Positions 1 to 64,000 of a stretch of DNA of 64,000 nt are shown in pieces. The notes under the pieces are model-generated. The model was not told where the DNA came from, did no database searches, and saw nothing but the letters and a program-made list of their open reading frames with translations. Source of the DNA: Enterobacteria phage XTG1. The position numbers and the translations under genes are program-made. Numbering within the stretch: the stretch's first letter is position 1; each line of letters opens with the position of its first letter. The stretch lies in sequence record KT184316.1; one strand, given 5' to 3'.

Positions 1-22
1 CTCCAACAGAGACCAAATTAAT

Positions 23-97
23 GTTCCAGTAGACAAAACGGTAAAGTCACCACTCTTTCAAAGTGGATATTTGAGGGTTCAAATCCCTTCTGGAACG
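23..97 (+). tRNA. tRNA-Glu (anticodon TTC)
   Basis: Manual cloverleaf: acceptor gttccag/ctggaac, anticodon loop ctttcaa, T-loop ttcaaat, CCA follows. Confidence 0.7.
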
Positions 98-192
98 CCA
101 GTTTTGACAGAAGACCAATTACAGCAAACTTAATCTTATTCATCTGAAGGTAAATCGGACAAAGAAGAGATTTGGTCTGGTCATTAAGAATT

Positions 193-264
193 GCGGGTAT
201 AGAGAAAGGGCGTCTCACATGTCTCATTAGCATGGTATCGGCAGGTTCGACTCCTGCACCCGCC
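193..264 (+). tRNA. tRNA with CAT anticodon (Met or Ile2), slightly atypical
   Basis: Acceptor gcgggt/acccgc, D-stem gaga/tctc, anticodon loop ctcatta, T-arm gcagg-ttcgact-cctgc; position 37 is T. Confidence 0.5.
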
Positions 265-347
265 TCCAATTTTGCAGAAGACCGTTTACAGCAACAAAAT
301 ACTTTTTGCGGATAAAAGAAAAAAAACACGGTCTGGCAATGTATTAA

Positions 348-421
348 GGTTAGGAAGCACATAAGGTATGTGCGGTCGCCTGTTAAGCGAATGGCACAGG
401 GTTCGAATCCCTGACTAACCG
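348..421 (+). tRNA. tRNA-Asn (anticodon GTT)
   Basis: Acceptor ggttagg/actaacc, D-stem gcac/gtgc, anticodon loop ctgttaa, T-arm caggg-ttcgaat-ccctg, CCA encoded. Confidence 0.7.
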
Positions 422-432
422 CCAAATTAAAT

Positions 433-517
433 GTGTCGTTATCCCGTAGATGGTAGCGGTGGGGACTGTAAATCCCTTGTCATTGAGACTCGGTAGGTTC
501 GACTCCTACACGGCACA
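433..517 (+). tRNA. tRNA-Tyr (anticodon GTA), long variable arm
   Basis: 85 nt; anticodon stem-loop gggga-ctgtaaa-tccct; T-arm gtagg-ttcgact-cctac; CCA encoded. Confidence 0.65.
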
Positions 518-526
518 CCAAATAAA

Positions 527-601
527 GGTTATGTAGTTTAATCTGGTTAAAATACTCCCCTGTCACGGGAGATGATGAGGGTTCAAATCCCTTCGTAACC
601 G
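527..601 (+). tRNA. tRNA-Asp (anticodon GTC)
   Basis: Acceptor ggttatg/cgtaacc, anticodon stem-loop ctccc-ctgtcac-gggag, T-arm gaggg-ttcaaat-ccctt, CCA encoded. Confidence 0.7.
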
Positions 602-840
602 CCAAATTATAATAAGTATTTCAAAATGATGTTTGAGAGGGCTATTTTAGCCCCTCCCTTAAAGAGTTCTTACGAGTATTCTTTAAAGGAGCAGAAGACC
701 AAATTCAGCAAGTACGTATGATATTTTCAAGCCAATTTAATTTTGAAAAAATTTATAAAACTTGGTCTGGCTCAACAATTTTACAGAAGACCGTTTACAG
801 CAAAACTTAAACAATCTATTTCTCCGGTAAAGAAAAGGCG

Positions 841-884
841 AAGGTTCGATTCCTTCACTCGGCAGATGTCGAGTTGGTGTAATG
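841..884 (+). pseudogene. tRNA-like fragments in permuted order (3' half directly followed by a 5' half); possible pseudo-tRNA or split/permuted tRNA
   Basis: aaggttcgattcctt-cactcggca (T-arm plus 3' acceptor strand) lies 3 nt upstream of gtcgagt-tg-gtgtaatggtagcac (5' acceptor strand plus D-arm); the two acceptor strands are complementary; no complete cloverleaf found. Confidence 0.3.
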
Positions 885-917
885 GTAGCACTTAAGATGA
901 TAAACAACGGTCTGGTA

Positions 918-1059
918 ATTATCTTTGTAGATAAGTTATTAAGCTTACCTGTGAGTATGCGACCACAAAGGGTGAAAGGGTAAATTCTAGATTTAAACCC
1001 AAAAAGGCACATCGCTACAGACCTTAAGCAAGTCTGGGTAGCTTATCTACAAAGATAAT
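918..1059 (+). ncRNA. Long hairpin element closed by an 18-bp perfect inverted repeat; candidate small structured RNA in the tRNA cluster
   Basis: attatctttgtagataag at 918-935 is the exact reverse complement of cttatctacaaagataat at 1042-1059; 106-nt interior. Confidence 0.35.
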
Positions 1060-1065
1060 TTAATG

Positions 1066-1137
1066 GAAGTGTAGCAGAATGGTGATGCGGCAGACTTTTA
1101 ATCTGACAGGCGATGGGTTCGAATCCCTCCACTTCTA
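1066..1137 (+). tRNA. tRNA-Lys (anticodon TTT)
   Basis: Acceptor ggaagtg/cacttct, anticodon loop cttttaa, T-loop ttcgaat, CCA encoded. Confidence 0.6.
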
Positions 1138-1218
1138 CCAAATTCACCCTTAACTGAGAAACACCTGCGCGGCTGGAAACACCCACTCAACAGTTTCTCT
1201 AACTAGGGTACTTATTCT

Positions 1219-1292
1219 GGTTCAGTCGCAGATAAGGTAATGCAAGGGTCTCATAAGCCCTATGAATGTGGGTTCGATTCCCATCTGAACCT
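1219..1292 (+). tRNA. tRNA-Met (anticodon CAT)
   Basis: Acceptor ggttcag/ctgaacc perfect, anticodon stem-loop agggt-ctcataa-gccct, T-arm gtggg-ttcgatt-cccat. Confidence 0.7.
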
Positions 1293-1296
1293 CCAA

Positions 1297-1369
1297 GCTG
1301 GTATAGTTAAGAAGGTTATAACACTCCCCTGATAAGGGAACATCGGTGGTTCGATTCCACCTACCAGTA
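1297..1369 (+). tRNA. tRNA-Ile (anticodon GAT)
   Basis: Anticodon stem-loop ctccc-ctgataa-ggga, T-arm ggtgg-ttcgatt-ccacc, CCA encoded. Confidence 0.65.
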
Positions 1370-1387
1370 CCAATTTCAATAAAGTTG

Positions 1388-1416
1388 TTGACATTGAGAT
1401 GTGACTACTTTATAGT
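1388..1416 (+). promoter_or_regulatory. Sigma70-like promoter (TTGACA, 17-bp spacer, TATAGT) inside the tRNA cluster
   Basis: ttgaca at 1388-1393, 17-nt spacer, tatagt at 1411-1416. Confidence 0.5.
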
Positions 1417-1618
1417 AACCTTAGTTTTCGTTGCGTAGCGTCTATTTTGCAAATTTAAAATAAATGCAAACGACAATGTTTTTCTGGCAGTAGCTTGATA
1501 GGCTAAACACCAGTGAGGTCTTCCAATCCCTCATCAAAGAATTTGGCGTACTCGCCCACGGTATGATTAATAAGGTGGGCATCTTTAAGGGCTTTCTAAG
1601 AGAGTCTTTAAAGATAAT

Positions 1619-1692
1619 GCACCCTTAGTTCAATTGGATAGAGCAACGGTCTTCTAAATCGTTAGTTACAGGTTCGAATCCTGTAGGGTGTA
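1619..1692 (+). tRNA. tRNA-Arg (anticodon TCT)
   Basis: Acceptor gcaccct/agggtgt, anticodon stem-loop acggt-cttctaa-atcgt, T-arm acagg-ttcgaat-cctgt, CCA encoded. Confidence 0.7.
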
Positions 1693-1837
1693 CCAAATAG
1701 TTAGCAGATTACTTAGACGGCCTTAGTGGGTCTTCCTGTAGGGAGGTGGTCTGTATCTCATGTTTTCCAGAACATGTAAATAATCTGAGAAGAAGCTTGA
1801 CAGTGTTGAGATAACAGGGTAAGCTTCGAATTATAAT

Positions 1838-1917
1838 ATGGGACGATGTTAAGACTCTAAGGCATGAGCAACGGCCTCCAAAACCGTTTCAAAGGGGTTC
1901 AACTCCTCCGTCCCATG
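1838..1917 (+). tRNA. Atypical tRNA-like gene, possibly tRNA-Trp (anticodon CCA) with an extended D region
   Basis: Perfect acceptor atgggac/gtcccat, T-loop ttcaact, GCCA after; loop ctccaaa on stem acgg/ccgt; about 7 extra nt between acceptor and anticodon stem. Confidence 0.4.
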
Positions 1918-1933
1918 CCAAAGTCTTATTAGG

Positions 1934-2021
1934 GGTAGGTAGCGGCTAATGGTAGCCAAACTGTCTTGAAAACAGTTGCCACTGTAGAGATACGGTGAGG
2001 GTTCGACTCCTTTACTTACCG
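1934..2021 (+). tRNA. tRNA-Ser (anticodon TGA), type II with long variable arm
   Basis: 88 nt; acceptor ggtaggt/acttacc; anticodon stem-loop actgt-cttgaaa-acagt; T-arm gaggg-ttcgact-ccttt; flanked by inverted repeat cttattagg/cctaataag. Confidence 0.65.
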
Positions 2022-2176
2022 CCTAATAAGATTTACTCCGTCCATGCTTGTTCGCATTGTCGGTTTATCCCTCGTGTATTGTCGTACACTGTCAAAGCAC
2101 CTAGTAGGTGTCACGGAGAAGAGATAATATCAAGCTCTCCAAAGGTTCTAGTCACCGGATTAAACAAGACTATGCA

Positions 2177-2198
2177 AAGACCTAAATAGGTCTTTTTA
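2177..2198 (+). terminator. Hairpin plus T-run, terminator-like
   Basis: aagacct-aaat-aggtctt followed by ttttt. Confidence 0.35.
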
Positions 2199-2276
2199 GA
2201 GGGCTTCTAAGGTTATTACAGCTTGTTGTGGAGCCTTGTTGCTTAGGTTCTTAGAAGTTCTCTAAAAAGATTTAAT

Positions 2277-2350
2277 GCACCTATAGCCCAACTGGTAGAG
2301 GCAGCAGACTTAGAATCTGCTCAGTGTGAGTTCGAATCTCTCTAGGTGTA
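2277..2350 (+). tRNA. tRNA with TAG anticodon (Leu-type) but short variable arm
   Basis: Acceptor gcaccta/taggtgt, anticodon stem-loop gcaga-cttagaa-tctgc, T-loop ttcgaat, A73, CCA encoded; 74 nt. Confidence 0.55.
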
Positions 2351-2360
2351 CCAAATTAAT

Positions 2361-2433
2361 GCAGGTGTAGCAAAATGGTTATGCGGCTGACTCTTAATCA
2401 GTAAGACGATGGGTTCAATTCCCTCCACCTGTA
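2361..2433 (+). tRNA. tRNA-Lys (anticodon CTT)
   Basis: Acceptor gcaggtg/cacctgt, anticodon loop ctcttaa, T-loop ttcaatt, CCA encoded. Confidence 0.6.
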
Positions 2434-2442
2434 CCAAACAAT

Positions 2443-2515
2443 GGGGTCATAGTTTATATGGTTAAAATTCGAGTTTTGCAAACTTGGGAACCGAGTTCAA
2501 TTCTCGGTGACTCCA
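2443..2515 (+). tRNA. tRNA-Ala (anticodon TGC)
   Basis: Acceptor ggggtca/tgactcc with G3:U70; anticodon stem-loop cgagt-tttgcaa-acttg; T-arm ccgag-ttcaatt-ctcgg; CCA encoded. Confidence 0.65.
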
Positions 2516-2524
2516 CCAATTAGT

Positions 2525-2596
2525 GCATCCATAGTTTAAACGGGAAAATTACAGTCTTCCAAACTGAGGTTGAGGGTTCGATTCCCTCTGGATGCT
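2525..2596 (+). tRNA. tRNA-Gly (anticodon TCC)
   Basis: Acceptor gcatcca/tggatgc perfect, anticodon loop cttccaa, T-arm gaggg-ttcgatt-ccctc, CCA encoded. Confidence 0.7.
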
Positions 2597-2606
2597 CCAA
2601 ATTAAT

Positions 2607-2679
2607 GCTCCTATCGTATAATTGGTTATTACGGTTGCCTTGTAAGCAACTTATCAGGGTTCGAGTCCTTGTGGGAGCA
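2607..2679 (+). tRNA. tRNA-Thr (anticodon TGT)
   Basis: Acceptor gctccta/tgggagc, anticodon stem-loop gttgc-cttgtaa-gcaac, T-arm caggg-ttcgagt-ccttg, CCA encoded. Confidence 0.7.
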
Positions 2680-2778
2680 CCAATTCAGAGGTCAAGTGAA
2701 AGACCGCTTTGAGTCAACTGAAGACCGTAACAAATTCCACGGAGTTGAGTTAGCGGCACAACTCCAGACCTCTTTCAT

Positions 2779-2850
2779 ACTCGCTTAGTTTATATGGTAA
2801 AACATCACCCTTACAAGATGAAGAAAAAGGTTCAAGTCCTTTAGTGAGTA
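2779..2850 (+). tRNA. tRNA-Val (anticodon TAC)
   Basis: Acceptor actcgct/agtgagt, D-stem gttt/aaac, anticodon loop cttacaa (one C-A mismatch in stem), T-arm aaagg-ttcaagt-ccttt, CCA encoded. Confidence 0.6.
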
Positions 2851-2854
2851 CCAT

Positions 2855-2929
2855 GTTCCAGTATCCCAATTGGCAGAGGATGCAAGCTCAAACCTTGTAT
2901 TAGTGACGGTTCGAATCCGTCTTGGAACA
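2855..2929 (+). tRNA. tRNA with CAA anticodon (Leu-type) but short variable arm
   Basis: Acceptor gttccag/ttggaac, D-loop aattggcaga, anticodon stem-loop gcaag-ctcaaac-cttgt, T-arm gacgg-ttcgaat-ccgtc, A73, CCA encoded. Confidence 0.55.
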
Positions 2930-2937
2930 CCAATTTT

Positions 2938-3010
2938 GCAGGATTAGTTCAAATGGAAAGAGCAACAGTCTACGAAGCTGTTAATAGGGGTTCGAATCCC
3001 TTATCCTGCG
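2938..3010 (+). tRNA. tRNA-Arg (anticodon ACG)
   Basis: Acceptor gcaggat/atcctgc perfect, anticodon stem-loop acagt-ctacgaa-gctgt, T-arm agggg-ttcgaat-ccctt, CCA encoded. Confidence 0.7.
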
Positions 3011-3030
3011 CCAGATAAAAAGGTGATACT

Positions 3031-3273
3031 ATGCAAACATTAACAGTAGTTGAACATGAAAACTGTGAGAGTATTGAGTTTGTCAGGGTCATTGGTGTTG
3101 AACACCACATTTTCTTAAAAGTGGGATACTTATGTGACCCCGCTAGAGTAGAAAGATTTATACGTGATTGTTTTGGTGGTAGACATCTGAAGAGTGTTAT
3201 TTTTGAGACAGTTTTACCAGAAGGTTTAGAAACGAATAATAACATTTACCTCCTTACGAGGATTAGACAATGA
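3031..3273 (+). CDS. Hypothetical protein (80 aa) embedded in tRNA cluster
   Basis: ORF with RBS aaggtga 7 nt upstream of ATG; stop overlaps next start (ATGA). Confidence 0.5.
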   Translation: MQTLTVVEHENCESIEFVRVIGVEHHIFLKVGYLCDPARVERFIRDCFGGRHLKSVIFETVLPEGLETNNNIYLLTRIRQ

Positions 3274-3827
3274 GATACTTAAAGTATGCTTCATGGATTT
3301 TCTTAGCTTTGTTAGAGCCATTTGCAGCAATCTTAGCAGTTATCTTAGCACCTTTTGTAGTTCCATTCTACAGTGAGAAGAAAGGACACTTACCTTTCGG
3401 GTTCAGATGGATGGAGACATATGACAACCCAATTGATGGTGATGAAGGTCACTTTAAAAGATGGGCTAATATTAGATGGATTGGTAAACTAGGCGTCTAC
3501 ATGCAAAGAGTCGGATGGCTCTGGAGAAACAAAGCTTATAACTTCTCTTACCATGTATTAGGAAGAGATGTAAAAGATGTTACTAAGTGGAAAGGTAATA
3601 TCAACGTAAGTTCTGACCCTGAAGATAATCAGACTGGTTATCTCCTAATGTGGAACAGTAATGCTTGGGGATTATTCGCCTTTATCCCATCAATTAAAGT
3701 CTTTGGTAAACAGTTTTACTGGAGAATTTATATTGGATGGAAACTAAAAAGTGTTGTCCCAGAAGAAAGAGCATTCTCAAGGGAAAGAGTTATGTTGGCA
3801 TTCTTTATTCATCCACTGAGAAAGTAA
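3270..3827 (+). CDS. Hypothetical membrane protein (185 aa)
   Basis: RBS gagga upstream; N-terminal hydrophobic stretch WIFLALLEPFAAILAVILAPFVVPF; translationally coupled to upstream ORF. Confidence 0.55.
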   Translation: MRYLKYASWIFLALLEPFAAILAVILAPFVVPFYSEKKGHLPFGFRWMETYDNPIDGDEGHFKRWANIRWIGKLGVYMQRVGWLWRNKAYNFSYHVLGRDVKDVTKWKGNINVSSDPEDNQTGYLLMWNSNAWGLFAFIPSIKVFGKQFYWRIYIGWKLKSVVPEERAFSRERVMLAFFIHPLRK

Positions 3828-3835
3828 AGATTTAA

Positions 3836-3908
3836 AGGGGATTAGTTTACAAGGTTAAAACCTCGGTCTTTGAAATCGAAGAAGTTGGTTCAATTCCAAC
3901 ATCCCCCG
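3836..3908 (+). tRNA. tRNA-Gln (anticodon TTG)
   Basis: Anticodon stem-loop tcggt-ctttgaa-atcga, T-arm gttgg-ttcaatt-ccaac, CCA encoded. Confidence 0.65.
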
Positions 3909-3913
3909 CCAAT

Positions 3914-3989
3914 GCTCCATTACTCCAATTGGCAGAGAGGCCAGACTTAAAATCTGTGTTATGTATCGGTTCGAATCCGATATGGAGTA
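3914..3989 (+). tRNA. tRNA with TAA anticodon (Leu-type) but short variable arm
   Basis: Acceptor gctccat/atggagt, D-loop aattggcaga (paralog of 2855-2929), anticodon loop cttaaaa, T-arm atcgg-ttcgaat-ccgat, A73, CCA encoded. Confidence 0.55.
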
Positions 3990-3997
3990 CCAAATTT

Positions 3998-4070
3998 AGC
4001 GGTATAGCATAACTGGCAATGCAACAGTCTCTGAAGCTGTCCTATTAAGGTTCAAATCCTTATGCCGCTG
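3998..4070 (+). tRNA. tRNA-Gln (anticodon CTG)
   Basis: Acceptor agcggta/tgccgct, anticodon stem-loop acagt-ctctgaa-gctgt, T-arm taagg-ttcaaat-cctta, CCA encoded. Confidence 0.6.
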
Positions 4071-4104
4071 CCACTTCTAAGGATTCTTACGAGAGTCCTT
4101 AAAT

Positions 4105-4177
4105 GTGGCCTTATCATAAATGGTAATGACCCATGCTGTGAACATGGTCTATACGGGTTCAAATCCCGTAGGTCACC
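4105..4177 (+). tRNA. tRNA-His (anticodon GTG)
   Basis: Acceptor gtggcct/aggtcac, anticodon stem-loop ccatg-ctgtgaa-catgg, T-arm acggg-ttcaaat-cccgt, CCA encoded. Confidence 0.7.
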
Positions 4178-4185
4178 CCAATTTA

Positions 4186-4260
4186 TAGTCCAAGTAGCTT
4201 ATATGGTTAAAGCGCGTGTCTGAAAAACATGAGAAGAGGGTTCAAATCCCACTGGACTAC
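4186..4260 (+). tRNA. tRNA-Phe (anticodon GAA)
   Basis: Acceptor tagtcca/tggacta perfect, anticodon stem-loop cgtgt-ctgaaaa-acatg, T-loop ttcaaat. Confidence 0.65.
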
Positions 4261-4278
4261 CAATTTCAAAGGTGCTTA

Positions 4279-5013
4279 ATGAAAGAGATGACAGAACAAG
4301 GTAAGGAGATTTTTAATCTCTTAAAAACCGGTAGAGGGTTTTCTAATCCCCTTATTACTGGTGCAGCAGTTCTCGGTGGAACCGTAGCTGCCTCTACATC
4401 ACTTGTAAGTTCTATTAGCTCTGTAACAGACCCTACAATGAAGGAGAAACTTGTTGCTGCTGGACTTACAACAGTCCTTCTAAACAGCTTTACAACAAGC
4501 CTTACAAGCACTACAGCGACTACTAAGACCTTAACAGACTATGGTCAAAAGTCTATTGATGAGTTTTCATCACGTATGCAGGTAGCAAAGGGGTATTCCA
4601 ATGTTATGGGTGCAGCAGGGGAACAAGTTGGCTGTACACCGTTTAGTGGTATTATGGGCGTTGCTACAGAATATGGTCAAAAAGCTATTGACACAATTAA
4701 CAGTGCACTAGATGTCGTTAATGATGTATTAAGTGACTTACAAGATGCTATTGACAAAGGTCTTGATACTATTTCTGATTTAGCTAACCAAGCTGTTAGT
4801 AAGATTAATGAAGGTATTTCGAAGATTACAGCTTATGCAGATGAAGTTGTGCAGATGATTGAAGAAGAAGCTGCTCTTATTGCAGAGTACCTTAAAACGA
4901 ATATCAATGGGTTCTTAGCAGGTATCTTACCAGACTGGTTTGATGATGCTTGTAAAACTGGTGTGATTGACACTATTGCAACACCAGAAATGAAGAACGC
5001 ATTACAGAAATAA
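4279..5013 (+). CDS. Hypothetical protein (244 aa, Ser/Thr/Ala-rich); start refined to ATG 4279
   Basis: Track ORF 4216-5013 begins inside tRNA-Phe; in-frame ATG at 4279 has RBS aaagg upstream (MKEMTEQ...). Confidence 0.55.
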   Translation: MKEMTEQGKEIFNLLKTGRGFSNPLITGAAVLGGTVAASTSLVSSISSVTDPTMKEKLVAAGLTTVLLNSFTTSLTSTTATTKTLTDYGQKSIDEFSSRMQVAKGYSNVMGAAGEQVGCTPFSGIMGVATEYGQKAIDTINSALDVVNDVLSDLQDAIDKGLDTISDLANQAVSKINEGISKITAYADEVVQMIEEEAALIAEYLKTNINGFLAGILPDWFDDACKTGVIDTIATPEMKNALQK

Positions 5014-5014
5014 T

Positions 5015-5104
5015 GGAAGATTAACCCTAAAAGGTAAGGGAGCAGTTTGCTAAACTGCCAGTAGCTGAGAAATCGGTGTACCAGTTCAAGTCTGGTATCT
5101 TCCT
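5015..5104 (+). tRNA. tRNA-Ser (anticodon GCT), type II with long variable arm
   Basis: 90 nt; acceptor ggaagat/atcttcc perfect; anticodon stem-loop gcagt-ttgctaa-actgc; T-arm accag-ttcaagt-ctggt; CCA encoded. Confidence 0.7.
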
Positions 5105-5111
5105 CCAATTT

Positions 5112-5184
5112 GAATCCGTGACAGAAATGGCTATGTGCCTGTCTGCAAAACAGGTTTATAAGGGTTCGAGTCCCTTCGGATTCT
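5112..5184 (+). tRNA. tRNA-Cys (anticodon GCA)
   Basis: Acceptor gaatccg/cggattc perfect, anticodon stem-loop cctgt-ctgcaaa-acagg, T-arm aaggg-ttcgagt-ccctt, CCA encoded. Confidence 0.7.
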
Positions 5185-5349
5185 CCAAGTTATTTTACTC
5201 TCTCTCAATTAAAATAATAATAATGCCCTGCTATAAGTATTCTTCCTTTCGCTACCGAAGAGTATTTTTAGACAGGGCTTTTTTACAGAGCTATACTTTA
5301 TAAGAAGACTTATACAGTATGTCTCTGACGTACATTGTGGTTTCTCCTT

Positions 5350-5373
5350 GACGGTCTCTGTGCCGTCTTTTTT
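5350..5373 (+). terminator. Rho-independent terminator closing the tRNA region
   Basis: gacgg-tctctgtg-ccgtc followed by tttttt. Confidence 0.6.
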
Positions 5374-5409
5374 AAGGGGAAACATGGTTAATTATTTGGA
5401 GAAAACATA

Positions 5410-5610
5410 ATGAGTGAGACCGTTTATAAAGAACTTTATGAAGCTAACAAGAAGCTAGAATTTATGCAGAATACTATCATGGCAATTGCAGACAGATTAT
5501 CTGTAGCAACAGGCATTGATATTAAAGAAGCATCTATGGATGCACTTCTTGATGCTGTTGATGCAAAGTTCGAAGTTAAGAAAGAAGAGACTGCTACAGA
5601 CTCTGAATAA
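5410..5610 (+). CDS. Small acidic hypothetical protein (66 aa) just upstream of terminase
   Basis: RBS tggaga upstream of ATG 5410; position could fit a small terminase-associated protein but there is no motif support. Confidence 0.45.
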   Translation: MSETVYKELYEANKKLEFMQNTIMAIADRLSVATGIDIKEASMDALLDAVDAKFEVKKEETATDSE

Positions 5611-5631
5611 TTCTATTTGCGGAGGTGCTTA

Positions 5632-7233
5632 ATGGACTTAAATGCTGTTAAGCAGAAGCGAGTGGAAGATGTTAGGAAAGTCCTAGCTGGAGAGTTGGGG
5701 CTTTCTGATGAAGTAAAAGAAATTATCAAATCATTTGGTAAAGACCCCTCTAAATTCCTTCCAACTCAAATTCTGACTTTATTAAGATACACACCAGACC
5801 AAGTTCGCCTTATCTTTAAATTGATGACTGATAAGAACTATGTAGCCCCTCAGCCGGGTTCTCAAGAGGTCTTTTTAAATACTAATGCTGACTTGGTTCT
5901 TTATGGTGGTGCTGCTGGTGCTGGTAAAACTGCTGCATTGTTAATGGACTCTTTAAGATTTATTGAAGACCCTAACTATAATGCTGTATATTTCCGTCGA
6001 AATACAACACAGCTACAAGGTGGTTTATGGCCTGCTGCAAAGAAACTATTTGGTAAGTTTGGTGGGGTTCCTCACGAGCAGAAGATGACTATCACATTCC
6101 CTTCTGGGGCAACTATCAAGTTCACCTACCTAGAACTTGAAAAACACGCTGAAGGTCATCAGGGTATTGAATACTCAGCTATTTACTTTGACGAAGGTAC
6201 ACACTTCTCTGCTTCACAGATTTCATACCTACAAACACGTCTGCGTTCTGGTGCTGAAGGTGATTCATACATGAAGATTTCCATGAACCCAGACAGAGAC
6301 CACTTTATTTATGATTGGGTAGAGCCATTCTTAGATGAAGAAGGTTATCCAGACCCTGAAAAGTGTGGTCGTATTCGTTGGTATGTAATGAATGACGGTG
6401 TGATGGTTTCTGATTGGGAGAGAGACAAGATTCTTGAAATGTTCCCTCTTGAGATTCCTCAAACCTACACCTTTATCTCTGGTACGATTGATGATAACCC
6501 CATCCTTGACTTCTTAGAGCCTAAGTACCGTGGTAAGTTGGAAAACAACACCCCTGTAAACGTTGCAAGACTTCGTTTCGGTAACTGGAAGGCTCGTGCA
6601 GAAGGTTCAAACTATTGGCAAAGACAATGGTGTGAAATTGTTGATTCACTCCCAGAAGATGTATTCGATGTTAGAGCATGGGACTTAGCAGCAACTTTAC
6701 CATCTGAGATTAACCCTAATCCAGACTGGACAGCAGGTGTTAAGATGGGTAAATCTAAAAAAGACGGTTGCTATTATATCATTGATGTAGTAAGATTTAG
6801 AGATAGACCCTCTGGAGTCGAAACACAAATTAATTTGACTGCTGAAAGTGACGGTAAGCGAACTGGTATTTTTATCCCTCAAGACCCAGGCGCTGCTGGT
6901 AAATCCTACGCAACATCCCTCATCAGGAAACTTGCCGAGAAAGGTTATCGAGCAAGAGCTAAACCAACAAATAAAGATAAAGTTACCCGCTTTGCGGGAT
7001 TTTCTGCTGCTTCTGAAGCTGGACTTGTAAAAGTCTTGAGAGGTAGTTGGAATGAAGCTTACTTCCAAGAGCTTGAAGGCTTTTGTGGTGATGGTAAAAC
7101 TAAAGATGACCAAGTGGATGCTACCAGTGATGCTTTCAACAGTCTTAACGAAGTTAAATTATTCAAGCCACCATCAATGGGTGCTCACACAGACTTAGTG
7201 AGAGGAAACCCATATGAGGGGCTTAGACGTTGA
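5632..7233 (+). CDS. Terminase large subunit
   Basis: Walker A-like LYGGAAGAGKT near N-terminus, about 530 aa, followed by portal; start set at ATG 5632 with GGAGG RBS (track start 5617 is non-ATG). Confidence 0.8.
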   Translation: MDLNAVKQKRVEDVRKVLAGELGLSDEVKEIIKSFGKDPSKFLPTQILTLLRYTPDQVRLIFKLMTDKNYVAPQPGSQEVFLNTNADLVLYGGAAGAGKTAALLMDSLRFIEDPNYNAVYFRRNTTQLQGGLWPAAKKLFGKFGGVPHEQKMTITFPSGATIKFTYLELEKHAEGHQGIEYSAIYFDEGTHFSASQISYLQTRLRSGAEGDSYMKISMNPDRDHFIYDWVEPFLDEEGYPDPEKCGRIRWYVMNDGVMVSDWERDKILEMFPLEIPQTYTFISGTIDDNPILDFLEPKYRGKLENNTPVNVARLRFGNWKARAEGSNYWQRQWCEIVDSLPEDVFDVRAWDLAATLPSEINPNPDWTAGVKMGKSKKDGCYYIIDVVRFRDRPSGVETQINLTAESDGKRTGIFIPQDPGAAGKSYATSLIRKLAEKGYRARAKPTNKDKVTRFAGFSAASEAGLVKVLRGSWNEAYFQELEGFCGDGKTKDDQVDATSDAFNSLNEVKLFKPPSMGAHTDLVRGNPYEGLRR

Positions 7234-7249
7234 TAGCTAGGTGAGAAGA

Positions 7250-8716
7250 ATGGCAGATATTACAGAAACACAAGAAAGCTTACCACCATTTAGAATGGGT
7301 GAAGTAGGTTCTTTGGGTCTGAAGGTTAAGAATGGAAGAATCTATGAAGAACCTCGTCAGGCACTAAGATTCCCTGAAAGTATTAAAACTTTCCAATTAA
7401 TGATGCGTGACCCTGCTGTAGCAGCATCTGTAAATATTATTAAGATGTTTGTCAGAAAAGTCAACTGGAGATTCGTACCTCCAAAGGGAAAAGAGCAAGA
7501 CCCTAAAATGCTTGAAAGAGCAGACTTCTTTAATTCTTTAATGGATGACATGGAGCATGATTGGGCAGATTTTATTAATTCTGTAATGTCATTCTGCACT
7601 TATGGGTTCTGTGTTAACGAGAAAGTTTATAAGAAGCGACAGGGTAAAAAAGGAAAGTACCAGTCAAAATTTGATGATGGTCTAATTGGATGGGCTAAAT
7701 TACCAATCAGAAACCAGTCAACACTTGATAAGTGGTATTTTGACGAAGACTTTAGGAAAGTTACTGGTGTTAGACAGAATCTGAGAAATGTTTCACATAT
7801 TGCTGGAGCAATTAATCTTGGAGAAAGACCTCTAACAAGAAAACTTCCACGAGCTAAATTCATGCTGTTTAAGTATGACGATGAATATGGAAATCCAGAA
7901 GGTCGTTCACCACTACTTAATGCTTATGTACCGTGGAAATATAAAGTACAGATTGAAGAGTATGAGGCTGTTGGCGTTTCAAGAGACTTAGTAGGTATGC
8001 CAAAGATTGGTTTACCACCAGACTATCTAGATGAAAATGCAGAACCTGAAAAGAAAGCTTTCGTACAATACTGCAAAACTGTTGTTAACGATATGATTGC
8101 TAATGATAGAGCAGGTTTAATCTGGCCTAGATATATCGACCCAGATACTAAAGAGGATATTTTTGAGTTCTCATTAGTTTCTAGACAGGGTGCTAAAGCA
8201 TACGATACAGGTTCTATTATTGACAGATATTCCAAGCAGATTATGATGGCATTTATGTCAGATGTTCTTGCTATGGGTCAGTCAAAATATGGTTCATTCT
8301 CTCTTGCAGATTCTAAGACGAGTTTACTAGCAATGTCAGTAGATATTCTGCTGAAGCAAATTAAGAACGTAATTAACCGTGATTTAGTTGCACAGACTTA
8401 TGCTCTTAATATGTGGGATGATGAAGAACATGTACAAATCACATATGATGATATCGAAACTCCAGACCTTGAAGCAATTGGTTCTTATATTCAGAAGACT
8501 GTTGCAGTAGGTGCTTTGGAAGTTGACAAAGAGCTATCTAACAAACTTAGAGAGCATATTGGTCTCCCTCCTGCTGATGAGTCTCAGCCAGTATCTGAAA
8601 AGCTTTCTCCAAATAGCCAAAGCCGCTCAGGAGATGGTTATAAGACCGCTGGAGAAGGTACTGCAAAGACACCTTCAGCGAAAGACCCAAGCACAGCAAA
8701 TAAGGCAAATAAATAA
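7250..8716 (+). CDS. Portal protein
   Basis: About 490 aa ORF immediately after terminase and before prohead protease; acidic C-terminus. Confidence 0.65.
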   Translation: MADITETQESLPPFRMGEVGSLGLKVKNGRIYEEPRQALRFPESIKTFQLMMRDPAVAASVNIIKMFVRKVNWRFVPPKGKEQDPKMLERADFFNSLMDDMEHDWADFINSVMSFCTYGFCVNEKVYKKRQGKKGKYQSKFDDGLIGWAKLPIRNQSTLDKWYFDEDFRKVTGVRQNLRNVSHIAGAINLGERPLTRKLPRAKFMLFKYDDEYGNPEGRSPLLNAYVPWKYKVQIEEYEAVGVSRDLVGMPKIGLPPDYLDENAEPEKKAFVQYCKTVVNDMIANDRAGLIWPRYIDPDTKEDIFEFSLVSRQGAKAYDTGSIIDRYSKQIMMAFMSDVLAMGQSKYGSFSLADSKTSLLAMSVDILLKQIKNVINRDLVAQTYALNMWDDEEHVQITYDDIETPDLEAIGSYIQKTVAVGALEVDKELSNKLREHIGLPPADESQPVSEKLSPNSQSRSGDGYKTAGEGTAKTPSAKDPSTANKANK

Positions 8717-9216
8717 TGGCTGAAGTTATCTCTATTTCAAATGCTACACGAGTGCATTCGTATAGGGGTGTCCTTATCATTACTGACAAGTTATCTGTAG
8801 AGGCTGGCTCAAGGGTCAGCCTTTCAGGTTATGTAAGTGATGGTGGAACCTCTGACGTTTTCACTATTTGCAGGTTACTTGATGCACCAATGAGTGGAAA
8901 ACCGTTTATTTTAGGAAATTGTAGTGAAATTGTTAAAATTCCATTTGACAGTTCATGCCTTTTGGGTGTAAAGTTATATAACTGCGAGAATAAACGTATA
9001 AATGTTAATAGCATTGAAGCCGCTTTCATTACCCTCGATACTGCATTTCAATCTCCAATGACAGTTAATAAAGAAACAAACAGACTTGAATACATTTTTT
9101 CACAAAATGATTACAAAGTACTTGTCAAAGGTAAAGTATATGATATGATTGTAAATGTGGTAGATGAATCTGGTAACCATTCAACAGTCCTTAAACAAAA
9201 AGTAAGGTTTAATTAA
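8716..9216 (+). CDS. Hypothetical protein (166 aa) between portal and protease
   Basis: Intact ORF, start overlaps portal stop (ATGA). Confidence 0.5.
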   Translation: MAEVISISNATRVHSYRGVLIITDKLSVEAGSRVSLSGYVSDGGTSDVFTICRLLDAPMSGKPFILGNCSEIVKIPFDSSCLLGVKLYNCENKRINVNSIEAAFITLDTAFQSPMTVNKETNRLEYIFSQNDYKVLVKGKVYDMIVNVVDESGNHSTVLKQKVRFN

Positions 9217-9548
9217 TGGGAACATTAACTATTGATGGTAAGAATAAAATCCTCGCCACGCTAACCCCAACGACTATTATTTTACACAATGTAGACCCAA
9301 CGGCAGACCCTACAGCAAATAAGGTTACTCAGCCAGTGGCTATTTATTTTTCTGAACCGGATAATGGCTTGATTGCCTCAGAAGACACAGTTAACATTAC
9401 TGTTCCAGCTTCTGCAACGGTCTCACACTATAGCTTGTGGGATGCTAACGATAAATGCGTGGCAACTGGTGCTCTTAGCAAACCTCAATTCTTTGCTGAA
9501 GAAGGTATCTATGTTATCTCTTCAGTCTCTGTAGATTTAAACAAATAG
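9216..9548 (+). CDS. Hypothetical protein (110 aa)
   Basis: Intact ORF coupled to upstream gene. Confidence 0.5.
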   Translation: MGTLTIDGKNKILATLTPTTIILHNVDPTADPTANKVTQPVAIYFSEPDNGLIASEDTVNITVPASATVSHYSLWDANDKCVATGALSKPQFFAEEGIYVISSVSVDLNK

Positions 9549-9559
9549 GGTGAGTAAAA

Positions 9560-10906
9560 ATGAGTTCGAATATCTTCAGACTTGCTGATAGATTATTCAA
9601 CCAACCTTTACTAGCCACTGAATCATTAGCTCACTCAGCAGCAACTTATGTGAATAACAGATTGCTGGGTGATGTCCAAGCAGCAGTAAACTTTGATAAA
9701 CCCAAAGGTGAAGCAAGAAGTCTTTTAAAAGTAAAAGATGACATTGCTATTATCCCTATTATGGGTGGTTTAACCCATCGTATGACATTCATTGATGCAA
9801 TGTGTACAGGTGGATTAAGCTCTTATGAAGGTTTGCGTAGAGGCTTTGACGAAGCTTTAGCAGATGAGTCAATCAAGACTATTGTTCTGCACATCGATTC
9901 TGGTGGTGGTGAAGCTTCAGGTTGCTTTGAATTAGCACGTCACATTATGGCTTCAAGAGGCCAAAAGAAAATTATTGCTTATGTAGATGAGTTCGCTTGT
10001 TCCGCTGCATACGCTCTTGCATCTTCTGCTGAAGAAATTATTGCATCACCAGATGCAGATGTTGGTTCTATTGGTGTAATCATGGTTCATCAGGAATTAA
10101 CTAAGGCATTTGAAAAGAATGGCGTAACAATTAACGTCATCAAAGCTGGTGAGTTTAAAGGTATGGGTTCACCATTCCAAGCACTCTCAGAAGAAAGCAA
10201 AGAAAGACTTCAAAAGAGAATTAATGATACCTACGCAACCTTTACAGGTTTTGTAGCTGAATCTCGTAATCTCTCTGAAGAAGCTGTAAAGAATACTGAG
10301 GCGAATGTTTATTCTGCTCAGGAAGCTCTTGAACTTGGTTTAATTAACTCAATCATGTCTCAAGATGATTTCTTAAATTACTTACAAGGTTCTGAAGAGG
10401 CTCCTGTAAGTTTAAACGTTAACAATTCAGGTGAAGAAATGACTGAACAAGAAAAGCAAGAACTAGAAGCTTTGCGTCTTCAGGTTGCTCAAATGAAAGC
10501 TAAAGAACAGGAAGCTGCTTTGTCAGATTTGACTAATAAGATTTCTGCTTCTGCCGAAGCTTTTGGATTTGATGCAAAAGAAGCTGCAACGACTATTTTA
10601 GGTGCTGGTCTTGATAACCCTCTGAGCGTTCTGTTTATGAATGCTATGGAAGGTGCTAACCAGAAACTTAATGAAACTATCGCGTCCCATGCTTCTGCAA
10701 TGGAAGAAAAAGAATCAGAAATTACCAAGCTGAAAGAAACTGCTGGTGCTGTTCTTGAACATTCTAATGCTATGGAAGAAATGGGTAATGACGGCGAAGC
10801 TGATTTGGTTGAAGAAGAAAAAGAACCAGCTAAGAATGCTTCCGAAGACACCGCTGAACAACGCAAACTGGCTCTCCAGAATGCTCTAAAATCTCTTATC
10901 AAATAA
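9560..10906 (+). CDS. Prohead protease (S49 / SppA-ClpP-like) fused to an acidic coiled-coil scaffold-like C-terminal domain
   Basis: IVLHIDSGGGEASG ... DEFACSAAYALASSAEEI ... GSIGVIM resembles S49 peptidase; C-terminal 200 aa rich in E/A/K; RBS agggtgag. Confidence 0.7.
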   Translation: MSSNIFRLADRLFNQPLLATESLAHSAATYVNNRLLGDVQAAVNFDKPKGEARSLLKVKDDIAIIPIMGGLTHRMTFIDAMCTGGLSSYEGLRRGFDEALADESIKTIVLHIDSGGGEASGCFELARHIMASRGQKKIIAYVDEFACSAAYALASSAEEIIASPDADVGSIGVIMVHQELTKAFEKNGVTINVIKAGEFKGMGSPFQALSEESKERLQKRINDTYATFTGFVAESRNLSEEAVKNTEANVYSAQEALELGLINSIMSQDDFLNYLQGSEEAPVSLNVNNSGEEMTEQEKQELEALRLQVAQMKAKEQEAALSDLTNKISASAEAFGFDAKEAATTILGAGLDNPLSVLFMNAMEGANQKLNETIASHASAMEEKESEITKLKETAGAVLEHSNAMEEMGNDGEADLVEEEKEPAKNASEDTAEQRKLALQNALKSLIK

Positions 10907-10917
10907 GGAACACAATA

Positions 10918-11295
10918 ATGGCATATGAAGGTTTTACTCACTTAGGTAAAAGAGAACCTCTGAATGATATCATTCTTTGGGAACAGGTTACCCCAACAGG
11001 TCACTCTCGCAAAGAGTACACTCCAGTTGCTTCAACAGAATACCGTGTAGGTGAAGTCCTGAAAGCAGATGGTACTAAAGTTGCAGCAAGGGAAGAAGCT
11101 CAGGCTGATTCTGTATGTATCGTTAACTTCTACGCAGACCTACAACTGTCTTACCACGGTCAGTTGAAAGTTGTTGGTATTTACCGTGACGCAGAACTAA
11201 AAGACCTGCTTACTCTTGAATCAGGTGTTGATGCTGATGCAGTCAAGACAGCTCTGGCTGCTAAAGGTATTGATTTCGTACCAACTGGCCTGTAA
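10918..11295 (+). CDS. Putative head decoration protein
   Basis: 125-aa ORF between protease and major capsid gene, the position of decoration proteins in lambda-like head modules; no motif evidence. Confidence 0.4.
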   Translation: MAYEGFTHLGKREPLNDIILWEQVTPTGHSRKEYTPVASTEYRVGEVLKADGTKVAAREEAQADSVCIVNFYADLQLSYHGQLKVVGIYRDAELKDLLTLESGVDADAVKTALAAKGIDFVPTGL

Positions 11296-11328
11296 TAACA
11301 ATAATAAGACATTCTGGAGAATTTTACA

Positions 11329-12435
11329 ATGTTGACTAATTCTGAAAAAAGCAGATTTTTCCTTGCTGACCTGACTGGTGAAGTCCAGTCTATCCCAAAT
11401 ACTTATGGGTATATTTCCAACTTAGGTCTATTCCGTTCAGCACCAATCACCCAAACTACTTTCCTTATGGACTTGACTGATTGGGATGTTAGCTTGCTTG
11501 ATGCGGTAGACCGTGATAGCCGTAAAGCAGAGACTAGCGCACCTGAGCGTGTTCGTCAAATCAGCTTCCCAATGATGTACTTCAAAGAAGTTGAAAGCAT
11601 TACTCCTGATGAGATTCAGGGTGTACGTCAGCCAGGCACTGCAAACGAACTGACTACTGAAGCTGTAGTACGTGCCAAGAAGCTGATGAAGATTCGTACC
11701 AAGTTCGATATTACTCGTGAGTTCCTGTTTATGCAAGCTCTGAAGGGTAAAGTTGTTGATGCTCGTGGTACTCTGTACGCTGACCTGTACAAGCAGTTCG
11801 ACGTTGAGAAGAAGACTATTTACTTCGACCTTGACAACCCTAATGCTGACATCGACGCTTCTATTGAAGAACTGCGTATGCACATGGAAGATGAAGCTAA
11901 GACTGGCACTGTAATCAACGGTGAAGAAATTCACGTAGTTGTTGACCGTGTGTTCTTCAGCAAGCTTACTAAACATCCTAAGATTCGTGACGCTTATCTT
12001 GCACAGCAGACTCCGCTGGCTTGGCAACAGATTACTGGTTCTCTGAGAACTGGTGGTACTGACGGCGTTCAGGCTCACATGAACACTTTCTACTACGGTG
12101 GTGTTAAGTTTGTCCAGTACAACGGCAAGTTCAAAGATAAGCGTGGTAAGGTTCACACTCTGGTGAGTATTGATAGTGTAGCAGCAACTGTTGGTGTAGG
12201 TCATGCTTTCCCTAACGTTTCTATGCTGGGTGAAGCAAACAACATCTTCGAAGTGGCATATGGTCCATGTCCTAAGATGGGTTATGCAAATACACTTGGT
12301 CAGGAACTGTACGTATTCGAATACGAAAAAGACCGTGACGAAGGTATTGACTTTGAAGCTCACTCTTACATGCTGCCATACTGCACACGTCCTCAGTTGC
12401 TGGTAGACGTTCGTTCTGACGCTAAACCAGACTAA
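11329..12435 (+). CDS. Major capsid protein (lambda gpE-like family)
   Basis: 368 aa; located after protease and decorator; resembles the capsid E family by recollection, unverified. Confidence 0.7.
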   Translation: MLTNSEKSRFFLADLTGEVQSIPNTYGYISNLGLFRSAPITQTTFLMDLTDWDVSLLDAVDRDSRKAETSAPERVRQISFPMMYFKEVESITPDEIQGVRQPGTANELTTEAVVRAKKLMKIRTKFDITREFLFMQALKGKVVDARGTLYADLYKQFDVEKKTIYFDLDNPNADIDASIEELRMHMEDEAKTGTVINGEEIHVVVDRVFFSKLTKHPKIRDAYLAQQTPLAWQQITGSLRTGGTDGVQAHMNTFYYGGVKFVQYNGKFKDKRGKVHTLVSIDSVAATVGVGHAFPNVSMLGEANNIFEVAYGPCPKMGYANTLGQELYVFEYEKDRDEGIDFEAHSYMLPYCTRPQLLVDVRSDAKPD

Positions 12436-12456
12436 TATTCTTAAGGAGGGTTATGA

Positions 12457-12906
12457 ATGTGTTATACAGGCGACCCAGCCAATAACCCTCTTGATAGAGT
12501 AAGAATCCTCTGCACAGACACCAATAATGATGAAATTCTTATTGAGCAGTCTGTGCTAGAGTGGTTCTATCTAGAATCTGGAAAGGATGAAAAGAAAGCA
12601 GCCATCAAAGCTCTTAAATATTTACTCTTTCAAGTAGCCAAGATGGGAGATGAGAAAGTTGGTGGTGTCTATTTACGTAACTCTTCCAGATTCAAATCTC
12701 TGAAAGCTGTTTATGACGACCTTGTTAAAAGCTCTGTTTCAGGACTACCCTATGCAGGTGGTATTAATCAGTGTGATATTGACATGCGTCGTCAGAATCC
12801 TTGCTCTGTCAAGAAATACACAGAATATGGTGATGCTGCCAGATACGAAGGCAGAGATTACTGCAACCGTGTTAATGGCGTATTTATTATCGAGCGAGAT
12901 GAATAA
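12457..12906 (+). CDS. Hypothetical head/neck protein (149 aa)
   Basis: ORF with RBS aaggaggg upstream; position after capsid gene. Confidence 0.5.
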   Translation: MCYTGDPANNPLDRVRILCTDTNNDEILIEQSVLEWFYLESGKDEKKAAIKALKYLLFQVAKMGDEKVGGVYLRNSSRFKSLKAVYDDLVKSSVSGLPYAGGINQCDIDMRRQNPCSVKKYTEYGDAARYEGRDYCNRVNGVFIIERDE

Positions 12907-13388
12907 TGGTTAAAAGGGTTATTCACCCCGCTAGAGCAAAATTAGTCGGGGCTATGAAGAACTTGCAAACGGCTAATGCTCAAGTTGGGTATTTTCAAGA
13001 ACAAGGTCAACATAGCTCTGGTTTTTCTTATCCTGCTTTAATGTATTTACAAGAAGTTATTGGGGTTCCTTCAGCTTCTGGTAAAGTATATCGTAGGTTG
13101 TTTGAAATCACTATGATGCTAAACAAACAGACCTTGTTAGAGCAGACTAAGAAGAATCTATATAAGCAACTTAGCAGTCTCAACACAGACCCTTCAAATA
13201 CCTTAGAAGCATTTGCAAAGAATGCTCAAAAGGCAATTAAAAGGGGTTTTGGTAATTCTGCTATCCTCCCTCCTAACGCACCTTCCACAGTCAAGAAAAA
13301 AGGCTTTAACGCACCTCTTGTTGAGACAGGTGACTTAAGAGATAACCTTGCTTATAAAATTTCTACTAAGAAGGGTATTAAGAAATGA
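12906..13388 (+). CDS. Hypothetical head-tail joining protein (160 aa)
   Basis: Coupled ORF (ATGA overlap) in head-tail connector region. Confidence 0.45.
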   Translation: MVKRVIHPARAKLVGAMKNLQTANAQVGYFQEQGQHSSGFSYPALMYLQEVIGVPSASGKVYRRLFEITMMLNKQTLLEQTKKNLYKQLSSLNTDPSNTLEAFAKNAQKAIKRGFGNSAILPPNAPSTVKKKGFNAPLVETGDLRDNLAYKISTKKGIKK

Positions 13389-13786
13389 GACTCTTAAACA
13401 GACACAGCTTTGTAGTAAAGCGTAAAGTCTCTGAAGACGGTTATTATAACGATGATGGTGATTGGGTAGCTTCGCAAGATATTGTAGAGGTCAACTGTAA
13501 AGGTAATATCCAGCCATATATCAAAGGTTCTGTAAAGAATGGTACACAGATTGCTTTACCGGAAGGTATTAGACTTACTGATACAAGAATCCTGTATACC
13601 ACATATAAGCTTAGAACTTCAGATGATGTAGAGTGGAATGAGTCTGACATTGTTATGATTGATGGTCATGAGTATGAAGTATTTATGACTATGGATTGGT
13701 CACAGCAATTAGCCCATACGTCCCATTATGAATATATCATTATTAGAAGGGATAAACTGAATGCAGTTAGAAACAGCAGAACTTGA
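13385..13786 (+). CDS. Hypothetical protein (133 aa)
   Basis: Coupled ORF. Confidence 0.45.
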   Translation: MRLLNRHSFVVKRKVSEDGYYNDDGDWVASQDIVEVNCKGNIQPYIKGSVKNGTQIALPEGIRLTDTRILYTTYKLRTSDDVEWNESDIVMIDGHEYEVFMTMDWSQQLAHTSHYEYIIIRRDKLNAVRNSRT

Positions 13787-14360
13787 AAAAGGTCTAGTTA
13801 GAACCTTAGTGGATGTTATTGGTCACAGATTAGCTCGTGATAAAAATAATAGACCAAACGTAATTAGAGCTTACCCTTCTGATAACTCAAATGACAAAGG
13901 TTTAAAACCTGACCAGCCATTTATCACCGTATATTGTCAAGATGCTGCAACACCTTATGGTTGGGTTCTTGATAAGTTTGTTGAAGATGATGTAGTTTGT
14001 TACAGAATTGCTTTTCAGATTCCTGTATTAATTACGGTAAATGGTAAAGGTGCTCACAGTATTATGCTTGAGCTTAAACAACGATTAGAGATGAGTTCAG
14101 TCAGAGATTTAATCCTTGAAGAAACAGGAGCTACAGTACTGGACACTGGAGCAATCCCAAATGATTACACTTATCTCAATACAGATTTCGAAAATTCTGC
14201 ACCTCTTGTTGTAACTCTTGTAAAAAACTCAGTCCTGAAAGATGAACGTGGAAGTATTATTGAGCGTGTCATTGTTGATGGTGAGTTAGTTTATGAAGAA
14301 GGACAAGAGCCACCAGAATATACTATCCATCTAGATGTAGACTCCAAAGGGGTAAAATAA
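13761..14360 (+). CDS. Hypothetical protein (199 aa), possible tail completion/sheath stabiliser
   Basis: ORF with RBS aaggga; immediately upstream of sheath gene. Confidence 0.4.
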   Translation: MQLETAELEKGLVRTLVDVIGHRLARDKNNRPNVIRAYPSDNSNDKGLKPDQPFITVYCQDAATPYGWVLDKFVEDDVVCYRIAFQIPVLITVNGKGAHSIMLELKQRLEMSSVRDLILEETGATVLDTGAIPNDYTYLNTDFENSAPLVVTLVKNSVLKDERGSIIERVIVDGELVYEEGQEPPEYTIHLDVDSKGVK

Positions 14361-15713
14361 ATGTGGAATCCAATTGTTAATGTAGATATTACATTGAACA
14401 CCGCAGGAACTACAAGAGAAGGTTTTGGTTTGCCACTATTCTTAGCTTCAACAGATAACTTTGAAGAAAGAGTCCGTGGTTACACTTCCTTAACTGAAGT
14501 TGCTGAAGATTTCGATGAAAACTCTGCTGCATATAAGGCTGCTAAACAACTTTGGAGTCAGACTCCTAAAGTAACTCAGCTTTATATTGGTAGACGTGCT
14601 ATGCAGTACACTGTATCAATTCCTGATGCCGTTACCGAAAGTACAGACTACTCAATTACTGTAGCTGCTGGCGGTGGAATTTCTCAACCATACCAGTACA
14701 CAGCACAAGACTCAGACACTGCTGAGGTAGTGTTGCAACAGTTTAAAACACAGATTGAAGCTGACCCAACAATCAAAGATAAGGTTTCTGTGAATGTAAC
14801 TGGTAGCAATGGCTCTGCCACAATGATTATTACCAAAGCTGGTGATAATGACTTTGTGAAAGTAACAACCACAGCACAGACTGTATACATTGCAAGTACA
14901 ACTGCCGATACAGCATCAACTGCTCTGGCAGCTATCGAAGCTTATTCTACTGACTGGTATTTCATTGCAGCAGAAGACAGAACTCAACAGTTTGTCTTAG
15001 CAATGGCTTCTGAGATTCAGGCTCGCAAGAAAATCTTCTTTACGGCTAACTCAGATGTAGCAGCACTGCAAGGCACAGAATTAGCCAGTGCAAATGATGT
15101 TCCAGCACAGCTTGCTAAGAATATGTACACTCGTACAGTTTGCTTGTGGCATCACACAGCAGCAGAAGATTATCCAGAGATGGCATACATTGCTTATGGT
15201 GCTCCATATGACGCAGGTTCGATTGCTTGGGGTAATGCTCAGCTAACTGGTGTAGCAGCTTCTCTACAACCATCTAATCAGAGACCTCTGACAAGTATTC
15301 AGAAGTCTGCTTTAGATGCACGTCACTGTAACTTTATTGACCTTGATGGTGGTGTTCCAGTGGTTCGTAGAGGGATTACTTCTGGTGGGGAATGGATTGA
15401 TATCATCCGTGGTGTTGACTGGTTAGAATCAGACCTGAAAACTTCTCTGAGAGACTTGCTAATTAACCAGAAGGGTGGTAAGATTACTTATGATGATACT
15501 GGTATTACTCGTATTCGTCAAGTCATTGAAACCTCTCTGCAAAGAGCAGTCAACAGAAACTTCCTGTCATCTTACACAGTTAATGTTCCTAAAGCCTCTC
15601 AAGTTGCTTTAGCAGACAAGAAAGCACGTATCCTGAAAGACGTTACCTTCGCAGGTATCTTAGCAGGGGCTATCTTGGATGTTGACTTGAAAGGTACAGT
15701 GGCTTACGAATAA
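14361..15713 (+). CDS. Tail sheath protein
   Basis: 450-aa ORF followed by 148-aa tube ORF, two small chaperone ORFs and tape measure: the canonical contractile-tail order. Confidence 0.6.
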   Translation: MWNPIVNVDITLNTAGTTREGFGLPLFLASTDNFEERVRGYTSLTEVAEDFDENSAAYKAAKQLWSQTPKVTQLYIGRRAMQYTVSIPDAVTESTDYSITVAAGGGISQPYQYTAQDSDTAEVVLQQFKTQIEADPTIKDKVSVNVTGSNGSATMIITKAGDNDFVKVTTTAQTVYIASTTADTASTALAAIEAYSTDWYFIAAEDRTQQFVLAMASEIQARKKIFFTANSDVAALQGTELASANDVPAQLAKNMYTRTVCLWHHTAAEDYPEMAYIAYGAPYDAGSIAWGNAQLTGVAASLQPSNQRPLTSIQKSALDARHCNFIDLDGGVPVVRRGITSGGEWIDIIRGVDWLESDLKTSLRDLLINQKGGKITYDDTGITRIRQVIETSLQRAVNRNFLSSYTVNVPKASQVALADKKARILKDVTFAGILAGAILDVDLKGTVAYE

Positions 15714-15728
15714 TAGAGGTAAATTGGA

Positions 15729-16175
15729 ATGGCTATGTATCAGCAATATTCCCCTAAAGACGTTGTATGTAGCTGGAATGGTATTGCCATTGAAGGCTTT
15801 GCCCCAGATTCATTCTTGCGTCTACAGAGAACATCACCACTTGTGACACCAGTTGTTGGTGCAGGTGGTCAAGTTGCTCTGACAAGAAATGCAGACAAGA
15901 CAGGTACTATTGAGATTGAGTTAATGCAGACTTCTCTCTCTAACCAGATGCTTTCTGCAATTCAAGCTAAACAAGACAATATGGAACTTGAAGAAGATAT
16001 CTCTTCTAACTTCGTAATCTACGACCCATCAGGCTCTGTTCTGGCAACTGGTATTAATGCTTGGTTGCAGGAATTACCGCAGATTGAACTTGGTCGTGAC
16101 CAGAACTCTAAAACTTGGATTTTTGGTTGTGAGAAGCTAGACTACACTTCTACAATTCCAGCGTCAAGTGTTTAA
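15729..16175 (+). CDS. Tail tube protein
   Basis: 148 aa, directly after sheath; followed by a strong terminator. Confidence 0.55.
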   Translation: MAMYQQYSPKDVVCSWNGIAIEGFAPDSFLRLQRTSPLVTPVVGAGGQVALTRNADKTGTIEIELMQTSLSNQMLSAIQAKQDNMELEEDISSNFVIYDPSGSVLATGINAWLQELPQIELGRDQNSKTWIFGCEKLDYTSTIPASSV

Positions 16176-16187
16176 TAAATCCTATAA

Positions 16188-16220
16188 GGGGGAGACTTTA
16201 AAAGGTCTTCCCCTTTTTTG
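16188..16220 (+). terminator. Rho-independent terminator after sheath-tube genes
   Basis: gggggagac-tttaaaag-gtcttcccc followed by tttttt. Confidence 0.65.
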
Positions 16221-16248
16221 TTTCTTTTAAAAGTATTAAGGAATCACA

Positions 16249-16647
16249 ATGAAAACAGAATCTAGAGTAATTAATGGCAAGAAAGTAAATATCGTTCTGC
16301 TTGGGGCAAGAGATGGTATTAAGATGTCTATGAAGTTGGGTAAAATTGTTGTTCCAACTTTTGCACAGATGCTATCAAGTCTGACTGACAAGGGTAAGAA
16401 GGAAGCTCCAATGGTTCCATTTAAAGAGCTTGTTGAAGCTTGTTTTGACAGAATTGAAGAAATTAACCTTGAAGAGATGGCTACCTTATTATTTCAAGGG
16501 GCAACTGTTGACGACTTCCCACTTAATATTGATACGTACTTCCAAGCAAACTACGGTGAGTTTATTGATTACTTAGCATTTGCGCTGGAGGCAAACTTCG
16601 GAAGTTTTTTCGAAGCAAGCATTTTCAAAAGCCTAACTTCTCAGTAA
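16249..16647 (+). CDS. Tail assembly chaperone
   Basis: 132-aa ORF between tube and tape measure. Confidence 0.5.
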   Translation: MKTESRVINGKKVNIVLLGARDGIKMSMKLGKIVVPTFAQMLSSLTDKGKKEAPMVPFKELVEACFDRIEEINLEEMATLLFQGATVDDFPLNIDTYFQANYGEFIDYLAFALEANFGSFFEASIFKSLTSQ

Positions 16648-16649
16648 AC

Positions 16650-16888
16650 ATGGGTAACACTCTACAGACACCACTAACTGATGCTGCTGTAGAGGCAACC
16701 TATGAAGAAGCAGACGAGATGAAATTTGTGCTTGCTATTTATGGTATGGAAGGGTGTAAAGAAACACTTGACCAACTCTTTGCTATGACATTCTCTGATT
16801 TATTATCATTGAGACAATTTCTTGAGATTCAGAGGTCGTATAAAGAGGAAATTGCTTACAACGAACTTAGAAGAGCAGGAAAAATGTA

Positions 16889-16889
<1 letters not shown>
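16650..16889 (+). CDS. Tail assembly chaperone, second ORF
   Basis: 79-aa ORF immediately before tape measure; a frameshift relation to the upstream ORF is possible but unverified. Confidence 0.45.
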
Positions 16890-24908
<8,019 letters not shown>

Positions 24909-24910
24909 TA

Positions 24911-26098
24911 ATGGCAGTAGGTGAAATTCAAATTAGTGCCTTGCCTCAAGCAGCCTTACCAATTGACCTTAGTGATATCTTCCATCTTAAACAAGGTATT
25001 GAGGATAAGAGATGCACTCTTGAGCAATTACTTGCTCCACACTCAAGCCTAAGAAATAACCCTCATGGTGTTACTAAAACACAAATTGGTTTAGATAACG
25101 TTATCAATGCTCTTCAGTTAGTTGCTGCAAATAACTTATCAGACGTTACTAATGTAGCTCAGGCAAGAGCAAATCTACAGATTATGTCTTCAGAAGAGGT
25201 TAATAATCTTGTTCAACAGCATATTCAGGACAAGAGCAACCCACATAATACAACTAAGGCACAGGTAGGATTGAGTAATGTTCAGAACTGGACAACATCT
25301 AACCTTTATAACGAAGATGCAGACAAGTACGCTACAGCAAGAGCAGTAAATAACTTGTACAAGGCTGTTCAGGCTTCTTATCCAGTAGGTACTATCCATC
25401 TTTCCATGAACTCTGCAAACCCTTCTACGTATTTAATTTGTGGAGGAACTTGGGAGTTAGTTTCAAAAGGTAGAGCATTGGTTGGTTATGACTCTGACAC
25501 AAGACCAGCAGGTTCTGTATTTGGTGCTTCAACTGTTACTTTGTCAGTTAATAACATGCCTCAACATTCACACTCCGTGTCTCTTAGTGGTGGTGGTCAC
25601 ACTCATAATGCAACTGTGTCAATTTCAGCTTTTGATTATGGAACTAAGACTACCAACTCTTTTGACTATGGAACAAAGACCACTAACACGACTGGTAACC
25701 ACAACCATGTTGGCAGTGGGTCAACAAGTGCTGCTGGTGCTCACAACCACAGATTGACCTATGAATCAGGTGGTGGTTTATCTGAAAGACCTGCAATGGT
25801 TTGGTCTTCAAGAAATGACCAATCATGGTACTCAGCAGATGCTGTCTGTGAAGTCGCTGGTGCTCACAGCCACTCTTTCAGTGTTACCACTAACACAACT
25901 GGTAACCACAACCATACGGTTGGTATTGGTGCTCACAGCCACACAGTTGGTATTGGTTCACATACACACAATGGTACTGTAACAGTTTCTTCTTCTGAAC
26001 ATACGCATAGCGGGAACACTAATAGTGTTGGTGGTGGACAAGCTTTCAACATTGAGCAGCCATCCTTTGTACTGTATGTATGGCAGAGAACAGCTTAA
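24911..26098 (+). CDS. Tail fibre protein 1 with His-x-His repeat C-terminal domain
   Basis: N-terminal repeated NPHGVTKTQIGL / NPHNTTKAQVGL units; C-terminal HSHS, GHTHN, NHNH, AHNH, AHSHS, NHNHT, AHSHT, SHTHN, EHTHS repeats; tandem FDYGTKTTN. Confidence 0.65.
   Translation: MAVGEIQISALPQAALPIDLSDIFHLKQGIEDKRCTLEQLLAPHSSLRNNPHGVTKTQIGLDNVINALQLVAANNLSDVTNVAQARANLQIMSSEEVNNLVQQHIQDKSNPHNTTKAQVGLSNVQNWTTSNLYNEDADKYATARAVNNLYKAVQASYPVGTIHLSMNSANPSTYLICGGTWELVSKGRALVGYDSDTRPAGSVFGASTVTLSVNNMPQHSHSVSLSGGGHTHNATVSISAFDYGTKTTNSFDYGTKTTNTTGNHNHVGSGSTSAAGAHNHRLTYESGGGLSERPAMVWSSRNDQSWYSADAVCEVAGAHSHSFSVTTNTTGNHNHTVGIGAHSHTVGIGSHTHNGTVTVSSSEHTHSGNTNSVGGGQAFNIEQPSFVLYVWQRTA
25630..25686 (+). repeat. 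Tandem direct repeat inside tail fibre 1 (encodes FDYGTKTTN twice)
   Basis: tttgattatggaactaagactaccaac followed by near-identical tttgactatggaacaaagaccactaac. Confidence 0.6.
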
Positions 26099-26107
26099 TT
26101 TCTTTAC

Positions 26108-26128
26108 AGGGGCTTGATAGCCCCTTTT
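26108..26128 (+). terminator. Hairpin terminator between the fibre genes
   Basis: aggggct-tgat-agcccct followed by ttt. Confidence 0.45.
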
Positions 26129-26144
26129 AAGAGGAAAATTTATA

Positions 26145-28529
26145 ATGGCAGATTACAAGTTGAGTGAATTAAACTCAATCGATACAATCCGTTCAGATGA
26201 CCTTCTTCATGTCAGAGTTAAAAAGAGACCTGAAATGCTTGGCGATGAAGACCGTCGAATGACCTATCAAGATTTCTTAGCATCTTTTAAACTTGAGAGA
26301 TTTGTTCAGATTGCTGGTAGCACTATGACAGGTGACTTAGGGATTGTTAAGTTACTTTATGGTGGTAAGGTAGTATTTAACCCAACAGGCTCTTCTGAGA
26401 TTAATATTGGGGATGTTTTAAAGACTTTTAAAATCAACGCAAATGGCCTTAAACTGACTATTGCAGACACTTCAAGGTCGGCAACTGTTTATCATACTCT
26501 GAATAAGCCAAGCCCTAATGAACTTGGGATGAGAACTAATGAAGAGAATGATGCAAGGTATGCAAGACTAGCTATCACAAACACATTCTCTGGAACTCAA
26601 AATATTCAAGGTGATGCTAACTTACTTCGCCTTAGAAACCAAAATGCAAATAATGCACAATATATCGAAGGTGTAAACCTAGATGGCTCGGCTAGATGGT
26701 GGGTTGGTATTGGTAGTAATGGCTCTGACGAAGTAAAGCTGTACAATAACAAATACAACTCAGCCTTGACTGTTGCAAGTAATGTCTCTGTTAATAAGTC
26801 TTTAGCAATCACTGGTCAAGTTCAACCTTCTGACTTCTCTAACTTAGATGCTAGATACTTTACTCAGACAGTAGCTAATCAGAGATTTGCACAGTTAGCT
26901 GCGAATAACAATTTCACTGGCACTAACACGTTTAGCAGAAACCTACTTATTATCAGTGACAGTGCTGCTTTAAGGTTGAAAAATGCAACAACTAGCTCAC
27001 TATTCATTCAGGGTGTTGACTCTCAGAACACTAACAGGTGGTATGTAGGGAACGGGGATAACACAGCCTCTGTGCTGCTACACAACTATGTACACGGTTC
27101 AAATATCAGACTTGATGATGGCTATATCTCAGTCAACCAGAACTTCAGAATCACTGGTCAAGTTCAACCTTCGGATTGGATTAATATTGACTCTAGATAT
27201 ATTCCGGCAGCAACTTTGAGTAACCTACCTAAGCTTAATGTTGCTAACACATTTGTGAATGTGCAAACTATTGTATCAAATAATGAAGGCGTAGTATTAA
27301 GAAACTTAACACAGGGGCAGCCACAATATATCCGTGGTGTTGATACCCAGAATGTATCTAGGTGGTGGGTAGGTGTGGGTGGCACAAATTCTACTGATGT
27401 GGCATTAAACAACAGCTACTCTGGGACTCAAATTACTCTTATGCCTTCAGCGATTAAGGCTAATAAGAACCTAACCATTACTGGTCAAGTTCAACCTTCT
27501 GATTGGTCTAACTTAGATGCTAGATATTTTGTTAAAACTCAGTTATTAAACCAATCCTTAATGACTGTTTCTGTAGATAACCTTGAAAACCCTTCAGGTT
27601 TTAATCTTGGATATTCAGGTTTTGTCAGAAACAATCAGGTTGCTAGTGGACTGAGAGAATTGGCAATTCATGTTGCTCACTCTAATAAGACTGCTGCACA
27701 TGCAAGAGGAATCTCTTTTGTGTATGGCTCAAATGGACTGGCAACATTTACCTATGCCTATGACAAAAATGGTGACTATGCCGGAGAGGCACAGCTTTAC
27801 ACAACTGATTTTAAACCAACCCCTTCAGATATCGGTGCATACACTAAAGCTGAAACTGACCAGAAGATTGCACAGGCAGTAAGTGACTCTACAGACCTTA
27901 ATAAAATCTACCCAGTTGGTATTGTAACGTGGTTTAACAGTAATGTTGACCCTAACACAGCGTTGCCTGGGTTAACTTGGACGTACCTGAATAATGGTGT
28001 TGGTAGAACTATCAGGATTGCAGCAGCAAACGGTTCAGATGTTGCTACAACAGGTGGTTCAGATTCTGTGACGTTAGCTGTTGGTAACTTGCCATCACAC
28101 ACTCATAGTTTCTCTGCTACCACTTCATCTTTTGATTATGGTACGAAGAACACTAATAGTACTGGTGGTCATACTCACTCTGTAAGTGGTACAACAAGTG
28201 CTGCTGGTAACCACGCCCACCACTTAGGTCTGCTATTGGTTAATGGTGGTGATGCTCAGTATGGTTACACAACTGTTAGCAACAGCAAGACAAGAACTCT
28301 TGACTGGCTTGATAGAAAAGATAACAAATTCCCTAACACTAACACAACTGGTAACCATACACACACATGGTCTGGTACTACAAGTAACACTGGTGCTCAC
28401 ACCCACTCTGTAGGTATCGGTGCTCACACTCATACAGTTAGTGGTAACACTGGTGGTACAGGTTCTGGTTCAGCATTCAGTGTTACTAACCAGTTCTACA
28501 AGTTAATGGCTTGGGTAAGAACTGCTTAA
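26145..28529 (+). CDS. Tail fibre protein 2 (794 aa) with three about 90-aa repeats and HxH-rich C-terminal domain
   Basis: Repeats ending ITGQVQPSD(F/W)SNLDARYF; C-terminal HTHSFS, GHTHSVS, NHAHH, NHTHTW, AHTHSV, AHTHTV; shares FDYGTK and terminal W-x-RTA with fibre 1. Confidence 0.65.
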   Translation: MADYKLSELNSIDTIRSDDLLHVRVKKRPEMLGDEDRRMTYQDFLASFKLERFVQIAGSTMTGDLGIVKLLYGGKVVFNPTGSSEINIGDVLKTFKINANGLKLTIADTSRSATVYHTLNKPSPNELGMRTNEENDARYARLAITNTFSGTQNIQGDANLLRLRNQNANNAQYIEGVNLDGSARWWVGIGSNGSDEVKLYNNKYNSALTVASNVSVNKSLAITGQVQPSDFSNLDARYFTQTVANQRFAQLAANNNFTGTNTFSRNLLIISDSAALRLKNATTSSLFIQGVDSQNTNRWYVGNGDNTASVLLHNYVHGSNIRLDDGYISVNQNFRITGQVQPSDWINIDSRYIPAATLSNLPKLNVANTFVNVQTIVSNNEGVVLRNLTQGQPQYIRGVDTQNVSRWWVGVGGTNSTDVALNNSYSGTQITLMPSAIKANKNLTITGQVQPSDWSNLDARYFVKTQLLNQSLMTVSVDNLENPSGFNLGYSGFVRNNQVASGLRELAIHVAHSNKTAAHARGISFVYGSNGLATFTYAYDKNGDYAGEAQLYTTDFKPTPSDIGAYTKAETDQKIAQAVSDSTDLNKIYPVGIVTWFNSNVDPNTALPGLTWTYLNNGVGRTIRIAAANGSDVATTGGSDSVTLAVGNLPSHTHSFSATTSSFDYGTKNTNSTGGHTHSVSGTTSAAGNHAHHLGLLLVNGGDAQYGYTTVSNSKTRTLDWLDRKDNKFPNTNTTGNHTHTWSGTTSNTGAHTHSVGIGAHTHTVSGNTGGTGSGSAFSVTNQFYKLMAWVRTA

Positions 28530-28536
28530 TCCCTTG

Positions 28537-28565
28537 TTGACTGATTGTTAAGATGGTGTTAATAT
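28537..28565 (+). promoter_or_regulatory. Sigma70-like promoter (TTGACT, 17-bp spacer, TAATAT) overlapped by a 9-bp inverted repeat
   Basis: ttgact 28537-28542, 17-nt spacer, taatat 28560-28565; inverted repeat aagatggtg/caccatctt spans the -10. Confidence 0.5.
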
Positions 28566-28608
28566 TCTTTATGGGTATTCTCACCATCTTGGCTGATGAG
28601 GTGATTAA

Positions 28609-28806
28609 ATGCCTACAATCCTAGCAATTCTTCTAAAAAATCTAGGTAGCTTCTTCTGGAAACTCATTTTATCCCTTCTAAGTGAATACATGATTGAGAA
28701 AGTGTTCTTTAGGCTTGCAAGATACCTTGCGAGTAAAACAGACACACCTATTGATGATGAGTTCGTAGATAACTTAGAAAAAGCTTTTAAGGGGGAGAAT
28801 AAATGA
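28609..28806 (+). CDS. Small hydrophobic protein (65 aa), possible membrane/lysis-associated
   Basis: N-terminal hydrophobic segment ILAILLKNLGSFFWKLILSLL; located at end of late module after a promoter. Confidence 0.4.
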   Translation: MPTILAILLKNLGSFFWKLILSLLSEYMIEKVFFRLARYLASKTDTPIDDEFVDNLEKAFKGENK

Positions 28807-29174
28807 AGTGGCTAGAGGAAGCTTTTAAAAATAATATTGGTGCAATTGTAGTTGGTATTTTTAGTGTTATTGGGATGTATACCACCATGCAAGTCTCGGA
28901 TGGTAAGCAAGAAGTGTCTGTCACAACAAAGTTACAGCAGTTAGATAATTATTCCAAAAGTAACTATTCAGCTATTCGTGATTTACAGTCTGACATGAGA
29001 CTGATTCAGCTAGGGATGGAGAACCAGAAAGTTCAGTTAGAGAATGTTAAGGGTGAAAACGCAAAACTTACCAAAACTCTTGATAAATTCTCTGACAGTG
29101 TGAACAATCTGGCTCAATCAGTATCAGCCCTCCAAGCTATTACTGAAAAGAACACAAAGAATACTGAAAGATAA
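28803..29174 (+). CDS. Membrane-anchored coiled-coil protein (123 aa), i-spanin-like architecture
   Basis: N-terminal TM helix IGAIVVGIFSVIGMYTT followed by a polar coiled-coil region; architecture only. Confidence 0.35.
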   Translation: MKWLEEAFKNNIGAIVVGIFSVIGMYTTMQVSDGKQEVSVTTKLQQLDNYSKSNYSAIRDLQSDMRLIQLGMENQKVQLENVKGENAKLTKTLDKFSDSVNNLAQSVSALQAITEKNTKNTER

Positions 29175-29179
29175 AATTT

Positions 29180-29207
29180 AAGGCTCCTTTTTACGGGAGC
29201 CTTTTTT
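29180..29207. terminator. Bidirectional terminator between convergent late and early transcription units
   Basis: aggctcc-tttttacg-ggagcc followed by tttttt; lies between stops of convergent genes at 29174 and 29211. Confidence 0.6.
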
Positions 29208-29210
29208 GTT

Positions 29211-30110
29211 TTACTTGCCTACTGACAGAGGTGCTTCAATCTTCCCTGCATGTTGGTAGTTGTTAATTCCACCAATAAAGTCACTTGCAGTAAGATGTTT
29301 TAAGTCACTTAAAGTGTTAAGCTGTACACCAATCTCAAAAGTAGGTGCATGGAACTCTTCATTGTTCATCAGTTCATAAACCTGCTTCATATGGTTCTGA
29401 TAAATCTGAGTATCTCCAAAGACACCTATCAAGTACCGTGGAGTGTATCCAGTCATCTTGCAAAGAACTTCTAAGATGAAGCCATAAGACGCAATGTTAA
29501 ACGGAAGTCCTAAAAAGGTGTCTACAGAACGCTGATACCATTGCAAATCCACTTCACCTTCATTAGTGATATAAATCTGAAACAGAACATGACAAGGTGC
29601 TAAAGCCATTGAGTTTGCTGCAATATCTGCTGCATTCCAAGCATTAACAAGCATGTAACGGTCTGTGATATCACCCTTCATCTTCGTTACTAAGGTCTCT
29701 AACTGGTCTACAACACAACCATTATGACCTTCGAAGTTTCTCCACTGGACCCCATAGATTCTCCCACCTGCATCTTCTAACCAATCTTGTTCAGAAGAAT
29801 AATTAGAACTTAACCATCGTTTAAAATCATCTGACCAGATAGTCCAGCGTTTCCCATCATTTTCACCCCAAGTACGGTAACGAAGTTCACCAAGTTTATT
29901 CTCACCATTCAGGAACCATAAAGCTTCCCCAATGACTTGCCGTGTAAACACCTGTTTAGATGTTAAGAGCGGGAAACCAGTTCGCATATCAAAACGAAAC
30001 TGAGGTGGAGCAAATGCAGAGATAACATCTCCAGTTCGTGTAGTACGCAGTTCACCAACGGATAAAACATGGTTCAGGATATTTTTGTAACTTGAATCTG
30101 CTTGTGACAT
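29211..30110 (-). CDS. thyA: Thymidylate synthase
   Basis: FPLLTSK, NAWNAADI, LAPCH catalytic Cys, QRSVDTFLGLPFNIASY (Asn retained, consistent with dUMP substrate). Confidence 0.85.
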   Translation of the reverse strand: MSQADSSYKNILNHVLSVGELRTTRTGDVISAFAPPQFRFDMRTGFPLLTSKQVFTRQVIGEALWFLNGENKLGELRYRTWGENDGKRWTIWSDDFKRWLSSNYSSEQDWLEDAGGRIYGVQWRNFEGHNGCVVDQLETLVTKMKGDITDRYMLVNAWNAADIAANSMALAPCHVLFQIYITNEGEVDLQWYQRSVDTFLGLPFNIASYGFILEVLCKMTGYTPRYLIGVFGDTQIYQNHMKQVYELMNNEEFHAPTFEIGVQLNTLSDLKHLTASDFIGGINNYQHAGKIEAPLSVGK

Positions 30111-30111
30111 A

Positions 30112-30657
30112 TCAAAAGTGTCCTTTTACTTGTGGAACATAAATTTCAAAAGTTGCTTTACTATCCTCTGATGGTTTTGACTGTACCTTTGTAAATACAC
30201 GGTTATCATACAGCTTCTCAAAGAAGTTTTCAAAAGGTAAATGCACAGTGGCCTCTTCAGTAACTTTATGGAAGACTGTATGGAACACCACACCAGCATA
30301 CGGTAAAGCATTGACAAGGACACCTGCACCACCAATTACAAAGACATCTTCATCAATAGAGCTATCAAGATACTTCAAAAATGCTCCAAATGACTCTTTA
30401 CTGGCTTTAGCATACATTACATCATCTTTGCCAAAGTCTATACCTAAGTGTGGTACAGAGTTTGTTAAGATGAGGTTTGCACGTTCTGGTAAAGGCTTAC
30501 TCCCCAGAGTCTTGAAAGTCTCATTACCCATCACTACTAAGTTGTTTTTAGTGAGTCTCTTAAACTCTTGCATATCTTGCTTATGTCGAGGCCACGGCAT
30601 ACCAGTCGGTGTACCAAATTCACCGTTTTCACCACTTGCAAATATTAGTTTAATCAT
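30112..30657 (-). CDS. folA: Dihydrofolate reductase
   Basis: MIKLIFA..GENGEFG..GMPW ... VVMGNETFKTLG ... LILTN; adjacent to thyA. Confidence 0.8.
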   Translation of the reverse strand: MIKLIFASGENGEFGTPTGMPWPRHKQDMQEFKRLTKNNLVVMGNETFKTLGSKPLPERANLILTNSVPHLGIDFGKDDVMYAKASKESFGAFLKYLDSSIDEDVFVIGGAGVLVNALPYAGVVFHTVFHKVTEEATVHLPFENFFEKLYDNRVFTKVQSKPSEDSKATFEIYVPQVKGHF

Positions 30658-30914
30658 TTTGTAAACCCTTTCTTAATGAACCAGTTGATGACACTCTTCA
30701 CAACTTTACTACGATGGTAGATAAAATGTGGAGATGGTTGGTATGAACCATAAGCCCAGAAAGCGATAATTTCATTACACCCTGTGCATCGGGTACTTTC
30801 TTCAGCAATATGACCGTTGACTATTTCACTTACCTCACCTTGTAAGTCTGTACACCCACAATGTGGACAACGGATAGGTGTTCCATCAGACTCATAGCAG
30901 TGTTCAATTTTCAT
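30654..30914 (-). CDS. Small zinc-ribbon protein (86 aa)
   Basis: CPHCGC ... CTGC cysteine pairs. Confidence 0.45.
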   Translation of the reverse strand: MKIEHCYESDGTPIRCPHCGCTDLQGEVSEIVNGHIAEESTRCTGCNEIIAFWAYGSYQPSPHFIYHRSKVVKSVINWFIKKGFTK

Positions 30915-31430
30915 CTATTTAACCTCAAAAACTGGCTCAAGAACCAATATAAAGTCTACACAGTCATCTTCTTCATCCAGAATACCATCAAAGTTCTTAG
31001 GAACGAAGTCGAAGAGGCTCATAACAAAACAGTCAGAAGTGACCTTGATAGTTCCTCCCATGTTCTCTACAGTCAACACTGTACGACTTTCTTTTACCTC
31101 CCTCAGAAGATTACCCACAAAGTCATCTAAGAAGTACTTCATCAATGACTTAAAACCTTTAGGATAATCTGTACCAGAGTATGTTTCAATCTGAGGTACA
31201 AGCTTAACATTTATATTGGTCTTTGTTAAGAATGCACTAGAGAACATACTATCAGGTAGCTTACAAACAGTCTTTCCAGTACCTTCATGTTCAATCTCAA
31301 CAAAACCAGCTTCATCGCCACATGTAACTATTTTAAAAGATGCTTCATTCTCATACTGTGAAGCCATAAACTTTTTAAGCATCGTTTTAAGGAAATCTGC
31401 ATGGGCATCTTGTAAGAATATATCAATCAT
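30915..31430 (-). CDS. Hypothetical protein (171 aa)
   Basis: Intact ORF in early operon. Confidence 0.5.
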   Translation of the reverse strand: MIDIFLQDAHADFLKTMLKKFMASQYENEASFKIVTCGDEAGFVEIEHEGTGKTVCKLPDSMFSSAFLTKTNINVKLVPQIETYSGTDYPKGFKSLMKYFLDDFVGNLLREVKESRTVLTVENMGGTIKVTSDCFVMSLFDFVPKNFDGILDEEDDCVDFILVLEPVFEVK

Positions 31431-31443
31431 AGTTAATCACCTA

Positions 31444-31803
31444 TTATGGGAACAGACACTTTATGTCATCGTTTTTAAAAACAAAACTTGTGTAGTTGTG
31501 ACCGTCAACATCCAGCCAAACAGCCTGAACATCTACACCATCAAGATTGTGGTAAAGCTCTTTGATGAAGTGGTCTTTCACAATCTGGCTGCTAGTTGTT
31601 TCCAGCTTAATGTTAGATATTGCTGAACCTACAGCCATATAACCCATGACACGTTTCTTCTCAGTATGCTTAATCTTACCATCTTTGTAAGCCATAATGA
31701 GATTGGAAAGAATCTTCACACCATAATACTTTTCAAGGTGAGTAGGTACGCCATAAAAGCCTAATGCGAAGTTTTCAGAGTGGATAATGTTTTCACGTTT
31801 CAT
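31444..31803 (-). CDS. Hypothetical protein (119 aa)
   Basis: Intact ORF in early operon. Confidence 0.5.
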   Translation of the reverse strand: MKRENIIHSENFALGFYGVPTHLEKYYGVKILSNLIMAYKDGKIKHTEKKRVMGYMAVGSAISNIKLETTSSQIVKDHFIKELYHNLDGVDVQAVWLDVDGHNYTSFVFKNDDIKCLFP

Positions 31804-31804
31804 A

Positions 31805-32134
31805 TTAATCTGCCAACCTTAAATTGAAATTAACACCAAATTTTTCACATACTTCCAACATATACTCAAGGGAGACGTTACCAGTGAGATGGATTATGTT
31901 GGACACACGAGCCTGAGAGATACCACAAATTTTAGCAACTTGCTCTTGAGAAAGACCTCTGGATTTAATCTCTCTCTTAAAACGATGTGCAACGAAGTCT
32001 CTCATTTCGTCTACATCCATTGGACAAATATAACTCTCCATTTCAGCCTCTCTATCAGCCTCCCAATCATCTTGTGGAGCATAAGGGTCAAAAACCTCAT
32101 TCATCTTTCTTCTTCCGTTTGCGTGAAGTATCAA
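31805..32134 (-). CDS. Helix-turn-helix DNA-binding protein (XRE-like)
   Basis: C-terminal LSQEQVAKICGISQARVSNI helix-turn-helix-like segment. Confidence 0.55.
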   Translation of the reverse strand: MILHANGRRKMNEVFDPYAPQDDWEADREAEMESYICPMDVDEMRDFVAHRFKREIKSRGLSQEQVAKICGISQARVSNIIHLTGNVSLEYMLEVCEKFGVNFNLRLAD

Positions 32135-32309
32135 TTAATGAGTCTATGTTTGTAGCTCTGACCTTTTCACGTTCATCATTAAGATAATCGTCAAGAGCCT
32201 TTTCAATCTGTGAATCATCCTGACAGATGACTGTAAAGACTGTAAAGCCGTCTGTATCGTCAATTATCTTACCATAACCGCTTCTGGGATGTAACTTTTT
32301 AAGAGCCAT
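32097..32309 (-). CDS. Hypothetical protein (70 aa)
   Basis: Small ORF ending in a basic tail. Confidence 0.4.
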   Translation of the reverse strand: MALKKLHPRSGYGKIIDDTDGFTVFTVICQDDSQIEKALDDYLNDEREKVRATNIDSLIDTSRKRKKKDE

Positions 32310-32310
32310 A

Positions 32311-32694
32311 TCAAATACCTGTGCAGCTTCTGTTTTCTAAGAAATACTCAACACCATACATAGCTTTTTGCATCAAATCTTCTTTAAACTGGATACGATG
32401 ATTGAGCATAGCCTGTACATCAATATCATCAGGGTGCTTCTCTTTAATATTTGCAGATTGCAGGAAATACTCTGCAAGAACACGATACTGATAGTCAGTT
32501 ACCTTATCAGTCATCTCTGTTAAAGACTCTTCAGAGATTGGTTTCAGTAGCTCACCATTAGCTAGAGCAACACCTTTTACAATCTGACAAGTATCCTCTG
32601 GGACACCTGATAAGTTCACATTTGGCAGTTCTGTTGCATTGACTGGTAAATTCATTGCCATAATCATTGCAGCAGCCAATAAAATCTTTTTCAT
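32311..32694 (-). CDS. Secreted/periplasmic hypothetical protein
   Basis: N-terminal signal peptide MKKILLAAAMIMAMNLPVNA. Confidence 0.5.
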   Translation of the reverse strand: MKKILLAAAMIMAMNLPVNATELPNVNLSGVPEDTCQIVKGVALANGELLKPISEESLTEMTDKVTDYQYRVLAEYFLQSANIKEKHPDDIDVQAMLNHRIQFKEDLMQKAMYGVEYFLENRSCTGI

Positions 32695-32799
32695 AATGAC
32701 CTCAAAGTTATATTAAATTTTGTATTACGTTGAGTATAAAAATAAGCTATAACACCTGACTTGTCAACAGATTTTATAGCTTATTTGGCAGATTTTTTA

Positions 32800-33040
32800 T
32801 AAGGCTACTGCCATCCTTCCATACCTTACCTTACCACACCTAACCATACCTAACCAAACTACACCATACAATACCTTGTTAAAAGACCCTTTTAAAGACC
32901 TTTTAAAAAGGTAAGTCTCATTTTAATGTAGCTGAGACTAACTACCCGCACTGAACCCGACCTTACCGAACCCTACCTCACAACACACCACCATACCGGA
33001 CAAAACAGCACCTTATTAAAAGACCCTGTTTAAAGACCTT
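32800..33040. repeat. Composite intergenic repeat, copy A (pentamer array plus conserved about 75-nt block)
   Basis: ggctactgccatcc, then CCTTACC/CCTAACC/CATACC array, ttaaaagaccc-ttttaaagacc-ttttaaaaagg, gtaagtctcattttaatgtagctgagactaactaccc; shared with 34195-34440. Confidence 0.6.
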
Positions 33041-33066
33041 TTAAAAAGGAGCCTCCGAAGAGGCTA
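33041..33066 (-). terminator. Rho-independent terminator on the minus strand (UUCG tetraloop)
   Basis: Minus-strand reading agcctc-ttcg-gaggct followed by a T-run; lies just downstream of minus-strand gene ending at 33077. Confidence 0.55.
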
Positions 33067-33076
33067 CCTAGTCAAC

Positions 33077-33517
33077 TTAGAAAGGTTTTCTACGTTGCTT
33101 GTTAATGTTAGCTTTCATAGCAGCTAAATGGTTTTGCTGTTCAATCAGTCGTGAGCGTTCTTGATGGCTAAGTGCCATAGTGTTCACATTCTCAATCGCT
33201 TGAGTGGCTTGCTTTAAAGCTCGACCAATCTTGCCAGACATTTTACGTTTTGCAATAGTTGCTTGATGCTTAGGTTCAACCACACGATAACCAACACCCA
33301 TTGAAGCAACCAGATAAATCTTCTCTTCTTTAAGAAGCTTCTCAATAAACTTCTCAAGTCGGTTTAGACGTGTAAGCGCATAAGCCTTCATTTCATCTTC
33401 GTACTTAACAATGTCACCTTGATAAGTTGGCTTCACAATACCTAAGAAGGTGTCCATCTCAGAATGTGATACAGTGTCACCGTAACTGAACTTTGCTGCT
33501 AATGCTTTTGTATTCAT
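33077..33517 (-). CDS. Hypothetical protein (146 aa)
   Basis: Intact ORF flanked by the composite repeats. Confidence 0.5.
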   Translation of the reverse strand: MNTKALAAKFSYGDTVSHSEMDTFLGIVKPTYQGDIVKYEDEMKAYALTRLNRLEKFIEKLLKEEKIYLVASMGVGYRVVEPKHQATIAKRKMSGKIGRALKQATQAIENVNTMALSHQERSRLIEQQNHLAAMKANINKQRRKPF

Positions 33518-33519
33518 AA

Positions 33520-34125
<606 letters not shown>

Positions 34126-34194
34126 TTAGTTGATTGTTAAGTTGTTTGTAAAGAACCCTCAATAGAAGACTCTTTAGAAACTTGGTAGATTTTT

Positions 34195-34440
34195 AATGTG
34201 GCTACTACCATCCACCCATACCTTACCGAACCTTACCCTACCCTACCAAAACGCACCTAACCTAACCGGACACTACCTTATTAAAAGACCCTGTTTAAAG
34301 GCCTTTTAAAAAGGTAAGTCTCATTTTAATGTAGCTGAGACTAACTACCCATACTTTACCTGACCGAACTAGACCCTACCTCACCAGACATAACCGCGCC
34401 AAACCTTACCGCGCCATACATCACTTAAAAACCCTCTTAA
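34195..34440. repeat. Composite intergenic repeat, copy B
   Basis: gctactaccatcc, CCTTACC/CCTACC/CCTAACC array, ccttattaaaagaccctgtttaaaggccttttaaaaaggtaagtctcattttaatgtagctgagactaactaccc nearly identical to copy A. Confidence 0.6.
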
Positions 34441-34511
34441 AAGACTCTTAAGTGATGCTGGTGAGTACCCGTTGGTTTATGCTGCTCAGTATACTCACCA
34501 AATTTTCTATG

Positions 34512-34700
34512 TCAACAACTTTCTAATAAAGTTTTATGAAGATTTTGCTTAACAACCCGCCTCACATGCCTATGCTCTTTCTTAATAAAGAGTGACCTCT
34601 TCTTGATAGAGCGCCTATTCTTGTAAGTATTACTAGGATACTTATCATGAACCGGACAACAACTCCCCGGATTTGTAAACTTGATAATCTCTCTTTTCAC
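34512..34700 (-). CDS. Small highly basic protein (62 aa)
   Basis: K/R-rich ORF coupled to ligase gene. Confidence 0.4.
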   Translation of the reverse strand: MKREIIKFTNPGSCCPVHDKYPSNTYKNRRSIKKRSLFIKKEHRHVRRVVKQNLHKTLLESC

Positions 34701-35836
34701 TATTCATAATCCCTAATAACTAGCCCGACAGGGAACTGTAAAGAACCCTTACGAGTCATCTTCTGGAACTGTACCGTTAAAGGTTTCCCGATAAACTCTT
34801 CAGGATGCTCAGCAAGATACTGTTTCTTCTCATGAGTAGTCTTCCATGAGACATCTACAAAGACGTTAGGAAGAGTCTCTACAACGAACTTACCGTGGCC
34901 ACGCTTATCAGTCTTTACACCAGTCACTTTAAACTCTTCAGTGTGCATCTTCTTGTGCTTAATCAAGAAGTATGAACGGTGACAACACTCATAGAATGAG
35001 TCTTCAGAGATTGAACGGTACATTGCACCTTCAAACTTAGCCTCAACCCACTTATCATGAGCTTCATCAAATTCTTCCCAAGAGTTCACACGGATAGTCT
35101 GTACAGGAACCACTCTACAGGTATCACCAAGCTCAACAATGGGTGAATTATCAATAACTTCACGACGCTCAGGCCAAGATTTTGAATTGTCACAGATATC
35201 ATACCAGTAGAATTTAAGAAGGTGGCGGTCTGGATTGTCAGCATTCTTAATCATAGAGACAATATCTTCTAAGTCCCAACCATGAGCATAAATCTCACCA
35301 TCAAAGTCTTCAACTTGTGGATGTAATTTAAGCAACAAAAGCAAATCTGGAATTAGTTCTGCTGGAACGTTGTAAACAGTATTCTCACGAGAATAAGCCG
35401 TGAAGTTAACTAAATCAGCATCTCTTGAAATTCTACAACGTACACCATCCAGTTTCGGTTGAGCATCAGCAGGGAACTTCAGATACTTTGCATGACTAAC
35501 CTTTGCAGCATCATGAGCAAGCTGTACACCTACCTTCTCAGTATTCTGTGCAGACTCTTTTGTGTAAGCATAACCTTTACGGTCAACTTGCTTTTTATAC
35601 TTAGCAGCAACTTCAAAGAGAGCTTGCTGTTCAGCATTACGCTCATTCTTTTTACCGATGTTCTTAGGCTCTGCTGTGTACTCTTCAAACATCATCTTAC
35701 CATTTTCTTTACCATAGGTTGTAATAACTTTGTCACCTACAGCAACGCATGACCAGACGTTGAAGGAACCATCTTTATTTTGTTTGTATAGGATTGTCAT
35801 TTTTAACCTCTGAGTGATACCAAGTATTGCAAGCAT
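34700..35836 (-). CDS. ATP-dependent DNA ligase
   Basis: Nucleotidyltransferase motif I KLDGVR, motif III-like FDGEIY, EGAMYRS and LIKHKK downstream. Confidence 0.7.
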   Translation of the reverse strand: MLAILGITQRLKMTILYKQNKDGSFNVWSCVAVGDKVITTYGKENGKMMFEEYTAEPKNIGKKNERNAEQQALFEVAAKYKKQVDRKGYAYTKESAQNTEKVGVQLAHDAAKVSHAKYLKFPADAQPKLDGVRCRISRDADLVNFTAYSRENTVYNVPAELIPDLLLLLKLHPQVEDFDGEIYAHGWDLEDIVSMIKNADNPDRHLLKFYWYDICDNSKSWPERREVIDNSPIVELGDTCRVVPVQTIRVNSWEEFDEAHDKWVEAKFEGAMYRSISEDSFYECCHRSYFLIKHKKMHTEEFKVTGVKTDKRGHGKFVVETLPNVFVDVSWKTTHEKKQYLAEHPEEFIGKPLTVQFQKMTRKGSLQFPVGLVIRDYE

Positions 35837-35993
35837 TACATGCGTAAAGCTCTAAGTCATTTTTATCTGGTTTATGGAAACAGTTTGACCCACAACGACA
35901 CCGGAATAGCTTACCATCAACACGAAGAATAAATGTTTCAAGCTCACCATCTTCTGTAAGAACTGCGTTCTTAAATTTATCTTCTACAGTCAT
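35775..35993 (-). CDS. Small zinc-finger protein (72 aa)
   Basis: CRCGSNCFH ... CNACNTWYH. Confidence 0.4.
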   Translation of the reverse strand: MTVEDKFKNAVLTEDGELETFILRVDGKLFRCRCGSNCFHKPDKNDLELYACNACNTWYHSEVKNDNPIQTK

Positions 35994-36247
35994 TTTCTCT
36001 TACCACCAATCTCTACGTCGATAACTTGAACATCGCCAGCAACATCAAACTTATGAATGATGCTTTCAACAGTGTAAGTCCAACCATCAATGCGAACCAA
36101 CTCACCTTCTCGTGGGACGATTGGATTACGTTGAGCTACGGTTGTAGTGGAGTGAACAACATCATAACAATAGATGTAGTTTACTGAGACTTCCATCGTG
36201 AAAACCTCACTCAATAACCGTAGTGTGTGATTGTCCATTTTTGCCAT
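35990..36247 (-). CDS. Hypothetical protein (85 aa)
   Basis: Intact coupled ORF. Confidence 0.45.
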   Translation of the reverse strand: MAKMDNHTLRLLSEVFTMEVSVNYIYCYDVVHSTTTVAQRNPIVPREGELVRIDGWTYTVESIIHKFDVAGDVQVIDVEIGGKRK

Positions 36248-36443
36248 AGCTGTAAGATGTTGTTGTTTGAGAATTTGGACATCTTACAACAACAATATCT
36301 CTGCTTATAGCATCACCATGTAACTTGTATACTCTGCAATCTTGCATCTCTGGTGGGAGGCTGTAAGAAGCATTTTTATCTTCATAAGAAGGGTTGCAGC
36401 CAGATAGAAAAATAACACCAAGCGCAATTACTACTTTCCACAT
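36207..36443 (-). CDS. Putative lipoprotein
   Basis: Signal peptide MWKVVIALGVIFLSGC with lipobox L-S-G-C. Confidence 0.5.
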   Translation of the reverse strand: MWKVVIALGVIFLSGCNPSYEDKNASYSLPPEMQDCRVYKLHGDAISRDIVVVRCPNSQTTTSYSYGKNGQSHTTVIE

Positions 36444-36630
36444 AACACTTCTCCTATTACTGTTCACGATGCTCTACTTCTCTGTATGTACGTCGATAAT
36501 GAATGATAAGTGGTGCTAATTCATTGCTTTTAACATTTGAACGTAACAGTTGCCAGTCAAAACCTTTACCAACTCTTCCATATAAATTAAAAAACTTAAC
36601 TTTGCGTTTCATTTTCGGTATCCCCAATAT

Positions 36631-36858
36631 TCAGAAGTCAATACTAATGCGTTCACCCTTAAGGACTCCAGTGCGGTCTCTTGCAATCTTGCCGTCAACA
36701 ATAAGTATATGTGCAGCCCTTAAAGAGTCACCATTAAAAGCTTTTACGAACTTACTAGGCATCACTACAATGGACATCTCCTGAATCAACTCTGGAGTAT
36801 AGCAGTTGTCGTGAAGTTGCTGAATAACGTCTGCAAGTGTCATTTTTGATGTCTCCAA
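36631..36858 (-). CDS. Hypothetical protein (75 aa)
   Basis: Intact ORF. Confidence 0.4.
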   Translation of the reverse strand: METSKMTLADVIQQLHDNCYTPELIQEMSIVVMPSKFVKAFNGDSLRAAHILIVDGKIARDRTGVLKGERISIDF

Positions 36859-37049
36859 TACTCAATGTCAATAAGTTCTTGTGCAATGCTTTTCAGATTA
36901 CCTTTCAAGAAAACCTTCTCAGAACCAGAAAGAGATGAATTGTCAATTAACCTGTTCATTCTCTCAAACAATTTCTGTTTACGGTTCTTGATAGTTTCCT
37001 TTGAAGCACCTTTCATCATTGCTGCATGGGTTCTTCCACGGTGGCTCAT
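36840..37049 (-). CDS. Hypothetical protein (69 aa)
   Basis: Intact ORF, basic. Confidence 0.4.
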   Translation of the reverse strand: MSHRGRTHAAMMKGASKETIKNRKQKLFERMNRLIDNSSLSGSEKVFLKGNLKSIAQELIDIEYWRHQK

Positions 37050-37100
37050 AAGCCCTCCTATACAAGATACAGCATAAGGTACTCTTCCCTGAGCACCTTG

Positions 37101-37664
37101 TCAACTTAGTTTTGCAAACTCTCCGTGGAGTTTTACAGCAGCTTCACAGTAAGCTTTATGGGCTTCTTCTGGTGTATCAAACATACCAAGATGATAGTTT
37201 TTACCTTGTAAACGTATCATTGCTCTAAACCTTTTGCTTATCTTCTGTACACCTTTTGGCAACCCAGATGGGGACTTTCTTGAACGATTGCAAGAGTTTT
37301 GTGAAGCTGTACAAACCCTTAAATTCAAGTACCTATTGTCCCAACCGTCCCCATTCTTATGGTCAACCTGTAAGTTTTTATCAGGTAGATAGCCATCCAC
37401 ATATAGTATTGCTAGACGGTTAGCTTGGTAGCCTTTACCATCAAGCAATAACTGAACAGACTTGTGACCATCTGTGTTTATCCTATAATTTCCTGCCTTT
37501 TTGCCTCCAAAACGAGAGTTGAAGTTCTTATTGCCTCGTGATACCGGCTCTCTAAACTTCCAAGTAAAGACCCCTGTTTCGGGGTCGTAGTCCAATAGCT
37601 CCTTAAGACGAATTTCTGTAATCATTTCAATACCATCAATGTACTTCCAACCAGCTCTTACCAA
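37101..37664 (-). CDS. HNH homing endonuclease with AP2-like DNA-binding domain
   Basis: VDHKNGDGWDNRYLNLRVCTASQN (HNH) and C-terminal GV..RFRAMIRLQGKNYHLGMFDTPEEAHKAY (AP2-like); track ORF overlaps DNA polymerase 3' end by 29 nt. Confidence 0.65.
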   Translation of the reverse strand: MVRAGWKYIDGIEMITEIRLKELLDYDPETGVFTWKFREPVSRGNKNFNSRFGGKKAGNYRINTDGHKSVQLLLDGKGYQANRLAILYVDGYLPDKNLQVDHKNGDGWDNRYLNLRVCTASQNSCNRSRKSPSGLPKGVQKISKRFRAMIRLQGKNYHLGMFDTPEEAHKAYCEAAVKLHGEFAKLS

Positions 37665-40335
37665 CCTTTCCTGTGCCAGTTACAAGCGTCTCACTCTTCA
37701 AACCTAAATTCTTAGATGCCTGACCATACATCCAGTCAGTTATGGCTTTAACTTCTTGAGTCATACTTTCTGGGCATTCCCAACTGTTTTCATCGTGGTA
37801 TGCCAGCAAAAGCCTAGCACCGATTGCTGGTTTTCGTCCATTTAATTTTGTCAATCCTTCTTCACATGTTCTTCTACAAGCAAGGTTAATCGCCTCATTT
37901 TGAATCTGAGCCTCTGAACCCATGAGCAAATAATTCAATAGCTTATGTGGAGATTTACACCACAACCAAGCTCCAGCAACCTTTACAAAACCCCCTTTAG
38001 AAATTGCAGCAGTCTTACCAAATACCTCTTCAAGTGCCTTTTTAGTTGCTTTGTAGTCAGCTTCCAAGTCATCTAGCAACTTCTTAATTTTAGGTAAACG
38101 AATAAAGTAAGTCTGTTTAGTCAGTGCACCTTCCTGAGTAGTTGCAGCTTTAATAGTTTTAGCAAACTTCTCATCACCTGCACCAAACAGCAGTGCATAG
38201 ATACCATTCTTAGCTTTCTTACGACCTTTACTAATCTCATGAAGAAGATTCTCATCCTGCGTTGCACGACAAGTTAAGATATCCTGCTCATCGTTCAAGC
38301 TAAAGTAGATACTGTTCAGTGTATGTGCATCAGTCCCTGAATAGACAACGTACAGGTCATTCTCAGAGTCATAGCGAAGGTACTTATCAATCTCTGGGTT
38401 GAGGTACTCATCAAAATGTTTGCAGTAATAGCGTCCATCTTCTTGACGAATGAACTCAATTTCTTCTTTACCTTGCGTCACCGCTTTGGTGAAGTCTTTA
38501 TCACCCATAAAGTTACAAAGCAGAACTAGCTGGGCTGAGTTCATATCTACAGAGACAACGTTAGTACCTTCCTCACAAATCCACACTGCCCTCATTGGTT
38601 CCCCATAGACAGCAGCACCAGACGGTACGTTTACAATACCATATTGTGTCATACGTCCAGTTGAAGTACCAAACACCATTGCACCAGCACTAAGGCGACC
38701 ATCAGGACGAATCTGGTTCAACCAACCTTTTTCATCATCCTTTGAGTTCTCAATAGTTCTGCGTCGGTGCATCAAAGTATAGTACTTAGCAATCTTCTGT
38801 CCAAGCTCACCTTCAATCGTATCATAAGATGATTCAGTAAGTTTTGGTGAAGTACGGATTAAGCAAGGCTCAAGCAAATCTGTGTACTTCTTCACAGACC
38901 AGTTATGCTCAATGTACTGAACACCTTCATGTTCAACATAACTTAAACCACAACGTTCTACCATCTCCTGCCACTTAGGATGTTTTGTAATCATCTTTTT
39001 ATTGTCTTTGAAACGACAAACTTTGACAGGGCGACCGTCTGAGTCTTTCTTGTAGTTCCAGTCATCTGGAATCCAACCAACTGATTTCAAGTAGTCTTTA
39101 ACAACTGCTACCTGAGTCATACGAGAAACTTCAAACTCAATTGGTGTATATGGTGCATCAATCAAACCCGTGTAGCGACTTGACTCAAGTTCAAAGTGGT
39201 TAACAACGTGGCTGTTATAGTACTTCACGGTTTTGACTGTTTTTACTGGCTTCCAGTCTTTGCATTTCTTACCAATCTTTGCGTTCAACTCATTGCAAAT
39301 TGCACGAGCATCCTTCATTGCTACAAAGCCTTCCTTGTACTCTTCACCAGTTACAGAGTTGGTTGGTGTATAGCAATTTCTCTTTTCAATGTTAAAAATC
39401 TTTGTAGTTGGCTTACCAAATGGCTTGATTTCATATGTCTGCATCTCACCATTACGTACCTGCTGACGATACTTTGTCTTAGGGTACTTGGTAATTCTTT
39501 TCAGTCCATCTGCATGACCAAATGCTTCAACATACTCATTCCAAGCCTTTGCAAACTCTTCTCCAGTGACTTTACCTTTGGTCTTAATAGTTGGAGGTAG
39601 ATGTGGTTCAACCTCTGAAGCAAGCTCATTAGTCAACTTGTCAAGTTCCTTTACATGGAACTCCATAAGCTCTTTATCAGCTTTCCAGCCATTGATAGCT
39701 TGTTGACTCATCCAGAAAGATGTTTCTTTAGCTCGCATGTAGGTTTCATAAGTGTCTATGCCACACTTCTTAAGCTTCAGGTATTCATTATCCAGTGCAC
39801 GTTTAGTTTTGGCGTTAATACGGATATCTTCTACAACACGAGTGAAGATTTCTGCATTCCACACACCCCAATGTTCAATCTCTGGTTTACGAACACCAAC
39901 ACGAGCACCCCATGCAGCCAAACCATGAGCACCTTTATAACCCTTTGGAGTTGGTCTATCCATCCACTGAACACGAGACTGGATAAGAGAATCCTGAAAG
40001 AAATTACTCCACGGTTTACACTTTGGATTATCAAAGTTCCATAAATCAGGTGCAATGTGATTGAAAACCCACCAGTCATAACCGAGACCATTGTGAATGC
40101 AAAGACGTTTTGCCTTTAACGCAAACTCAATACCTTCACGTAAGCCACCCTTAATATACTTGGTATACTTGTGACCGAGGATAGGCTCATCTGTAAAGAC
40201 CCACACAGGCGGCTCTTCATCGTCAGATTTATAGTCTGCAAAAGCCATTACGTGCACTTTAGTGAACTCAAGGAGTAAACCATCAGTTTCTGTATCACCA
40301 ACTAAATGTAAGTTTTTAAAATCTACGTTTTCCAT
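37636..40335 (-). CDS. DNA polymerase, family A, with 3'-5' exonuclease domain
   Basis: Exo I DTETDG; motif B-like RKKAKNGIYALLFGAG; motif C-like AYHDE; start set at ATG 40335 with RBS gagggag. Confidence 0.8.
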   Translation of the reverse strand: MENVDFKNLHLVGDTETDGLLLEFTKVHVMAFADYKSDDEEPPVWVFTDEPILGHKYTKYIKGGLREGIEFALKAKRLCIHNGLGYDWWVFNHIAPDLWNFDNPKCKPWSNFFQDSLIQSRVQWMDRPTPKGYKGAHGLAAWGARVGVRKPEIEHWGVWNAEIFTRVVEDIRINAKTKRALDNEYLKLKKCGIDTYETYMRAKETSFWMSQQAINGWKADKELMEFHVKELDKLTNELASEVEPHLPPTIKTKGKVTGEEFAKAWNEYVEAFGHADGLKRITKYPKTKYRQQVRNGEMQTYEIKPFGKPTTKIFNIEKRNCYTPTNSVTGEEYKEGFVAMKDARAICNELNAKIGKKCKDWKPVKTVKTVKYYNSHVVNHFELESSRYTGLIDAPYTPIEFEVSRMTQVAVVKDYLKSVGWIPDDWNYKKDSDGRPVKVCRFKDNKKMITKHPKWQEMVERCGLSYVEHEGVQYIEHNWSVKKYTDLLEPCLIRTSPKLTESSYDTIEGELGQKIAKYYTLMHRRRTIENSKDDEKGWLNQIRPDGRLSAGAMVFGTSTGRMTQYGIVNVPSGAAVYGEPMRAVWICEEGTNVVSVDMNSAQLVLLCNFMGDKDFTKAVTQGKEEIEFIRQEDGRYYCKHFDEYLNPEIDKYLRYDSENDLYVVYSGTDAHTLNSIYFSLNDEQDILTCRATQDENLLHEISKGRKKAKNGIYALLFGAGDEKFAKTIKAATTQEGALTKQTYFIRLPKIKKLLDDLEADYKATKKALEEVFGKTAAISKGGFVKVAGAWLWCKSPHKLLNYLLMGSEAQIQNEAINLACRRTCEEGLTKLNGRKPAIGARLLLAYHDENSWECPESMTQEVKAITDWMYGQASKNLGLKSETLVTGTGKVGKSWLEVH

Positions 40336-40365
40336 TTTTACTCCCTCTAAAATCATTAACCTCAT

Positions 40366-40592
40366 ACATTACTGCAAAAAATTATAAAAAGCAAGTTGAC
40401 AATGTACTTGACAAGGTGTTAATCTTTGCGAAGTGGGTTTTTACTTAAAAGGTTACTTAACAGTTTAACTATACAGATACTTTAAAACTCTTAAAAGATT
40501 ATTTAATAGCTTTTAAAAAGCTTTAAAGTATAACGTATAGAATACGTTAAGATAAAAGATTAAAACTTAATAGTTACTTAAAAGAGGCTTAC
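40366..40592. promoter_or_regulatory. AT-rich divergent regulatory region between the polymerase operon and the forward replication operon
   Basis: Two TTGACA hexamers at 40396-40401 and 40408-40413; minus-strand TATAAT-like element; 227-bp non-coding gap between divergent starts. Confidence 0.4.
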
Positions 40593-41015
40593 ATGCAGAA
40601 AATGTTTGTTCACCCAGACATAGCTGACTTTGTTAGAGCTTTGCAGAAGTTGGAAGAACTTGACATTGCTGCTCAACGGGAATATGCTCACCATCACAGG
40701 AGAATGGTTGATATACAACATGAAATAGAGTTGTCTGAAAACTATGAAGATGACTTAAAATGCTCTGTATTTGAGCATATGAAAGATGTTGCTACAGCGA
40801 GACGTAAAGCTAAAGACACAGTTGCTTTACTAGATTCTCTTAAAAAGAGGTTGCAAAGTGGTACAGACCTGTGTAATCTAGCATCACTGATTAACGATGT
40901 TGAAACTTCTTGGGATAGGCACTATTATCCACGTTCTGAAAAGACACTTGACTTTTCTTCATCCGAAAACTTAAAATGTTCTAGAAAGAAACTTAACCAA
41001 CTGAGAGAGAAATAA
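40593..41015 (+). CDS. Hypothetical protein (140 aa)
   Basis: First ORF of forward operon. Confidence 0.5.
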   Translation: MQKMFVHPDIADFVRALQKLEELDIAAQREYAHHHRRMVDIQHEIELSENYEDDLKCSVFEHMKDVATARRKAKDTVALLDSLKKRLQSGTDLCNLASLINDVETSWDRHYYPRSEKTLDFSSSENLKCSRKKLNQLREK

Positions 41016-41016
41016 T

Positions 41017-41817
41017 ATGAATATCGATGTAGAAAAGATGCTTGAAGAGAAAGGTGTTGATGAAGCATTCTTAATCAATGCCGTAGAAAGCATGGCTATG
41101 ATTCTTCGTGGTAATAACTACACAGAACAGTTTATGCCTGCAAGCTATAACTTGCCTGAAGACAAGTCTGATAACGGTGCTTTTGCAGAACAGGTCAACA
41201 TGATGTTAACAGACACTACACTTGCTCTGGCATCTATTGCGGTTGGTGTTGATGCACTTGCTGAGTTCATTTTTTATGAAATGCAAAAGAATGACTATAT
41301 CAGGATGTCAGACGAAGATAAGGAACTGTTGCTGACTAAGGACACTGATTTCATTATTGATACGCTTATCTCATCAACGAGTGCTGTTATGGCTGTTCTT
41401 GAGAAGCGTATGGAAGAGAAACTTTCACGATATGAAAAACTTGATTGGGGCGTAGAAGAATTAAACCCACGAATCAAAGAGATTATCCAGCAAACTAAAG
41501 AGTCTTTGGAAGAAGCTGTTGAAAATGACTCTGTAGCTGACATTGAACCACTTCAGGTGAAAGTTGCACTGATGATTCCAGCTATCTCTACGATGATGAA
41601 TATCGTTGCACTAATCCAACTGTCACAGATGATGGGTGTGAGTATTGAGTTCATTGAGGAAATGACTGGTGGCGTTAGTATGCAAGCAATCAATGATGTT
41701 TTGGTGAACATTGGTGCTTCAATCATTGAAGAGAAACTACGCATTAACTTCGGTGATGATTTTGTGAAGCAAATCTCAGCTATGGCTGAAAAAGAGTCTG
41801 CTGAGCAACTGCACTAA
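41017..41817 (+). CDS. Hypothetical acidic protein (266 aa)
   Basis: Intact ORF, followed by terminator. Confidence 0.5.
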   Translation: MNIDVEKMLEEKGVDEAFLINAVESMAMILRGNNYTEQFMPASYNLPEDKSDNGAFAEQVNMMLTDTTLALASIAVGVDALAEFIFYEMQKNDYIRMSDEDKELLLTKDTDFIIDTLISSTSAVMAVLEKRMEEKLSRYEKLDWGVEELNPRIKEIIQQTKESLEEAVENDSVADIEPLQVKVALMIPAISTMMNIVALIQLSQMMGVSIEFIEEMTGGVSMQAINDVLVNIGASIIEEKLRINFGDDFVKQISAMAEKESAEQLH

Positions 41818-41835
41818 GTCTTTATAAATCTTACA

Positions 41836-41859
41836 AGCCTCCTTAGTTGGGGGCTTTTT
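41836..41859 (+). terminator. Rho-independent terminator
   Basis: agcctcc-ttagtt-gggggct followed by tttt. Confidence 0.55.
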
Positions 41860-41878
41860 AGTAATTAAGGGAGATAAA

Positions 41879-42622
41879 ATGAGTAATATTATCGCATTTA
41901 CTGGAAATGCACGTTCTGGAAAAGACACCTCATGTTCTATTGTGAAGAACATCTTAGAGGATGAGTATGGCTACAATGTTGCTGTAATGGCCTTTGCAGA
42001 CAACCTTAAACTATCTGCATCAAAGATATTTGACTTGACTTGGAATGACCTGTACGGTGAAACTAAAGAGACTCCACAGGTTTTTGACTTATCATACTCT
42101 GAACTGATGTTTAAAGTTACGGAAGCTATGGAGTTCACCTTCAGAGATGAACGTTACCATATGGACTTCAAGCTTATGTCAGAGTTAACCGGACGATTAA
42201 TCATGGAGCTTAAGAAGGTTGCTAAACCGACTCTATTGACACGTCTGGGGTTTAGTAAAAAGTATAAATTCTCATCAAGACAAATTCAACAGATTTGGGG
42301 TACTGAAGTTGTCCGTAAAGTAATGGGCGACAAGTTCTGGTCTAAAGACCTTGAAAAAAGAATGGTTAGATTCCATGAAATGTGCTCACTTAGAAACCAA
42401 TATGGTTTTGTCTTAATCAGTGATTTAAGATTTGACTCTGAAGCTGAATGGCTGAGTAGATTTGCACACCAAACTATTGAAGTAAAAAGAGACAATGTGG
42501 GCAAAGTTTCATCACATGTTTCAGAAAATGGGATTTCTACAAAATATGAGCGTGACATTATTCATAATAATGGTACTCTTGCAGACCTTGAGAACAAGCT
42601 AAGAGCCATCATTAAAGTTTAA
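41879..42622 (+). CDS. Deoxynucleoside monophosphate kinase-like P-loop kinase
   Basis: N-terminal IIAFTGNARSGKDT P-loop; about 247 aa. Confidence 0.55.
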   Translation: MSNIIAFTGNARSGKDTSCSIVKNILEDEYGYNVAVMAFADNLKLSASKIFDLTWNDLYGETKETPQVFDLSYSELMFKVTEAMEFTFRDERYHMDFKLMSELTGRLIMELKKVAKPTLLTRLGFSKKYKFSSRQIQQIWGTEVVRKVMGDKFWSKDLEKRMVRFHEMCSLRNQYGFVLISDLRFDSEAEWLSRFAHQTIEVKRDNVGKVSSHVSENGISTKYERDIIHNNGTLADLENKLRAIIKV

Positions 42623-42630
42623 AAGAGAGA

Positions 42631-42831
42631 ATGAAGATGAGAGTAAAAGACAATTTTAAAGTTATTGACCACCGTTTAGTGGAACTCTCATTTCTTTCCA
42701 ATGAGGTAATGATTGAACGTCTTAAGAGAGTTGAATCACGAAGGAAAGAGATTGCAGATGAAATTCATGAACTGGACAAGATTGAAAATGGATTGAAGGC
42801 AGAACTACAACGAAGAGGTGCTAATGTCTAA
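42631..42831 (+). CDS. Hypothetical protein (66 aa)
   Basis: Small coiled-coil-like ORF. Confidence 0.4.
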   Translation: MKMRVKDNFKVIDHRLVELSFLSNEVMIERLKRVESRRKEIADEIHELDKIENGLKAELQRRGANV

Positions 42832-44809
42832 AGGTCGTAAATTGAAAGAGGCTGGTCAGTTTATTGGTCATTGTGCATGTCCACGTTGTGGTTCATCAGA
42901 CGCTGGTTCAATCTATCATCATGACGATGATTCTTATTCGATGACTTGCTTTAGTTGTAACAAAGGTTTCCCAGAGTGGGATTTTGATAAAGGACAAATC
43001 GTGAGCACTTATTCTACTGGTTCAGACAATAAAAACCGTACTTTCCGTGGAATGGATTTAGACGATGTGAAAGAAAACCTTGAAGCAATGGACTTAAAGG
43101 ACAGGAAGATTCCTGCAAAAGTTCTTGAGCGTTTAGGTATCAAGGTTGACATTGACAGTGATGGTGAAATTGACGCGCATTTCTACCCAACTTACAAACG
43201 CAATGAAGATGGCAAGCTAGAGCATGTTGGCTACCGTGTTCGTCACCGTTACCCAGAAGACCATCCAAAAGAGCACCTACGAGGTAAGTTAAAAGACTTT
43301 TCTGGTGGTGTTGGAGACATTAAAGGTGAACTGGCAATGTTCGGTTCATGGATTGCTCCAGAAGGTGGTAACCGTCTATTCATCTGGGAAGGTGAGATGG
43401 AATGTGCGACAGCAATCTATATGACTTCTCTTGCGATTAAGGACAAGTCTCGTCGTAAAAATTACTGTCACGTATCTGTTCCATCAGGTGCAAACATCAA
43501 GTCTATCAAGGATAACTATCAGTACATTACATCATTTGATGAGATTTACTTGTGCTTTGATAACGATGAAGCAGGTGCTAAAGCCACTAAAGAGGCTGCT
43601 GGTATCCTACCTATTGAGAAGGTTCGTTTATTCCAGTATCCAGAAGGCGTAAAAGACCTTAACGAGTGGTGGACAAAGTTCTATAAAGAGAAAGATACAG
43701 TTCTGGAAGGATTTAAGCAGCGTATCTACAATGCACCTCGTTACTGTCCTGCTGGTATCAAGAACTTTGCAGATGGTTTTGAGGCAATGAAGAATCGTGG
43801 TCAGATTCCATTGATTCCTTTCCCAGAATCTTTCGGAGATTTGAACAGGCTGACTTATGGTGGTTACGGTTTAGGTGAGATTACAACTATTGCAGCACCA
43901 TCTTCAGTAGGTAAGTCAGCTTACACTCGTGAGATGATTTACTCAGCTTGGAAAGAAACTGATTATAATATCGGTGTAATTCCTGTAGAAGATACCTATG
44001 AAGAGTTGATGGAGATGCTCTGTGCAATCCACCTGAGCAAGCAGATTTCTGAGATTCCTTATGATGAACGGGATTGGGATGAATTAAAAGGAGCACACGC
44101 AGAACTTTCAAAAGGTCGTCGTATCCATATCGTTGACCATCAAGGGGCAATTGACCAAGATAACCTGCTAGAGTTTGTTGACTATCTTGTTAACAGTTTA
44201 GACTGTAAGATTATCATTCTTGACCCTATCACGTTAGCCCTGTCACGTTCTGATACGGATGAAGAAGAAGTTTTGTCTGAGCTATTGCGTCGTTGCAAAC
44301 GCTACCAGTATGCGCAGGTGAACGTCTGTCACGTTCGTAAGAGTGCAGGCGGTCAGAAGGCTAACTCCGAAGGTGGAGATATCTCTGAAGAGGATATTAA
44401 AGGTTCTGGTGCGTATTTCCAGATTTCTATGAACAACATTCTGTTAATGCGTAACAAGGTTGACCCAGACCCTGTTAAGAAAAACTTGACAAAAATCAAG
44501 TTAACTAAATGCCGTCGTCACGGTAAGTCAACGGGTATTGCTGGTCATACTTGGTACAATCCAGATACAGGACGTCTCATTAAAGCATCTGGTTGTGGAG
44601 TTGACATTGATGGTGCAGCAGAAAATATTCGTCAACAGTTTGGTATTGGTGAAGCTGAAGACCATTATGATGACTCTTTGCCTCATTATGAGGATGAAGT
44701 GTTTGACCGTGAGACTGGTGAAGTCTATACTGAAGAACAACGTCAAAGCTCAACGATTCCACCTGTATTAAGTGAGGATGCAGATGACTGCCCGTTTGAA
44801 ACTGAGTGA
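42818..44809 (+). CDS. DNA primase/helicase (zinc-ribbon, TOPRIM and DnaB-like helicase fusion)
   Basis: CPRCGSS ... CFSCNKGF zinc ribbon; FIWEGEME and LCFDNDEAG TOPRIM acidic motifs; Walker A APSSVGKSAY. Confidence 0.85.
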   Translation: MLMSKGRKLKEAGQFIGHCACPRCGSSDAGSIYHHDDDSYSMTCFSCNKGFPEWDFDKGQIVSTYSTGSDNKNRTFRGMDLDDVKENLEAMDLKDRKIPAKVLERLGIKVDIDSDGEIDAHFYPTYKRNEDGKLEHVGYRVRHRYPEDHPKEHLRGKLKDFSGGVGDIKGELAMFGSWIAPEGGNRLFIWEGEMECATAIYMTSLAIKDKSRRKNYCHVSVPSGANIKSIKDNYQYITSFDEIYLCFDNDEAGAKATKEAAGILPIEKVRLFQYPEGVKDLNEWWTKFYKEKDTVLEGFKQRIYNAPRYCPAGIKNFADGFEAMKNRGQIPLIPFPESFGDLNRLTYGGYGLGEITTIAAPSSVGKSAYTREMIYSAWKETDYNIGVIPVEDTYEELMEMLCAIHLSKQISEIPYDERDWDELKGAHAELSKGRRIHIVDHQGAIDQDNLLEFVDYLVNSLDCKIIILDPITLALSRSDTDEEEVLSELLRRCKRYQYAQVNVCHVRKSAGGQKANSEGGDISEEDIKGSGAYFQISMNNILLMRNKVDPDPVKKNLTKIKLTKCRRHGKSTGIAGHTWYNPDTGRLIKASGCGVDIDGAAENIRQQFGIGEAEDHYDDSLPHYEDEVFDRETGEVYTEEQRQSSTIPPVLSEDADDCPFETE

Positions 44810-45065
44810 TAGTTATAAAAGAGAGGGGTTCACACCCTTCTTTGAAGAAAAAAGTTTAAATAAATTTCAGGAAGAGTGTTTGACAAAGGTTGATAGGTTC
44901 TATAGAATGCTCTACATGAAATGTGATGGGGGTGTTGAGGTAGAAGAAAAGTTCCATCACAGTATTATCACAGTCACTATTACTATACCTGAACATAATA
45001 TTGGTTGGCTGTTTATAATGAAAGAAAATGTGTTTGAATATCAAGTATATCGGAGAATATCATGA
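44772..45065 (+). CDS. Hypothetical protein (97 aa)
   Basis: ORF overlapping primase-helicase 3' end. Confidence 0.35.
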   Translation: MRMQMTARLKLSDSYKREGFTPFFEEKSLNKFQEECLTKVDRFYRMLYMKCDGGVEVEEKFHHSIITVTITIPEHNIGWLFIMKENVFEYQVYRRIS

Positions 45066-45283
45066 AACACTCTAAAGCATTTGAAAAAGTTTTTGGGGAC
45101 TCTTTAAAAGCCACTGCTGGAAAACCAGCAAAATACTATGAAGAAAAACGTGTAAGAACTGGAAAAACTGCACGTAAAGCAGCTTCTAAAGATAAGCACA
45201 ACTTCCAGTAATTAATGTTTGACAATAGAGTATCAACAAATTAGAATTGGTACTCTTCATAAATTGAGATAGAGGTTTAAATA

Positions 45284-46141
45284 ATGTCTAAAGTTGTTAA
45301 AATGAAAGCTCCGGTAGAGAAGTACAATGGTACTGAACGTCAAACTCTGCGTTACCTGCTGAAAGATGTCTGGTTTTATTACCTGAATACTTCACCACGT
45401 CCGGGAAAAGGTAAGTCTATTGATAAGAAATTCCCAGGAAAAGATTGTAACTACAGCGTATCAATTCTGGCAGAAGACGGTAACAAACTGTTTAAAGAGT
45501 TTACTAAGTCTAAGAAAAATCCAGAAGGATGGGATAAAGTTACTACTGAAGCAGTTGATGCAGACGACTTCGAAGAGAAGTTTGGTTGTAAACCACCTTT
45601 TGAAGCAGACACTTACTACATCTTGAAAGTAAGTCGTGCAGCAGCTTATAAAGACGGTGCTGTATGGACAGCTAAACAGTCATTCCCTGTGATGCTGATT
45701 GAAGAAGTAAATGGTAAGCGTGTAGCTGTTAAACAGCCGATGAAGAAAATCAAAGCTCAAGCATCTGATAAACATGAAGATGACAAGAACTATGATGTAA
45801 TTCATCCAGATATTGCAGTCGGTAACGGTTCTTTTGGTAGTGTGATTCTTTCTACTCACTTCTACACTTTTGAGAACAATGTTCTGACAAAACCTATTCA
45901 GGAACAGTTTATCATTGATACTCTTGTACCTTACACTGGTGGTAACGGTGCTAATGGTGAACCTGAACTGGATGAAGATGAACTGGCTATGCTTGGTCTT
46001 GATGGTGTTGAAGATAACGGTGAAATCACTGAAGAAGACGCAACAGACCATAAACCTTCGAATGCTTCTGATGATGGTGACGATGAAGACTTGCCAGACC
46101 CAGATGACGAAGAAGATGAAGACTTCGATACAGAAGACTAA
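45284..46141 (+). CDS. Putative ssDNA-binding protein with acidic C-terminal tail
   Basis: 285 aa; C-terminal 60 residues are D/E-rich ending DFDTED; location in replication operon. Confidence 0.45.
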   Translation: MSKVVKMKAPVEKYNGTERQTLRYLLKDVWFYYLNTSPRPGKGKSIDKKFPGKDCNYSVSILAEDGNKLFKEFTKSKKNPEGWDKVTTEAVDADDFEEKFGCKPPFEADTYYILKVSRAAAYKDGAVWTAKQSFPVMLIEEVNGKRVAVKQPMKKIKAQASDKHEDDKNYDVIHPDIAVGNGSFGSVILSTHFYTFENNVLTKPIQEQFIIDTLVPYTGGNGANGEPELDEDELAMLGLDGVEDNGEITEEDATDHKPSNASDDGDDEDLPDPDDEEDEDFDTED

Positions 46142-46160
46142 TCTCTAAAAGTTACTTTAA

Positions 46161-46187
46161 AGCCCTGTACTCAGTATGGGGCTTTTT
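46161..46187 (+). terminator. Hairpin terminator
   Basis: agccc-tgtactcagtat-ggggc followed by ttttt. Confidence 0.4.
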
Positions 46188-46203
46188 CATATGGAGAGCC
46201 ATA

Positions 46204-47244
46204 ATGGAGAAGTACACATTAACAAAACTTCCCGATTCAGTTACACATGTTTTTATTGACTCTGACAGTATTGCCTACAAAGGTGCTTGTGTAGTTGAGA
46301 AAGCAAAATATAAATATGTCAATAAACTCACAGCAGAAGAATCTGAGCCATTTGATAATGCGAAAGATGCTGCAAGATGGTTAGCAGACCAGAGAATCCT
46401 TGTGGAAGAACTTGGCCTGACATTTGATGAAGATGAATGGGAAAGACAGACTTGGAAAGAAGCTAAGAGTGAAAAAGAAGCTATCATGGCTACTCAACAG
46501 GTGCTTCAGGAATGGCTTAAGGTTGTTGGGAAAGAAAGAACTTGGGTAGGTTATTTAACAGAGAAAGGTGTACATAAACATAAAGACATTAAAGGTCTTG
46601 AGCACCAATATCAAGGTAACCGTAAAGATGCTGTCACACCAACACACTTAGTTGCTTGTCGTGAGTATCTTCTGTCAAGACCAGAGTTCAAACTCTTAAA
46701 GGGTGGCTTCGAAGCCGATTCAATCGTAATTGCTAAAGCTGAAAAGATGGGTAAGAAAGCTGCTCTTATGAGTATTGACAAAGACCTTCGACAAGCTGAA
46801 GGAACTTATTGTATTGATATGACTTATGAAAAGTCACCACTAATTTTTATCGCTGATAATAATGTTGGTGATATCTGGGATTGTCCTATCAAATCAAAAC
46901 CAAAAGCTGCAAAAACAGTTGGTGTAGGTTTTAAATTCTTGTGTTATCAGGCTGTTGCTGGAGATAATGCAGACAACTACTTCGGCCTAAAAGGTGCTGG
47001 TAAAGTAGCTGTGATGAATGCTTTAGATGGTAAAGAGACCTACAAAGAGTGTCTTGACGCTATCTATGAACTCTATGCTAAAAAAGACTCTTATACCTAT
47101 GTGTCATGGGATGGACAGACTGTTACAAAGACACCGTTAGAGTTAATGGAACAGCATTTCTGGATAGCATATCAAGAGAGAAATCCAAAAGACAATTTCT
47201 CTTTCAAGAAATATAATTGGGAGCCGTGTATGAATGAAGATTAA
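46204..47244 (+). CDS. 5'-3' exonuclease / flap endonuclease
   Basis: N-terminal VFIDSDSIAYKG; H3TH-like GDNADNYFGLKGAGKVAV. Confidence 0.6.
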   Translation: MEKYTLTKLPDSVTHVFIDSDSIAYKGACVVEKAKYKYVNKLTAEESEPFDNAKDAARWLADQRILVEELGLTFDEDEWERQTWKEAKSEKEAIMATQQVLQEWLKVVGKERTWVGYLTEKGVHKHKDIKGLEHQYQGNRKDAVTPTHLVACREYLLSRPEFKLLKGGFEADSIVIAKAEKMGKKAALMSIDKDLRQAEGTYCIDMTYEKSPLIFIADNNVGDIWDCPIKSKPKAAKTVGVGFKFLCYQAVAGDNADNYFGLKGAGKVAVMNALDGKETYKECLDAIYELYAKKDSYTYVSWDGQTVTKTPLELMEQHFWIAYQERNPKDNFSFKKYNWEPCMNED

Positions 47245-47731
47245 AGGATTTGGCAATTGCCCTACCTACGGTCATTGGGTATCTTTATGTGGGGAAGTTG
47301 ACCCCACTAAACATTTTGGCTTTGTCTATTTAGTACACTGTAAGAAGACTGGACAATATTATATCGGAAAGAAACAGCTTAATAGTGTGACTAAAAGAAA
47401 AGTTGCTGGCAAGACTCGGAAGAAGGTAGTCACTAAGGAGAGTGATTGGATGACTTACGAAACCTCTTCTGAGTATATTAAAAAAGATATTGAAAGCTTT
47501 GGAAAAGAATCTTTTGATTTTTACATTATTCAAACCTACTACACAAAAGGTGGTCTAGTCTATGGTGAAGCAAACCTCCAACATAAATTCGATGTAATGA
47601 CAAAAAGGATTGACTCTAATCTCAGACTCTTCTACAATGCCAATATTGCAGCAATTAAGTTTATTACTAAAGAAACTTATGAAGATGCTGAAAAAAGAAT
47701 CCATAAGGTAATGAAAGCAAATTGTGCTTGA
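47234..47731 (+). CDS. GIY-YIG domain nuclease (homing-endonuclease-like)
   Basis: GFVYLVHCKKTGQYYIGK resembles GIY-(x10)-YIG motif. Confidence 0.5.
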   Translation: MKIKGFGNCPTYGHWVSLCGEVDPTKHFGFVYLVHCKKTGQYYIGKKQLNSVTKRKVAGKTRKKVVTKESDWMTYETSSEYIKKDIESFGKESFDFYIIQTYYTKGGLVYGEANLQHKFDVMTKRIDSNLRLFYNANIAAIKFITKETYEDAEKRIHKVMKANCA

Positions 47732-47737
47732 TAACTA

Positions 47738-47983
47738 TTGAGAGAGAATAAAATGTTTAACAAAAGTAAAGCTGTGAGTCATGTAGCAAAGGTTGACAGC
47801 AAGATTGAAGAACTTGAGCGCATTCTTGCAAATGCCAGAGAGTCAATAATTAAAGAAGTTGAAGCTGTTGAATCCCAAATGCAGCACCTAATGCTTAAAC
47901 GTCAAGAGTTACGTGAGCATCTGGAATATATTGAAACACGAGAGCTAAAAGTTAACAGATTTTTAAGGAGTCCGAATGTTTAA
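47738..47983 (+). CDS. Hypothetical coiled-coil protein (81 aa)
   Basis: Intact ORF. Confidence 0.4.
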   Translation: MRENKMFNKSKAVSHVAKVDSKIEELERILANARESIIKEVEAVESQMQHLMLKRQELREHLEYIETRELKVNRFLRSPNV

Positions 47984-48731
47984 CTCAAGAGAATCAGTAA
48001 AAAACTGGAATCTTCGTTGCGGAAACACCCAAAAGCAACCTTACAGTGATGAGTATTGGGAATCTTTGAAATCCCAGTCTCTGTGTATGCTTGAAGAAGC
48101 AAAAGAGCTTGTAAAAGCAATTGAAGAGAAAGACCCCATTGAGACATTGGATGCTCAGGCAGATTTGCAATATGTTCTTGACGGTTTGATTTACCTGTCA
48201 CAACATGACCACAACGGAGCTATGGAAGCTGTTTGCCATAATAATGACCTGAAGTACACAGGTGACTATGAAGAAGCTTTAAAACGTCTTGCAGACATTG
48301 AAAAGCGTACTGGTCAAGAGTGTATTATTCGAATGTCAGTGGTTGATGGTAAAGAGTGGTATGCGATTGTCCGTGCAGCCGATGGGAAGATTATGAAGCA
48401 ATCAAATCTCCCTAAAGTACAGCTTGGTGAATACATTGTAGAGCTTGAAAGCCAAGAACTTTTTGTGGTAGTATCTGAGACATGCGTTATCTGCAAAGGT
48501 ATTGTAGGTAGCTTAAAGGATTTGGGTGTAGATGGTTTTGTAGAAGTTAATCCAATTACCTCTAAAGCAGATAAAGACTTCTGTAAAGAGAATGGACTAT
48601 GGATTGCAGATATTGTCTACTATGATGGTGAGCAGTTCCATGTAACCTCATACCCGAAACTGAATTATGATGCTAATAACCTGAAGTGCTGGTTAAAAGG
48701 GGTTGGTTATAATGGATTCACAGAACATTAA
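47976..48731 (+). CDS. Hypothetical protein with MazG-like NTP pyrophosphohydrolase N-terminal signature
   Basis: EEAKELVKAIEEKDPIETLDAQADLQYVLDGL matches the EExxE...D...DLxxVL pattern; weak. Confidence 0.35.
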   Translation: MFNSRESVKNWNLRCGNTQKQPYSDEYWESLKSQSLCMLEEAKELVKAIEEKDPIETLDAQADLQYVLDGLIYLSQHDHNGAMEAVCHNNDLKYTGDYEEALKRLADIEKRTGQECIIRMSVVDGKEWYAIVRAADGKIMKQSNLPKVQLGEYIVELESQELFVVVSETCVICKGIVGSLKDLGVDGFVEVNPITSKADKDFCKENGLWIADIVYYDGEQFHVTSYPKLNYDANNLKCWLKGVGYNGFTEH

Positions 48732-49035
48732 TAAAGAGGGTGTGGCTCAGAAGAGCCACTTCTCAAACTACAATATTTCTATGACGGTGTTTATGAATGA
48801 CCCGTTACTTGAAAAGTATGGTGAGACTCCAGATACACTTCTGGATAATGAACAAGTTTTAAAAGCAGTCCTGTACAAATACGGGATTGACATTGAGAAA
48901 GAGTATTCTTTTGAAATCTGCCAACACAGGAATACTTTTGGTAAAGTTGTGATGGCTCCACTTTTTATGGGTGTAGAAAGGACTGACTACGGTTGGTTAT
49001 ATCTAAAAAGAAACTTGGAGAAATACCGTGTTTAA
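48703..49035 (+). CDS. Hypothetical protein (110 aa)
   Basis: Intact ORF. Confidence 0.4.
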   Translation: MVIMDSQNINKEGVAQKSHFSNYNISMTVFMNDPLLEKYGETPDTLLDNEQVLKAVLYKYGIDIEKEYSFEICQHRNTFGKVVMAPLFMGVERTDYGWLYLKRNLEKYRV

Positions 49036-49363
49036 AGCAAAGAAGTTAGATTACGATGCCATTATCTCTGGTGCTAAATTAGGTGTTGACAGTCTCGGAC
49101 GGGACGTTAAACACGGAGACACAGTTATGTACTGTGATGACCGAAGAGGAAGAAGTGCAATCTTGTTTGGAAAAGTTGTATGTAAAATACGCGGTAATTA
49201 TGTTGTTTCAGATATGGATGGCAACGTCGCACAAAAGCTCAAAATAATCATGGATAGCAAGACTCCATCATGGCTCTTAAATTGTATGCACGCTTCATCT
49301 ATCACAAAAGTAAGTGATAAGTTTTACGATATGTGGCAGAATGAGCAAATTTTCAAGATTTAA
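49028..49363 (+). CDS. Hypothetical protein (111 aa)
   Basis: Intact ORF followed by terminator. Confidence 0.45.
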   Translation: MFKAKKLDYDAIISGAKLGVDSLGRDVKHGDTVMYCDDRRGRSAILFGKVVCKIRGNYVVSDMDGNVAQKLKIIMDSKTPSWLLNCMHASSITKVSDKFYDMWQNEQIFKI

Positions 49364-49367
49364 ACTA

Positions 49368-49391
49368 GGGAGCCTCTTCGGAGGCTCTTTT
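49368..49391 (+). terminator. Rho-independent terminator (UUCG tetraloop)
   Basis: gggagcctc-ttcg-gaggctc followed by ttttc. Confidence 0.65.
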
Positions 49392-49409
49392 CATCTGTAG
49401 GATTCGAAA

Positions 49410-51644
49410 ATGATTAAGACAATTAAAAAATCAAATGGTACAGTAGTAAGCTTTGACCCAGAAAGACTGAATAAGTGGGCATCATGGGCAGATAAACGTG
49501 GAATTATCTGGTCAGAAGTCACTATGGAAGCTATGAAACGTGTCTATGAGGGTTGCACTACAAAAGAGATGCACCAAGCCATGATTGATGTTTGTGTTGA
49601 TAAACAAACTCAAGAGTACTCAGATATGGCTGGACGACTGCTTTTGGGTATTATCTACAAAGAAGCCTTTGGAGGCTTTACTAAGGTTCCTACGCTGATT
49701 ACCTTCGTTAAAAATATGGAGAGAGCAGGACTTTGGGAGAAGATGGATTATTCACAGGAAGAGCTTGAATACCTGCAAGGTTACATCGTGCACTCAAAAG
49801 ATATCTCTTACGGTTATGCAGTCTTGAAACAGTTCAGAGACAAGTACGGTATCCGTGATATTAAAACGGGAAGACTGTTTGAGTCACCACAATTTATGTT
49901 TATGGGTATGGCTATGAAAGCCTTTGAGAAGCAACCAAAGCACCGTAGACTGCAAGATGTTATCAAGCTGTACACTTACTTATCTGACCTGAAGATTAAC
50001 GCTCCTACGCCCTATTTAAACGGGTTAAGAGCAACTAAATCAGGTTATGCGTCATGCTGTTTGATTAAGGCAAATGATACTGCTGAGTCTCTTGGTATTG
50101 CTGCAAAGGTTGCTTATGATATGACCACAAAGCAAGCTGGTATTGGTATGCTGATGGAGACACGTACTATTGGTGATGGTATCCGTCAAAATACGATTGA
50201 GCACATGGGTAAACTACCTTATTACAAGCTTGTACGTTCATCTGTAGAGGCAAACAAACAGAAGAGTCGTGGCGGTTCAGCTAATAACTTCTACACTGCT
50301 CTAGACCCGCAGATTGAAGATTTACTGCGTTTGAAGCACCCTACAACGGTTCCTTCTAAACGTATTAATGAGATGGACTATTCATTCGGCACAAACGATT
50401 ATTTCTGGCAGTGTGTTCAGTATGATACAGATTGGTTGCTATTCTCTTACAAAGATGCACCAAAACTCTATGACATGTTCTACACAGCATCTGCTGATGA
50501 GTTTGCTATGGCAGTTGGTCACGCAGTACATTCAGGAGTTAAGCACAGACGAGTAAAGGCTCGTGAAATTGCCAAGCTGTTTATTCAACAGCGTTATGCT
50601 ACAGGTCGTGTGTATCCATTCTTCACTAACAATGCGAACACACATACACCATTTAAAGAACCATTGAAGATGTCAAATCTTTGTATGGAAATTGTGTTGC
50701 CAGTGTATGGTTTTGAGAAAGAGACAGACCTTTACAGAGACGATGCTGTGAAAGAGGATGGTGAGGTGGCTCTTTGCTTCCTAGCTAGTTTGGTTGCAGG
50801 GAGAATTTCAGAAGATGAATACGCTGACGTTGCTTATTATGCTCTTGCAATGGTTGACTCCGTTATTGACCTTATGGATTATCCGTATCCGTCGATGCGT
50901 AACCATGTTCAGAAGCGTCGTTCTGTTGGGATTGGCCTTACAAATGTGGCTCATTACCTTGCGAAGAACTACGTGAACTACTCTTCACGAGCAGGTAAGA
51001 CGAAGCTTCATGAGCTTGCTGAAATGCACTCTTACTACTTACACGAAGCTTCTTTAAGACTTGCTAAAGAACGTGGTGTACCTGAGTATATGCAGTTCAC
51101 TAAGTATCCTGAAGGCTGGGTTCCTCCAAAGACAGCTAACAAGAAGATTGATGAGAAGCATGATGCAAAACTTCGTTATGATTGGGATGACTTAGCACAA
51201 CGTATTAAAGAAAATGGTGGAATCCGTAACTCTGTATTAGAGGCTTACATGCCTAATGAGAGTTCTTCACTGGCAACTAATACGACAAACGGCTTGTACC
51301 CAATTCGTGACTTTATTTTAACTAAAAAGTCTGCAACTGGTAACGTACTGTTTATTGTTCCAGATTACGAAGAGTTGAAGTATGTCTATGAAATTGCTTG
51401 GGATATTGACACCTTTGACCTGATTGATTGTTATGCAATTGTTCAAAAGTTCACTGGTCAAGCTATCTCTTCAGATTTCTATGTTGACTACGCAAAAGCT
51501 AAGAAGGTATCATTGGCTCAAGCTTTGAAGTACATGATTTATGCTAACTCAGTAGGTATGAAAACTATGTACTACCTTAACAGTCGCATTGGTGTAGGTA
51601 AATCTGCACTGCAAGATGCTTATTGCGAGGGTTGTGGTGTTTAG
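49410..51644 (+). CDS. nrdA: Ribonucleotide reductase class I large subunit
   Basis: 744 aa; active-site NLCMEI; C-terminal CEGCGV cysteine pair. Confidence 0.85.
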   Translation: MIKTIKKSNGTVVSFDPERLNKWASWADKRGIIWSEVTMEAMKRVYEGCTTKEMHQAMIDVCVDKQTQEYSDMAGRLLLGIIYKEAFGGFTKVPTLITFVKNMERAGLWEKMDYSQEELEYLQGYIVHSKDISYGYAVLKQFRDKYGIRDIKTGRLFESPQFMFMGMAMKAFEKQPKHRRLQDVIKLYTYLSDLKINAPTPYLNGLRATKSGYASCCLIKANDTAESLGIAAKVAYDMTTKQAGIGMLMETRTIGDGIRQNTIEHMGKLPYYKLVRSSVEANKQKSRGGSANNFYTALDPQIEDLLRLKHPTTVPSKRINEMDYSFGTNDYFWQCVQYDTDWLLFSYKDAPKLYDMFYTASADEFAMAVGHAVHSGVKHRRVKAREIAKLFIQQRYATGRVYPFFTNNANTHTPFKEPLKMSNLCMEIVLPVYGFEKETDLYRDDAVKEDGEVALCFLASLVAGRISEDEYADVAYYALAMVDSVIDLMDYPYPSMRNHVQKRRSVGIGLTNVAHYLAKNYVNYSSRAGKTKLHELAEMHSYYLHEASLRLAKERGVPEYMQFTKYPEGWVPPKTANKKIDEKHDAKLRYDWDDLAQRIKENGGIRNSVLEAYMPNESSSLATNTTNGLYPIRDFILTKKSATGNVLFIVPDYEELKYVYEIAWDIDTFDLIDCYAIVQKFTGQAISSDFYVDYAKAKKVSLAQALKYMIYANSVGMKTMYYLNSRIGVGKSALQDAYCEGCGV

Positions 51645-51699
51645 TTTTAATAACTATGAGGGTCGTAAAAGACCCTCTAAAATTAACTTTGGAGAGACT

Positions 51700-51957
51700 A
51701 TGAAAGACTTAATAGCAAATCACGAATGGCCCATATACTTGTTCCACAAACCTCGGAAAACGATGTACTATGTGAGTAGCACAGACATGATGATAAAACA
51801 AAATGATGACTCATGGGTCGATGGTGTCTCTTACATCTCTACAGCAGATGGTAAAATCTATGCAAGACCTTATGACATGTTTAACAAAGAAAATTGGGAA
51901 GTTTTAGACAGAAAACAAGCCTTAGAGATGATAAAGAAAGGAGAAATCACGCTATGA
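51700..51957 (+). CDS. Hypothetical protein (85 aa) between nrdA and nrdB
   Basis: ATG 51700 with RBS ggagag; track ORF start 51616 overlaps nrdA. Confidence 0.4.
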   Translation: MKDLIANHEWPIYLFHKPRKTMYYVSSTDMMIKQNDDSWVDGVSYISTADGKIYARPYDMFNKENWEVLDRKQALEMIKKGEITL

Positions 51958-53027
51958 TTAACCAACACCCAATCTTTTTAGGTGGTGAGAGAAAGACATT
52001 TGACTCACTTAACAAGCACTACCCAAAAATCTTTGAACTCTATAAACAACAAAAAGCACAAGACTGGTCAGAAGATGAGTTCCCTTTTGAACAATCACGT
52101 CTTGATTTTGAGAGTGTACCAGCATCAATGTCAGGTGTAATGCTTGAGATTCTTAAGTGGCAGTGGGAAGCAGATACCCAAGTTGCTAAGAGTTTAGCGT
52201 TTGCTTTTGCACCATTCATCTCTGATGACATTTATGCAACTGCAATTATGAAGCAGTCTGAGATTGAAAACCTACATGCTCTTACTTACTCGGAGATTGT
52301 AAGACAGTGTATTAAAAATCCTGAAACAATCTTAGATGAGATTAACCAGAACATTGCTGTACAAGACCGATTAAAAACTGTGAATCGTGTTCTTGAAGAA
52401 TTACTGGATGAAGGTATAAACTATCGACTGAGTTATGTCCGTGACTCACTTCTGGATAAAGACCCTTTGCACTTCCATAAAGTGATTCTGAAAGGGCTGT
52501 TTGCAGTGACTGCACTTGAAGGCATATCTTTTATGGCATCCTTTGCATGTACTTTTGCACTTGATGCTCAAGATAAATTTCAGGGTATTGCTCAAGCTGT
52601 CCAGAAAATTATGCTTGACGAAATCCTTCACACTAAAATTGATATTGAAGTTTTAAAAGAAACTTTAAGAGATGATGAATGGCAGAAAGCTTTTCAACAA
52701 ATTCTTCCAGAGATTAAAGTAATCTTAGATGAAGTAGTTGAAAGTGAAGAGAAATGGTCGTATTATATCTTCTCCGAAGGACGTGCTGTAGTTGGCTTGA
52801 ATACAAAGCTTCTTCATGAGTGGGTTTACTATAATGCTGCCCCACTGTATGATATGTTTGGCATTCCCAGAGGTTTTGTAGCTCCTAAAGAACCACCTTT
52901 GAAGTACATGATTAAGAAGATGGAAATTGATAAAGAGCAGAATGCTAATCAGGAGCAACAGAACGGTGCGTACCTGTTGAATACTGTTGTAGATGATTTG
53001 AATAGTGGATTTTTAGAGGTTCCTTAA
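51951..53027 (+). CDS. nrdB: Ribonucleotide reductase class I small subunit
   Basis: About 358 aa after start refinement (MINQHPIF...); adjacent to nrdA; RBS ggagaa. Confidence 0.75.
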   Translation, partial: AMINQHPIFLGGERKTFDSLNKHYPKIFELYKQQKAQDWSEDEFPFEQSRLDFESVPASMSGVMLEILKWQWEADTQVAKSLAFAFAPFISDDIYATAIMKQSEIENLHALTYSEIVRQCIKNPETILDEINQNIAVQDRLKTVNRVLEELLDEGINYRLSYVRDSLLDKDPLHFHKVILKGLFAVTALEGISFMASFACTFALDAQDKFQGIAQAVQKIMLDEILHTKIDIEVLKETLRDDEWQKAFQQILPEIKVILDEVVESEEKWSYYIFSEGRAVVGLNTKLLHEWVYYNAAPLYDMFGIPRGFVAPKEPPLKYMIKKMEIDKEQNANQEQQNGAYLLNTVVDDLNSGFLEVP

Positions 53028-53269
53028 TGACTTATGTAATTTACTCCAAAACTGGATGCCCTCAGTGTGAGACTGCAAAGAATTTTGCAAAAGCTCGTGG
53101 TATTGACCATGTTGTGAGAATGTTAGGGCAGGACTATGAACTATCAGACCTGATGGATATTGCACAGATGCCAGTTCGTCAGATGCCATTCATCATGAAA
53201 ACTGATGGACAAAACCTAAAACCTGTTGGAACGCTACAGAATTTTATGGCAGAGGTGAATAATGCTTAA
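53027..53269 (+). CDS. Glutaredoxin-like protein
   Basis: YSKTGCPQCETAK CPxC motif; 80 aa; coupled to nrdB. Confidence 0.75.
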   Translation: MTYVIYSKTGCPQCETAKNFAKARGIDHVVRMLGQDYELSDLMDIAQMPVRQMPFIMKTDGQNLKPVGTLQNFMAEVNNA

Positions 53270-53468
53270 ACGCCTTTGGGAAGGTCTGGTTGTTGATGCA
53301 CCAGCCATTGTGATTGGTATGCTTGTTGTTAACCTATTTACTGATTTTGAACAAGGTTCATTGTTTGGAGCCATGTTACTATGGGTTATCTTTGAAATAT
53401 TAGAGATACAGTTAGGCATCACTGAAAAACTTAGAAAACTCGTTTCTAAGTTTTCTAAAAAGATTTAG
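53262..53468 (+). CDS. Small membrane protein (68 aa)
   Basis: Two hydrophobic segments. Confidence 0.4.
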   Translation: MLKRLWEGLVVDAPAIVIGMLVVNLFTDFEQGSLFGAMLLWVIFEILEIQLGITEKLRKLVSKFSKKI

Positions 53469-53475
53469 AATGAAA

Positions 53476-53497
53476 GGGTCTCTTCGGAGACCTTTTT
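53476..53497 (+). terminator. Rho-independent terminator (UUCG tetraloop)
   Basis: gggtctc-ttcg-gagacc followed by ttttt. Confidence 0.6.
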
Positions 53498-53516
53498 AGC
53501 ATGTAAAGGGGCAATA

Positions 53517-55661
53517 ATGAACAAAGTACAGATTATTAAAAAGAACGGCTCACTTGAAGAACCTGATATCAAAAAAGTTTTAGCAGCAGTAGCTAAGTCA
53601 GCTAACAGGGTTGGATATAAAGAACTTCCACCAGATGTTACCCAAGCTCTTGAGTCAGCATTTATGAGGATTCTGGTAAAGTCCACTAAGCAGAATAATT
53701 TGCTAATTTCTGTAAATGATATTCACAGTATTGTTGAGGGTGCTTTGGCAGAAGTCAATCACGAGATTTATGAGTCTTACTCAACATATAGAAATTACCG
53801 TAAAGAAGTTGCTCAAAATTGGGATGAGCTTTACCAGAAGACCAAAGAGACACTCTTCTTAGGTGACCGAGAAAACGCTAATTTTGACAGCAGTTTAATT
53901 TCTACAAAAGGTTCAATTATTCGTGGTTATCTGACTAAAGAAATCTTTAAACAGTACCACTTAACACCAGAGGAACTTGAAGCCATTGAAAAAGGGTTTA
54001 TCTATATCCATGATTTAAGAGACCTAATTTTTGGTGGTATCAACTGTTGCCTGTTTGACATTGGTAAAGTCCTGAAAGGTGGCTTTGAAATGTCTGGCAT
54101 CGAATATTGTGAACCGAAGTCTGTACTGTCAGCCTTACAGGTTATTGGTGACGTAGTACTTTCAGCAACTGCACAGCAATTTGGTGGTTTTACTTTAGCA
54201 GAGATTGATAAGGTACTTGTACCGTATGCTAAGAAGTCTCTACGCTATCATGCTGAGAAAGCATCATCTTATGGTATTCCTAAAGAGCATTACCACAATT
54301 ATGTAACGGAGCAGTTACAAATTGAATTAACTCAAGGTTTTCAGTCACTTGAAATGAAACTGAACACTGTACCTTGTAGCCGTGGTGATTTCGCATTCAC
54401 AACTTTAACATTTGGTTTACTTGACTCAGACATGTCTAATGAAGACAACCGGCTACAATACATGATTGCAAACACCATTCTTGATGTTCGCATGAATGGA
54501 CAAGGTAAGAGTAAGAAGCCTGTTGTATTCCCTAAACTGGTTTATATTCATGACCAGAAGAGACACGATGAGAATATCTGTCAAGGCCAACTGTACAGTA
54601 AAGCTATTGAGTGTTGCTCTAAAGCAATGTATCCAGATTTCTTAAGCGTATCTGGTCATGGTGCTGTAGCAGAGGCTTTTGAGCGTTCTGGCAAGGTAAT
54701 TTCACCGATGGGTTGCAGAGCTTTCTTATCCCCATATCTTAACGAGAATGGAGAAGAGTTCTACGTTGGTCGTGCTAACATTGGTGCTGTGTCTTTGAAC
54801 TTACCAATGATTTACCAGTGTTCTAAAGAGAATGGTTTAGATTTCTGGAAAGAGCTTGACAAGTACCTAGATATGATTCGCAGCTTCCACAAGAAACGCT
54901 ACGAAATGATTGCTAATATGCCAGCAAGCTCTAACCCTCTTGCATTCACACAAGGTGGTCTGTACAAAGGGACCAAGAAACCTACTGACAAGGTTGGTTG
55001 GGATATCGTGAAGTCTTTCACAGCTTCTTTTGGGGTTACTGCGCTTGATGAGTTATCTGTTCTTGCTGAAGGTAAACGGCTGCATGAAGTTGGGAGCTAT
55101 AGTTTTGCATACGATGTTCTGGCATACATTAACATGAAAACTGAAGAGTTTAAAAATGAAGATGGCTTCTTATATGCTGTCTATGGTACTCCAGCAGAAT
55201 CACTTTGTGGAACTCAGCTAAAACAGTTCAGAGAAATGTTTGGTGTTATCAAAGGTGTTTCTGACAAGGAATACTTTACAAACAGTTTCCATATGAATGT
55301 TGCAGCAGACATCTCACCATTTGAGAAGCAGGACTTAGAAGAGCCATTCTTCCATATCTGTAGAGGTGGCAGAATCCAGTATGTCAGGGTAGCTAACCCA
55401 GAAAACTTACCAGCACTTAAAAGCTGTATTACCAGAGGGATGTTGAAAGGTTTCTATCAGGGACTTAACTTTGACTTAGCAATCTGTGAGCATTGTGGTA
55501 ACAGACCAAAATCAGATGTTGAAGAGTGTGAAGTTTGTCACTCACATGATATCTCTGTGATTAACAGGGTGTGTGGGTATCTTGGATGGACTAAGATTAA
55601 AGGTGAATCCCGAATGAACGATGCAAAAATCGCTGAGATTCGTGACAGAGTTTCTATGTAA
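53517..55661 (+). CDS. nrdD: Anaerobic ribonucleoside-triphosphate reductase
   Basis: 714 aa; C-terminal zinc site CEHCG...CEVCHS and glycyl-radical motif RVCGYLG. Confidence 0.85.
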   Translation: MNKVQIIKKNGSLEEPDIKKVLAAVAKSANRVGYKELPPDVTQALESAFMRILVKSTKQNNLLISVNDIHSIVEGALAEVNHEIYESYSTYRNYRKEVAQNWDELYQKTKETLFLGDRENANFDSSLISTKGSIIRGYLTKEIFKQYHLTPEELEAIEKGFIYIHDLRDLIFGGINCCLFDIGKVLKGGFEMSGIEYCEPKSVLSALQVIGDVVLSATAQQFGGFTLAEIDKVLVPYAKKSLRYHAEKASSYGIPKEHYHNYVTEQLQIELTQGFQSLEMKLNTVPCSRGDFAFTTLTFGLLDSDMSNEDNRLQYMIANTILDVRMNGQGKSKKPVVFPKLVYIHDQKRHDENICQGQLYSKAIECCSKAMYPDFLSVSGHGAVAEAFERSGKVISPMGCRAFLSPYLNENGEEFYVGRANIGAVSLNLPMIYQCSKENGLDFWKELDKYLDMIRSFHKKRYEMIANMPASSNPLAFTQGGLYKGTKKPTDKVGWDIVKSFTASFGVTALDELSVLAEGKRLHEVGSYSFAYDVLAYINMKTEEFKNEDGFLYAVYGTPAESLCGTQLKQFREMFGVIKGVSDKEYFTNSFHMNVAADISPFEKQDLEEPFFHICRGGRIQYVRVANPENLPALKSCITRGMLKGFYQGLNFDLAICEHCGNRPKSDVEECEVCHSHDISVINRVCGYLGWTKIKGESRMNDAKIAEIRDRVSM

Positions 55662-55671
55662 AACTTGACAT

Positions 55672-55710
55672 GGTGGTGTGAGTCTTGATAGGCTTACATC
55701 ACCTTTTTTT
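55672..55710 (+). terminator. Imperfect hairpin plus T-run after nrdD
   Basis: ggtggtgtgag...cttacatcacc followed by ttttttt. Confidence 0.35.
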
Positions 55711-55816
55711 ATTGGATGTTAGATATGGCAGAGAACATCATTGGCCTATTCATAGGTTCTGTCTTACTAGGGTTCTTTTTAGGACTCTCTTATTGTGAAT
55801 TAAGAGGCAAGTTAAA

Positions 55817-56017
55817 ATGTTTAAAATATCAAAATCGTTGATATACATTCTCCACATTCTAATCTTCTTCTTTGGGGTTAGTGTTATGGTATGGGGTTTT
55901 TCAGACCCACAGTGGAGTTTATCATATCATGGTCAGATGGATTTATGGTCATGCTTCAAACCATTTTTAGGGTTAGCCATAGCATTCAGTGTATTGCCAA
56001 CTAAGGTGAAATTATGA
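55817..56017 (+). CDS. Small membrane protein (66 aa)
   Basis: Hydrophobic segments. Confidence 0.4.
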   Translation: MFKISKSLIYILHILIFFFGVSVMVWGFSDPQWSLSYHGQMDLWSCFKPFLGLAIAFSVLPTKVKL

Positions 56018-56409
56018 TTAAGTTGAACAAAAAACAGTTAGAGTGGATTAAAGATTATGCCTCAGAGTGCGGCTCTTGCGAAAAGAATCACGTAAGATAT
56101 TCAACATTCCATGCGACCTTCACATTGTACATCAGCGACAACGTTCTAAGTGATTCCGTAGAAGATGGTGTAGCGTTACCTAATGAATTACTTGACAAAT
56201 TAGCTGTAGTTACTGGAACGTGGAGTGAAGAAGATGGTCACGAACTATCTGACAATGTTGTCTTCTACAGTCTTGAAAATATTATGAATCCAGAGTACAT
56301 TATGTTAATGACTTGTGCACAAGACTGTGTGCCATTACAAAACTTCATTAAAGAGCACTGTGAAGAATTTATTACTAAACAGGTTCCTTGTCAGGTGGTG
56401 TTTGAATGA
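56014..56409 (+). CDS. Hypothetical protein (131 aa)
   Basis: Coupled ORF. Confidence 0.45.
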   Translation: MIKLNKKQLEWIKDYASECGSCEKNHVRYSTFHATFTLYISDNVLSDSVEDGVALPNELLDKLAVVTGTWSEEDGHELSDNVVFYSLENIMNPEYIMLMTCAQDCVPLQNFIKEHCEEFITKQVPCQVVFE

Positions 56410-56705
56410 GTAAAACAATTCGAAGAAAAGGTTTAAAGAACGTTCACGGACTCTATGAGTGGAGAAATGAGGTACGTAACAGAGAAAATGCTTCAGATGT
56501 CTACTTCCATTCTGATATGATGTCCAGAAAAGGTGGCTCTTACGACTTCACAAGCCAGCCTTGTAGAGAGATTAAGAAGGCTACTAAACGTCTTACAAGA
56601 ACACAAATAAGGCAGCTTTCTAAGACATCCTTCTTAGATGAAGACTTTGACATTGACAGTAAGTCTCCGAAGAAAGCTGCTAAGAACACTTATATGTATT
56701 GGTGA
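56406..56705 (+). CDS. Hypothetical protein (99 aa)
   Basis: Coupled ORF. Confidence 0.45.
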   Translation: MSKTIRRKGLKNVHGLYEWRNEVRNRENASDVYFHSDMMSRKGGSYDFTSQPCREIKKATKRLTRTQIRQLSKTSFLDEDFDIDSKSPKKAAKNTYMYW

Positions 56706-56714
56706 GGTAACTAG

Positions 56715-57200
56715 ATGAATTACATGGAGATTCGACCATTTGACACAGCTAATGGTGAAGGGGTTCGTGTAAGCCTCTTCGTAGCTGGTTGTAAGCATCA
56801 CTGTGAAGGCTGCTTTAACAGGGAGTCTTGGAAGTTTAATGCTGGTAAAGAGTTTACTTATGCAAACCTCTACGGTATCATTAAGTTAATGGATGATAAT
56901 GCCATCAGTGGGCTGTCAATACTTGGTGGAGAACCTCTGGATGATAGAAACATTCAAGAGGTTACCAACATATGCAAACGTATTAAAACCGTTTACCCAG
57001 AAAAATCTATCTGGCTCTGGACAGGTTTTCAGTTACATGAAAAAATTCACCTTGATGTGATGAAATATGTTGACGTGGTGATTGATGGTAAGTATGATTC
57101 ATCTAAACCAACAGTTAAACCATATCGTGGTTCTGATAACCAAAACCTCTGGAGAAAAGAGTATGGATGGCAAGGCGATTGTCAATGGAGAGCCGAGTAA
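56715..57200 (+). CDS. nrdG: Anaerobic ribonucleotide reductase activating protein (radical SAM)
   Basis: CKHHCEGC radical-SAM cysteine cluster near N-terminus; 161 aa; downstream of nrdD. Confidence 0.8.
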   Translation: MNYMEIRPFDTANGEGVRVSLFVAGCKHHCEGCFNRESWKFNAGKEFTYANLYGIIKLMDDNAISGLSILGGEPLDDRNIQEVTNICKRIKTVYPEKSIWLWTGFQLHEKIHLDVMKYVDVVIDGKYDSSKPTVKPYRGSDNQNLWRKEYGWQGDCQWRAE

Positions 57201-57324
57201 GTCTCGTCGTAAAGTAGGTTATCGGTAAAGGGCACTTTACAATGTTCTACAGAACAAACTTAACCGTTTGTGTCACTGAAAAAGAACTTAAAACATTTTG
57301 TGAAAAGATTGAGAGAGATATGAA

Positions 57325-57582
57325 ATGGGACTCTGGAATAGTTTTAAATCAAAAGTAAAAGCAGCACTAGCTTCATTAGGTATGCTCACTGGTGTTGATG
57401 TGACTCACCTTATGCAGAACTTCAATATGGATGAGAAGCTGGCTAATGAGATTATGAAAAGTATCTATGTAGGCCGTGGTAAAGGTGGTAAGAAACAAGC
57501 CCACCGTCCGTCTGGTGCAGCAGCTATTAAACGAGCAGCTAAGAAAGCTCGTAACCGTAAACGTAATAAGAAGGCTAAATAA
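57325..57582 (+). CDS. Hypothetical protein with basic C-terminus (85 aa)
   Basis: Intact ORF; C-terminal K/R-rich tail. Confidence 0.4.
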   Translation: MGLWNSFKSKVKAALASLGMLTGVDVTHLMQNFNMDEKLANEIMKSIYVGRGKGGKKQAHRPSGAAAIKRAAKKARNRKRNKKAK

Positions 57583-57584
57583 TC

Positions 57585-57905
57585 ATGAGCAAAGTTTATA
57601 ACACTCGCAAATTACAGATTTTCGTACTGTGCCAGTTTATGGCTAAAGAATATAACTTCTACTATTGCGGCACAGGTTTTATTAGCGACGATGATGGTTC
57701 ATACCTACCATTTAAAGAAGCTGTGAAGCTCTTTAATGAAGAGAAAAGCTCTAAGAAAGATATTGAAAAGGTTAAGCTAACCTACAGCAAGAAAGATAAG
57801 AAGATTATCTGCCTAGATAACTTTGTGAAAGTTACTGGAGAAGCAAAAGAGTTTATGGATGAGAGTGAGATTTCATTCACAAGCATCTTGAAAGTAGCTC
57901 AGTAA
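57585..57905 (+). CDS. Hypothetical protein (106 aa)
   Basis: Coupled ORF. Confidence 0.45.
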   Translation: MSKVYNTRKLQIFVLCQFMAKEYNFYYCGTGFISDDDGSYLPFKEAVKLFNEEKSSKKDIEKVKLTYSKKDKKIICLDNFVKVTGEAKEFMDESEISFTSILKVAQ

Positions 57906-57956
57906 ACAGATACTATAAGGGGACTGTAAAGGTTCCCTTTTTATTTTGGAGGTAAA

Positions 57957-58472
57957 ATGTATCTGTCAAACCTGAAACGTTCGGTTGCAATGTCAGTTCT
58001 AAGACTCAGCTTTGATGAGCGTCAAGAGTTTATAGACTCCCACAAATATGACCCTTCAAATTCTAATCACATGGTTCTTTGGAATCGTGATAACTTCCGT
58101 GAAAGAGCACTTGTCCGTTATTACCCACACTACACAATAGATAACCTGTATGAATGGTGTGTTGTGAAGAACACCATTGCAACACTGAACAATCTTTGCA
58201 GGTATACGGGTAAGCAAACATTTACATTAGGTCATCACAAACCTGTTACAAAAGGTGGTGAACATCACTGTGCAAACTGGTTTATCCAAACTAAAACTGA
58301 TAACCAGAAGCAAGGAGATAGCCTCCTAAGTATCCCTAAGATGACCTATGAAGAGCAAGAGAAATATATCAAAAATAATATGCCAGATGTGCTTGACAAC
58401 AACTATACAGATTTGGCAATATATCTCCTGTTGAAGTTCGAGACAGTTTATAGGGCAACTTATAATGGCTAG
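57957..58472 (+). CDS. HNH-like nuclease domain protein
   Basis: LGHHKPVTKGGEHHCANWFIQTKTDNQKQG resembles an HNH core; weak. Confidence 0.4.
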   Translation: MYLSNLKRSVAMSVLRLSFDERQEFIDSHKYDPSNSNHMVLWNRDNFRERALVRYYPHYTIDNLYEWCVVKNTIATLNNLCRYTGKQTFTLGHHKPVTKGGEHHCANWFIQTKTDNQKQGDSLLSIPKMTYEEQEKYIKNNMPDVLDNNYTDLAIYLLLKFETVYRATYNG

Positions 58473-58743
58473 AGAAAAGTGGGAGATTTTACCATTAGTC
58501 AGTGAAGGAGGTAATGGTTGTGAAATGTACATGATACGTGGTCATGTTCCAGAGCCAATTGCACTTGAGATGGTAAACAACTTTACAGATGGTTCTTACA
58601 AAGACTTAGGCGAACCAACTGTCAAGCAACAATGGGTTAAACCTGTACCAGACAGCACAGGTAACTGTAGTGTACTTTATCACGTTGTAGACCCTGCAAA
58701 ATGCAAATCTGCAATGGCAGTAACAAACGTAACTTTTGATTGA
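58465..58743 (+). CDS. Hypothetical protein (92 aa)
   Basis: Coupled ORF directly upstream of Prs-like gene. Confidence 0.45.
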   Translation: MAREKWEILPLVSEGGNGCEMYMIRGHVPEPIALEMVNNFTDGSYKDLGEPTVKQQWVKPVPDSTGNCSVLYHVVDPAKCKSAMAVTNVTFD

Positions 58744-58754
58744 GAGAGAAAACT

Positions 58755-59636
58755 ATGAAAACATCTATCCGTGTTACAGTTCATTCACCAACTAAAGGAA
58801 CTCATGAAGAAGAGTTTAACATCATCCAATTTCCTTCTGGTGAGATTGGTGGACACTTTTCGCCAGAGTTTGTTGATTTCACTGCTTATGCAGCATCATC
58901 CATCAACAATGTGATTATGATTGTAAAAGGTTATGATAAGGATACATTGTTTGCTGTGGCACTTGCTAAAGAAGCAATTGATGATTTAATTCCTCATGAT
59001 TATGCTTTAAAGACTGTCATCTTTTACTACTTACCAAATGCACGTTATGACCGTCACATGTTTAAAGGCGACGCAGCAGCTTTAAAGGTTTTTGCTAAAC
59101 AGATTAATGCAATGGGGTTTGGCGCAGTCTGTGCAGTTGACCCTCACAGCTATGTACCAGATAACCTGTTTAACTGCTTCCAGAGTATTCCTCAAAAGGA
59201 GATTGCAGTCCACTATGCAAATGACCCTCTAATTGATTACTTAGTAGCCCCAGATGCAGGTGCTTCTAAGAAGATTGCAGAGACTGCTAAAGAGGTGGAT
59301 AAACCATATATCACAATGTCTAAGGTGCGAAATCTTAAGACTGGAGAAATCACTGGTATGCGAATCCTTGACGATGTTGATTTGACAGATAAAACTGTCA
59401 TGATTCTGGATGATATTTGTGATGGAGGTCGAACCTTCATAGAAGCAGCTAAACATCTTCGTGAAGCAGGTGCAAAACGTGTTGAGCTTTATGTAACACA
59501 TGGTATCTTCTCTAAAGGTGTTGAAAACCTTCTTGACAATGGTATCGACCATATTTACACTACAAACTCTTTAGGCGAAGCTAAAGACCGTGGCTTAACA
59601 CATTATGGTCAAGTTACTGTAGCAAACCTTGATTGA
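58755..59636 (+). CDS. Ribose-phosphate pyrophosphokinase (PRPP synthetase) family protein; candidate ADP-ribose pyrophosphokinase of an NAD+ reconstitution module
   Basis: Prs-family blocks FPSGEI, NARYDRH, VDPHS, VAPDAGA, VMILDDICDGGRT ... AKRVELYVTHGIFS; start set at ATG 58755 with RBS gagagag. Confidence 0.7.
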   Translation: MKTSIRVTVHSPTKGTHEEEFNIIQFPSGEIGGHFSPEFVDFTAYAASSINNVIMIVKGYDKDTLFAVALAKEAIDDLIPHDYALKTVIFYYLPNARYDRHMFKGDAAALKVFAKQINAMGFGAVCAVDPHSYVPDNLFNCFQSIPQKEIAVHYANDPLIDYLVAPDAGASKKIAETAKEVDKPYITMSKVRNLKTGEITGMRILDDVDLTDKTVMILDDICDGGRTFIEAAKHLREAGAKRVELYVTHGIFSKGVENLLDNGIDHIYTTNSLGEAKDRGLTHYGQVTVANLD

Positions 59637-59645
59637 AAGTTTATA

Positions 59646-59667
59646 GGGGCTTGAAAGCCCCATTTTG
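59646..59667 (+). terminator. Hairpin between Prs-like and NAMPT-like genes
   Basis: ggggct-tgaa-agcccc followed by attttg. Confidence 0.4.
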
Positions 59668-59681
59668 AGAGAGATTAAAAG

Positions 59682-61463
59682 ATGACTAAATCACTTTATG
59701 CAGTACCAGCAGGTTTAAACGCAGATGCTTACAAATCTGGTCATGTTTACCAGTACCCTAGTGCAACAGAATATTTGATGTTCAACCTGACACCACGTAG
59801 CGACAAATGGTTTAACAGTCCATTAGCAATTGATGGTGTAGTCGCTTTTGGTATTCAACGTTTTGTTAAAGATTACTTGATAGACCACTGGAACGCTACG
59901 TTCTTTGAACGTGACAAAAAAGAAGCAATTGACGAAATCTTAGAAGTCATGAATGGTGTTCTGGGCAAAGATGCTATCGGTCGAGAGCATTGGGAAGCAC
60001 TCCACGATTTAGGTTATCTACCAGTTGAAGTATATGCTGTAGAAGAAGGTACAGTTGTCCCGATGCGTGTCCCAATGATTGTCTTCCAGAACACTGTTTC
60101 AGGCTTCCATTGGGTAGCAGGTTATCTGGAAGATGCTTTCTCTGCTGAGATTTGGAAGGCTTGCACCATTGCGACTATTGCATTGCACTACAAACGCATC
60201 TGTAAGAAGTGGGCTGACCTTACTTGTGACAATGACTTACATTTACCTTATCAGTGCCATGATTTTGCTATGCGTGGTATGTCCGGCTTTACTGATGACG
60301 CATTTAACGCTGTAGGTCACTTAACCAGCTTTAAAGGGACTGATAGCTTCCCTGCTGTATACACGGCTAAACGAATCTATGGACAGTCCTACCCAATCTC
60401 TGATATTGGTAGTTCTGTACCAGCCACTGAGCACTCTGTAATGTGTGCAAACATTGCTTGGGAAGGTGGTAATGAGTTGATTGAAGAAGAAAGACGCTTT
60501 AAAGGTGAGTTACAAACCTTCCGTCGTTTCTTAACAGAAACTTACCCAACAGGTATTGCAAGCATTGTTTCAGATACTTATAACTTCTGGAGAACTGTGT
60601 CAGAAATCTTACCAGCACTTCGTAAAGAAATTATGGAACGTGATGGCAAACTGGTAATTCGCCCTGACTCTGGAGACCCTGTACATATTGTCACAGGTTA
60701 TAAAGCAATCCACTTAGAATGTGCTAAGAAGGCTTATTACGAGCACCTAAGCAAGCTGGAAGCCAGTGACACAATGTTGAATGCTGTTCTGAACATGAAG
60801 CTTGAGAACATCAACTATGGTATTGCTGGATGGCTACTGTCAGAAGGCTACGAGATGGTTGTTGACAGAGAAGACTTTGAAGTTGCTGATACAGTGATGT
60901 TGAAAAATGCTTATATGGTTGGTTCTGCAAACGTTGTAACACGTCCTGTAGCTGAGATTGATGGAGCTATTAAGACACTGTACAACATCTTTGGGGGAAC
61001 TATTAACTCTAAAGGTTTTAAAGTACTGGATGAGCATATTGGACTTATTTATGGCGACTCTATCACGTTGGAACGTGCAAATGAAATACTGAAGCGTTTG
61101 TATGAAATGGGTTTTGCAAGCTCTAACGTAGTGTTTGGTGTAGGTTCTTACACTTACCAGTACATGACTCGTGACACCTTTGCATTTGCTGTCAAAGCAA
61201 CTCTTGCAAGCATTGGTGGTAAAGAGATTATGCTTGCAAAAGACCCTAAAACAGATAGTGGTGTTAAGAAGTCTGCTTTTGGTGGTGTAGCACCTATGTG
61301 GGATGGTGAAAATCTGAAAGCTGTAGATGGCTATGGGTTCCAGAGCTTTGCAGATGCACTTGAACATCCAGCTTGTGCTTTACGTCTAGTCTTTAGCGAC
61401 TCTGAGCAGTTCGGCTACACAACTCTTGGTGATATTCGAAATAATATTGACAAGCAGCTTTAA
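59682..61463 (+). CDS. Nicotinamide phosphoribosyltransferase (NAMPT) family protein; candidate nicotinamide ADP-ribose transferase
   Basis: N-terminal NADAYKSGHVYQYP matches the NAMPT TDSYK..H..QYP signature; 593 aa; RBS gagag; directly downstream of Prs-like gene. Confidence 0.75.
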   Translation: MTKSLYAVPAGLNADAYKSGHVYQYPSATEYLMFNLTPRSDKWFNSPLAIDGVVAFGIQRFVKDYLIDHWNATFFERDKKEAIDEILEVMNGVLGKDAIGREHWEALHDLGYLPVEVYAVEEGTVVPMRVPMIVFQNTVSGFHWVAGYLEDAFSAEIWKACTIATIALHYKRICKKWADLTCDNDLHLPYQCHDFAMRGMSGFTDDAFNAVGHLTSFKGTDSFPAVYTAKRIYGQSYPISDIGSSVPATEHSVMCANIAWEGGNELIEEERRFKGELQTFRRFLTETYPTGIASIVSDTYNFWRTVSEILPALRKEIMERDGKLVIRPDSGDPVHIVTGYKAIHLECAKKAYYEHLSKLEASDTMLNAVLNMKLENINYGIAGWLLSEGYEMVVDREDFEVADTVMLKNAYMVGSANVVTRPVAEIDGAIKTLYNIFGGTINSKGFKVLDEHIGLIYGDSITLERANEILKRLYEMGFASSNVVFGVGSYTYQYMTRDTFAFAVKATLASIGGKEIMLAKDPKTDSGVKKSAFGGVAPMWDGENLKAVDGYGFQSFADALEHPACALRLVFSDSEQFGYTTLGDIRNNIDKQL

Positions 61464-61477
61464 AAGTATATGATAAG

Positions 61478-61499
61478 AGGCTCCTACGGGAGCCTTTTT
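61478..61499 (+). terminator. Rho-independent terminator (UACG tetraloop) closing the Prs-like/NAMPT-like pair
   Basis: aggctcc-tacg-ggagcc followed by ttttt. Confidence 0.65.
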
Positions 61500-61516
61500 A
61501 ATTTCTGGAGAAGATT

Positions 61517-61852
61517 ATGAAAATCAAAGAGATGAACATCAACATCGTCTTAGAGGAACGTTGGGAGAACATCAAGAAACCTGAAAATGGTCATAAGTTC
61601 CTTAACAAAATTTTAGTAGCAGCTAAAGAAGAACTGACTGGTAAGATTGCAGCAGCAATCACAATAAAGGTCTGTGTAAAAGGTCTTCCAGACAATCACC
61701 AATTTGCACTTGACGAGTTTAAAGAAAGCTTCTACAATCCAAATAAACAGATGCTTGAAAGTAACTTTGCAGTATCTACAAGTATCGTTCATGACAGAAG
61801 CTTTATCCTTTACAAAAACATGAGAGGTGAGTCATGCAAGCATATTGGATAG
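61517..61852 (+). CDS. Hypothetical protein (111 aa)
   Basis: Intact ORF. Confidence 0.45.
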   Translation: MKIKEMNINIVLEERWENIKKPENGHKFLNKILVAAKEELTGKIAAAITIKVCVKGLPDNHQFALDEFKESFYNPNKQMLESNFAVSTSIVHDRSFILYKNMRGESCKHIG

Positions 61853-62010
61853 AAATTTTACTGTCACTTGGTAGTGTAGCAATATTTGTTTGCCTTCTTT
61901 GTAAGTACTTTGCAGAACACAAAAAGTGTGACTACTGTAACGGAGAAGGGTATACAAGAGCAGGTTGTTGCCCTATTTGTGGTGGTTCTGGTAAAATGTT
62001 TAATAAGTAA
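61834..62010 (+). CDS. Small membrane protein with C-terminal CxxC..CxxC (58 aa)
   Basis: ATG 61834; hydrophobic N-terminus and CDYCNGEG...CCPICGGSG; below the ORF-track length cutoff. Confidence 0.35.
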   Translation: MQAYWIEILLSLGSVAIFVCLLCKYFAEHKKCDYCNGEGYTRAGCCPICGGSGKMFNK

Positions 62011-62039
62011 TTTAACAGTAAACTAAGAGGAAAGTATTA

Positions 62040-64000
62040 TGCGCATGGTAAACGACCACGCAGAAGTGATTAAGAGTTCAACTTCTTTAGAGACGTCTCA
62101 AGCACAGATTACAATGACACCTGAGATGTTCAGCCTTTTGAGTTCTGGTGTATATACCTTTAAAGAAAGGGCAGTGATTCGTGAACTGTCATGTAACGCA
62201 GTAGATGCTCAGAAAGAAGCTGGAAAAGAGAACATCCCATTCCATGTGCATTTACCTACTCGTTTTGAGCCTTACTTCGAAGTTCGTGATTTTGGAACTG
62301 GATTGACTCATGATAAAGTTATGAGTTTGTACCTAAACTATGGAGCTTCTACGAAGAATGACTCTAATGACTACATTGGTGCAATGGGTATCGGCTCAAA
62401 GTCACCATTTGCAATTGCTCAGTCATTCACAGTATCGAGCTATGTTGATGGTGTTGTTAATAAGTACTCTGTTTATCTTGAGAATGGTATCCCTCAAGTA
62501 ACTAAGCTGACAACTAACCCAACAAAAGAACCTAATGGTTTAGCTGTACGTGTGGCAGTTGCTGACCACCGTATCTCAAAGTTCTTTGAAGAAGCTGGGA
62601 ATGTGTACTCATACTTCACTGTAAAACCAGAAAGTAATATTGAGTACGACGATGTATTAGCAGATATGAACGTCATTGCTCGTGAAGAAGGTGTTTATGA
62701 TGCCATGATTCATAAGCAAAGCTGGCGTTCTAGTGGTAACAAGACAGAGTTTAATGTGGTGATGGGTAACATTGCCTACCCTGTTAATATGGAAGCATTA
62801 CTTGGCGATGATTTCTTCAAAGTATTGCCAGAATTTTTCCGTAGGAGTGTAGACCTTGTAAACATCTACATGCCTATTGGTTCAGTTGCTATTGCAGCTT
62901 CTCGTGAAGCATTACAGATGAATGACACGACAAAAAATGTTATCATTGAGGCTACTAAAAAGATAACTGAAGCCATTACAAAGGATGTTATCAAGAAAGT
63001 TAATAGCCAACCTACACTCATGGATGCTGCACAGGCTTATGCTGAGTTACGTTTGAACTCACGAGAGATGTTTAATGCTGTGTGTCCAAAGCTAGAGTGG
63101 GGAGGCGTTAAGCTTGATTCTCTGGAAGAAGAATTGCTAAACATTCGTCGTGGGATTATCTACGCAGAAGACGGCTCAGTCATTTATGAACGTGACGGTA
63201 AAGGTAATATTAAGGTTGATAGGAACGGAAACAACATCCCTAAAGTAGATTACCTTTATGACCCAGTTGCTTATGTCAAGTTCAACTCTTTAGAGAGTAA
63301 GATTCGTGCAACAGCACTTTCCTACACTCAAGAGGCAAGTATGTTCAATATCTTTGGTGCAATGCGTAAAAGCCAAATTGAACAGTTTTTGTTCGTGATT
63401 AATGACCGTCGCAATAAAAACGGTACTGAGAAGACTGTAGGACGAAATCAAATCTTGCGTGGTGCATGTCGAGACTACGCTAACGAGTCAGGCCTGTTCC
63501 ACAGATACAATGGTATTGTGTTTGTATTCTCTAATGAGAAAGAGTTAGATGATTTAATCAATCTGCACAAACTTGATAAAAGCTTGTTAAAGATTGTGAA
63601 AATGTCTGATAAGGAGCACCATTATCAGCGTAAAGAAGCTGTGAGGGGCGTTGTAAAACTCTGGAAAGCTGTTCCAGCAGAAGCTGTAGCTTCATACAAA
63701 GAGGTATCAGAAGACCTAGACACAATTGAAGAGCCTCAGCTTTATATTAAGGCAGTAGGCGACACAGTTGATGGTAGATGTTTTTGCTCATCTCCAGAAG
63801 ATGTAGCTAAGTCAGTTGCTAATGTTACAGGTAAGACAGTCTATGTTTTCCGAAAAGCAAATTGGAAAAAGATACCAGAAGATTGGATTGAAGTAGATGA
63901 GAAACTCTTGAACGACAGCTTAACTGATGTTCACTGGATTAACCATAACAGATATATGACGCGTATCTATATGAATGGTGTCCTTGACCTTACAAGCAGT
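62040..64000 (+). CDS. GHKL-type ATPase domain protein, possibly rIIA-like; 3' end beyond window
   Basis: Bergerat-fold motifs ELSCNAVDA and VRDFGTGL, then GAMGIGSKS; open frame to window end; absent from ORF track, presumably because it has no stop inside the window. Confidence 0.45.

Follow-up and report, generated by a model that had tools for sequence, protein, structure and literature searches.

Three leucine tRNA genes with short variable loops in the tRNA cluster of Enterobacteria phage XTG1 are probable isoacceptors of a type I lineage found in phages

Three genes with Leu anticodons in the tRNA cluster of Enterobacteria phage XTG1 lack the long variable arm, and we think it probable that they are working Leu isoacceptors of a type I lineage that circulates among phages and that they are charged by the host LeuRS. 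The window analyzed is a stretch of 64,000 nucleotides (KT184316.1). The three genes would be transcribed during infection together with the other genes of the cluster and their products charged by the host LeuRS; the UAA and CAA tRNAs would then decode UUA and UUG, and the UAG tRNA would decode CUA, CUG, and probably CUU, codons favoured much more strongly by this AT-rich phage than by its host. From the sequence, we infer expression, charging with leucine by the LeuRS of E. coli or Salmonella, and use on the ribosome.

The features are listed in Table 1. The Rfam alignments of the three Leu genes cover model positions 1-71, with scores to be compared with a gathering score of 29 bits and E-values of 1e-7 to 1e-11. 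The ends given by ARAGORN include an encoded CCA, and the ends read in the first-pass annotation, which was made from the letters alone (2350, 2929, and 3989), are the discriminator bases; without CCA, the UAG, CAA, and UAA genes are 74, 75, and 76 nt long. All three form canonical cloverleaves with intact anticodon loops (CUUAGAA, CUCAAAC, and CUUAAAA in the Rfam alignments) carrying U33 and R37, and with the T loop UUCGAAU. The UAG gene has a 3-bp D stem and the 11-nt D loop CAACUGGUAGA (caactggtaga), and the D loop CAAUUGGCAGA (caattggcaga) is common to the CAA and UAA genes. One mismatch was seen in the UAG gene (U50-U64) and one in the UAA gene (C27-U43). The thermodynamic minimum fold of the UAA gene is not a cloverleaf, and folding z-scores were unremarkable.

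Table 1: Features of the tRNA cluster and its surroundings in the window.
Feature	Coordinates	Strand	Basis
3' end of tRNA-Pro(TGG), truncated at window start	1..15	+	wV8 match
tRNA cluster, 25 genes	23..5187	+	ARAGORN; RF00005 for 23 genes
tRNA-Tyr(GUA), type II, 15-nt variable arm, internal comparator	433..520	+	ARAGORN
Putative sigma-70-like promoter in cluster	1388..1416	+	TTGACA, 17 nt, TATAGT; consensus match
tRNA-Ser(UGA), type II, 19-nt variable arm, internal comparator	1934..2023	+	ARAGORN
tRNA-Leu(UAG), type I	2277..2353	+	ARAGORN, RF00005 57.3 bits
tRNA-Leu(CAA), type I	2855..2932	+	ARAGORN, RF00005 44.0 bits
tRNA-Leu(UAA), type I	3914..3992	+	ARAGORN, RF00005 47.5 bits
tRNA-Ser(GCU), type II, 21-nt variable arm, internal comparator	5015..5107	+	ARAGORN
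Terminator-like hairpin and T run, right after last tRNA	5350..5375	+	consensus match only

Counted in the Rfam alignments as the nucleotides that separate the anticodon stem from the T stem, the variable loop has 5 nt in the UAG gene (UCAGU), 6 nt in the CAA gene (AUUAGU), and 7 nt in the UAA gene (GUUAUGU); ARAGORN counts 4, 5, and 7 nt. No stem is possible in any of them. The canonical type I variable region has 4-5 nt (PMC2377443), and above 10 nt a tRNA counts as type II (PMC6614811). With a short variable region devoid of a helix the three genes are type I, the 6- and 7-nt loops lying slightly above the canonical length, and none has the stem-loop arm of more than 10 nt of a type II tRNALeu. 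The first-pass annotation had described these short loops, the retention of A73 in all three genes, the D loop shared by two of them, and the long arms of the Tyr and both Ser tRNAs, and it had found no type II Leu tRNA; each of these points holds, the last one for the window as searched by ARAGORN.

The identity set of the E. coli LeuRS comprises A73, A14, A15-U48, G18G19, A20a, and the tertiary pairs that join the D loop to the T loop; the anticodon and the long arm are both unnecessary, and arm-less E. coli tRNALeu variants remain active (PMC9976931, PMC6614811). Every element of this set that can be read from a sequence is present in the three Leu genes. They have U8, A14, and A15, and the last base of the variable loop is U in all three, so that A15-U48 is allowed; the tertiary pairs U8-A14 and A15-U48 are thus predicted. 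G18G19 and A20a lie in an 11-nt loop closed by a 3-bp D stem, and the T-loop partners U54, U55, C56, and A58 are in place. The D arm reads U8, the 3-bp stem, an unpaired 13-22, and then A14 A15 Y Y G18 G19 Y A20a G A, and it aligns without gaps with all five E. coli tRNALeu species. Among the 25 cluster tRNAs, this D arm occurs together with A73 in the three Leu genes alone. The isotype scoring that the first-pass annotation had proposed, done with anticodon-masked profiles, ranked Leu first for all three, by small margins (40.3 versus 36.7, 12.1 versus 9.1, and 25.8 versus 25.6 bits for Leu versus the next isotype). G3-U70 is absent from the three genes, which makes alanine identity unlikely.

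All eight tRNALeu genes of E. coli K-12 (leuQPVT, leuU, leuW, leuX, and leuZ) are type II, with 85-87 nt and a stem-loop variable arm of 13-15 nt, whereas the phage genes have 5-7 nt at this place. The two sets share D-arm architecture and register, A73, A14, A15-U48, G18G19, A20a, and the T loop, and UAG, CAA, and UAA anticodons occur in both. They differ in that position 13 is G or A and position 9 is G in the E. coli tRNAs, as against C13 and A9 in the phage genes, and the identity of the phage genes to arm-trimmed E. coli tRNALeu is 47-62%. The E. coli LeuRS is reported to charge arm-less tRNALeu if A73 and the tertiary core of the D and T loops are intact (Larkin et al. 2002; the SELEX of Asahara et al. 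1998; both as summarized in PMC9976931). The phage genes keep A73 and this core as the engineered molecules do, although the latter are laboratory constructs derived from E. coli and the phage genes are natural, divergent, and known from sequence. Since LeuRS does not need the arm, its loss is most simply explained as tolerated.

Conservation points to purifying selection on the three Leu genes. Compared with phage wV8, they are identical at 225 of 225 positions, the UAG gene thus being 100% identical, whereas spacers are 94.4% and coding sequences 95.1% identical. The CAA gene is identical at 75 of 75 positions both in wV8 and in the Mooglevirus Sf13. Of 263 phage records, 215 have the UAA gene at an identity of at least 99%; over the 6-kb region, only 1 of 405 records attains this level. 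In Sf13, the UAG gene is replaced by an unrelated sequence that is likewise type I. The codon-usage comparison suggested in the first-pass annotation showed the phage to be richer than the host in UUA, CUA, and CUU and poorer in CUG: the 50 window ORFs use UUA 0.28, CUU 0.28, CUA 0.10, and CUG 0.16, and E. coli uses roughly UUA 0.13, CUU 0.10, CUA 0.04, and CUG 0.5. The overall share of Leu codons in these ORFs is normal, and the Leu anticodons match the excess of UUA, CUA, and CUU. A LeuRS homologue is absent from all Felixounavirus records.

We defined the type I tRNALeu lineage by a Leu anticodon, a short variable loop ending in U, a 3-bp D stem, a NAAYYGGYANA loop, and A73, and the three Leu genes fit this definition of a phage and actinobacterial family. 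Relatives were found in at least 120 IMG/VR loci, in Certrevirus, Aeromonas, and Vibrio phages (Certrevirus CR9, AhP_Mru1, and phi-Grn1 are examples) and in actinobacteriophages, with close relatives in Mycobacterium, Gordonia, and Streptomyces phages, and a genome scan showed single-copy chromosomal type I tRNALeu(UAA) genes to be widespread in Actinomycetota. The search pattern fixed AATTGGNA, and this in part dictates the invariance of A14, A15, G18, G19, and A20a among the tRNAs collected. A73 is present in 173 of the 179 viral type I Leu tRNAs. Outside their own genus, the nearest neighbours of the three Leu genes are type I Leu tRNAs (identity 0.71-0.80), the best non-Leu match having an identity of 0.62-0.68. 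With the chromosomal type I tRNALeu(UAA) of Nocardia and its relatives, the UAG gene shares 80% identity. The D arm of the tRNALeu(UAA) of Actinomycetota, AGCC-CAAUUGGCAGA-GGC, has the same D-loop sequence as the phage CAA and UAA genes and differs at two positions from the D loop of the UAG gene. A set of 98 IMG/VR type I Leu tRNAs, pairwise less than 80% identical, gave a cloverleaf with RNAalifold. Canonical pairs filled 98.3% of the pair cells, a share that fell to 57% when columns were shuffled and to 36-45% when partners were slid; each stem position showed 2-6 types of canonical pair, mostly at least 4, and the stems covary strongly. All 110 Ser and 36 Tyr tRNAs in the 120 viral loci kept their long arms. 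SerRS, and in part bacterial TyrRS, needs the long arm, and this fits its retention in Ser and Tyr tRNAs.

The first-pass annotation had called the three genes structurally unusual Leu isoacceptors. They are unusual for Enterobacteria, but the structure is not unique, since it has been described for Streptomyces (PMC6614811) and is widespread in phages and Actinomycetota. Short-arm tRNALeu is common in phages and Actinobacteria yet hardly discussed, and it is not a new kind of molecule. The known case is the type I tRNALeu(CAA) of Streptomyces coelicolor, found alongside one LeuRS only (Fan et al. 2019, PMC6614811). Like the phage genes, it has a Leu anticodon, a short (5-nt) variable loop, canonical D and T loops, and U8-A14; unlike them, it is chromosomal and carries C48, whereas the phage-borne genes have U48 together with A15. 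The E. coli LeuRS, described as charging type II only, did not charge the Streptomyces tRNA at all, and the Streptomyces enzyme needs a particular leucine-specific domain for it (PMC6614811). We suggest that C48 may explain the failure of the E. coli enzyme. The type I tRNALeu(UUR) of animal mitochondria, with identity resting mainly on A73 and A14 (PMC9976931), differs in that its body is weak and partly unfolded and that a mitochondrial LeuRS is dedicated to it; the D and T loops of the phage tRNAs are of the canonical bacterial kind. A further difference from Streptomyces is that the three isoacceptors are the only Leu tRNAs of the phage, and the hosts' own tRNALeu are all type II. Leu isoacceptors likewise lie within the large tRNA clusters of the virulent coliphages T5 and T4, but the T5 tRNALeu(UAG), with 85 nt, is type II, unlike the genes of the window. 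The T4 tRNALeu is also type II.

Other readings have to be weighed against that of working isoacceptors with a tolerated loss of the arm. The short arm could instead be a selected, phage-typical design that removes the feature by which a host factor (a nuclease, a toxin, or a modification enzyme) recognizes tRNALeu while everything LeuRS needs is kept. We regard this as unlikely; if true, the phage would decode Leu codons while the type II tRNALeu of the host is attacked or depleted, and the E. coli LeuRS would efficiently charge a natural type I tRNALeu, contrary to the published type-II-only statement. Slightly less likely still, the genes could encode real tRNAs that are poor substrates or non-substrates of the enterobacterial LeuRS, passengers from a mobile pool of phage tRNAs at home in type I hosts such as Actinomycetota and adding little to translation in E. 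coli or Salmonella. The failure of the E. coli enzyme on the Streptomyces tRNA, the closeness of the UAG gene to its Nocardia counterpart rather than to arm-trimmed E. coli tRNALeu, and the relatives in Mycobacterium, Gordonia, and Streptomyces phages all fit such passengers. They do not fit the finding that the genes are intact and nearly invariant in more than 250 enterobacterial phage genomes while the spacers diverge, nor that the Sf13 replacement is again type I, that the unrelated CR9, AhP_Mru1, and phi-Grn1 also carry type I Leu genes, that A15-U48 is kept in line with the E. coli rule, and that these phages have no type II Leu gene as a substitute.

A role of phage tRNAs in countering anticodon nucleases is known, and eukaryotic Schlafen nucleases are reported to pick out type II tRNAs. 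By analogy with these two systems, the three tRNAs could have a non-decoding role as decoys or replacements that blunt a tRNA-directed nuclease or toxin of the host, the short arm letting them escape or trap it. We hold this to be improbable: full cloverleaves, encoded CCA, U33/R37 loops, and codon-matched anticodons are expected for decoding but unnecessary for a decoy, nothing in the window points to a nuclease or toxin decoy system, and a literature search yielded no bacterial nuclease with known selectivity for the variable arm of tRNALeu. That the three tRNAs are charged with a different amino acid, so that UUR and CUN codons are recoded, is more improbable again. The small isotype margins and the loss of the long arm, one of the classic Leu hallmarks, would agree with it. 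The anticodons are those of Leu, however, and apart from LeuRS, SerRS, and AlaRS, synthetases as a rule recognize the anticodon; SerRS, which requires the long arm, would meet its antideterminant A73, and AlaRS would lack G3-U70. Within the cluster, this D arm is found in the Leu genes only, every nearest neighbour is a Leu tRNA, and the Leu codon share is normal. That the anticodon register is wrong or the genes are decayed pseudogenes, for which nothing speaks beyond the caveat of the first-pass annotation itself, is refuted by the agreement of ARAGORN, the Rfam model, and the tRNAscan-SE annotation of the depositors of Shigella phage Sf13 (homologous genes given as tRNA-Leu TAG, CAA, and TAA), as well as by the E-values, the conservation, and the covariation. 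Judged by their identity elements, conservation, and covarying family, the three genes are real tRNAs.

Reviews treat the long variable arm of tRNALeu as universal except in animal mitochondria (PMC9976931), and the Streptomyces LeuRS has been called the only prokaryotic enzyme charging both tRNALeu types (PMC6614811). Type I tRNALeu are the sole Leu tRNAs of these coliphages, Salmonella phages, and Cronobacter phages. Should the host LeuRS charge them, natural type I substrates would exist for the E. coli enzyme, and the rule that A73 and the elbow suffice and the arm is dispensable would be confirmed by nature, beyond constructs; such compact Leu tRNAs could serve as scaffolds in suppressor or orthogonal tRNA work. 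If they are uncharged, hundreds of phages conserve three tRNAs for another purpose, which would be more surprising.

The window belongs to the genome of a Felixounavirus, a Felix O1-like E. coli phage, and its cluster region is 99.6% identical to that of Enterobacteria phage KhF3, also a Felixounavirus. ARAGORN placed all 25 tRNA genes on the + strand and found zero tRNA genes in the rest of the window; 23 exceed the gathering score of RF00005. The first-pass count of about 26 is reached by also counting the truncated Pro gene or a degenerate Trp-like sequence located at ~1838-1921. Its statement that there is no Pro tRNA fails: positions 1-15 (ctccaacagagacca) reproduce exactly the last bases of the tRNA-Pro annotated in wV8, where the gene is followed by the same spacer and tRNA-Glu as in the window, and the absence is therefore an artefact of the window edge. 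Three small ORFs and several structured spacers interrupt the cluster, and the putative promoter within it has 11 of 12 consensus matches. Four Y-RNA-like elements were seen at 104-920, adjoining a Ro60-like gene just beyond the window.

Megablast of the first 6,000 nt of the window against 50,697 phage records gave Enterobacteria phage KhF3 as the best match (99.6% over the full length), and the remainder of the 405 matching records were Felixounavirus, Mooglevirus and Suspvirus phages of Escherichia, Salmonella, Shigella and Citrobacter. By this similarity, the three tRNA-Leu genes, named here by anticodon as the UAG, CAA and UAA genes, are located in the well-known tRNA cluster of the Felix O1-like myoviruses (Ounavirinae). 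In the annotated relative wV8, the cluster is flanked by the gene of a 471-aa 'RNA-binding protein' and by that of the large terminase. Between 23 and 5187 ARAGORN found 25 tRNA genes, every one of them on the + strand; the rest of the 64 kb had none. Of these genes, 23 were above the gathering score of the Rfam tRNA model. The first-pass annotation had reported no Pro tRNA, which is correct for whole genes in the window but not for the cluster: the window starts inside tRNA-Pro(TGG), so the apparent absence is an edge effect and the cluster holds at least 26 tRNA genes.

Features of the tRNA cluster and matches to the permuted Y-RNA-like core in other viral contigs
Feature	Position	Strand	Basis or remark
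tRNA-Pro(TGG), 3' end, cut by window start	1-15		comparison with wV8
Y-RNA-like element, copy 1	104-186	+	shared boxes, covarying stems
Y-RNA-like element, copy 2	271-340	+	shared boxes, covarying stems
Y-RNA-like element, copy 3	688-776	+	shared boxes, covarying stems
Y-RNA-like element, copy 4	780-920	+	shared boxes, covarying stems
Sigma-70 promoter-like site, near-consensus (TTGACA, 17 nt, TATAGT), mid-cluster	1388-1416	+	consensus match
tRNA-Leu(UAG)	2277-2353	+	ARAGORN, Rfam; encoded CCA included
tRNA-Leu(CAA)	2855-2932	+	ARAGORN, Rfam; encoded CCA included
tRNA-Leu(UAA)	3914-3992	+	ARAGORN, Rfam; encoded CCA included
Terminator-like hairpin after last tRNA	5350-5375	+	consensus match
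Permuted-core match, viral contig L380	8407-8463		adjoins Ro60-like gene, 40-45% identity
Permuted-core match, viral contig L405	5441-5496		adjoins Ro60-like gene, 40-45% identity
Permuted-core match, viral contig L358	3597-3653		adjoins Ro60-like gene, 40-45% identity

The three genes with Leu anticodons had been described in the first-pass annotation as type I tRNAs, with the reservation that the anticodon register might be wrong. Both ARAGORN and the Rfam alignments recovered the genes at the same positions and placed the anticodon loops identically (CUUAGAA, CUCAAAC and CUUAAAA in the UAG, CAA and UAA genes); in the Rfam alignments this leaves 5, 6 and 7 nt between anticodon stem and T stem. 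The tRNAscan-SE calls of the depositors of Shigella phage Sf13 (Mooglevirus) are likewise tRNA-Leu TAG, CAA and TAA for the homologous genes, the CAA and UAA counterparts being near-identical to those of the window and the UAG counterpart equivalent by position. The long variable arms noticed earlier in Tyr and both Ser tRNAs were also confirmed (15, 19 and 21 nt). All eight tRNALeu genes of E. coli K-12 measure 85-87 nt and are thus type II.

All three Leu genes have a 7-bp acceptor stem, U8, A9, A73 and CCA, a 5-bp anticodon stem (6 bp counting 26-44, drawn by ARAGORN for two of them) with U33 and A37, a short variable loop that has U as its last base, and a 5-bp T stem that carries the T loop UUCGAAU. 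Their D arm consists of a 3-bp stem, an unpaired C13-A22 (non-canonical according to Rfam) and the 11-nt loop CAAYUGGYAGA. It aligns base for base and without gaps to the D arms of five E. coli tRNALeu species, with the shared frame U8, R9, 3 pairs, N13, A14 A15 Y16 Y17 G18 G19 Y20 A20a G A, 3 pairs. Among the 25 cluster tRNAs this Leu-type D arm is combined with A73 in the three Leu genes only. There are stem mismatches in the UAG gene (U50-U64) and in the UAA gene (C27-U43). Minimum-energy folding gave the cloverleaf for the UAG and CAA genes but not for the UAA gene, with z-scores of -0.2 to -1.8, a measure that is uninformative for tRNAs.

As outlined in the tRNA identity review PMC9976931 and in the introduction of PMC6614811, E. 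coli LeuRS depends on A73, A14 (with U8), A15-U48, G18G19 and A20a in the D loop and the D/T-loop tertiary pairs, while it can do without both the anticodon and an extended variable arm and arm-less variants of E. coli tRNALeu are still active. All of these determinants that can be read from sequence were found in the three phage tRNAs. A tblastn search with E. coli LeuS against the 50,697 phage records returned no LeuRS homologue in any Felixounavirus record; a phage-encoded LeuRS was rejected on this ground, and any charging must fall to the host enzyme. On this sequence evidence, the three genes are probably working Leu isoacceptors charged by the host LeuRS. The Leu profile also ranked first for all three genes, by narrow margins, when anticodon-masked and arm-trimmed profile HMMs of 19 isotypes (Asp not included), built from about 1,900 phage and bacterial tRNAs, were compared, which is consistent with the Leu assignment without being decisive.

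That the genes encode real tRNAs which are nevertheless poor substrates in hosts of the E. coli/Salmonella type seems unlikely to us; the main argument for it is that E. coli LeuRS, described as a type II-only enzyme, is reported not to have charged the Streptomyces type I tRNA at all (PMC6614811). The Streptomyces type I tRNALeu carries C48 (PMC6614811) and thus lacks the A15-U48 pair needed by E. coli LeuRS, whereas the phage Leu tRNAs carry U48; we infer that this difference may explain the failed charging. Besides charging by the host LeuRS, charging by other synthetases is a weak alternative, judging from the anticodons, which are those of Leu, and from the absence of the G3-U70 pair read by AlaRS. 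Most other synthetases recognise the anticodon, and SerRS requires the long arm and rejects A73. The phage would have retained the Ser and Tyr arms because SerRS, and in part bacterial TyrRS, needs a long arm whereas LeuRS does not. Non-decoding or non-leucine roles are improbable.

Short-arm tRNALeu genes were found in many other viruses. Unlike the Leu genes of phage XTG1, the tRNALeu of T5 is of type II (85 nt); type I genes occur in a T5-like Aeromonas phage, whose tRNALeu(UAA) measures 77 nt, and in Cronobacter phage CR9 (Vequintavirinae), where Leu(UAG) and Leu(CAA) are of this type and Tyr and Ser have long arms. By BLAST, full-length relatives of the CR9 gene at about 77-84% identity were present in Mycobacterium, Gordonia and Streptomyces phages, 248-kb Vibrio phages and Felixounaviruses. 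A scan of IMG/VR with a pattern that joined the Leu D-loop core to a YAR anticodon and, across a short spacer, to the T loop matched at least 120 loci. In the 120 loci listed, ARAGORN called 179 short-loop Leu tRNAs (166 unique), mostly within tRNA arrays. Of the 179, 173 carry A73, 178 have U as the last base of the variable loop, and 146 combine a 3-bp D stem and an 11-nt D loop. All 110 Ser and all 36 Tyr tRNAs in the same listed loci kept a long arm. When the spacer was relaxed to allow long arms, the short kind was seen in 25 of the first 120 loci listed.

RNAalifold gave a 7/3/5/5 cloverleaf for 98 of these short-loop Leu tRNAs with less than 80% mutual identity. Canonical pairs filled 98.3% of the pair cells in this alignment, compared to 57% in column shuffles and 36-45% with slid partners, and 2-6 canonical pair types occurred per position, at least 4 at most of them. 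Since AATTGGNA was fixed in the search pattern and only tRNAs with A73 were admitted to the 98-tRNA subset, the lack of variation at these positions is partly built in; no constraint was placed on U8, U48 or the stems.

The same pattern, run on one genome per GTDB species, matched at least 120 cellular loci. Of the 120 listed, 85 are single tRNAs; the others, from cyanobacteria and metagenome bins, are tRNA arrays. The single-tRNA loci inspected belong, like most listed records, to Actinomycetota (Nocardia, Mycobacterium, Gordonia, Rhodococcus and Herbiconiux) and are type I tRNALeu(UAA) with the D arm AGCC-CAAUUGGCAGA-GGC, whose D loop CAAUUGGCAGA is common to the CAA and UAA genes of the window. 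Examples of chromosomal single-copy tRNALeu(UAA) are the comparison loci L225 (Gordonia), L229 (Nocardia) and L230 (Mycobacterium). The published precedent is the type I tRNALeu(CAA) of Streptomyces coelicolor (PMC6614811); well beyond this case, a chromosomal type I tRNALeu(UAA) in single copy appears to be widespread in Actinomycetota. The UAG gene shares 80% identity with the actinobacterial genes and no more than 62% with any arm-trimmed E. coli tRNALeu, which argues that the phage genes are not recent host derivatives. Recent deletion of the arm from a host tRNALeu was ruled out, the arm-trimmed identity being only 47-62%. By sequence comparison, the phage genes fall within a lineage of type I tRNALeu that Actinomycetota share with many phages.

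Conservation of the Leu genes and the codon usage of the phage speak for function. Between wV8 and the window they are identical at 225 of 225 positions, as against 94.4% for the cluster spacers and 95.1% for the embedded ORFs, and 215 of 263 records have the UAA gene at 99% identity or more, whereas over the 6-kb region only one of 405 records is as close. Sf13 matches the window at 75/75 positions of the CAA gene and 75/76 of the UAA gene. At the UAG position Sf13 (locus L347, 3128-3205) has an unrelated sequence, with 40/74 identity to the window gene, which is again a short-arm tRNALeu(UAG) between conserved flanking tRNAs; this suggests that single tRNA genes are swapped like cassettes. 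Leu codon fractions in 50 ORFs of the window (47.5 kb) are UUA 0.28, CUU 0.28, CUG 0.16, UUG 0.13, CUA 0.10 and CUC 0.05. In E. coli, CUG makes up about half, and UUA, CUU and CUA are roughly 0.13, 0.10 and 0.04, so the three anticodons serve codons that the phage over-uses.

These genes have carried the label tRNA-Leu in GenBank records for years, and a type I tRNALeu as such is already known from animal mitochondria and from Streptomyces. The long arm of tRNALeu was still called universal outside animal mitochondria in a 2023 review (PMC9976931). A full-text literature search, whose coverage was partial so that absence is no proof, turned up no publication that deals with short-arm tRNALeu of phages or with the structure of Felix O1 tRNAs. 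What is apparently unpublished is that phages, even those of hosts with type II tRNALeu only, commonly carry the short-arm form.

Four Y-RNA-like elements are placed between the first tRNAs of the cluster. Their common frame, a 5' box CAGAAGACC-NN-TTN-CAGCAA with GGTCTGG as the 3' box, is matched four times against 0.03 expected by chance. The 4-bp outer stem varies in sequence yet is paired in all four copies (UGAC/GUCA, UUGC/GCAA, GAGC/GCUC and UUAC/GUAA); inward of it is a fixed asymmetric loop, AGA opposite G, and the inner stem covaries among copies (AGACCGU/ACGGUCU versus AGACCAA/UUGGUCU). Between phages the boxes are invariant and the interiors diverged; the stems covary here too, with a compensatory change in the outer stem of copy 2. 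Copy 4 encloses a circularly permuted tRNA-like domain composed of a T arm, a capped acceptor-like hairpin and a D arm, the order described for bacterial YrlA Y RNAs (PMC4201824). The elements had no Rfam match even at E <=10, and the exact box CAGAAGACC...GGTCTGG was not conserved outside Felixounavirus. A covariance model of the permuted core detected the same layout in three other viral contigs (E <=1e-5), with hairpin sequences that differ in a compensating manner. A match at 771-834 of comparison locus L009 was rejected as a false positive, being two adjacent tRNAs.

The 471-aa 'RNA-binding protein' of wV8, gp047 (L346, 1906-3321), is encoded immediately upstream of the window start, outside the window. 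It contains Pfam DUF2828 and DUF7788 and an invariant DxSxS MIDAS motif, and has more than 2,500 relatives, many of them in large phages. As a single sequence it had no sequence match in the PDB, and a profile search gave only a weak match to Ro60 (E 0.46), so a fold search was needed. The AlphaFold model, a confident one (pLDDT 89, pTM 0.88), was used with Foldseek; all 12 best PDB matches were Ro60/Rsr proteins, matched over the full length of gp047, and they include a Thermus phage Ro60 (E 2e-8 to 1e-6; TM 0.39-0.63, or 0.52-0.63 without D. radiodurans Rsr). Judged from the model, the Y-RNA-like elements probably have gp047 as their protein partner, and the whole looks like a phage Ro60 and Y-RNA module embedded in the tRNA cluster.

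The internal promoter-like site and the terminator-like hairpin suggest that the cluster may comprise more than one transcription unit. A degenerate tRNA-Trp-like sequence at about 1838-1921 (+) has the acceptor stem ATGGGAC/GTCCCAT with A1-U72 and G73-CCA, resembling E. coli tRNATrp, an anticodon loop CUCCAAA whose stem contains a C-A mismatch, a T arm and an oversized, aberrant D region. It was not called by ARAGORN and scored only 23 bits in Rfam (tRNA-Sec model, E 0.38); wV8 has a pseudo 'tRNA-OTHER' annotated at an apparently equivalent position. The tRNA-Ser(UGA) gene (1934-2023) differs from the other 24 genes in having CC followed by T and not the full CCA. The tRNA-Ser(GCU) gene (5015-5107) has U73; E. 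coli tRNASer has G73.

What the first reader, a model, noticed from the sequence alone, without database searches (positions are those of the whole stretch)
100..920. Conserved spacer stem motif CAGAAGACC(NN)TTACAGCAA ... (NN)GGTCTGG with covarying bases, four copies
Four tRNA spacers carry the same element: 106-180, 275-336, 690-771 and 783-916. Each starts with CAGAAGACC + 2 nt + T/ATTNCAGCAA and ends 40-110 nt later with the complementary 2 nt + GGTCTGG. The two variable positions covary (AA with TT, GT with AC), which argues for a conserved RNA helix rather than chance. A related copy is at 2718-2740 (ctgaagaccgtaacaaa) with gaggtc/gacctc arms. These could be processing signals or small regulatory RNAs.
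Basis: seen in the sequence. Interest (0 to 1): 0.45.

Follow-up and report, generated by a model that had tools for sequence, protein, structure and literature searches.

The report
Y-RNA-like small RNAs beside phage Ro60-like gene
The four repeated "spacer stems" in this phage's tRNA cluster are genes for small structured RNAs of a widespread, apparently undescribed family. The family always sits next to a Ro60-like protein gene (DUF2828), so it is probably that protein's RNA partner, and it looks strikingly like the "Class I" RNAs of social amoebae.

Summary
Four elements (105-183, 272-339, 689-773, 781-918, + strand) share a covarying terminal helix followed by an invariant single-stranded box (U/A)N(A/U)CAGCAA. 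The fifth copy proposed at 2718 is not a member.

The window is a Felixounavirus, 99.6% identical to phage KhF3. The gene just upstream of window position 1 encodes a 471-aa DUF2828/DUF7788 protein with a Ro60-like fold.

The same RNA module lies beside DUF2828 genes in unrelated phages of Klebsiella, Aeromonas, Campylobacter, Listeria and Mycobacterium. It also lies beside them in 41 of 75 viral-metagenome loci and 48 of 80 bacterial or archaeal genome loci. All 134 covariance-model hits are on the gene's strand, against 0 hits in 920 kb of control viral DNA. Every helix pair covaries.

Long forms, including E4, carry a circularly permuted tRNA-like body (T arm, closed acceptor hairpin, D arm), as in bacterial YrlA Y RNAs.

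Best explanation: these are Y-RNA-like partners of a divergent Ro60-like protein, released from the tRNA precursor by tRNA processing. They use an ACAGCAA box instead of the canonical CGAA motif. Binding itself is inferred, not shown.

The conserved features match Dictyostelium Class I RNAs, which are thought to be unique to dictyostelids. That link is untested.

The parts
105..183 (+). E1, short-form RNA between tRNA-Glu and tRNA-Met. Outer helix 105-108/180-183, AGA loop 109-111 opposite G179, inner helix 112-118/172-178, box TTACAGCAA 119-127, variable hairpin body.
   Evidence: The family model R1 scores it 33.5 bits (E 1e-4 over 148 kb; 4e-6 locally), and it was not in the training set.
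272..339 (+). E2, short-form RNA between tRNA-Met and tRNA-Asn. Outer helix 272-275/336-339, AGA 276-278 opposite G335, inner helix 279-285/328-334, box TTACAGCAA 286-294.
   Evidence: R1 scores it 44.5 bits, but it was one of the 34 training sequences. Rfam Dicty_Class_I_RNA scores it 26.5 bits (gathering score 41.5), aligned stem-to-stem and box-to-box.
689..773 (+). E3, short-form RNA. Outer helix 689-692/770-773, AGA 693-695 opposite G769, inner helix 696-702/762-768, box ATTCAGCAA 703-711. The internal hairpin UUUUCAAGCC...UUUUGAAAA is conserved in Moogle- and Suspvirus.
   Evidence: R1 scores it 31.3 bits (E 3.5e-4), and it was not in the training set.
781..918 (+). E4, long form. Outer helix 781-784/915-918, AGA 785-787 opposite G914, inner helix 788-794/907-913, box TTACAGCAA 795-803, and a permuted tRNA-like body.
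   Evidence: The model aligns only its 5' part because of the ~70-nt body. Rfam tRNA gives a partial match at 807-857 (22 bits).
819..891 (+). tRNA-like body of E4. Anticodon-like arm 819-835 (TTTCT CCGGTAA AGAAA), T arm 840-856 (GAAGG TTCGATT CCTTC), closed acceptor-like hairpin 857-874 (ACTCGGC AGAT GTCGAGT), linker TG, D arm 877-891 (GTGT AATGGTA GCAC).
   Evidence: The acceptor-like hairpin covaries among orthologs: ACTCGGC/GTCGAGT here, ACACGT/GCGTGT in SUSP2, ACCCTTC/GAAGGGT in Moogle. The same order (T arm, hairpin, D arm) is found in the long forms of Klebsiella, Mycobacterium and two viral-metagenome (IMG/VR) phages. ARAGORN calls no tRNA here.
23..424 (+). Context: tRNA-Glu (23-100), tRNA-Met (192-268) and tRNA-Asn (348-424) flank E1 and E2. 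tRNA end-processing would release the spacers as discrete RNAs (inferred).
   Evidence: for the tRNAs. There is no + strand promoter-like site in 1-1100. Two sigma-70-like promoters lie between the DUF2828 stop codon and tRNA-Pro in KhF3 (L001 1292-1412, i.e. about 90-210 nt upstream of window position 1).

Best explanation
E1-E4 are four genes for small non-coding RNAs of a phage- and bacteria-wide family. They work like Y RNAs for a divergent Ro60-like protein.

Anatomy. The 5' and 3' ends of each RNA pair into a 7-bp helix: A-U, G-C, then five freely covarying pairs. In Ounavirinae this helix is extended by an AGA/G internal loop and a 4-bp outer helix. An invariant unpaired box, (U/A)N(A/U)CAGCAA, follows the 5' strand directly, and a conserved (C)UG follows the 3' strand. 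The body is variable: a small hairpin in E1-E3, and a circularly permuted tRNA-like domain (T arm, closed acceptor hairpin, D arm) in E4.

What is shown: the anatomy, the covariation, and the strict strand-specific linkage to genes of the DUF2828/DUF7788 family. That family has a Ro60 (HEAT-repeat ring plus vWA domain) fold. In this phage its gene ends 228 nt upstream of window position 1.

What is inferred: (i) the RNAs are co-transcribed with the tRNAs from promoters just downstream of the DUF2828 gene and are released by RNase P and 3' tRNA processing; (ii) helix plus box is the binding site of the Ro60-like protein; (iii) the variable or tRNA-like bodies tether or gate the ring protein towards host RNA-metabolism factors. 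The models for (iii) are Ro60/Y RNA/PNPase and the RtcB or Rnl2 RNA-repair neighbours seen in other phages. The system would contribute to RNA (tRNA) surveillance or counter-defence, since the Bas63 homolog gp130 counters the Ppl defence system.
For: Anatomy and covariation in the window and in Ounavirinae.

Protein. It matches Pfam DUF2828 plus DUF7788 and PHROG 850 'RNA-binding protein'. An AlphaFold model (pLDDT 89) has only Ro60/TROVE chains as its top 9 PDB matches (E 8e-8 to 7.5e-6, TM 0.52-0.64). Bas63 gp130 is reported as Ro60-like, sits upstream of the tRNAs, and counters Ppl (PMC11482910).

Linkage. The module sits next to the homologous gene in Klebsiella FBKp34, Aeromonas LAh_6, Campylobacter CP81, Listeria LP-083-2 and Mycobacterium Lolly9. 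A strict descriptor finds 51 hits on the gene strand against 2 on the opposite strand in 75 viral-metagenome (IMG/VR) DUF2828 loci, and 0 and 1 in 1.0 Mb of control loci. Covariance model R1 finds 56 hits in 41 of 75 viral-metagenome loci and 78 hits in 48 of 80 bacterial or archaeal loci, all on the gene strand, and 0 hits in 920 kb of controls.

Independent test alignment. 99.2% of cells are paired, 7 of 7 pairs carry double changes, and the box C-A-G-C-A-A is present in 50-53 of 53 sequences.

Other support. E1 and E3 are recognised by a model built almost wholly from other phages. Long forms have T arm, hairpin and D arm in 8 phages. Two of them score 38-40 bits on Rfam YrlA. The Erwinia relative phiEa104 has neither the gene at the corresponding position nor the RNAs.
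Against: There is no direct evidence of expression, of RNA ends, or of RNA-protein binding. The protein shows no sequence-level similarity to TROVE or Ro60 (Pfam at E<=10 and a PDB profile search both negative), so the Ro60 analogy rests on fold alone. The canonical Ro-binding motif (GNCGAA / GGUCCGA on the 5' strand) is absent. E4 does not hit Rfam YrlA at all. About 40% of DUF2828 loci gave no model hit; some are truncated contigs, and long or divergent forms are missed. Adjacency is equally compatible with cis-regulatory elements of the DUF2828 mRNA.
Confidence: 0.75

Rival explanations
1. Cis-regulatory elements of the DUF2828 gene. The modules would be protein-binding operators in the 5' or 3' UTR of the DUF2828 mRNA (autoregulation), not free-standing RNAs.
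For: In most bacterial or archaeal genome loci, and many viral ones, the modules lie 0-1 kb upstream of the gene on the same strand. In Aeromonas LAh_6 the last module ends immediately before the ribosome-binding site and start codon.
Against: In this window the four copies lie 330-1150 nt downstream of the gene, interleaved with tRNAs and behind separate promoters. Copies are often multiple (up to 7-8) and include tRNA-like bodies. In other loci they lie downstream of the gene (Klebsiella, Mycobacterium). The closed-ends architecture is typical of stable small RNAs. The two readings are not mutually exclusive.
Confidence: 0.1
2. tRNA-precursor processing signals. The helices would be RNase III/E-type recognition structures that guide cutting of the polycistronic tRNA transcript.
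For: E1 and E2 occupy tRNA spacers, and the outer helix brings the spacer ends together.
Against: Most spacers in this 25-tRNA array lack the element. E3 and E4 are adjacent to each other, not between tRNAs. In other phages the modules occur in tandem with no tRNAs between them and follow the DUF2828 gene. An invariant unpaired box and a tRNA-like body are not needed for a cleavage signal.
Confidence: 0.04
3. Protein-independent tRNA mimics or decoys, or RNAs whose ACAGCAA box base-pairs with a host RNA, with only coincidental linkage to DUF2828.
For: E4 and other long forms mimic tRNA. Phage tRNA arrays are known counter-measures to tRNA-targeting defences (general knowledge).
Against: Short forms (E1-E3 and most family members) have no tRNA-like part; 0 of 26 carry GTTCRA. 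The box is invariant across hosts from Actinobacteria to Campylobacter, Clostridia and an archaeal MAG. That fits a co-inherited protein partner better than a host RNA target. Linkage to DUF2828 is near-exclusive.
Confidence: 0.08
4. A selfish repeated DNA element (miniature inverted-repeat or REP-like), or chance repeats arising from duplication of spacers.
For: Four copies within 820 bp, with terminal inverted repeats.
Against: Stems covary while the asymmetric box stays invariant. Orientation is strictly that of the neighbouring gene (134 of 134 model hits). The element is conserved across phyla with unrelated stem sequences.
Confidence: 0.02

Closest known systems
Bacterial and phage Y RNAs (YrlA/YrlB, Rfam RF02553) with Ro60/Rsr (Chen et al. 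2014, PMC4201824; Thermus phage phiLo Ro60-Yrl, PMC12135203)
   Same: The RNAs are encoded next to a ring-shaped HEAT-plus-vWA protein. The 5' and 3' ends pair into a terminal helix that carries the conserved module. A short form (like YrlB) and a long form coexist. The long form's body is T arm, closed acceptor-like hairpin, D arm, which is the YrlA order. Relatives' long forms score 38-40 bits on the YrlA model. RtcB or Rnl2 genes lie nearby in some phages.
   Different: The protein is DUF2828/DUF7788, not TROVE; it is Ro60-like by fold only. The conserved RNA motif is an unpaired (U)UACAGCAA box 3' of the 5' strand plus a 3' (C)UG. It is not GNCGAA / CGAA / GGUCCGA. Scores are below the Rfam gathering score (69), and E4 gets no YrlA hit.
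Dictyostelium Class I RNAs (Rfam RF01414; Kjellin et al. 2021, PMC7919456)
   Same: Point-for-point the same conserved features. Both have a short terminal stem whose sequence varies but whose first pair is G-C. Both have a 5' AAG start and a 3' CUG(U) end. The box (CC)UUACAGCAA sits immediately after the 5' strand, with the same most-conserved positions (C..C-A-A). Both have a variable A/U-rich body, a typical size of 45-65 nt, and many paralogous copies. RF01414 is the only non-tRNA Rfam family that hits the modules. It does so in three unrelated phages, and only at module coordinates.
   Different: Scores of 20-30 bits are below the gathering score of 41.5. The linker is one nucleotide shorter. 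The phage RNAs have no DUSE promoter and sit in operons or tRNA arrays. Class I RNAs are reported as unique to Dictyostelia and are known to bind the RRM protein Rnp1A. Whether Dictyostelium has a DUF2828 protein could not be tested here.
Metazoan Y RNAs / nematode sbRNAs
   Same: Terminal helix formed by both ends, bulged or internal-loop helix, partner of a Ro60-fold protein, variable loop that recruits other factors.
   Different: Different conserved helix sequence, RNA polymerase III genes, no tRNA-like body, canonical TROVE protein.
Permuted / two-piece tRNA-like RNAs (permuted tmRNA; permuted tRNA genes of Cyanidioschyzon) - from general knowledge
   Same: E4 has the 3' half (T arm, acceptor 3' strand) upstream of the 5' half (acceptor 5' strand, D arm).
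   Different: The acceptor stem is closed by a 4-nt loop with no CCA in this phage. There is no credible anticodon (position 33 is C). No tag reading frame and no bulge-helix-bulge (BHB) splicing motif. ARAGORN calls neither a tRNA nor a tmRNA.

Membership tests
Y RNA / YrlA-YrlB (Ro60-associated RNAs) | Encoded adjacent to a Ro60 (TROVE-domain) gene | tested here: inconclusive
   The adjacent gene has a Ro60-like fold (Foldseek E 8e-8 to 7.5e-6, TM 0.52-0.64). It matches Pfam DUF2828/DUF7788, not TROVE, even at E<=10. A PDB profile search finds no Ro60.
Y RNA / YrlA-YrlB (Ro60-associated RNAs) | Terminal helix formed by the 5' and 3' ends | tested here: met
   7-bp helix with full covariation.
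Y RNA / YrlA-YrlB (Ro60-associated RNAs) | Conserved Ro-binding motif GNCGAAN0-1G / CGAA / GGUCCGA in the 5' strand | tested here: not met
   The motif is absent. The conserved element is the unpaired CAGCAA box after the 5' strand. Motif definition taken from PMC4201824 and PMC12135203.
Y RNA / YrlA-YrlB (Ro60-associated RNAs) | tRNA-like domain in the order T arm - acceptor-like stem-loop - D arm (YrlA) | tested here: met
   Met for E4 only. E1-E3 lack it, as YrlB does.
Y RNA / YrlA-YrlB (Ro60-associated RNAs) | Score at or above the Rfam RF02553 gathering score (69 bits) | tested here: not met
   No YrlA hit in window 95-1070 at E<=10. Related long forms in Klebsiella and Mycobacterium phages score 39.6 and 37.7 bits.
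Y RNA / YrlA-YrlB (Ro60-associated RNAs) | Physical association with the Ro60 protein | not testable with these tools
   Needs RIP/CLIP or gel-shift assays.
Dictyostelium Class I RNA (RF01414) | About 6-bp terminal stem, variable in sequence, with a conserved 5' G | tested here: met
   Inner helix GACCNN/NNGGUC begins with G-C; across the family the first stem position is G in 33 of 34 (training set) and 34 of 53 (test set).
Dictyostelium Class I RNA (RF01414) | 11-nt motif CCUUACAGCAA adjacent to the 5' strand of the stem | tested here: met
   UUACAGCAA is identical in E1, E2 and E4; E3 has AUUCAGCAA. It is directly adjacent to the stem. The linker is 1 nt shorter than in the Rfam consensus.
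Dictyostelium Class I RNA (RF01414) | Conserved ends AAG... and ...CUGU | tested here: met
   Window copies read AGAAG...CUGG. The family consensus is uaAAG...CUGu. The Dictyostelium ends are taken from PMC7919456.
Dictyostelium Class I RNA (RF01414) | Score at or above the Rfam gathering score (41.5 bits); length 42-65 nt | tested here: not met
   E2 scores 26.5 bits; E1 scores 19.7 bits in one run and 13.3 in another. Lengths here are 68-138 nt including the outer helix, although many family members elsewhere are 45-65 nt.
Dictyostelium Class I RNA (RF01414) | DUSE promoter about 60 nt upstream; restricted to Dictyostelia | tested here: not met
   This is a bacteriophage locus inside a tRNA operon.
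tRNA | Cloverleaf with open acceptor stem, anticodon loop with U33, detected by ARAGORN or Rfam above threshold | tested here: not met
   ARAGORN calls nothing in 605-1064. Rfam tRNA gives a 22-bit partial match, below the gathering score of 29. E4 is permuted, with a closed acceptor hairpin.

The most novel reading that the evidence does not exclude
The phage and bacterial ACAGCAA-box RNAs and the Class I RNAs of dictyostelid amoebae would be one ancient RNA family: the dedicated partner of DUF2828/DUF7788 Ro60-like proteins. Those proteins also occur in giant viruses of protists and in plants. That would define a second Ro/Y-type ribonucleoprotein lineage spanning phages, bacteria, an archaeal MAG, giant viruses and eukaryotes. 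It would also give the orphan Class I RNAs, which are implicated in Dictyostelium development, a candidate protein partner and biochemical function.
Probability: 0.35. Interest if true: 0.92.

Novelty: new variant of a known kind. Interest (0 to 1): 0.8.

Why it matters
First, it gives a domain-of-unknown-function protein family a concrete, testable RNA partner. That family is present in at least 709 sequenced phages and in many bacterial genomes. One member already has a counter-defence phenotype (Bas63 gp130 against Ppl).

Second, it defines an RNA family absent from Rfam 15, with unusually clean covariation and an invariant box. That makes it suitable for immediate biochemical and structural work.

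Third, it shows that Ro60-type ribonucleoproteins are more diverse than the TROVE / CGAA-motif paradigm.

Fourth, it corrects annotation. These spacers are unannotated, or overlapped by spurious 'hypothetical protein' calls, in hundreds of Felix O1-like genomes used in phage therapy and biocontrol.

Fifth, if the Dictyostelium link holds, a 20-year-old orphan RNA class becomes mechanistically approachable.

Tried and rejected
- My first motif pattern was off by one base and missed the true copies. It was corrected.
- The exact-pattern scan of viral contigs returned mostly chance single matches. Only Felix-like contigs had the closing strand. Those chance loci were reused as a 0.92-1.0 Mb negative control.
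- A single-sequence AlphaFold run gave an unusable model (pLDDT 45). It was redone with a 68-sequence alignment.
- The AlphaFold-database fold libraries (afdb50, afdb_sample) were not available. I therefore could not list eukaryotic DUF2828 homologs or check Dictyostelium.
- Avesson et al. 2011 (Class I RNA pull-down proteins), two Wolin-lab Y RNA reviews (Sim et al. 2020; Sim and Wolin 2018) and Aspegren et al. 2004 are not held. The supplements of Chen et al. 2014 are not held either.
- Literature searches for DUF2828, PF11443 and the box sequence found nothing relevant.
- Hypotheses considered and rejected:
  - Hammerhead, hairpin or HDV-like ribozymes: no Rfam hit.
  - Kink-turn: no tandem G-A pairs.
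  - Bulge-helix-bulge splicing motif: the geometry does not fit.
  - Type IIS restriction-site artefact (GAAGAC): the second site is not a BbsI site.
  - Type III toxin-antitoxin or CRISPR-like array: the repeats are not identical and the neighbouring protein is not a nuclease.
  - Genuine permuted tRNA gene for E4: closed 4-nt loop, no CCA, C at position 33.
- A column-wise pair count on the long-form alignment A4 was abandoned because MAFFT shifted the 3' strand by one column. It was replaced by per-sequence checks.
Full report
WHAT THE WINDOW IS

The first 6 kb are 99.6% identical to Enterobacteria phage KhF3 (genus Felixounavirus), and 405 phage records match the region. The window opens inside the phage's tRNA array; ARAGORN finds 25 tRNAs, all on the + strand. 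The finding lies in the non-tRNA stretches of the first kilobase.

CHECKING THE OBSERVATION

CAGAAGACC-N5-CAGCAA occurs exactly four times in 64 kb, at 108, 275, 692 and 784, all on the + strand. Shuffles expect 0.16 matches even with two mismatches allowed. Each copy is closed by NN'GGTCTGG. The two variable stem bases are complementary in every copy.

Outside the 7-bp helix AGACCNN/NNGGUCU, and across an AGA/G internal loop, a further 4-bp helix forms. Its sequence differs in each copy: UGAC/GUCA, UUGC/GCAA, GAGC/GCUC, UUAC/GUAA. It forms in 34 of 34 distinct instances collected from Felixouna-, Moogle- and Suspvirus genomes. Orthologs of E2 switch between UUGC/GCAA and UUAC/GUAA.

The proposed fifth copy at 2718 has no CAGCAA box and gets no match on its strand from the family model, even with filters off; only two weak reverse-strand matches (E 2.7 and 4.5) fall nearby.

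THE NEIGHBOURING GENE

In every relative, the gene immediately upstream of the array encodes a conserved 471-aa protein. In KhF3 it ends 228 nt before window position 1 and is on the same strand.

- It matches Pfam DUF2828 and DUF7788 and PHROG 850 'RNA-binding protein'.
- Other genomes annotate it as 'Ro-like RNA binding protein' or 'vWFA protein'.
- An AlphaFold model built on 68 homologs (pLDDT 89, pTM 0.88) has Ro60/TROVE chains as its nine best PDB matches (E 8e-8 to 7.5e-6, TM 0.52-0.64). Only vWA domains follow.
- At sequence level nothing links it to TROVE. It is a distinct family with a Ro60-like fold.
- A preprint on the Felixounavirus Bas63 reports that the homolog gp130 is structurally Ro60-like and counters the Ppl defence system. 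It speculates that 'some tRNA genes ... are possibly Y RNAs' but does not identify any (PMC11482910).
- tblastn finds the protein in 709 phage records from hosts as different as Mycobacterium, Listeria, Staphylococcus, Campylobacter and Vibrio. BFVD adds giant viruses of protists.

THE SAME RNA MODULE FOLLOWS THIS GENE EVERYWHERE

I read the DNA next to the homologous gene in unrelated phages. Each has the same design: a 6-7-bp helix of arbitrary sequence, immediately followed by (U/A)N(A/U)CAGCAA, and closed by the complementary strand plus UG.

- Klebsiella FBKp34: three copies just downstream of the gene and a sigma-70-like promoter.
- Campylobacter CP81: two copies just upstream.
- Aeromonas LAh_6: seven to eight copies upstream.
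- Listeria LP-083-2: three copies upstream.
- Mycobacterium phage Lolly9: three copies downstream.

I then quantified the linkage.

- A strict descriptor was used: a perfect 6-bp stem starting with G, then 3 nt, then CAGCAA, then the closing strand followed by TG. In 75 viral-metagenome (IMG/VR) loci centred on DUF2828 homologs (38-47% identity) it gave 51 hits on the gene's strand and 2 on the other. In 1.0 Mb of control viral loci it gave 0 and 1.
- A covariance model (R1) was built from 34 short forms, 33 of them from other phages. It gave 56 hits in 41 of those 75 loci, all on the gene strand. It gave none in 920 kb of controls.
- R1 gave 78 hits in 48 of 80 bacterial or archaeal genome contigs that carry a homolog, again all on the gene strand and mostly within 1 kb upstream.
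- In the window, R1 recognises E1 (33.5 bits) and E3 (31.3 bits), neither of which was in its training set. It also recognises E2 (44.5 bits). The only other match in 64 kb is a single chance-level one (E 0.9).
- The Erwinia relative phiEa104 lacks the gene at this position and has no module.

COVARIATION

The training alignment was selected for pairing, so its statistics are biased. The A-U pair just outside the selected stem was not selected for, and it is still AU 30 / UA 2 / GC 1 / other 1.

The cleaner test is the 53 model hits from genome contigs, none of which was used in training.

- 99.2% of cells are paired, against 35-42% when the partner columns are slid.
- All 7 pairs carry double-sided changes (132 cells).
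- 0 of 500 shuffles reach the observed covariation score.
- The box letters C, A, G, C, A, A are present in 53, 52, 53, 53, 53 and 50 of the 53 sequences. The G after the 3' strand is present in 52 of 53.

E4 AND THE LONG FORMS

The interior of E4 reads as follows:

- anticodon-like arm, 819-835;
- T arm GAAGG-TTCGATT-CCTTC, 840-856;
- a 7-bp hairpin ACTCGGC-AGAT-GTCGAGT, 857-874, in the place of the acceptor stem;
- linker TG;
- D arm GTGT-AATGGTA-GCAC, 877-891.

This is a circularly permuted tRNA whose acceptor end is closed. Its 'anticodon side' opens into the family helix. The hairpin covaries among orthologs: ACACGT/GCGTGT in SUSP2 and ACCCTTC/GAAGGGT in Moogle. The same order of parts, with unrelated hairpin sequences, is found in the long forms of Klebsiella, Mycobacterium and two viral-metagenome (IMG/VR) phages.

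This is the architecture described for bacterial YrlA (PMC4201824). The Klebsiella and Mycobacterium long forms score 39.6 and 37.7 bits on Rfam YrlA, below its threshold of 69. E4 itself does not hit YrlA. Short and long forms together recall the YrlB/YrlA pair.

HOW IT MOST LIKELY WORKS

Shown: the anatomy, the covariation and the linkage.

Inferred:

- Two sigma-70-like promoters sit between the DUF2828 stop codon and tRNA-Pro, and there is none on the + strand in window 1-1100. The RNAs are therefore probably made as part of the tRNA precursor and freed by RNase P and 3' trimming of the flanking tRNAs.
- The helix with its conserved A-U and G-C pairs, the A/G juxtaposition next to it, the 3' UG and the unpaired ACAGCAA box together form the binding site of the Ro60-like protein.
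- The variable or tRNA-like bodies gate the protein or tether it to other factors. Precedents are Ro60/Y RNA/PNPase in bacteria and the Thermus phage Ro60-Yrl-PNPase complex (PMC12135203).
- Neighbouring RtcB and Rnl2 genes in other phages and the Ppl phenotype of gp130 point to RNA repair, RNA surveillance or counter-defence.

The main rival is that the modules act in cis on the DUF2828 mRNA. This fits loci where they abut the start codon. It does not fit this window, where they are interleaved with tRNAs downstream of the gene.

COMPARISON WITH WHAT IS KNOWN

The system works like a Ro60/Y RNA pair, but it fails the membership tests for that family. The protein is not TROVE, the CGAA-type motif is absent, and Rfam scores are sub-threshold.

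The only other Rfam family that touches the elements is Dictyostelium Class I RNA (RF01414). It hits E2 at 26.5 bits, E1 at 19.7, two Klebsiella copies at 25.2 and 23.6, and two Aeromonas copies at 29.6 and 28.0. Every hit is at module coordinates and aligned stem-to-stem and box-to-box.

The published description of Class I RNAs is: a 6-bp terminal stem of variable sequence with a conserved first G; an AAG start and a CUGU end; an 11-nt box CCUUACAGCAA right after the 5' strand, with C6, C9, A10 and A11 most conserved; a variable remainder; 42-65 nt; many copies (PMC7919456). This matches the consensus of the phage and bacterial family (uaAAG-N5-UUACAGCAA...N5-C-UGu) feature by feature.

Class I RNAs are currently regarded as unique to dictyostelids. 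Their only confirmed direct binder is the RRM protein Rnp1A. I could not test whether Dictyostelium encodes a DUF2828 protein, because the fold library was unavailable and the key paper is not held. The scores are below Rfam's threshold. The link is therefore a lead, not a result.

NOVELTY AND VERDICT

I found no description of this RNA family. There is no Rfam 15 model other than the sub-threshold Dictyostelium one, and nothing turned up in the literature searches. I rate it a new variant of a known kind: a Y-RNA-like partner for a divergent Ro60-like protein. The evidence for the RNA family and its linkage is very strong. The evidence for binding is indirect. There is also a high-value open question about Class I RNAs.

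Noticed in passing
window 1373-1618 (tag frame about 1464-1499): The spacer between tRNA-Ile and tRNA-Arg holds a strong sigma-70-like promoter (TTGACA-N17-TATAGT, 1388-1416). It also holds a reading frame GCA AAC GAC AAT GTT TTT CTG GCA GTA GCT TGA TAG, which translates to ANDNVFLAVA**. This closely resembles a tmRNA tag (E. coli ANDENYALAA). Rfam gives weak tmRNA and permuted-tmRNA hits (E 0.003-0.004), but ARAGORN calls no tmRNA. The stretch 1457-1552 is 75-80% conserved in unrelated Klebsiella and Salmonella phages. It may be a phage tmRNA-like RNA.
   Followed up: partly
window 918-1061: Directly after E4 there is an approximately 19-bp perfect inverted repeat (AATTATCTTTGTAGATAAG ... CTTATCTACAAAGATAATT) enclosing about 105 nt. 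This could be another structured RNA in the array. It was seen only by eye in the sequence.
   Followed up: no
window 1840-1920: A tRNA-like sequence ending in CCA that ARAGORN does not call. Rfam gives only a 23-bit tRNA-Sec-model match. It may be an aberrant or pseudo tRNA.
   Followed up: no
It is a separate, unusually stable hairpin (-29.4 kcal/mol, z = -3.8) between tRNA-Thr and tRNA-Val. It is not a member of the ACAGCAA-box family, and its function is unknown.
   Followed up: partly
L132 1429-1980 (Listeria phage LP-083-2): A ROOL RNA match (87 bits, E 3e-16, just under the gathering score of 99) lies about 1 kb upstream of the DUF2828 gene and its three modules. An RtcB ligase gene lies 1.3 kb downstream. 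This is a dense cluster of RNA-biology genes.
   Followed up: no
L129 1494-1610 (Aeromonas LAh_6); L127 6003-6116 and 5826-5912 (Klebsiella FBKp34): These are tRNA genes or tRNA-like sequences with insertions of about 40 nt. The Aeromonas one carries CCUUACAGCAA inside the insertion, and the Klebsiella sequence at 5826-5912 carries AUACAGCAA in a D-loop-like position. The box therefore also occurs embedded in tRNA-shaped RNAs of normal topology.
   Followed up: no
L122 about 2571-2592 (Moogle E4 ortholog); L202 5796-5916 and 8485-8605: In these long forms the loop of the acceptor-like hairpin begins with N-CCA (G-CCA, A-CCA, C-CCA), like an encoded tRNA 3' end. RNase P cleavage, as reported for M. 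smegmatis YrlA, would give a two-piece tRNA-like RNA with a CCA end. The window's E4 has no CCA.
   Followed up: no
L001 / many GenBank Felixounavirus records: E1, E3 and E4 are unannotated, or overlapped by short 'hypothetical protein' CDS calls, in numerous deposited genomes. Examples are rows with 'hypothetical protein' under the match, and SUSP2 gp132 at L123 1919-2089. These are probably mis-annotations of RNA genes.
   Followed up: no

What the first reader, a model, noticed from the sequence alone, without database searches (positions are those of the whole stretch)
830..1065. Permuted tRNA-like halves and an 18-bp perfect inverted repeat between tRNA genes
At 841-884 a T-arm plus 3' acceptor strand (aaggttcgattcctt-cactcggca) is followed 3 nt later by a 5' acceptor strand plus D-arm (gtcgagt-tg-gtgtaatggtagcac) whose acceptor strands are mutually complementary, i.e. 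the two tRNA halves are in reversed order. Immediately downstream, attatctttgtagataag (918-935) and its exact reverse complement (1042-1059) close a 106-nt loop. Possibilities: a degenerate or rearranged tRNA, a circularly permuted tRNA gene, or a stable small RNA; phage tRNA clusters are known to carry non-tRNA stable RNAs.
Basis: seen in the sequence. Interest (0 to 1): 0.55.

Follow-up and report, generated by a model that had tools for sequence, protein, structure and literature searches.

The report
Phage tRNA-mimic Y RNA cluster
The "reversed tRNA halves" are the tRNA-like core of a small non-coding RNA of the Y RNA (YrlA) type, one of at least four related RNAs that this Felix O1-like phage encodes just downstream of a protein predicted to have the Ro60 ring fold, and neither this RNA family nor this protein-RNA pairing turned up in Rfam or in the papers searched.

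Summary
Window 840-891 holds a T arm, a closed 7-bp acceptor-like hairpin and a D arm in that order, and 918-935/1042-1059 is an exact 18-bp inverted repeat.

It is neither a decayed tRNA nor a permuted tRNA gene. The order V hairpin, T arm, closed acceptor stem-loop, D arm, enclosed by a terminal stem, is the published architecture of YrlA-type bacterial Y RNAs.

Four paralogous RNAs (105-183, 272-339, 689-773, 781-918) share a covarying terminal stem followed by UUACAGCAA. The inverted-repeat element carries a miniature copy of this module.

The same stem-plus-CAGCAA module, often with a tRNA-like core, sits next to DUF2828 genes in most of 75 distant phage contigs. It is strongly strand-specific.

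The usual Ro60-binding motif (GNCGAA) and a Rfam YrlA hit are absent here, so I rate it a new variant of a known kind. Binding, expression and function are inferred, not shown. A partial resemblance to Dictyostelium Class I RNAs is an open lead.

The parts
781..918 (+). Unit U4, the finding itself: a tRNA-like Y RNA. Outer helix TTAC 781-784 / GTAA 915-918. Internal loop AGA 785-787 opposite G 914. Stem P1 AGACCGTT 788-795 / AACGGTCT 906-913. Motif TACAGCAA 796-803. V hairpin 819-835. T arm 840-856. Closed acceptor-like stem-loop 857-874. D arm 877-891.
   Evidence: The minimum-free-energy fold gives exactly this architecture. On six orthologues, 100% of the cells of the proposed pairs are paired, against 39-52% when the register is slid, and three acceptor-stem pairs change on both sides. 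The acceptor stem has three versions: ACTCGGC/GTCGAGT, ACACGT/GCGTGT and ACCCTTC/GAAGGGT.
105..183 (+). Unit U1, a short Y-like RNA: TGAC-AGA-AGACCAA-TT-ACAGCAA ... TTGGTCT-G-GTCA. It starts 4 nt after tRNA-Glu and ends 8 nt before tRNA-Met.
   Evidence: Pattern search: 4 matches in 64 kb, and 0 of 100 shuffles reach 4. Fold. Conserved in Mooglevirus and Suspvirus relatives.
272..339 (+). Unit U2, a short Y-like RNA: TTGC-AGA-AGACCGT-TT-ACAGCAA ... ACGGTCT-G-GCAA, between tRNA-Met and tRNA-Asn.
   Evidence: The outer helix is TTGC/GCAA here and TTAC/GTAA in Sf13, a compensatory change. This is the best sub-threshold Rfam hit to Dicty_Class_I_RNA, 26.5 bits.
689..773 (+). Unit U3, a short Y-like RNA: GAGC-AGA-AGACCAA-ATT-CAGCAA ... 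TTGGTCT-G-GCTC, immediately 5' of U4.
   Evidence: The outer helix becomes G-U (GAGC/GTTC) in Sf13 and Michonne. That pair is valid only as RNA on this strand.
917..1060 (+). Inverted-repeat element: a structured RNA of about 145 nt with an 18-22 bp closing stem and three inner hairpins. It fills the spacer between U4 and tRNA-Lys (1065).
   Evidence: z = -6.3. On six sequences, 8 of 47 predicted pairs keep pairing through changes on both sides, in the closing stem and in inner hairpins.
1014..1042 (+). Miniature copy of the stem-plus-motif module inside the inverted-repeat element: GCTAC-AGAC-CTTAAGCAA-GTCT-GG-GTAGC. In other lineages it reads CTAC-AGACC-CTTTAGCAA-GGTCT-GC-GTAG.
   Evidence: Read from alignment A3. 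The stem pair at columns 114:130 changes A-U to G-C.
23..1140 (+). Context: the tRNA genes that flank and separate the units (Glu 23-100, Met 192-268, Asn 348-424, Tyr 433-520, Asp 527-604, Lys 1065-1140). All are on the same strand, and no + strand terminator is predicted.
   Evidence: ARAGORN; promoter and terminator scan. The Ro60-fold gene ends about 226 nt before window position 1 (KhF3 33352-34767, reverse strand).

Best explanation
Window 781-918 encodes a Y RNA of the YrlA (tRNA-mimic) type. It is one of four, probably five, small non-coding RNAs that the phage transcribes together with its tRNA array. The array lies immediately downstream of a gene for a protein predicted to have the Ro60 fold (Pfam DUF2828 + DUF7788: a helical-repeat ring plus a vWA domain with an intact MIDAS motif).

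Each RNA is closed by a terminal stem ([A/U]G-N5-6 ... N5-6-C[U/A]-G) that is followed on its 5' strand by U(U/A)CAGCAA. I infer that this module is the docking site for the Ro60-like ring. It would play the part of the GNCGAA or GGUCCGA helix of canonical Y RNAs.

In U4 the variable 'cargo' is a tRNA-shaped domain: a variable or anticodon-like hairpin, a T arm, a 7-bp acceptor stem closed by a loop, and a D arm. By analogy with YrlA this domain should be recognised by tRNA enzymes such as TruB, DusA and RNase P. It could tether the particle to tRNA-handling or RNA-decay proteins such as PNPase, or present a tRNA decoy.

The neighbouring tRNAs would supply the RNase P and 3'-trimming cuts that release the units. 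The inverted-repeat element at 917-1060 is a further structured RNA of the same cluster and carries a miniature copy of the module.

Shown here: the sequence anatomy, covariation, strand specificity, linkage to the gene across distant phages, and the predicted Ro60 fold of the protein. Inferred: transcription, processing, protein binding and biological role.
For: 1. Architecture. The fold of U4 matches the published YrlA layout: 5' strand, V, T arm, closed acceptor stem-loop, D arm, 3' strand, encoded within 4 kb of Ro60 on the same strand (PMC4201824). A CUAU (YUAY) sits just 5' of the V hairpin, as in YrlA.

3. Paralogues. There are four units with the same module. Their outer helices covary: TGAC/GTCA, TTGC/GCAA, GAGC/GCTC, TTAC/GTAA. 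Their inner helices read AGACCAA/TTGGTCT or AGACCGT/ACGGTCT.

4. Orthologues. Acceptor-stem covariation and G-U substitutions are seen across Felixounavirus, Mooglevirus and Suspvirus.

5. Generality. In 75 phage contigs whose DUF2828 protein is only 38-47% identical, a strict descriptor (ACAGCAA plus 7 Watson-Crick pairs) gives 59 hits on the gene strand, 4 on the opposite strand and 4.2 in shuffles, and 49 of the 59 lie within 1 kb of the gene. A relaxed descriptor gives 156, 33 and about 25, and hits 55 of 75 loci. Positions the descriptor did not fix are nevertheless conserved: the spacing of the stem G, 9 nt before the C of CAGCAA, in 86 of 88; U at -2 in 83 of 88; A at -10 in 69 of 88.

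6. tRNA-like cores in other phages. L023, L025, L028, L034, L035, L053, L075, L083 and L088 hold such cores, all inside a terminal stem of this kind, 10 of the 11 with a CAGCAA-type motif (L053:6445 has the more deviant UUGCAGCAU). ARAGORN, run on four of these loci, does not call those of L034, L053, L075 or L083 as tRNAs.

7. Rfam. The YrlA model hits two of these cores: L034:4865-4927 at 39.2 bits, E 4e-5, and L075:4715-4780 at 26.7 bits.

8. One clear operon. L034 reads promoter, two short RNAs, one tRNA-like RNA, ribosome-binding site, DUF2828 ATG.
Against: No expression, processing or binding data exist for any of these RNAs.

The Rfam YrlA model does not hit U4 itself, even at E <= 10 in a 161-nt search.

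The GNCGAA(N)G motif that defines YrlA and YrlB is absent.

The protein has no Pfam TROVE match and no sequence-level PDB match, so its kinship with Ro60 rests on a predicted fold.

Twenty of the 75 distant loci show no hit with my descriptor.

The link between module and protein is by co-occurrence only. The module could instead be a processing or stability signal.
Confidence: 0.8

Rival explanations
1. A circularly permuted tRNA gene of the Cyanidioschyzon or Thermofilum type. The transcript would be circularised and then opened at the acceptor end to give a functional tRNA.
For: The 3' half precedes the 5' half and the acceptor strands are complementary. In Michonne and Moogle the loop between them reads G-CCA-AACA. 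Several unrelated phages have NCCA there too, so the acceptor loop may well be opened by tRNA-processing enzymes.
Against: The ends are joined by an 8 + 4 bp helix with a 3x1 internal loop, not by a bulge-helix-bulge motif, and the enterobacterial hosts are not known to have a splicing endonuclease (my own knowledge). The candidate anticodon loop is not conserved: CCGGUAA, CUGGUAA and AGGGUAU, with no U33 in two of the three. The window's copy has no CCA, although every tRNA in this array encodes one. The acceptor sequences share no identity elements. The terminal stem and motif are shared with units that have no tRNA part.
Confidence: 0.03
2. A decayed or rearranged tRNA pseudogene left by recombination in the tRNA array.
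For: It lies in a tRNA array that carries indels and homing endonuclease genes in relatives. The Rfam tRNA model gives a partial 22-bit match.
Against: It is conserved in three genera, with compensatory changes that preserve a 6-7 bp hairpin. The same arrangement recurs beside DUF2828 genes in unrelated phages, with 0 hits on the opposite strand.
Confidence: 0.03
3. The acceptor piece of a two-piece (permuted) tmRNA.
For: ARAGORN calls a permuted tmRNA at 1133-1881 in Moogle. The call begins at this element and gives the tag ANDNVFLAVA. The Moogle genome paper reports an ssrA found with ARAGORN (PMC4319497).
Against: That call spans three tRNA genes (Lys, Met, Ile). ARAGORN makes no such call in the window, Sf13, Michonne or SUSP1. 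There is no G3-U70 pair, and the loop lacks CCA in most lineages. The Rfam tmRNA models do not hit 781-918.
Confidence: 0.02
4. For the inverted-repeat element only: it is mainly an RNase III-type processing hairpin or spacer that separates U4 from tRNA-Lys, not a functional partner of the Ro60-like protein.
For: It has an 18-22 bp near-perfect duplex. A similar long hairpin lies directly 5' of tRNA-Leu at 2185-2276, z = -5.9. Phage tRNA and early transcripts are often cut by RNase III (my own knowledge).
Against: The inner hairpins are conserved with covariation, and one of them reproduces the stem-plus-AGCAA module. A mere cleavage site does not need this.
Confidence: 0.25
5. The units are real RNAs that act independently of the DUF2828 protein, for example as tRNA decoys for host anticodon nucleases or as stabilising or processing elements for the tRNA operon.
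For: They are embedded in the tRNA array. The tRNA-like core could be bound or cut by tRNA-targeting enzymes (inference).
Against: Tight, strand-specific linkage to the DUF2828 gene in very distant phages: 49 of 59 strict hits lie within 1 kb of it, some upstream and some downstream. Most units have no tRNA-like part.
Confidence: 0.1

Closest known systems
YrlA-type bacterial and phage Y RNAs with Ro60/Rsr (Chen et al. 2014, PMC4201824; Rfam RF02553)
   Same: A terminal stem formed by the 5' and 3' ends. An internal tRNA-like domain in the order V, T arm, closed acceptor stem-loop, D arm. A YUAY before the V hairpin. A position within 4 kb of the ring protein's gene on the same strand. Several Y RNAs per locus, only one of them tRNA-like, co-transcribed with tRNAs. 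A 7-bp acceptor stem as in M. smegmatis YrlA, which RNase P cleaves and which then gains CCA.
   Different: The GNCGAA(N)G motif is replaced by [A/U]G-stem + U(U/A)CAGCAA. The partner protein belongs to Pfam DUF2828/DUF7788, not TROVE. The Rfam model misses this copy and reaches only 27-39 bits (threshold 69) on relatives in other phages.
Thermus phage phiLo Ro60 with Yrl1 and Yrl2 (PMC12135203)
   Different: The phiLo RNAs were picked by their CGAA motif and are not described as tRNA-like. Here the motif is CAGCAA and the locus lies inside a tRNA array.
Dictyostelid Class I RNAs (Rfam RF01414; PMC7919456)
   Same: A short terminal stem starting at a conserved G preceded by AA, the motif (CC)UUACAGCAA directly 3' of the 5' strand, a variable interior, and a 3' strand followed by CUG(U). 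The short phage RNAs are also about 60 nt long. These are the only Rfam families besides tRNA that touch the units: 26.5, 19.7 and 12.8 bits for U2, U1 and U4, and 24.4 bits for L078.
   Different: All scores fall below the threshold of 41.5. The spacing differs by one nucleotide. Three short RNAs in L073 are not hit at all. Class I RNAs are eukaryotic, have their own promoter element and are known to bind an RRM protein. I could not test whether dictyostelids encode a DUF2828 protein.
Circularly permuted tRNA genes and two-piece tmRNA genes
   Same: The gene order is T arm and 3' acceptor strand first, 5' acceptor strand and D arm second. Some relatives have NCCA after the 3' acceptor strand.
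   Different: No bulge-helix-bulge junction, no conserved anticodon, no tag reading frame and no alanine identity pair. The two ends are held by a conserved helix that is shared with RNAs lacking any tRNA part.

Membership tests
YrlA-type Y RNA (RF02553; Chen et al. 2014) | Encoded within about 4 kb of the Ro60 orthologue, on the same strand | tested here: met
YrlA-type Y RNA (RF02553; Chen et al. 2014) | tRNA-like domain in the order V, T arm, closed acceptor stem-loop, D arm, enclosed by a stem formed by the RNA's ends | tested here: met
   Minimum-free-energy fold, pair counts with covariation and the descriptor scan.
YrlA-type Y RNA (RF02553; Chen et al. 2014) | GNCGAA(N0-1)G motif near the 5' end (the presumed Ro60 contact) | tested here: not met
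   The 5' strand reads UUACAGAAGACCGUUUACAGCAA. It contains no GNCGAA; a different conserved module takes its place.
YrlA-type Y RNA (RF02553; Chen et al. 2014) | Match to the Rfam covariance model at the gathering score (69 bits) | tested here: not met
   No hit on 770-930 at E <= 10. Relatives in L034 and L075 reach 39.2 and 26.7 bits over model positions 24-84.
YrlA-type Y RNA (RF02553; Chen et al. 2014) | Partner protein has a recognisable TROVE domain | tested here: inconclusive
   No Pfam TROVE hit and no sequence-level PDB hit, but the predicted structure has a full-length Ro60 fold.
YrlA-type Y RNA (RF02553; Chen et al. 2014) | Bound by the Ro60 orthologue in vivo, and carries pseudouridine 55 and dihydrouridine made by tRNA enzymes | not testable with these tools
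   Needs immunoprecipitation and modification mapping.
Circularly permuted tRNA gene | Bulge-helix-bulge motif formed by leader and trailer, for a splicing endonuclease | tested here: not met
   The ends form an 8-bp helix and a 4-bp helix separated by a 3x1 internal loop.
Circularly permuted tRNA gene | A conserved, canonical anticodon loop (U33, purine 37) that specifies one amino acid | tested here: not met
   The loops are CCGGUAA, CUGGUAA and AGGGUAU in three lineages.
Two-piece (permuted) tmRNA | Acceptor piece ending in CCA with a G3-U70 pair, plus a coding piece with a tag reading frame | tested here: not met
   ARAGORN finds none in the window. The single call, in Moogle, spans three tRNA genes. 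Positions 3:70 are C-G in the window.
Dictyostelid Class I RNA (RF01414) | Short terminal stem, 11-nt motif CCUUACAGCAA next to its 5' strand, conserved AAG start and CUGU end | tested here: inconclusive
   UUACAGCAA, AAG and CUG are present in U1, U2 and U4 (U3 reads AUUCAGCAA). The spacing differs by 1 nt and the L073 RNAs are not hit.
Dictyostelid Class I RNA (RF01414) | Match to the Rfam model at the gathering score (41.5 bits) | tested here: not met
   Best scores are 26.5 (U2), 24.4 (L078), 19.7 (U1) and 12.8 (U4) bits.

The most novel reading that the evidence does not exclude
DUF2828/DUF7788 proteins and the 'stem + U(U/A)CAGCAA' RNAs form a second, so far unrecognised branch of Ro60-Y RNA particles. 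Its RNA signature is the same as that of the dictyostelid Class I RNAs, an abundant RNA class of unknown mechanism that was reported to be unique to social amoebae. Those RNAs would then be the eukaryotic Y-like partners of a DUF2828 protein, a family Pfam describes, as far as I recall, as 'eukaryotes and viruses'.

A second, independent novelty that the evidence does not exclude concerns lineages whose acceptor loop encodes NCCA. There the tRNA-like unit may be opened by RNase P and 3' trimming into a two-piece tRNA-like molecule with a free CCA end.
Probability: 0.2. Interest if true: 0.85.

Novelty: new variant of a known kind. Interest (0 to 1): 0.68.

Why it matters
Ro60 and Y RNAs are conserved from bacteria to humans, yet their functions are still poorly understood. 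Known bacterial and phage Y RNAs were found only beside proteins annotated as TROVE.

This locus indicates that a large phage protein family, labelled only 'DUF2828' or 'RNA-binding protein', is predicted to be a Ro60-like ring with its own family of partner RNAs. Those RNAs have a different docking motif but the same tRNA-mimic cargo.

The phages concerned are classical and genetically tractable (Felix O1 and its relatives on E. coli and Salmonella), and the locus sits inside their tRNA arrays. That makes several questions directly testable: what a Ro60-Y RNA particle does during infection, whether it acts on tRNAs, and whether it counters host tRNA-cleaving defences or recruits host exoribonucleases.

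It also corrects annotations. The 91-aa reverse-strand 'hypothetical protein' over this region is probably spurious. So, probably, is the 'tmRNA' reported for phage Moogle.

Tried and rejected
1. Rfam at gathering and at E-value thresholds finds only tRNAs plus weak Class I hits; there is no YrlA, tmRNA or ribozyme family on 781-1060.

2. ARAGORN calls no tRNA or tmRNA here.

3. The reverse-strand ORF 737-1012 (91 aa; annotated in AYO145A as orf047) is rejected. It is broken into stop-free stretches of at most 61 codons in all six divergent relatives.

4. A fifth descriptor hit at 3314-3523 (8-bp closure) is rejected because it lies inside a real ORF, 3270-3827.

5. Sequence searches of the protein against PDB, as a single sequence and as a profile, found nothing. 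Only the fold comparison worked.

6. MAFFT could not align the distant tRNA-like RNAs well enough to build a covariance model, so I used explicit descriptors with strand and shuffle controls. Pair counts on descriptor hits would be circular and were not used. Covariation is reported only for orthologues found by homology.

7. The Class I model was tested on more phage RNAs. It misses the three short RNAs of L073, which lowers the homology reading.

8. I could not find out whether Dictyostelium has a DUF2828 protein. The AlphaFold database library was unavailable, Avesson et al. 2011 and Burroughs & Aravind 2016 are not held, and literature searches for DUF2828 and UCP015417 returned nothing relevant.

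9. The supplementary tables of Chen et al. 2014 are not held. That Felix O1-like phages were not in their set is therefore inferred from their TROVE-based selection and from the list of phages given in PMC12135203.
Full report
WHAT IS THERE

The window is a Felix O1-like phage. Positions 600-1300 are 100% identical to Enterobacteria phage KhF3 and 95-99% identical to about 180 Felixounavirus genomes. Positions 23-5187 are an array of 25 tRNA genes, all on the + strand.

- T arm GAAGG-TTCGATT-CCTTC, 840-856
- ACTCGGC, 857-863
- loop AGAT, 864-867
- GTCGAGT, 868-874; the two strands form a 7-bp helix
- TG, 875-876
- D arm GTGT-AATGGTA-GCAC, 877-891

The 18-bp inverted repeat at 918-935/1042-1059 is exact and extends to 22 nt. 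Neither ARAGORN nor Rfam calls a tRNA here. The Rfam tRNA model aligns only 807-857, as an anticodon arm, variable loop and T arm, at 22 bits.

THE ELEMENT IS ONE OF FOUR PARALOGOUS UNITS

Reading outward from the tRNA-like part, the flanks pair: AGACCGTT (788-795) with AACGGTCT (906-913), and TTAC (781-784) with GTAA (915-918). TACAGCAA (796-803) follows the 5' strand.

The pattern CAGAAGACCNNTTNCAGCAA occurs four times in the 64 kb, all on the + strand between tRNA genes, and 0 of 100 shuffles give four matches. Each copy is closed downstream by NNGGTCTGG plus four further bases.

The outer 4-bp helix covaries between copies: TGAC/GTCA, TTGC/GCAA, GAGC/GCTC, TTAC/GTAA. The inner helix reads AGACCAA/TTGGTCT or AGACCGT/ACGGTCT.

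The units are U1 105-183, U2 272-339, U3 689-773 and U4 781-918. All four are kept in Mooglevirus and Suspvirus relatives. Those relatives add further compensatory or G-U changes, and G-U pairs are valid only as RNA on this strand. RNAfold recovers the same closing stems.

U4 HAS THE YrlA ARCHITECTURE

The minimum-free-energy fold of 781-919 has a terminal stem, a 5-bp/7-nt hairpin (819-835), the T arm, the closed acceptor-like hairpin and the D arm.

Chen et al. 2014 define YrlA RNAs by exactly this order: V, T, a closed 'AS' stem-loop in the acceptor position, then D. The whole is enclosed by the paired ends of the RNA, and the gene lies within 4 kb of the Ro60 orthologue on the same strand (PMC4201824). 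So the 'reversed halves' are the normal layout of a known class of tRNA mimic.

Orthologues support the structure. The acceptor-like stem exists in three versions:
- ACTCGGC-AGAT-GTCGAGT in KhF3 and pSJ21
- ACACGT-TACG-GCGTGT in Sf13, Sf17 and SUSP1
- ACCCTTC-GCCAAACA-GAAGGGT in Michonne and Moogle

On six orthologues every cell of the 28 proposed pairs is a standard pair. With the partner slid by 1-3 columns only 39-52% are. Three pairs change on both sides.

THE PARTNER GENE

In KhF3 the array is preceded, on the same strand, by a 471-aa 'hypothetical protein' (33352-34767). Its stop codon lies about 226 nt before window position 1 and about 1 kb before U4.

Pfam gives DUF2828 and DUF7788. 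PHROGs calls the family 'RNA-binding protein'. NCBIfam has nothing, and there is no sequence-level match in PDB.

THE ASSOCIATION IS GENERAL

I fetched 75 phage contigs whose DUF2828 protein is only 38-47% identical to the Felix-type protein.

A strict descriptor (ACAGCAA preceded by a strand that finds 7 Watson-Crick partners downstream) gives 59 hits on the gene strand, 4 on the other strand and 4.2 in shuffles. Of the 59, 49 lie within 1 kb of the gene, on either side of it.

A relaxed descriptor gives 156, 33 and about 25, and covers 55 of the 75 loci. Among 88 distinct near-gene candidates, positions the descriptor left free are conserved: the stem G sits 9 nt before the C of CAGCAA in 86, U at -2 in 83, A at -10 in 69. 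Lengths fall into a short class of about 33-68 nt and a long class of about 90-250 nt.

A separate descriptor for 'T arm + closed hairpin + D arm' gives 27 hits on the gene strand, none on the other strand and 0.2 per shuffle. All eleven non-Felix hits with usable flanks lie inside a terminal stem of this kind, ten of them with a CAGCAA-type motif (L053:6445 has the more deviant UUGCAGCAU), although the descriptor did not ask for one. ARAGORN was run on four of the loci concerned and does not call those in L034, L053, L075 or L083 as tRNAs.

The Rfam YrlA model recognises two of them: L034 at 39.2 bits, E 4e-5, and L075 at 26.7 bits, both over the tRNA-like core of the model.

L034 shows the whole system in 340 nt: promoter, two short RNAs, one tRNA-like RNA, ribosome-binding site and the DUF2828 start codon.

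THE INVERTED-REPEAT ELEMENT

Positions 917-1060 fold far better than shuffles (z -6.3). In the five relatives aligned with the window the interior is largely replaced, but the closing stem and the inner hairpins keep pairing through changes on both sides: 8 of 47 pairs on six sequences.

The 3'-most inner hairpin, GCUAC-AGAC-CUUAAGCAA-GUCU-GG-GUAGC (1014-1042), is a miniature of the unit module. In other lineages it reads CUAC-AGACC-CUUUAGCAA-GGUCU-GC-GUAG.

I read the element as a fifth structured RNA of the cluster. A role mainly as an RNase III-type processing hairpin remains possible. A comparable long hairpin precedes tRNA-Leu at 2185-2276.

HOW IT PROBABLY WORKS (INFERRED)

No + strand terminator is predicted across 1-2400. 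U1 and U2 begin 4 nt after a tRNA 3' end and stop 8 nt before the next tRNA. The units are therefore probably released from the polycistronic transcript by the tRNA-processing enzymes.

By analogy with Ro60-Y RNA particles, the terminal stem and CAGCAA motif would dock on the Ro60-like ring. The variable interior would select partners. For U4 these would be tRNA-recognising proteins or exoribonucleases such as PNPase, which both Deinococcus and phiLo Ro60 particles engage.

The 7-bp acceptor stem is the feature that makes M. smegmatis YrlA an RNase P substrate, and that RNA then gains CCA. Michonne and Moogle, and contigs L053 and L083, encode NCCA right after the 3' acceptor strand. Opening of the loop is therefore plausible in those lineages. 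The window's loop (AGAU) has no CCA.

WHAT IT IS NOT

- Not a permuted tRNA gene. There is no bulge-helix-bulge junction and no conserved anticodon loop.
- Not a pseudogene. It is conserved, with covariation, across genera and recurs in unrelated phages.
- Not a tmRNA. The ARAGORN call in Moogle spans three tRNA genes, and it probably explains the 'ssrA' reported for that phage.
- Not the product of the 91-aa reverse-strand ORF. That ORF is not conserved.

COMPARISON AND NOVELTY

It works like a YrlA Y RNA but fails two membership tests: the GNCGAA motif and the Rfam model. Its partner is a different sequence family. The published searches started from TROVE-annotated genomes. The phages named in later work are mycobacteriophages, CcrColossus, Bacillus phage G and phiLo. 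I found no paper linking DUF2828 to Ro60 or to any RNA. I rate it a new variant of a known kind.

An unexpected lead concerns the Dictyostelium Class I RNA family, the only non-tRNA Rfam family that touches the units. It shares the AAG start, the short stem, UUACAGCAA and the CUG end. All scores are below threshold, the spacing differs by one base, and other phage members are not hit. I give a real relationship about 0.2 probability.

Noticed in passing
window 1838-1921 (+): A cloverleaf-like RNA that ARAGORN does not call. It has an 8-bp acceptor stem (AUGGGACG/CGUCCCAU), an anticodon-type arm with a 9-nt loop (CCUCCAAAA), a T arm and a 3' GCCA. The only hit is a weak 23-bit match to tRNA-Sec. 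It may be an unusual or degenerate tRNA.
   Followed up: partly
window 1141-1218 (+): A 78-nt hairpin (z -4.3) fills the spacer between tRNA-Lys and tRNA-Met. Moogle and SUSP1 have only a 4-6 nt spacer there. An indel of about this size may explain why many relatives cover only 89% of the query, in two pieces (not checked).
   Followed up: partly
window 2185-2276 (+): A long, very stable hairpin (z -5.9) lies directly 5' of tRNA-Leu. The layout is the same as that of the inverted-repeat element before tRNA-Lys, so this may be a recurring processing signal or small RNA.
   Followed up: partly
window 1388-1416 (+): A near-consensus sigma-70 promoter (TTGACA-17-TATAGT) lies inside the tRNA array. 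It is followed by about 200 nt of leader before tRNA-Arg, and that leader gives weak sub-threshold tmRNA-model hits.
   Followed up: no
L008 (Citrobacter phage Moogle) 1133-1881: ARAGORN reports a 'permuted tmRNA' that starts at the U4 T arm and GCCA and spans tRNA-Lys, tRNA-Met and tRNA-Ile. The published Moogle genome note lists an ssrA found with ARAGORN. This is probably a false positive caused by the tRNA-like Y RNA.
   Followed up: yes
window 737-1012 (-): A 91-aa ORF, annotated as a hypothetical protein in AYO145A and wV8, overlaps U3, U4 and the inverted-repeat element. It is interrupted in all six divergent relatives and is probably not a gene.
   Followed up: yes
L017:4276-4372, L018:3139-3234, L025:1264-1375, L035:4732-4832: A second conserved cargo domain (...CCUUUCUGGAGGGGAAAGCAAAAACUCGCC...) recurs inside the same terminal stem-plus-motif frame in several unrelated phage contigs. 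It suggests further sub-classes of these RNAs.
   Followed up: no
L034:10696-10922 and L078:3253-3443: Group I intron hits (71.5 and 40.9 bits) occur in two of the DUF2828-bearing phage contigs. They have no evident link to the finding.
   Followed up: no

Follow-up and report, generated by a model that had tools for sequence, protein, structure and literature searches.

We found that a 64,000-nucleotide stretch of Felixounavirus DNA (the window; a 99.6% match to phage KhF3) carries, at 1838–1920, a genuine conserved tRNA-like gene of Felix O1-type phages. Judged from its sequence, the gene is best read as a functional tRNA-Trp of the phage whose hinge is remodelled, a reading that we consider probable. 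For Salmonella and E. coli, phages of the Felix O1 type are classical tools of typing, biocontrol and therapy. The first-pass annotation had proposed an unusual tRNA-Trp(CCA) or tRNA-like gene here, and this was borne out by covariation in four helices, by the invariance of the CCA anticodon, G73 and the elbow, by the absence of tryptophan from the rest of the phage tRNA set and by replacement with another tRNA-Trp allele in wV8-type phages.

The gene belongs to a tRNA cluster in which ARAGORN called 25 tRNAs in the window. A tRNA-Pro, whose 3′ end is at window base 15, lies directly upstream of the ARAGORN-called cluster, and together these tRNAs serve all amino acids except tryptophan. We also observed a tRNA fragment near the gene, at 807–857, and HNH endonuclease genes that adjoin variant tRNA alleles within the phage tRNA cluster.

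Conservation of a four-helix cloverleaf

We compared 20 distinct variants of the gene from Felixounavirus, Mooglevirus and Suspvirus and from Pectobacterium and Yersinia phage relatives. Covariation was counted over 15 aligned variants, which covered the three genera and the Pectobacterium and Yersinia phages. The four-helix cloverleaf (Table 1) was paired in 99.6% of alignment cells, and compensatory double changes were found in 8 of 19 pairs, distributed over all four helices. All six slid controls gave zero compensatory pairs, and RNAalifold independently returned the same cloverleaf from the alignment. The folding energy of the single sequence was unremarkable (z = −1.39). The invariant elements comprised anticodon CCA, U33, G73, G5-C68, the D-loop G18 G19, the T-loop equivalents of U54, U55, C56 and A58, and the encoded CCA end.

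Table 1. Parts of the tRNA-like gene and its candidate promoter, in window coordinates.
Feature	Position	Strand	Description
Probable tRNA-Trp(CCA) gene	1838–1920	+	83 nt
Acceptor stem, 5′ strand	1838–1844	+	AUGGGAC; perfect complement of 1910–1916; A1838-U1916 is A1-U72
Acceptor–D connector	1845–1854	+	GAUGUUAAGA, 10 nt; 2 nt (U8, N9) in standard tRNAs
D stem, 5′ strand	1855–1857	+	CUC; paired with 1866–1868 in 100% of alignment cells
D loop	1858–1865	+	UAAGGCAU, 8 nt (normal size); G1861 G1862 are the G18 G19 equivalents
D stem, 3′ strand	1866–1868	+	GAG; covaries with 1855–1857
Lone unpaired C	1869	+	Between D and anticodon helices, position-26-like; invariant; unpaired in RNAalifold
Anticodon helix, 5′ strand	1870–1874	+	AACGG; pairs with 1884–1888
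Nine unpaired nucleotides	1875–1883	+	C-CUCCAAA-A; anticodon CCA 1878–1880; U33 is 1877
Anticodon helix, 3′ strand	1884–1888	+	CCGUU; covaries with 1870–1874
Variable region	1889–1893	+	UCAAA, 5 nt, class I tRNA; 0 of 5 positions vary among 83-nt variants
T arm	1894–1908	+	Stem GGGG/CCUC (1894–1897/1905–1908); T-loop UUCAACU 1898–1904
C1909	1909	+	Faces A1893 (A·C at 49-65, 7/5 fold) or pairs with G1845 (8/4 fold)
Acceptor stem, 3′ strand	1910–1916	+	GUCCCAU; complement of 1838–1844; covaries
Discriminator G73 and encoded CCA end	1917–1920	+	Invariant in all variants
Candidate promoter	1797–1825	+	TTGACA (1797–1802), 17 nt, TAAGCT (1820–1825)

The perfect 7-bp acceptor stem described in the first-pass annotation was confirmed at the positions in Table 1, and the T-loop with its GGGG and CCTC flanks, G1917 and the CCA end were likewise present. 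Acceptor pairs 1-72 (A-U, G-U or G-C) and 2-71 (U-A or C-G) covary. Position 1-72 is G1·U72 in 4 of the 15 aligned variants and G1-C72 in 2 of them; the Pectobacterium and Yersinia versions have G1-C72 together with a bulged base in the 3′ acceptor strand. In the D stem, which has three pairs (four in phages Wc4 and P778), U1856-A1867 is replaced by A-U in 7 of 15 variants. The T-stem pair G1894-C1908 becomes U-A in two variants.

The anticodon helix showed double changes in four of its five pairs, for example from AACGG/CCGUU to GUAAG/CUUAC. C1875 and A1883, which follow these five Watson-Crick pairs, form a standard pair in none of the 15 variants (C·A in 13, C·C in 2), and the nine loop nucleotides are therefore unpaired. 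On the same count we rejected a standard 31-39 closing pair. The first-pass annotation had correctly placed the loop CTCCAAA (1876–1882), with CCA inside it and C1875 opposite A1883, and had offered two forms of the arm; the 5-bp stem with a 9-nt loop was favoured over the 7-nt loop closed by a C-A mismatch, with 1870 and 1888 covarying as Watson-Crick partners and 1875 and 1883 lacking a standard pair in all 15 variants. In standard numbering, the arm thus consists of a paired 26-44, four further base pairs and an unpaired C31·A39, with U33 present. Loop positions 32 and 38 vary (CUCCAAA versus UUCCAAC).

An insertion between the acceptor and D stems

Ahead of the anticodon helix the gene has 33 nt (1838–1870) in place of the standard 26, as had been noted. 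The extra nucleotides had been attributed to an extended D region; they are real, but they lie in the acceptor–D connector, and the D loop itself is of normal size. A stem with a long D loop (1848–1851/1866–1869) was rejected, as it was paired in 63% of cells and had zero covariation. The 10-nt connector abolishes the standard core contacts U8-A14 and 9-(12-23). G1845-C1909 may form an eighth acceptor pair, as predicted by RNAalifold, in which case the connector would be 9 nt instead of 10. Because G1845, A1893 and C1909 are all invariant, covariation does not choose between the 7/5 and 8/4 folds.

Across the 20 distinct variants, the connector carries a single substitution, a U to C in phage PC79-13. 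With 1 of 10 positions variable, compared with 21 of 83 overall, it is the most sequence-constrained unpaired element, although part of this conservation stems from the use of a connector pattern to retrieve some of the loci.

Tryptophan identity

The bacterial tryptophan identity set is summarized in PMC9976931. Its anticodon C34 C35 A36 is present as CCA at 1878–1880, invariant in the 20 distinct variants, and its discriminator G73 as the invariant G1917. Among minor elements, the window has A1-U72 (A1838-U1916) and G5-C68 (G1842-C1912). U31-A39, which has been predicted to be a determinant of E. coli tRNA-Trp (PMC9976931), is absent. E. coli trpT can be aligned with the segment GAGCAxCGGyCUCCAAAACCG, which runs from the 3′ strand of the D stem through the anticodon loop.

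In wV8-type phages we found, at the identical site and behind the same upstream spacer, a gene of 71 nt that ARAGORN calls as tRNA-Trp(cca); it is annotated as tRNA-OTHER, pseudo, in NC_012749. The extended and wV8-type alleles are mutually exclusive, with one per genome. They have in common the anticodon loop, A1-U72, G73 and CCA. Outside the anticodon loop the wV8-type sequence is unrelated, its U31-A39 is paired, and its D region is 4 nt below standard, whereas that of the extended allele is 7 nt above. Unlike the extended allele, it is followed by an HNH endonuclease gene.

Standard finders overlook the gene

ARAGORN made no call on the native sequence, including at lowered thresholds (-ps), and the Rfam tRNA model RF00005 gave no match, either at the gathering cut-off or at E values up to 10. 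The sole Rfam match was tRNA-Sec (RF01852), at 23 bits against a threshold of 47 (E = 0.011 for a 161-nt stretch). We rejected a tRNA-Sec identity given the anticodon CCA rather than UCA, the 5-nt variable region and the 3-bp D stem. The first-pass annotation had named the lack of any tRNA model scoring above threshold as grounds for refutation, and formally this is what the ARAGORN and Rfam searches returned. However, removing any six connector bases in silico led ARAGORN to call tRNA-Trp(cca), indicating that the detectors fail because of the insertion and not because of weak tRNA character. The gene is thus overlooked by standard finders owing to about seven extra bases between the first two stems.

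A covariance model of the family matched ordinary tRNAs end to end; its best matches outside the family were a tRNA-Arg(ACG), at 39 bits, and then the canonical tRNA-Trp of Erwinia phage Roscha1, at 35 bits. A protein-coding reading was also rejected, as the overlapping open reading frames span just 22–36 amino acids.

Distribution and annotation

The gene is carried by about 235 GenBank phage records and is also found in IMG/VR contigs and metagenomes. In Pectobacterium phage Wc4, alignment to the window is confined to the gene body, and the flanks diverge. No tRNA is annotated for the gene in any of the 60 GenBank matches listed, of 311 matching records, the Felix O1 RefSeq entry included. 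A 2025 study of the tRNAs of phage Sf14 counted 19 amino acids, with tryptophan absent. Our literature search returned nothing relevant on an earlier description of the gene or on Felixounavirus small-RNA data, and it found no transcriptome study and no published charging or UGG-decoding data.

A scan of IMG/VR with GATGTTAAGA..YTCCAA gave mostly chance matches among those listed. A three-block pattern run on metagenome and genome collections also gave mostly chance matches, with at least about 10 real metagenome copies and, among the 120 matches listed, no real copy in a bacterial genome. A blastn search of 5,426 complete E. coli genomes gave zero matches, indicating that at this sensitivity the gene is not a host or prophage gene.

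Upstream sequence

A TTGACA/TATAAT promoter had been suggested just upstream of the gene. Both elements are present (1797–1802 and 1832–1837), but with 29 nt between them and TATAAT lying directly against base 1 of the tRNA they do not constitute a sigma-70 pair. A promoter scan of the region performed at chance level, with one promoter-like match against 0.9 expected from shuffles; this sole match, TTGAGA-17-AATTAT, would begin transcription inside the tRNA. TTGACA-17-TAAGCT (Table 1), which the consensus scanner did not report, is a weak candidate, possibly a promoter that starts transcription a few bases 5′ of 1838. TTTACA...TAAGCT is kept upstream of both Trp alleles.

Comparison with known tRNAs

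The phage gene has in common with E. coli trpT and the Roscha1 tRNA-Trp the CUCCAAA loop, G73, A1-U72, G5-C68, the D-stem 3′ strand GAGC, G18 G19, the T-loop, a 5-nt variable region and the encoded CCA. Roscha1 belongs to Kolesnikvirus, in the same subfamily, and its tRNA-Trp also has the C31·A39 apposition but occupies a different cluster position. By contrast with a standard tRNA-Trp, the phage gene has a connector of 10 rather than 2 nt and a new CUC strand on the 5′ side of the D stem; its 26-44 is a covarying Watson-Crick pair, its 31·39 is always unpaired, and its first T-stem pair is A·C unless the fold is 8/4.

Irregular acidobacterial allo-tRNA-like sequences (Mukai et al. 2017) have an 8/4 branch and an extra acceptor–D loop, and E. 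coli enzymes could not charge them (PMC7609411). The phage gene resembles them in its extra unpaired acceptor–D nucleotides and in the possible 8/4 fold suggested by the RNAalifold G1845-C1909 pair. Those sequences come from soil bacteria and have long variable arms, Ser-type features and assorted anticodons, whereas the phage gene is of class I, with the variable region UCAAA and the Trp identity set, and comes from an enterobacterial phage. The phage gene resembles tRNA-Sec (RF01852) in that its acceptor stem may have eight pairs and its anticodon arm stacks six layers, but it lacks the long variable arm and 6-bp D stem and has anticodon CCA.

UGA-reading tRNA-Trp(CCA) (PMC13092985) is the same tRNA species altered in the same region of hinge and anticodon stem. 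Those tRNAs carry point changes or an open 27-43, whereas the phage gene has about 7 nt inserted and is open at 31·39. In the window, 27-43 (1871–1887) is a covarying A-U pair, and not the unpaired stem top of the Blastocrithidia-like class. A class of tRNA-Trp 'unpinned at the bottom' is mentioned, and left unstudied, in PMC13092985.

Discussion

In the reading that we favour, 1838–1920 would encode the phage's own tRNA-Trp(CCA) of 83 nt. Host RNase P and 3′ processing would release the RNA from the tRNA-cluster transcript, host TrpRS would charge it with tryptophan, mainly through anticodon CCA, G73 and the first acceptor pair, and EF-Tu would deliver it through the intact 12-layer acceptor/T stack to read UGG. 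With it, the 26 other tRNAs would become a set that serves all 20 amino acids and could keep late translation going when host tRNAs run short or come under attack. The gene probably arose from an ordinary tRNA-Trp whose D loop gained about 7 nt; these would have supplied the new 5′ D-stem strand CUC, with the old strand GUU absorbed into the connector.

Alternatively, the RNA could be tRNA-shaped and act outside ordinary decoding, as a decoy or sponge that draws off TrpRS or a host nuclease directed at tRNAs, or as a processing or regulatory element of the cluster transcript, with the invariant connector as a protein- or RNA-binding site. The constraint on the connector suggests recognition by something, even if retrieval with the connector pattern inflates it; in addition, the standard core contacts are missing, detectors reject the gene, and the irregular tRNAs that E. 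coli enzymes could not charge have their extra loop at the same place. Phage tRNAs are known to counter tRNA-cleaving defences (PMC10264068, PMC11464382), and retron Eco2, which cuts tRNA-Trp among others, spares most Felixounavirus phages (PMC12916289). We nevertheless consider such a role unlikely: it would not need CCA, U33, G73, the CCA end and the acceptor/T stack that binds EF-Tu to be strictly conserved all together, a near-standard tRNA-Trp allele can replace the gene at the locus, and the gene fills the sole gap in an otherwise complete decoding set. That the locus is a decaying tRNA pseudogene, a chance tRNA-like sequence or an element that acts as DNA, for example a promoter or a homing-endonuclease target, appears highly improbable. 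The failure of all tRNA detectors, the ordinary folding energy, the HNH endonuclease genes beside variant alleles of the cluster and the nearby tRNA fragment would fit such an origin, but compensatory changes across genera in four helices act at the RNA level, the gene is kept in GenBank phage records, IMG/VR contigs and metagenomes, and distant relatives retain the gene body while their flanks diverge.

The features of the hinge also raise the possibility that this tRNA-Trp, with its insertion and open 31·39, is a relaxed decoder that reads UGA as well, like the Hirsh G24A and A9C and the 4-bp-stem forms of tRNA-Trp(CCA). In E. coli among other settings, tRNA-Trp(CCA) comes to read UGA through A9C, G24A or unpinning of 27-43 (PMC13092985), and the changes in the phage gene fall in the same hinge (positions 9–12, 23–26 and 44–45): 10 nt stand in place of position 9, 11-24 and 26-44 are both Watson-Crick pairs, the former a C-G, and 31·39 is unpaired. 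Both alleles at the locus have abnormal D regions (+7 or −4 nt), and the Roscha1 tRNA-Trp, of canonical length, has both U27·C43 and C31·A39. If so, infection would bring the phage read-through of UGA at a low level, or a means of disturbing host termination. The phage's own stop codons argue against this, and we regard it as quite unlikely. Of 71 long open reading frames in the window, 46 end in TAA, 18 in TGA (the terminase gene included) and 7 in TAG, a usage that does not avoid UGA; beyond TGA the frame stays open for a median of just 3.5 codons, no longer than beyond TAA. No conserved read-through frame was found, and the lone 86-codon extension is a separate small open reading frame in the same frame. 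Moreover, the UGA-reading class that has been studied is unpinned at the top of the stem and not at the bottom (PMC13092985).

Recognizing the gene as tRNA-Trp would complete the Felix O1-type tRNA set for 20 amino acids, which bears on the idea that phage tRNA sets free translation from host tRNA pools and from tRNA-cleaving defences. It would also be a natural class I tRNA, backed by covariation, in which about 10 nt occupy the place where U8 and N9 normally build the core. The gene sits in an experimentally tractable E. coli phage and would belong to a tRNA species whose hinge changes alter decoding (the Hirsh suppressor), offering a direct test of how much remodelling of the tRNA core is tolerated by charging, EF-Tu binding and decoding. 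More broadly, tRNA finders overlook conserved non-canonical tRNAs in phage tRNA clusters; we met others of this kind in passing.

Identification of an unannotated tRNA-Trp-like gene

The phage tRNA cluster occupies window bases 1-5200. ARAGORN called 25 tRNAs in it, 23 of which were also found by Rfam, and the record of Enterobacteria phage KhF3, which is 99.6% identical to the first 6 kb of the window, places the end of a tRNA-Pro at window base 15. Among further Felix O1-like phages (Ounavirinae, Felixounavirus), hundreds match these 6 kb at 90-97%. Tryptophan is the sole amino acid without a tRNA in the combined set. The candidate tRNA-Trp(CCA) gene (83 nt, 1838-1920, plus strand; the Trp gene) occupies part of the 238 nt that separate tRNA-Arg(UCU) (1619-1695) from tRNA-Ser(UGA) (1934-2023). 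As the first-pass annotation had noticed, its end sequences ATGGGAC and GTCCCAT pair, followed by G1917 and CCA (1918-1920). We also observed the reported T-loop (T arm GGGG-TTCAACT-CCTC), the anticodon loop CTCCAAA with CCA at 1878-1880 and C1875 opposite A1883, and 33 nt instead of the standard 26 ahead of the anticodon helix.

ARAGORN made no call on the native gene, relaxed settings included, and the Rfam tRNA model gave zero matches at E up to 10; the sole Rfam match was tRNA-Sec, at 23 bits (threshold 47). Because detectors reject the gene and its folding energy is ordinary (z = -1.39), it is ambiguous on its own sequence. Overlapping open reading frames span only 22-36 amino acids. The TTGACA and TATAAT elements proposed earlier as a promoter are 29 nt apart. 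The only promoter geometry permitting a full-length tRNA, TTGACA-17-TAAGCT (1797-1825), was not among the matches of a promoter scanner and is a weak candidate.

About 235 GenBank phage records contain the Trp gene at 85-100% identity; of 311 matching records, the 60 listed all lack a tRNA annotation for it. Felix O1 carries it unannotated (about 26533-26615 of NC_005282), and Sf14 carries it at 91.6% identity. The copy in Pectobacterium phage Wc4 is 76% identical, with the alignment confined to the gene body; as in the window, it lies directly 3' of tRNA-Arg(UCU), and its cluster lacks a called tRNA-Trp. With further copies from Yersinia phage P778, Mooglevirus, Suspvirus, IMG/VR contigs and metagenomes, we collected 20 distinct variants across 44 loci. 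We found no prior description in the literature: a 2025 study of Sf14 tRNAs gives 26 tRNAs for 19 amino acids, Trp absent, and the wV8 paper reports 23 tRNAs in wV8 and quotes 22 for Felix O1.

Covariation defines a cloverleaf with a long connector

In an alignment of 15 variants, the cloverleaf forms standard pairs in 99.6% of all cells, and 8 of its 19 pairs, representing all four helices, show both-sided changes. Every slid control had 0 such pairs, with pairing of 32-52%. RNAalifold, run independently, returned the same cloverleaf plus the pair G1845-C1909. Covariation does not separate the candidate 7/5 and 8/4 folds because G1845, A1893 and C1909 are all invariant. This pattern marks the product of the Trp gene as a structured RNA under selection.

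Helices of the Trp gene in window coordinates
Feature	Positions	Basis
Acceptor helix	1838-1844/1910-1916	covariation model
D stem	1855-1857/1866-1868	covariation model
Anticodon helix	1870-1874/1884-1888	covariation model
T stem	1894-1897/1905-1908	covariation model

The surplus nucleotides are real, but their earlier placement in an enlarged D region was wrong, as covariation assigns them to the connector between the acceptor and D stems. A long-D-loop stem (1848-1851/1866-1869) was rejected, being 63% paired with no covariation. This failure, together with the replacement of U1856-A1867 by A-U in seven of the 15 variants, indicates that the D arm is normal-sized, its stem having 3 bp (4 bp in Wc4 and P778) and its 8-nt loop an invariant GG. 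The surplus is a single-stranded 10-nt connector, GAUGUUAAGA (1845-1854), where standard tRNAs carry U8 and N9. It shows one substitution among 20 variants (21 of 83 positions vary in the whole gene), a conservation partly inflated because some loci were retrieved by connector pattern, and it was equally constant in loci identified by way of the upstream spacer or with BLAST. In silico, ARAGORN called tRNA-Trp(cca) once any run of six connector bases had been removed. Alignment to E. coli trpT sets the old D-stem 5' strand and D-loop start (GUUCAA) opposite connector GUUAAG, and ACUCUAA appears to be the inserted piece. From this alignment, a plausible origin is a D-loop insertion that yielded a better 5' partner (CUC) for GAG. 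The invariant connector may rebuild the core or serve as a recognition site.

Covariation supports Watson-Crick pairing of 1870 with 1888 (AU 7, GC 6, GU 2), and C1875/A1883 forms no standard pair in any variant (C.A in 13, C.C in 2). The anticodon arm therefore consists of five Watson-Crick pairs and a loop of nine unpaired nucleotides, the alternative that the first-pass annotation had offered. In standard numbering, 26-44 is paired, four stem pairs follow and 31.39 is open; positions 32 and 38 vary (CUCCAAA or UUCCAAC), and U33 and CCA are constant. The open 31.39 is older than the insertion, because the canonical-length tRNA-Trp of Roscha1 (Erwinia phage, Kolesnikvirus) has GGCCUCCAAAACC, with C31.A39, in common with the Trp gene. 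In this Roscha1 tRNA-Trp(CCA) (L396:6350-6425), U27.C43 and C31.A39 are unpaired, leaving three Watson-Crick anticodon-stem pairs; it thus joins the 'top-unpinned' feature, linked to UGA reading, to the open 31.39, and it ends in GTCA, not GCCA.

The gene carries tRNA-Trp identity marks

The initial reading as an unusual tRNA-Trp(CCA) gained support from several sides. The only specificity absent from the phage set is the gene's own, and the gene matches the bacterial Trp identity elements anticodon CCA, G73, A1-U72 and G5-C68 (PMC9976931). At this site and after the same upstream spacer, phages of the wV8 type have a different gene, 71 nt long, which ARAGORN recognises as tRNA-Trp(cca); searched with a covariance model of the extended family, each genome showed one allele or the other, never both. 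Ordinary tRNAs also align with this model over their full length (15-39 bits), the best non-family matches being tRNA-Arg(ACG) (39 bits) and then the Roscha1 tRNA-Trp (35 bits). The gene has a conserved cloverleaf, Trp identity marks, an intact elbow and 12-layer acceptor/T stack, and an encoded CCA. It is a real, conserved, non-canonical tRNA-Trp gene, previously unannotated. It likely functions in translation: after processing out of the cluster transcript, its RNA would be charged by the host's TrpRS and read UGG, completing the phage set for 20 amino acids. The finding bears on tRNA structure, decoding and phage tRNA biology.

The gene differs from a standard tRNA in connector length and detector score. 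We rejected tRNA-Sec (anticodon UCA, here CCA) and allo-tRNA, since the gene lacks the long variable arm of both. The closest structural parallel for surplus nucleotides at this position comes from a set of irregular acidobacterial allo-tRNA-like sequences.

The covariation signature in four helices contradicts a pseudogene, a chance sequence or a purely DNA-level element, which are therefore effectively excluded. A decoy or regulatory tRNA-like RNA is favoured by the constraint on the connector and by the reported failure of E. coli enzymes to charge irregular tRNAs that have an extra loop at the same place (PMC7609411); however, all translation-relevant marks are conserved together, and the gene is exchanged as an allele with a near-normal tRNA-Trp, so such a role is unlikely. 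Somewhat less probable still is a Hirsh-like tRNA-Trp that reads UGA. Although the changes fall in the hinge where A9C, G24A and 27-43 unpinning confer UGA reading (PMC13092985), TGA is the stop of 18 of 71 long open reading frames in the window, and the extensions beyond it are ordinary.

Other atypical genes in the clusters

At L002:1751-2240 (wV8; also in L007, L013 and L016), the wV8-type 71-nt tRNA-Trp(cca) allele has a D region 4 nt below standard and is labelled tRNA-OTHER, pseudo, in RefSeq. The HNH endonuclease gene directly after it suggests homing-endonuclease-driven allele replacement within the cluster. In wV8 (L002:1519-1601) and Felix O1 (L397:1951-2033, about NC_005282 25950-26032), an 83-nt tRNA-like gene uncalled by ARAGORN replaces the ordinary tRNA-Arg(UCU) of window 1619-1695. 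It has a 7-bp acceptor stem, merely 7 nt in place of the D arm, the loop CUUCUAA (UCU), a variable region with a hairpin, a normal T arm and ACCA; an HNH endonuclease gene begins directly after the Felix O1 copy.

Unannotated long tRNA-like sequences lie just 3' of tRNA-Arg(UCU) in P778 (L151:2742-2854, 113 nt) and Roscha1 (L396:5651-5817, 167 nt, terminating in GCCA), with complementary acceptor-type ends, a GGTTCGAATCC T arm and large internal insertions. Roscha1 L396:3900-3974, between tRNA-Pro and tRNA-Ala, is an unannotated full-length tRNA (25 bits with the family model), by cluster position probably the tRNA-Glu absent from that record. Directly after the Trp-like gene of Wc4, L028:3102-3191, uncalled in the record and by ARAGORN, combines the loop CUUGAAA and a GGTTCAATTCC T arm with a long variable arm; it is a probable tRNA-Ser(UGA), and Wc4 would therefore also be complete for Ser.

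Within the window, tRNA-Met(CAU) (192-268; ARAGORN and KhF3 record) gave no Rfam tRNA match at E up to 5 and may be another atypical tRNA. An isolated T-arm-like fragment, GAAGGTTCGATTCCTTC (807-857), which scores 22 bits over positions 7-64 alone of the Rfam tRNA model and for which we saw no matching acceptor strand, looks like a tRNA remnant. The 93-nt gene at 5015-5107 (L001:5014-5106), of class II length, is 'tRNA-Cys, GCU anticodon' in the KhF3 GenBank record and tRNA-Ser(gct) by ARAGORN; the former is likely an annotation slip. Cluster spacers (108-182, 275-336, 692-772 and 784-915) repeat the motif AGAAGACC(N2-3)TT(T/C)ACAGCAA, each with GGTCTGG 40-110 nt downstream; GACC is complementary to GGTC and could pair with it. 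A related (T)TTGACAG/TTTACAG precedes the Trp gene. Such elements may act as promoters of the phage or as processing stems.
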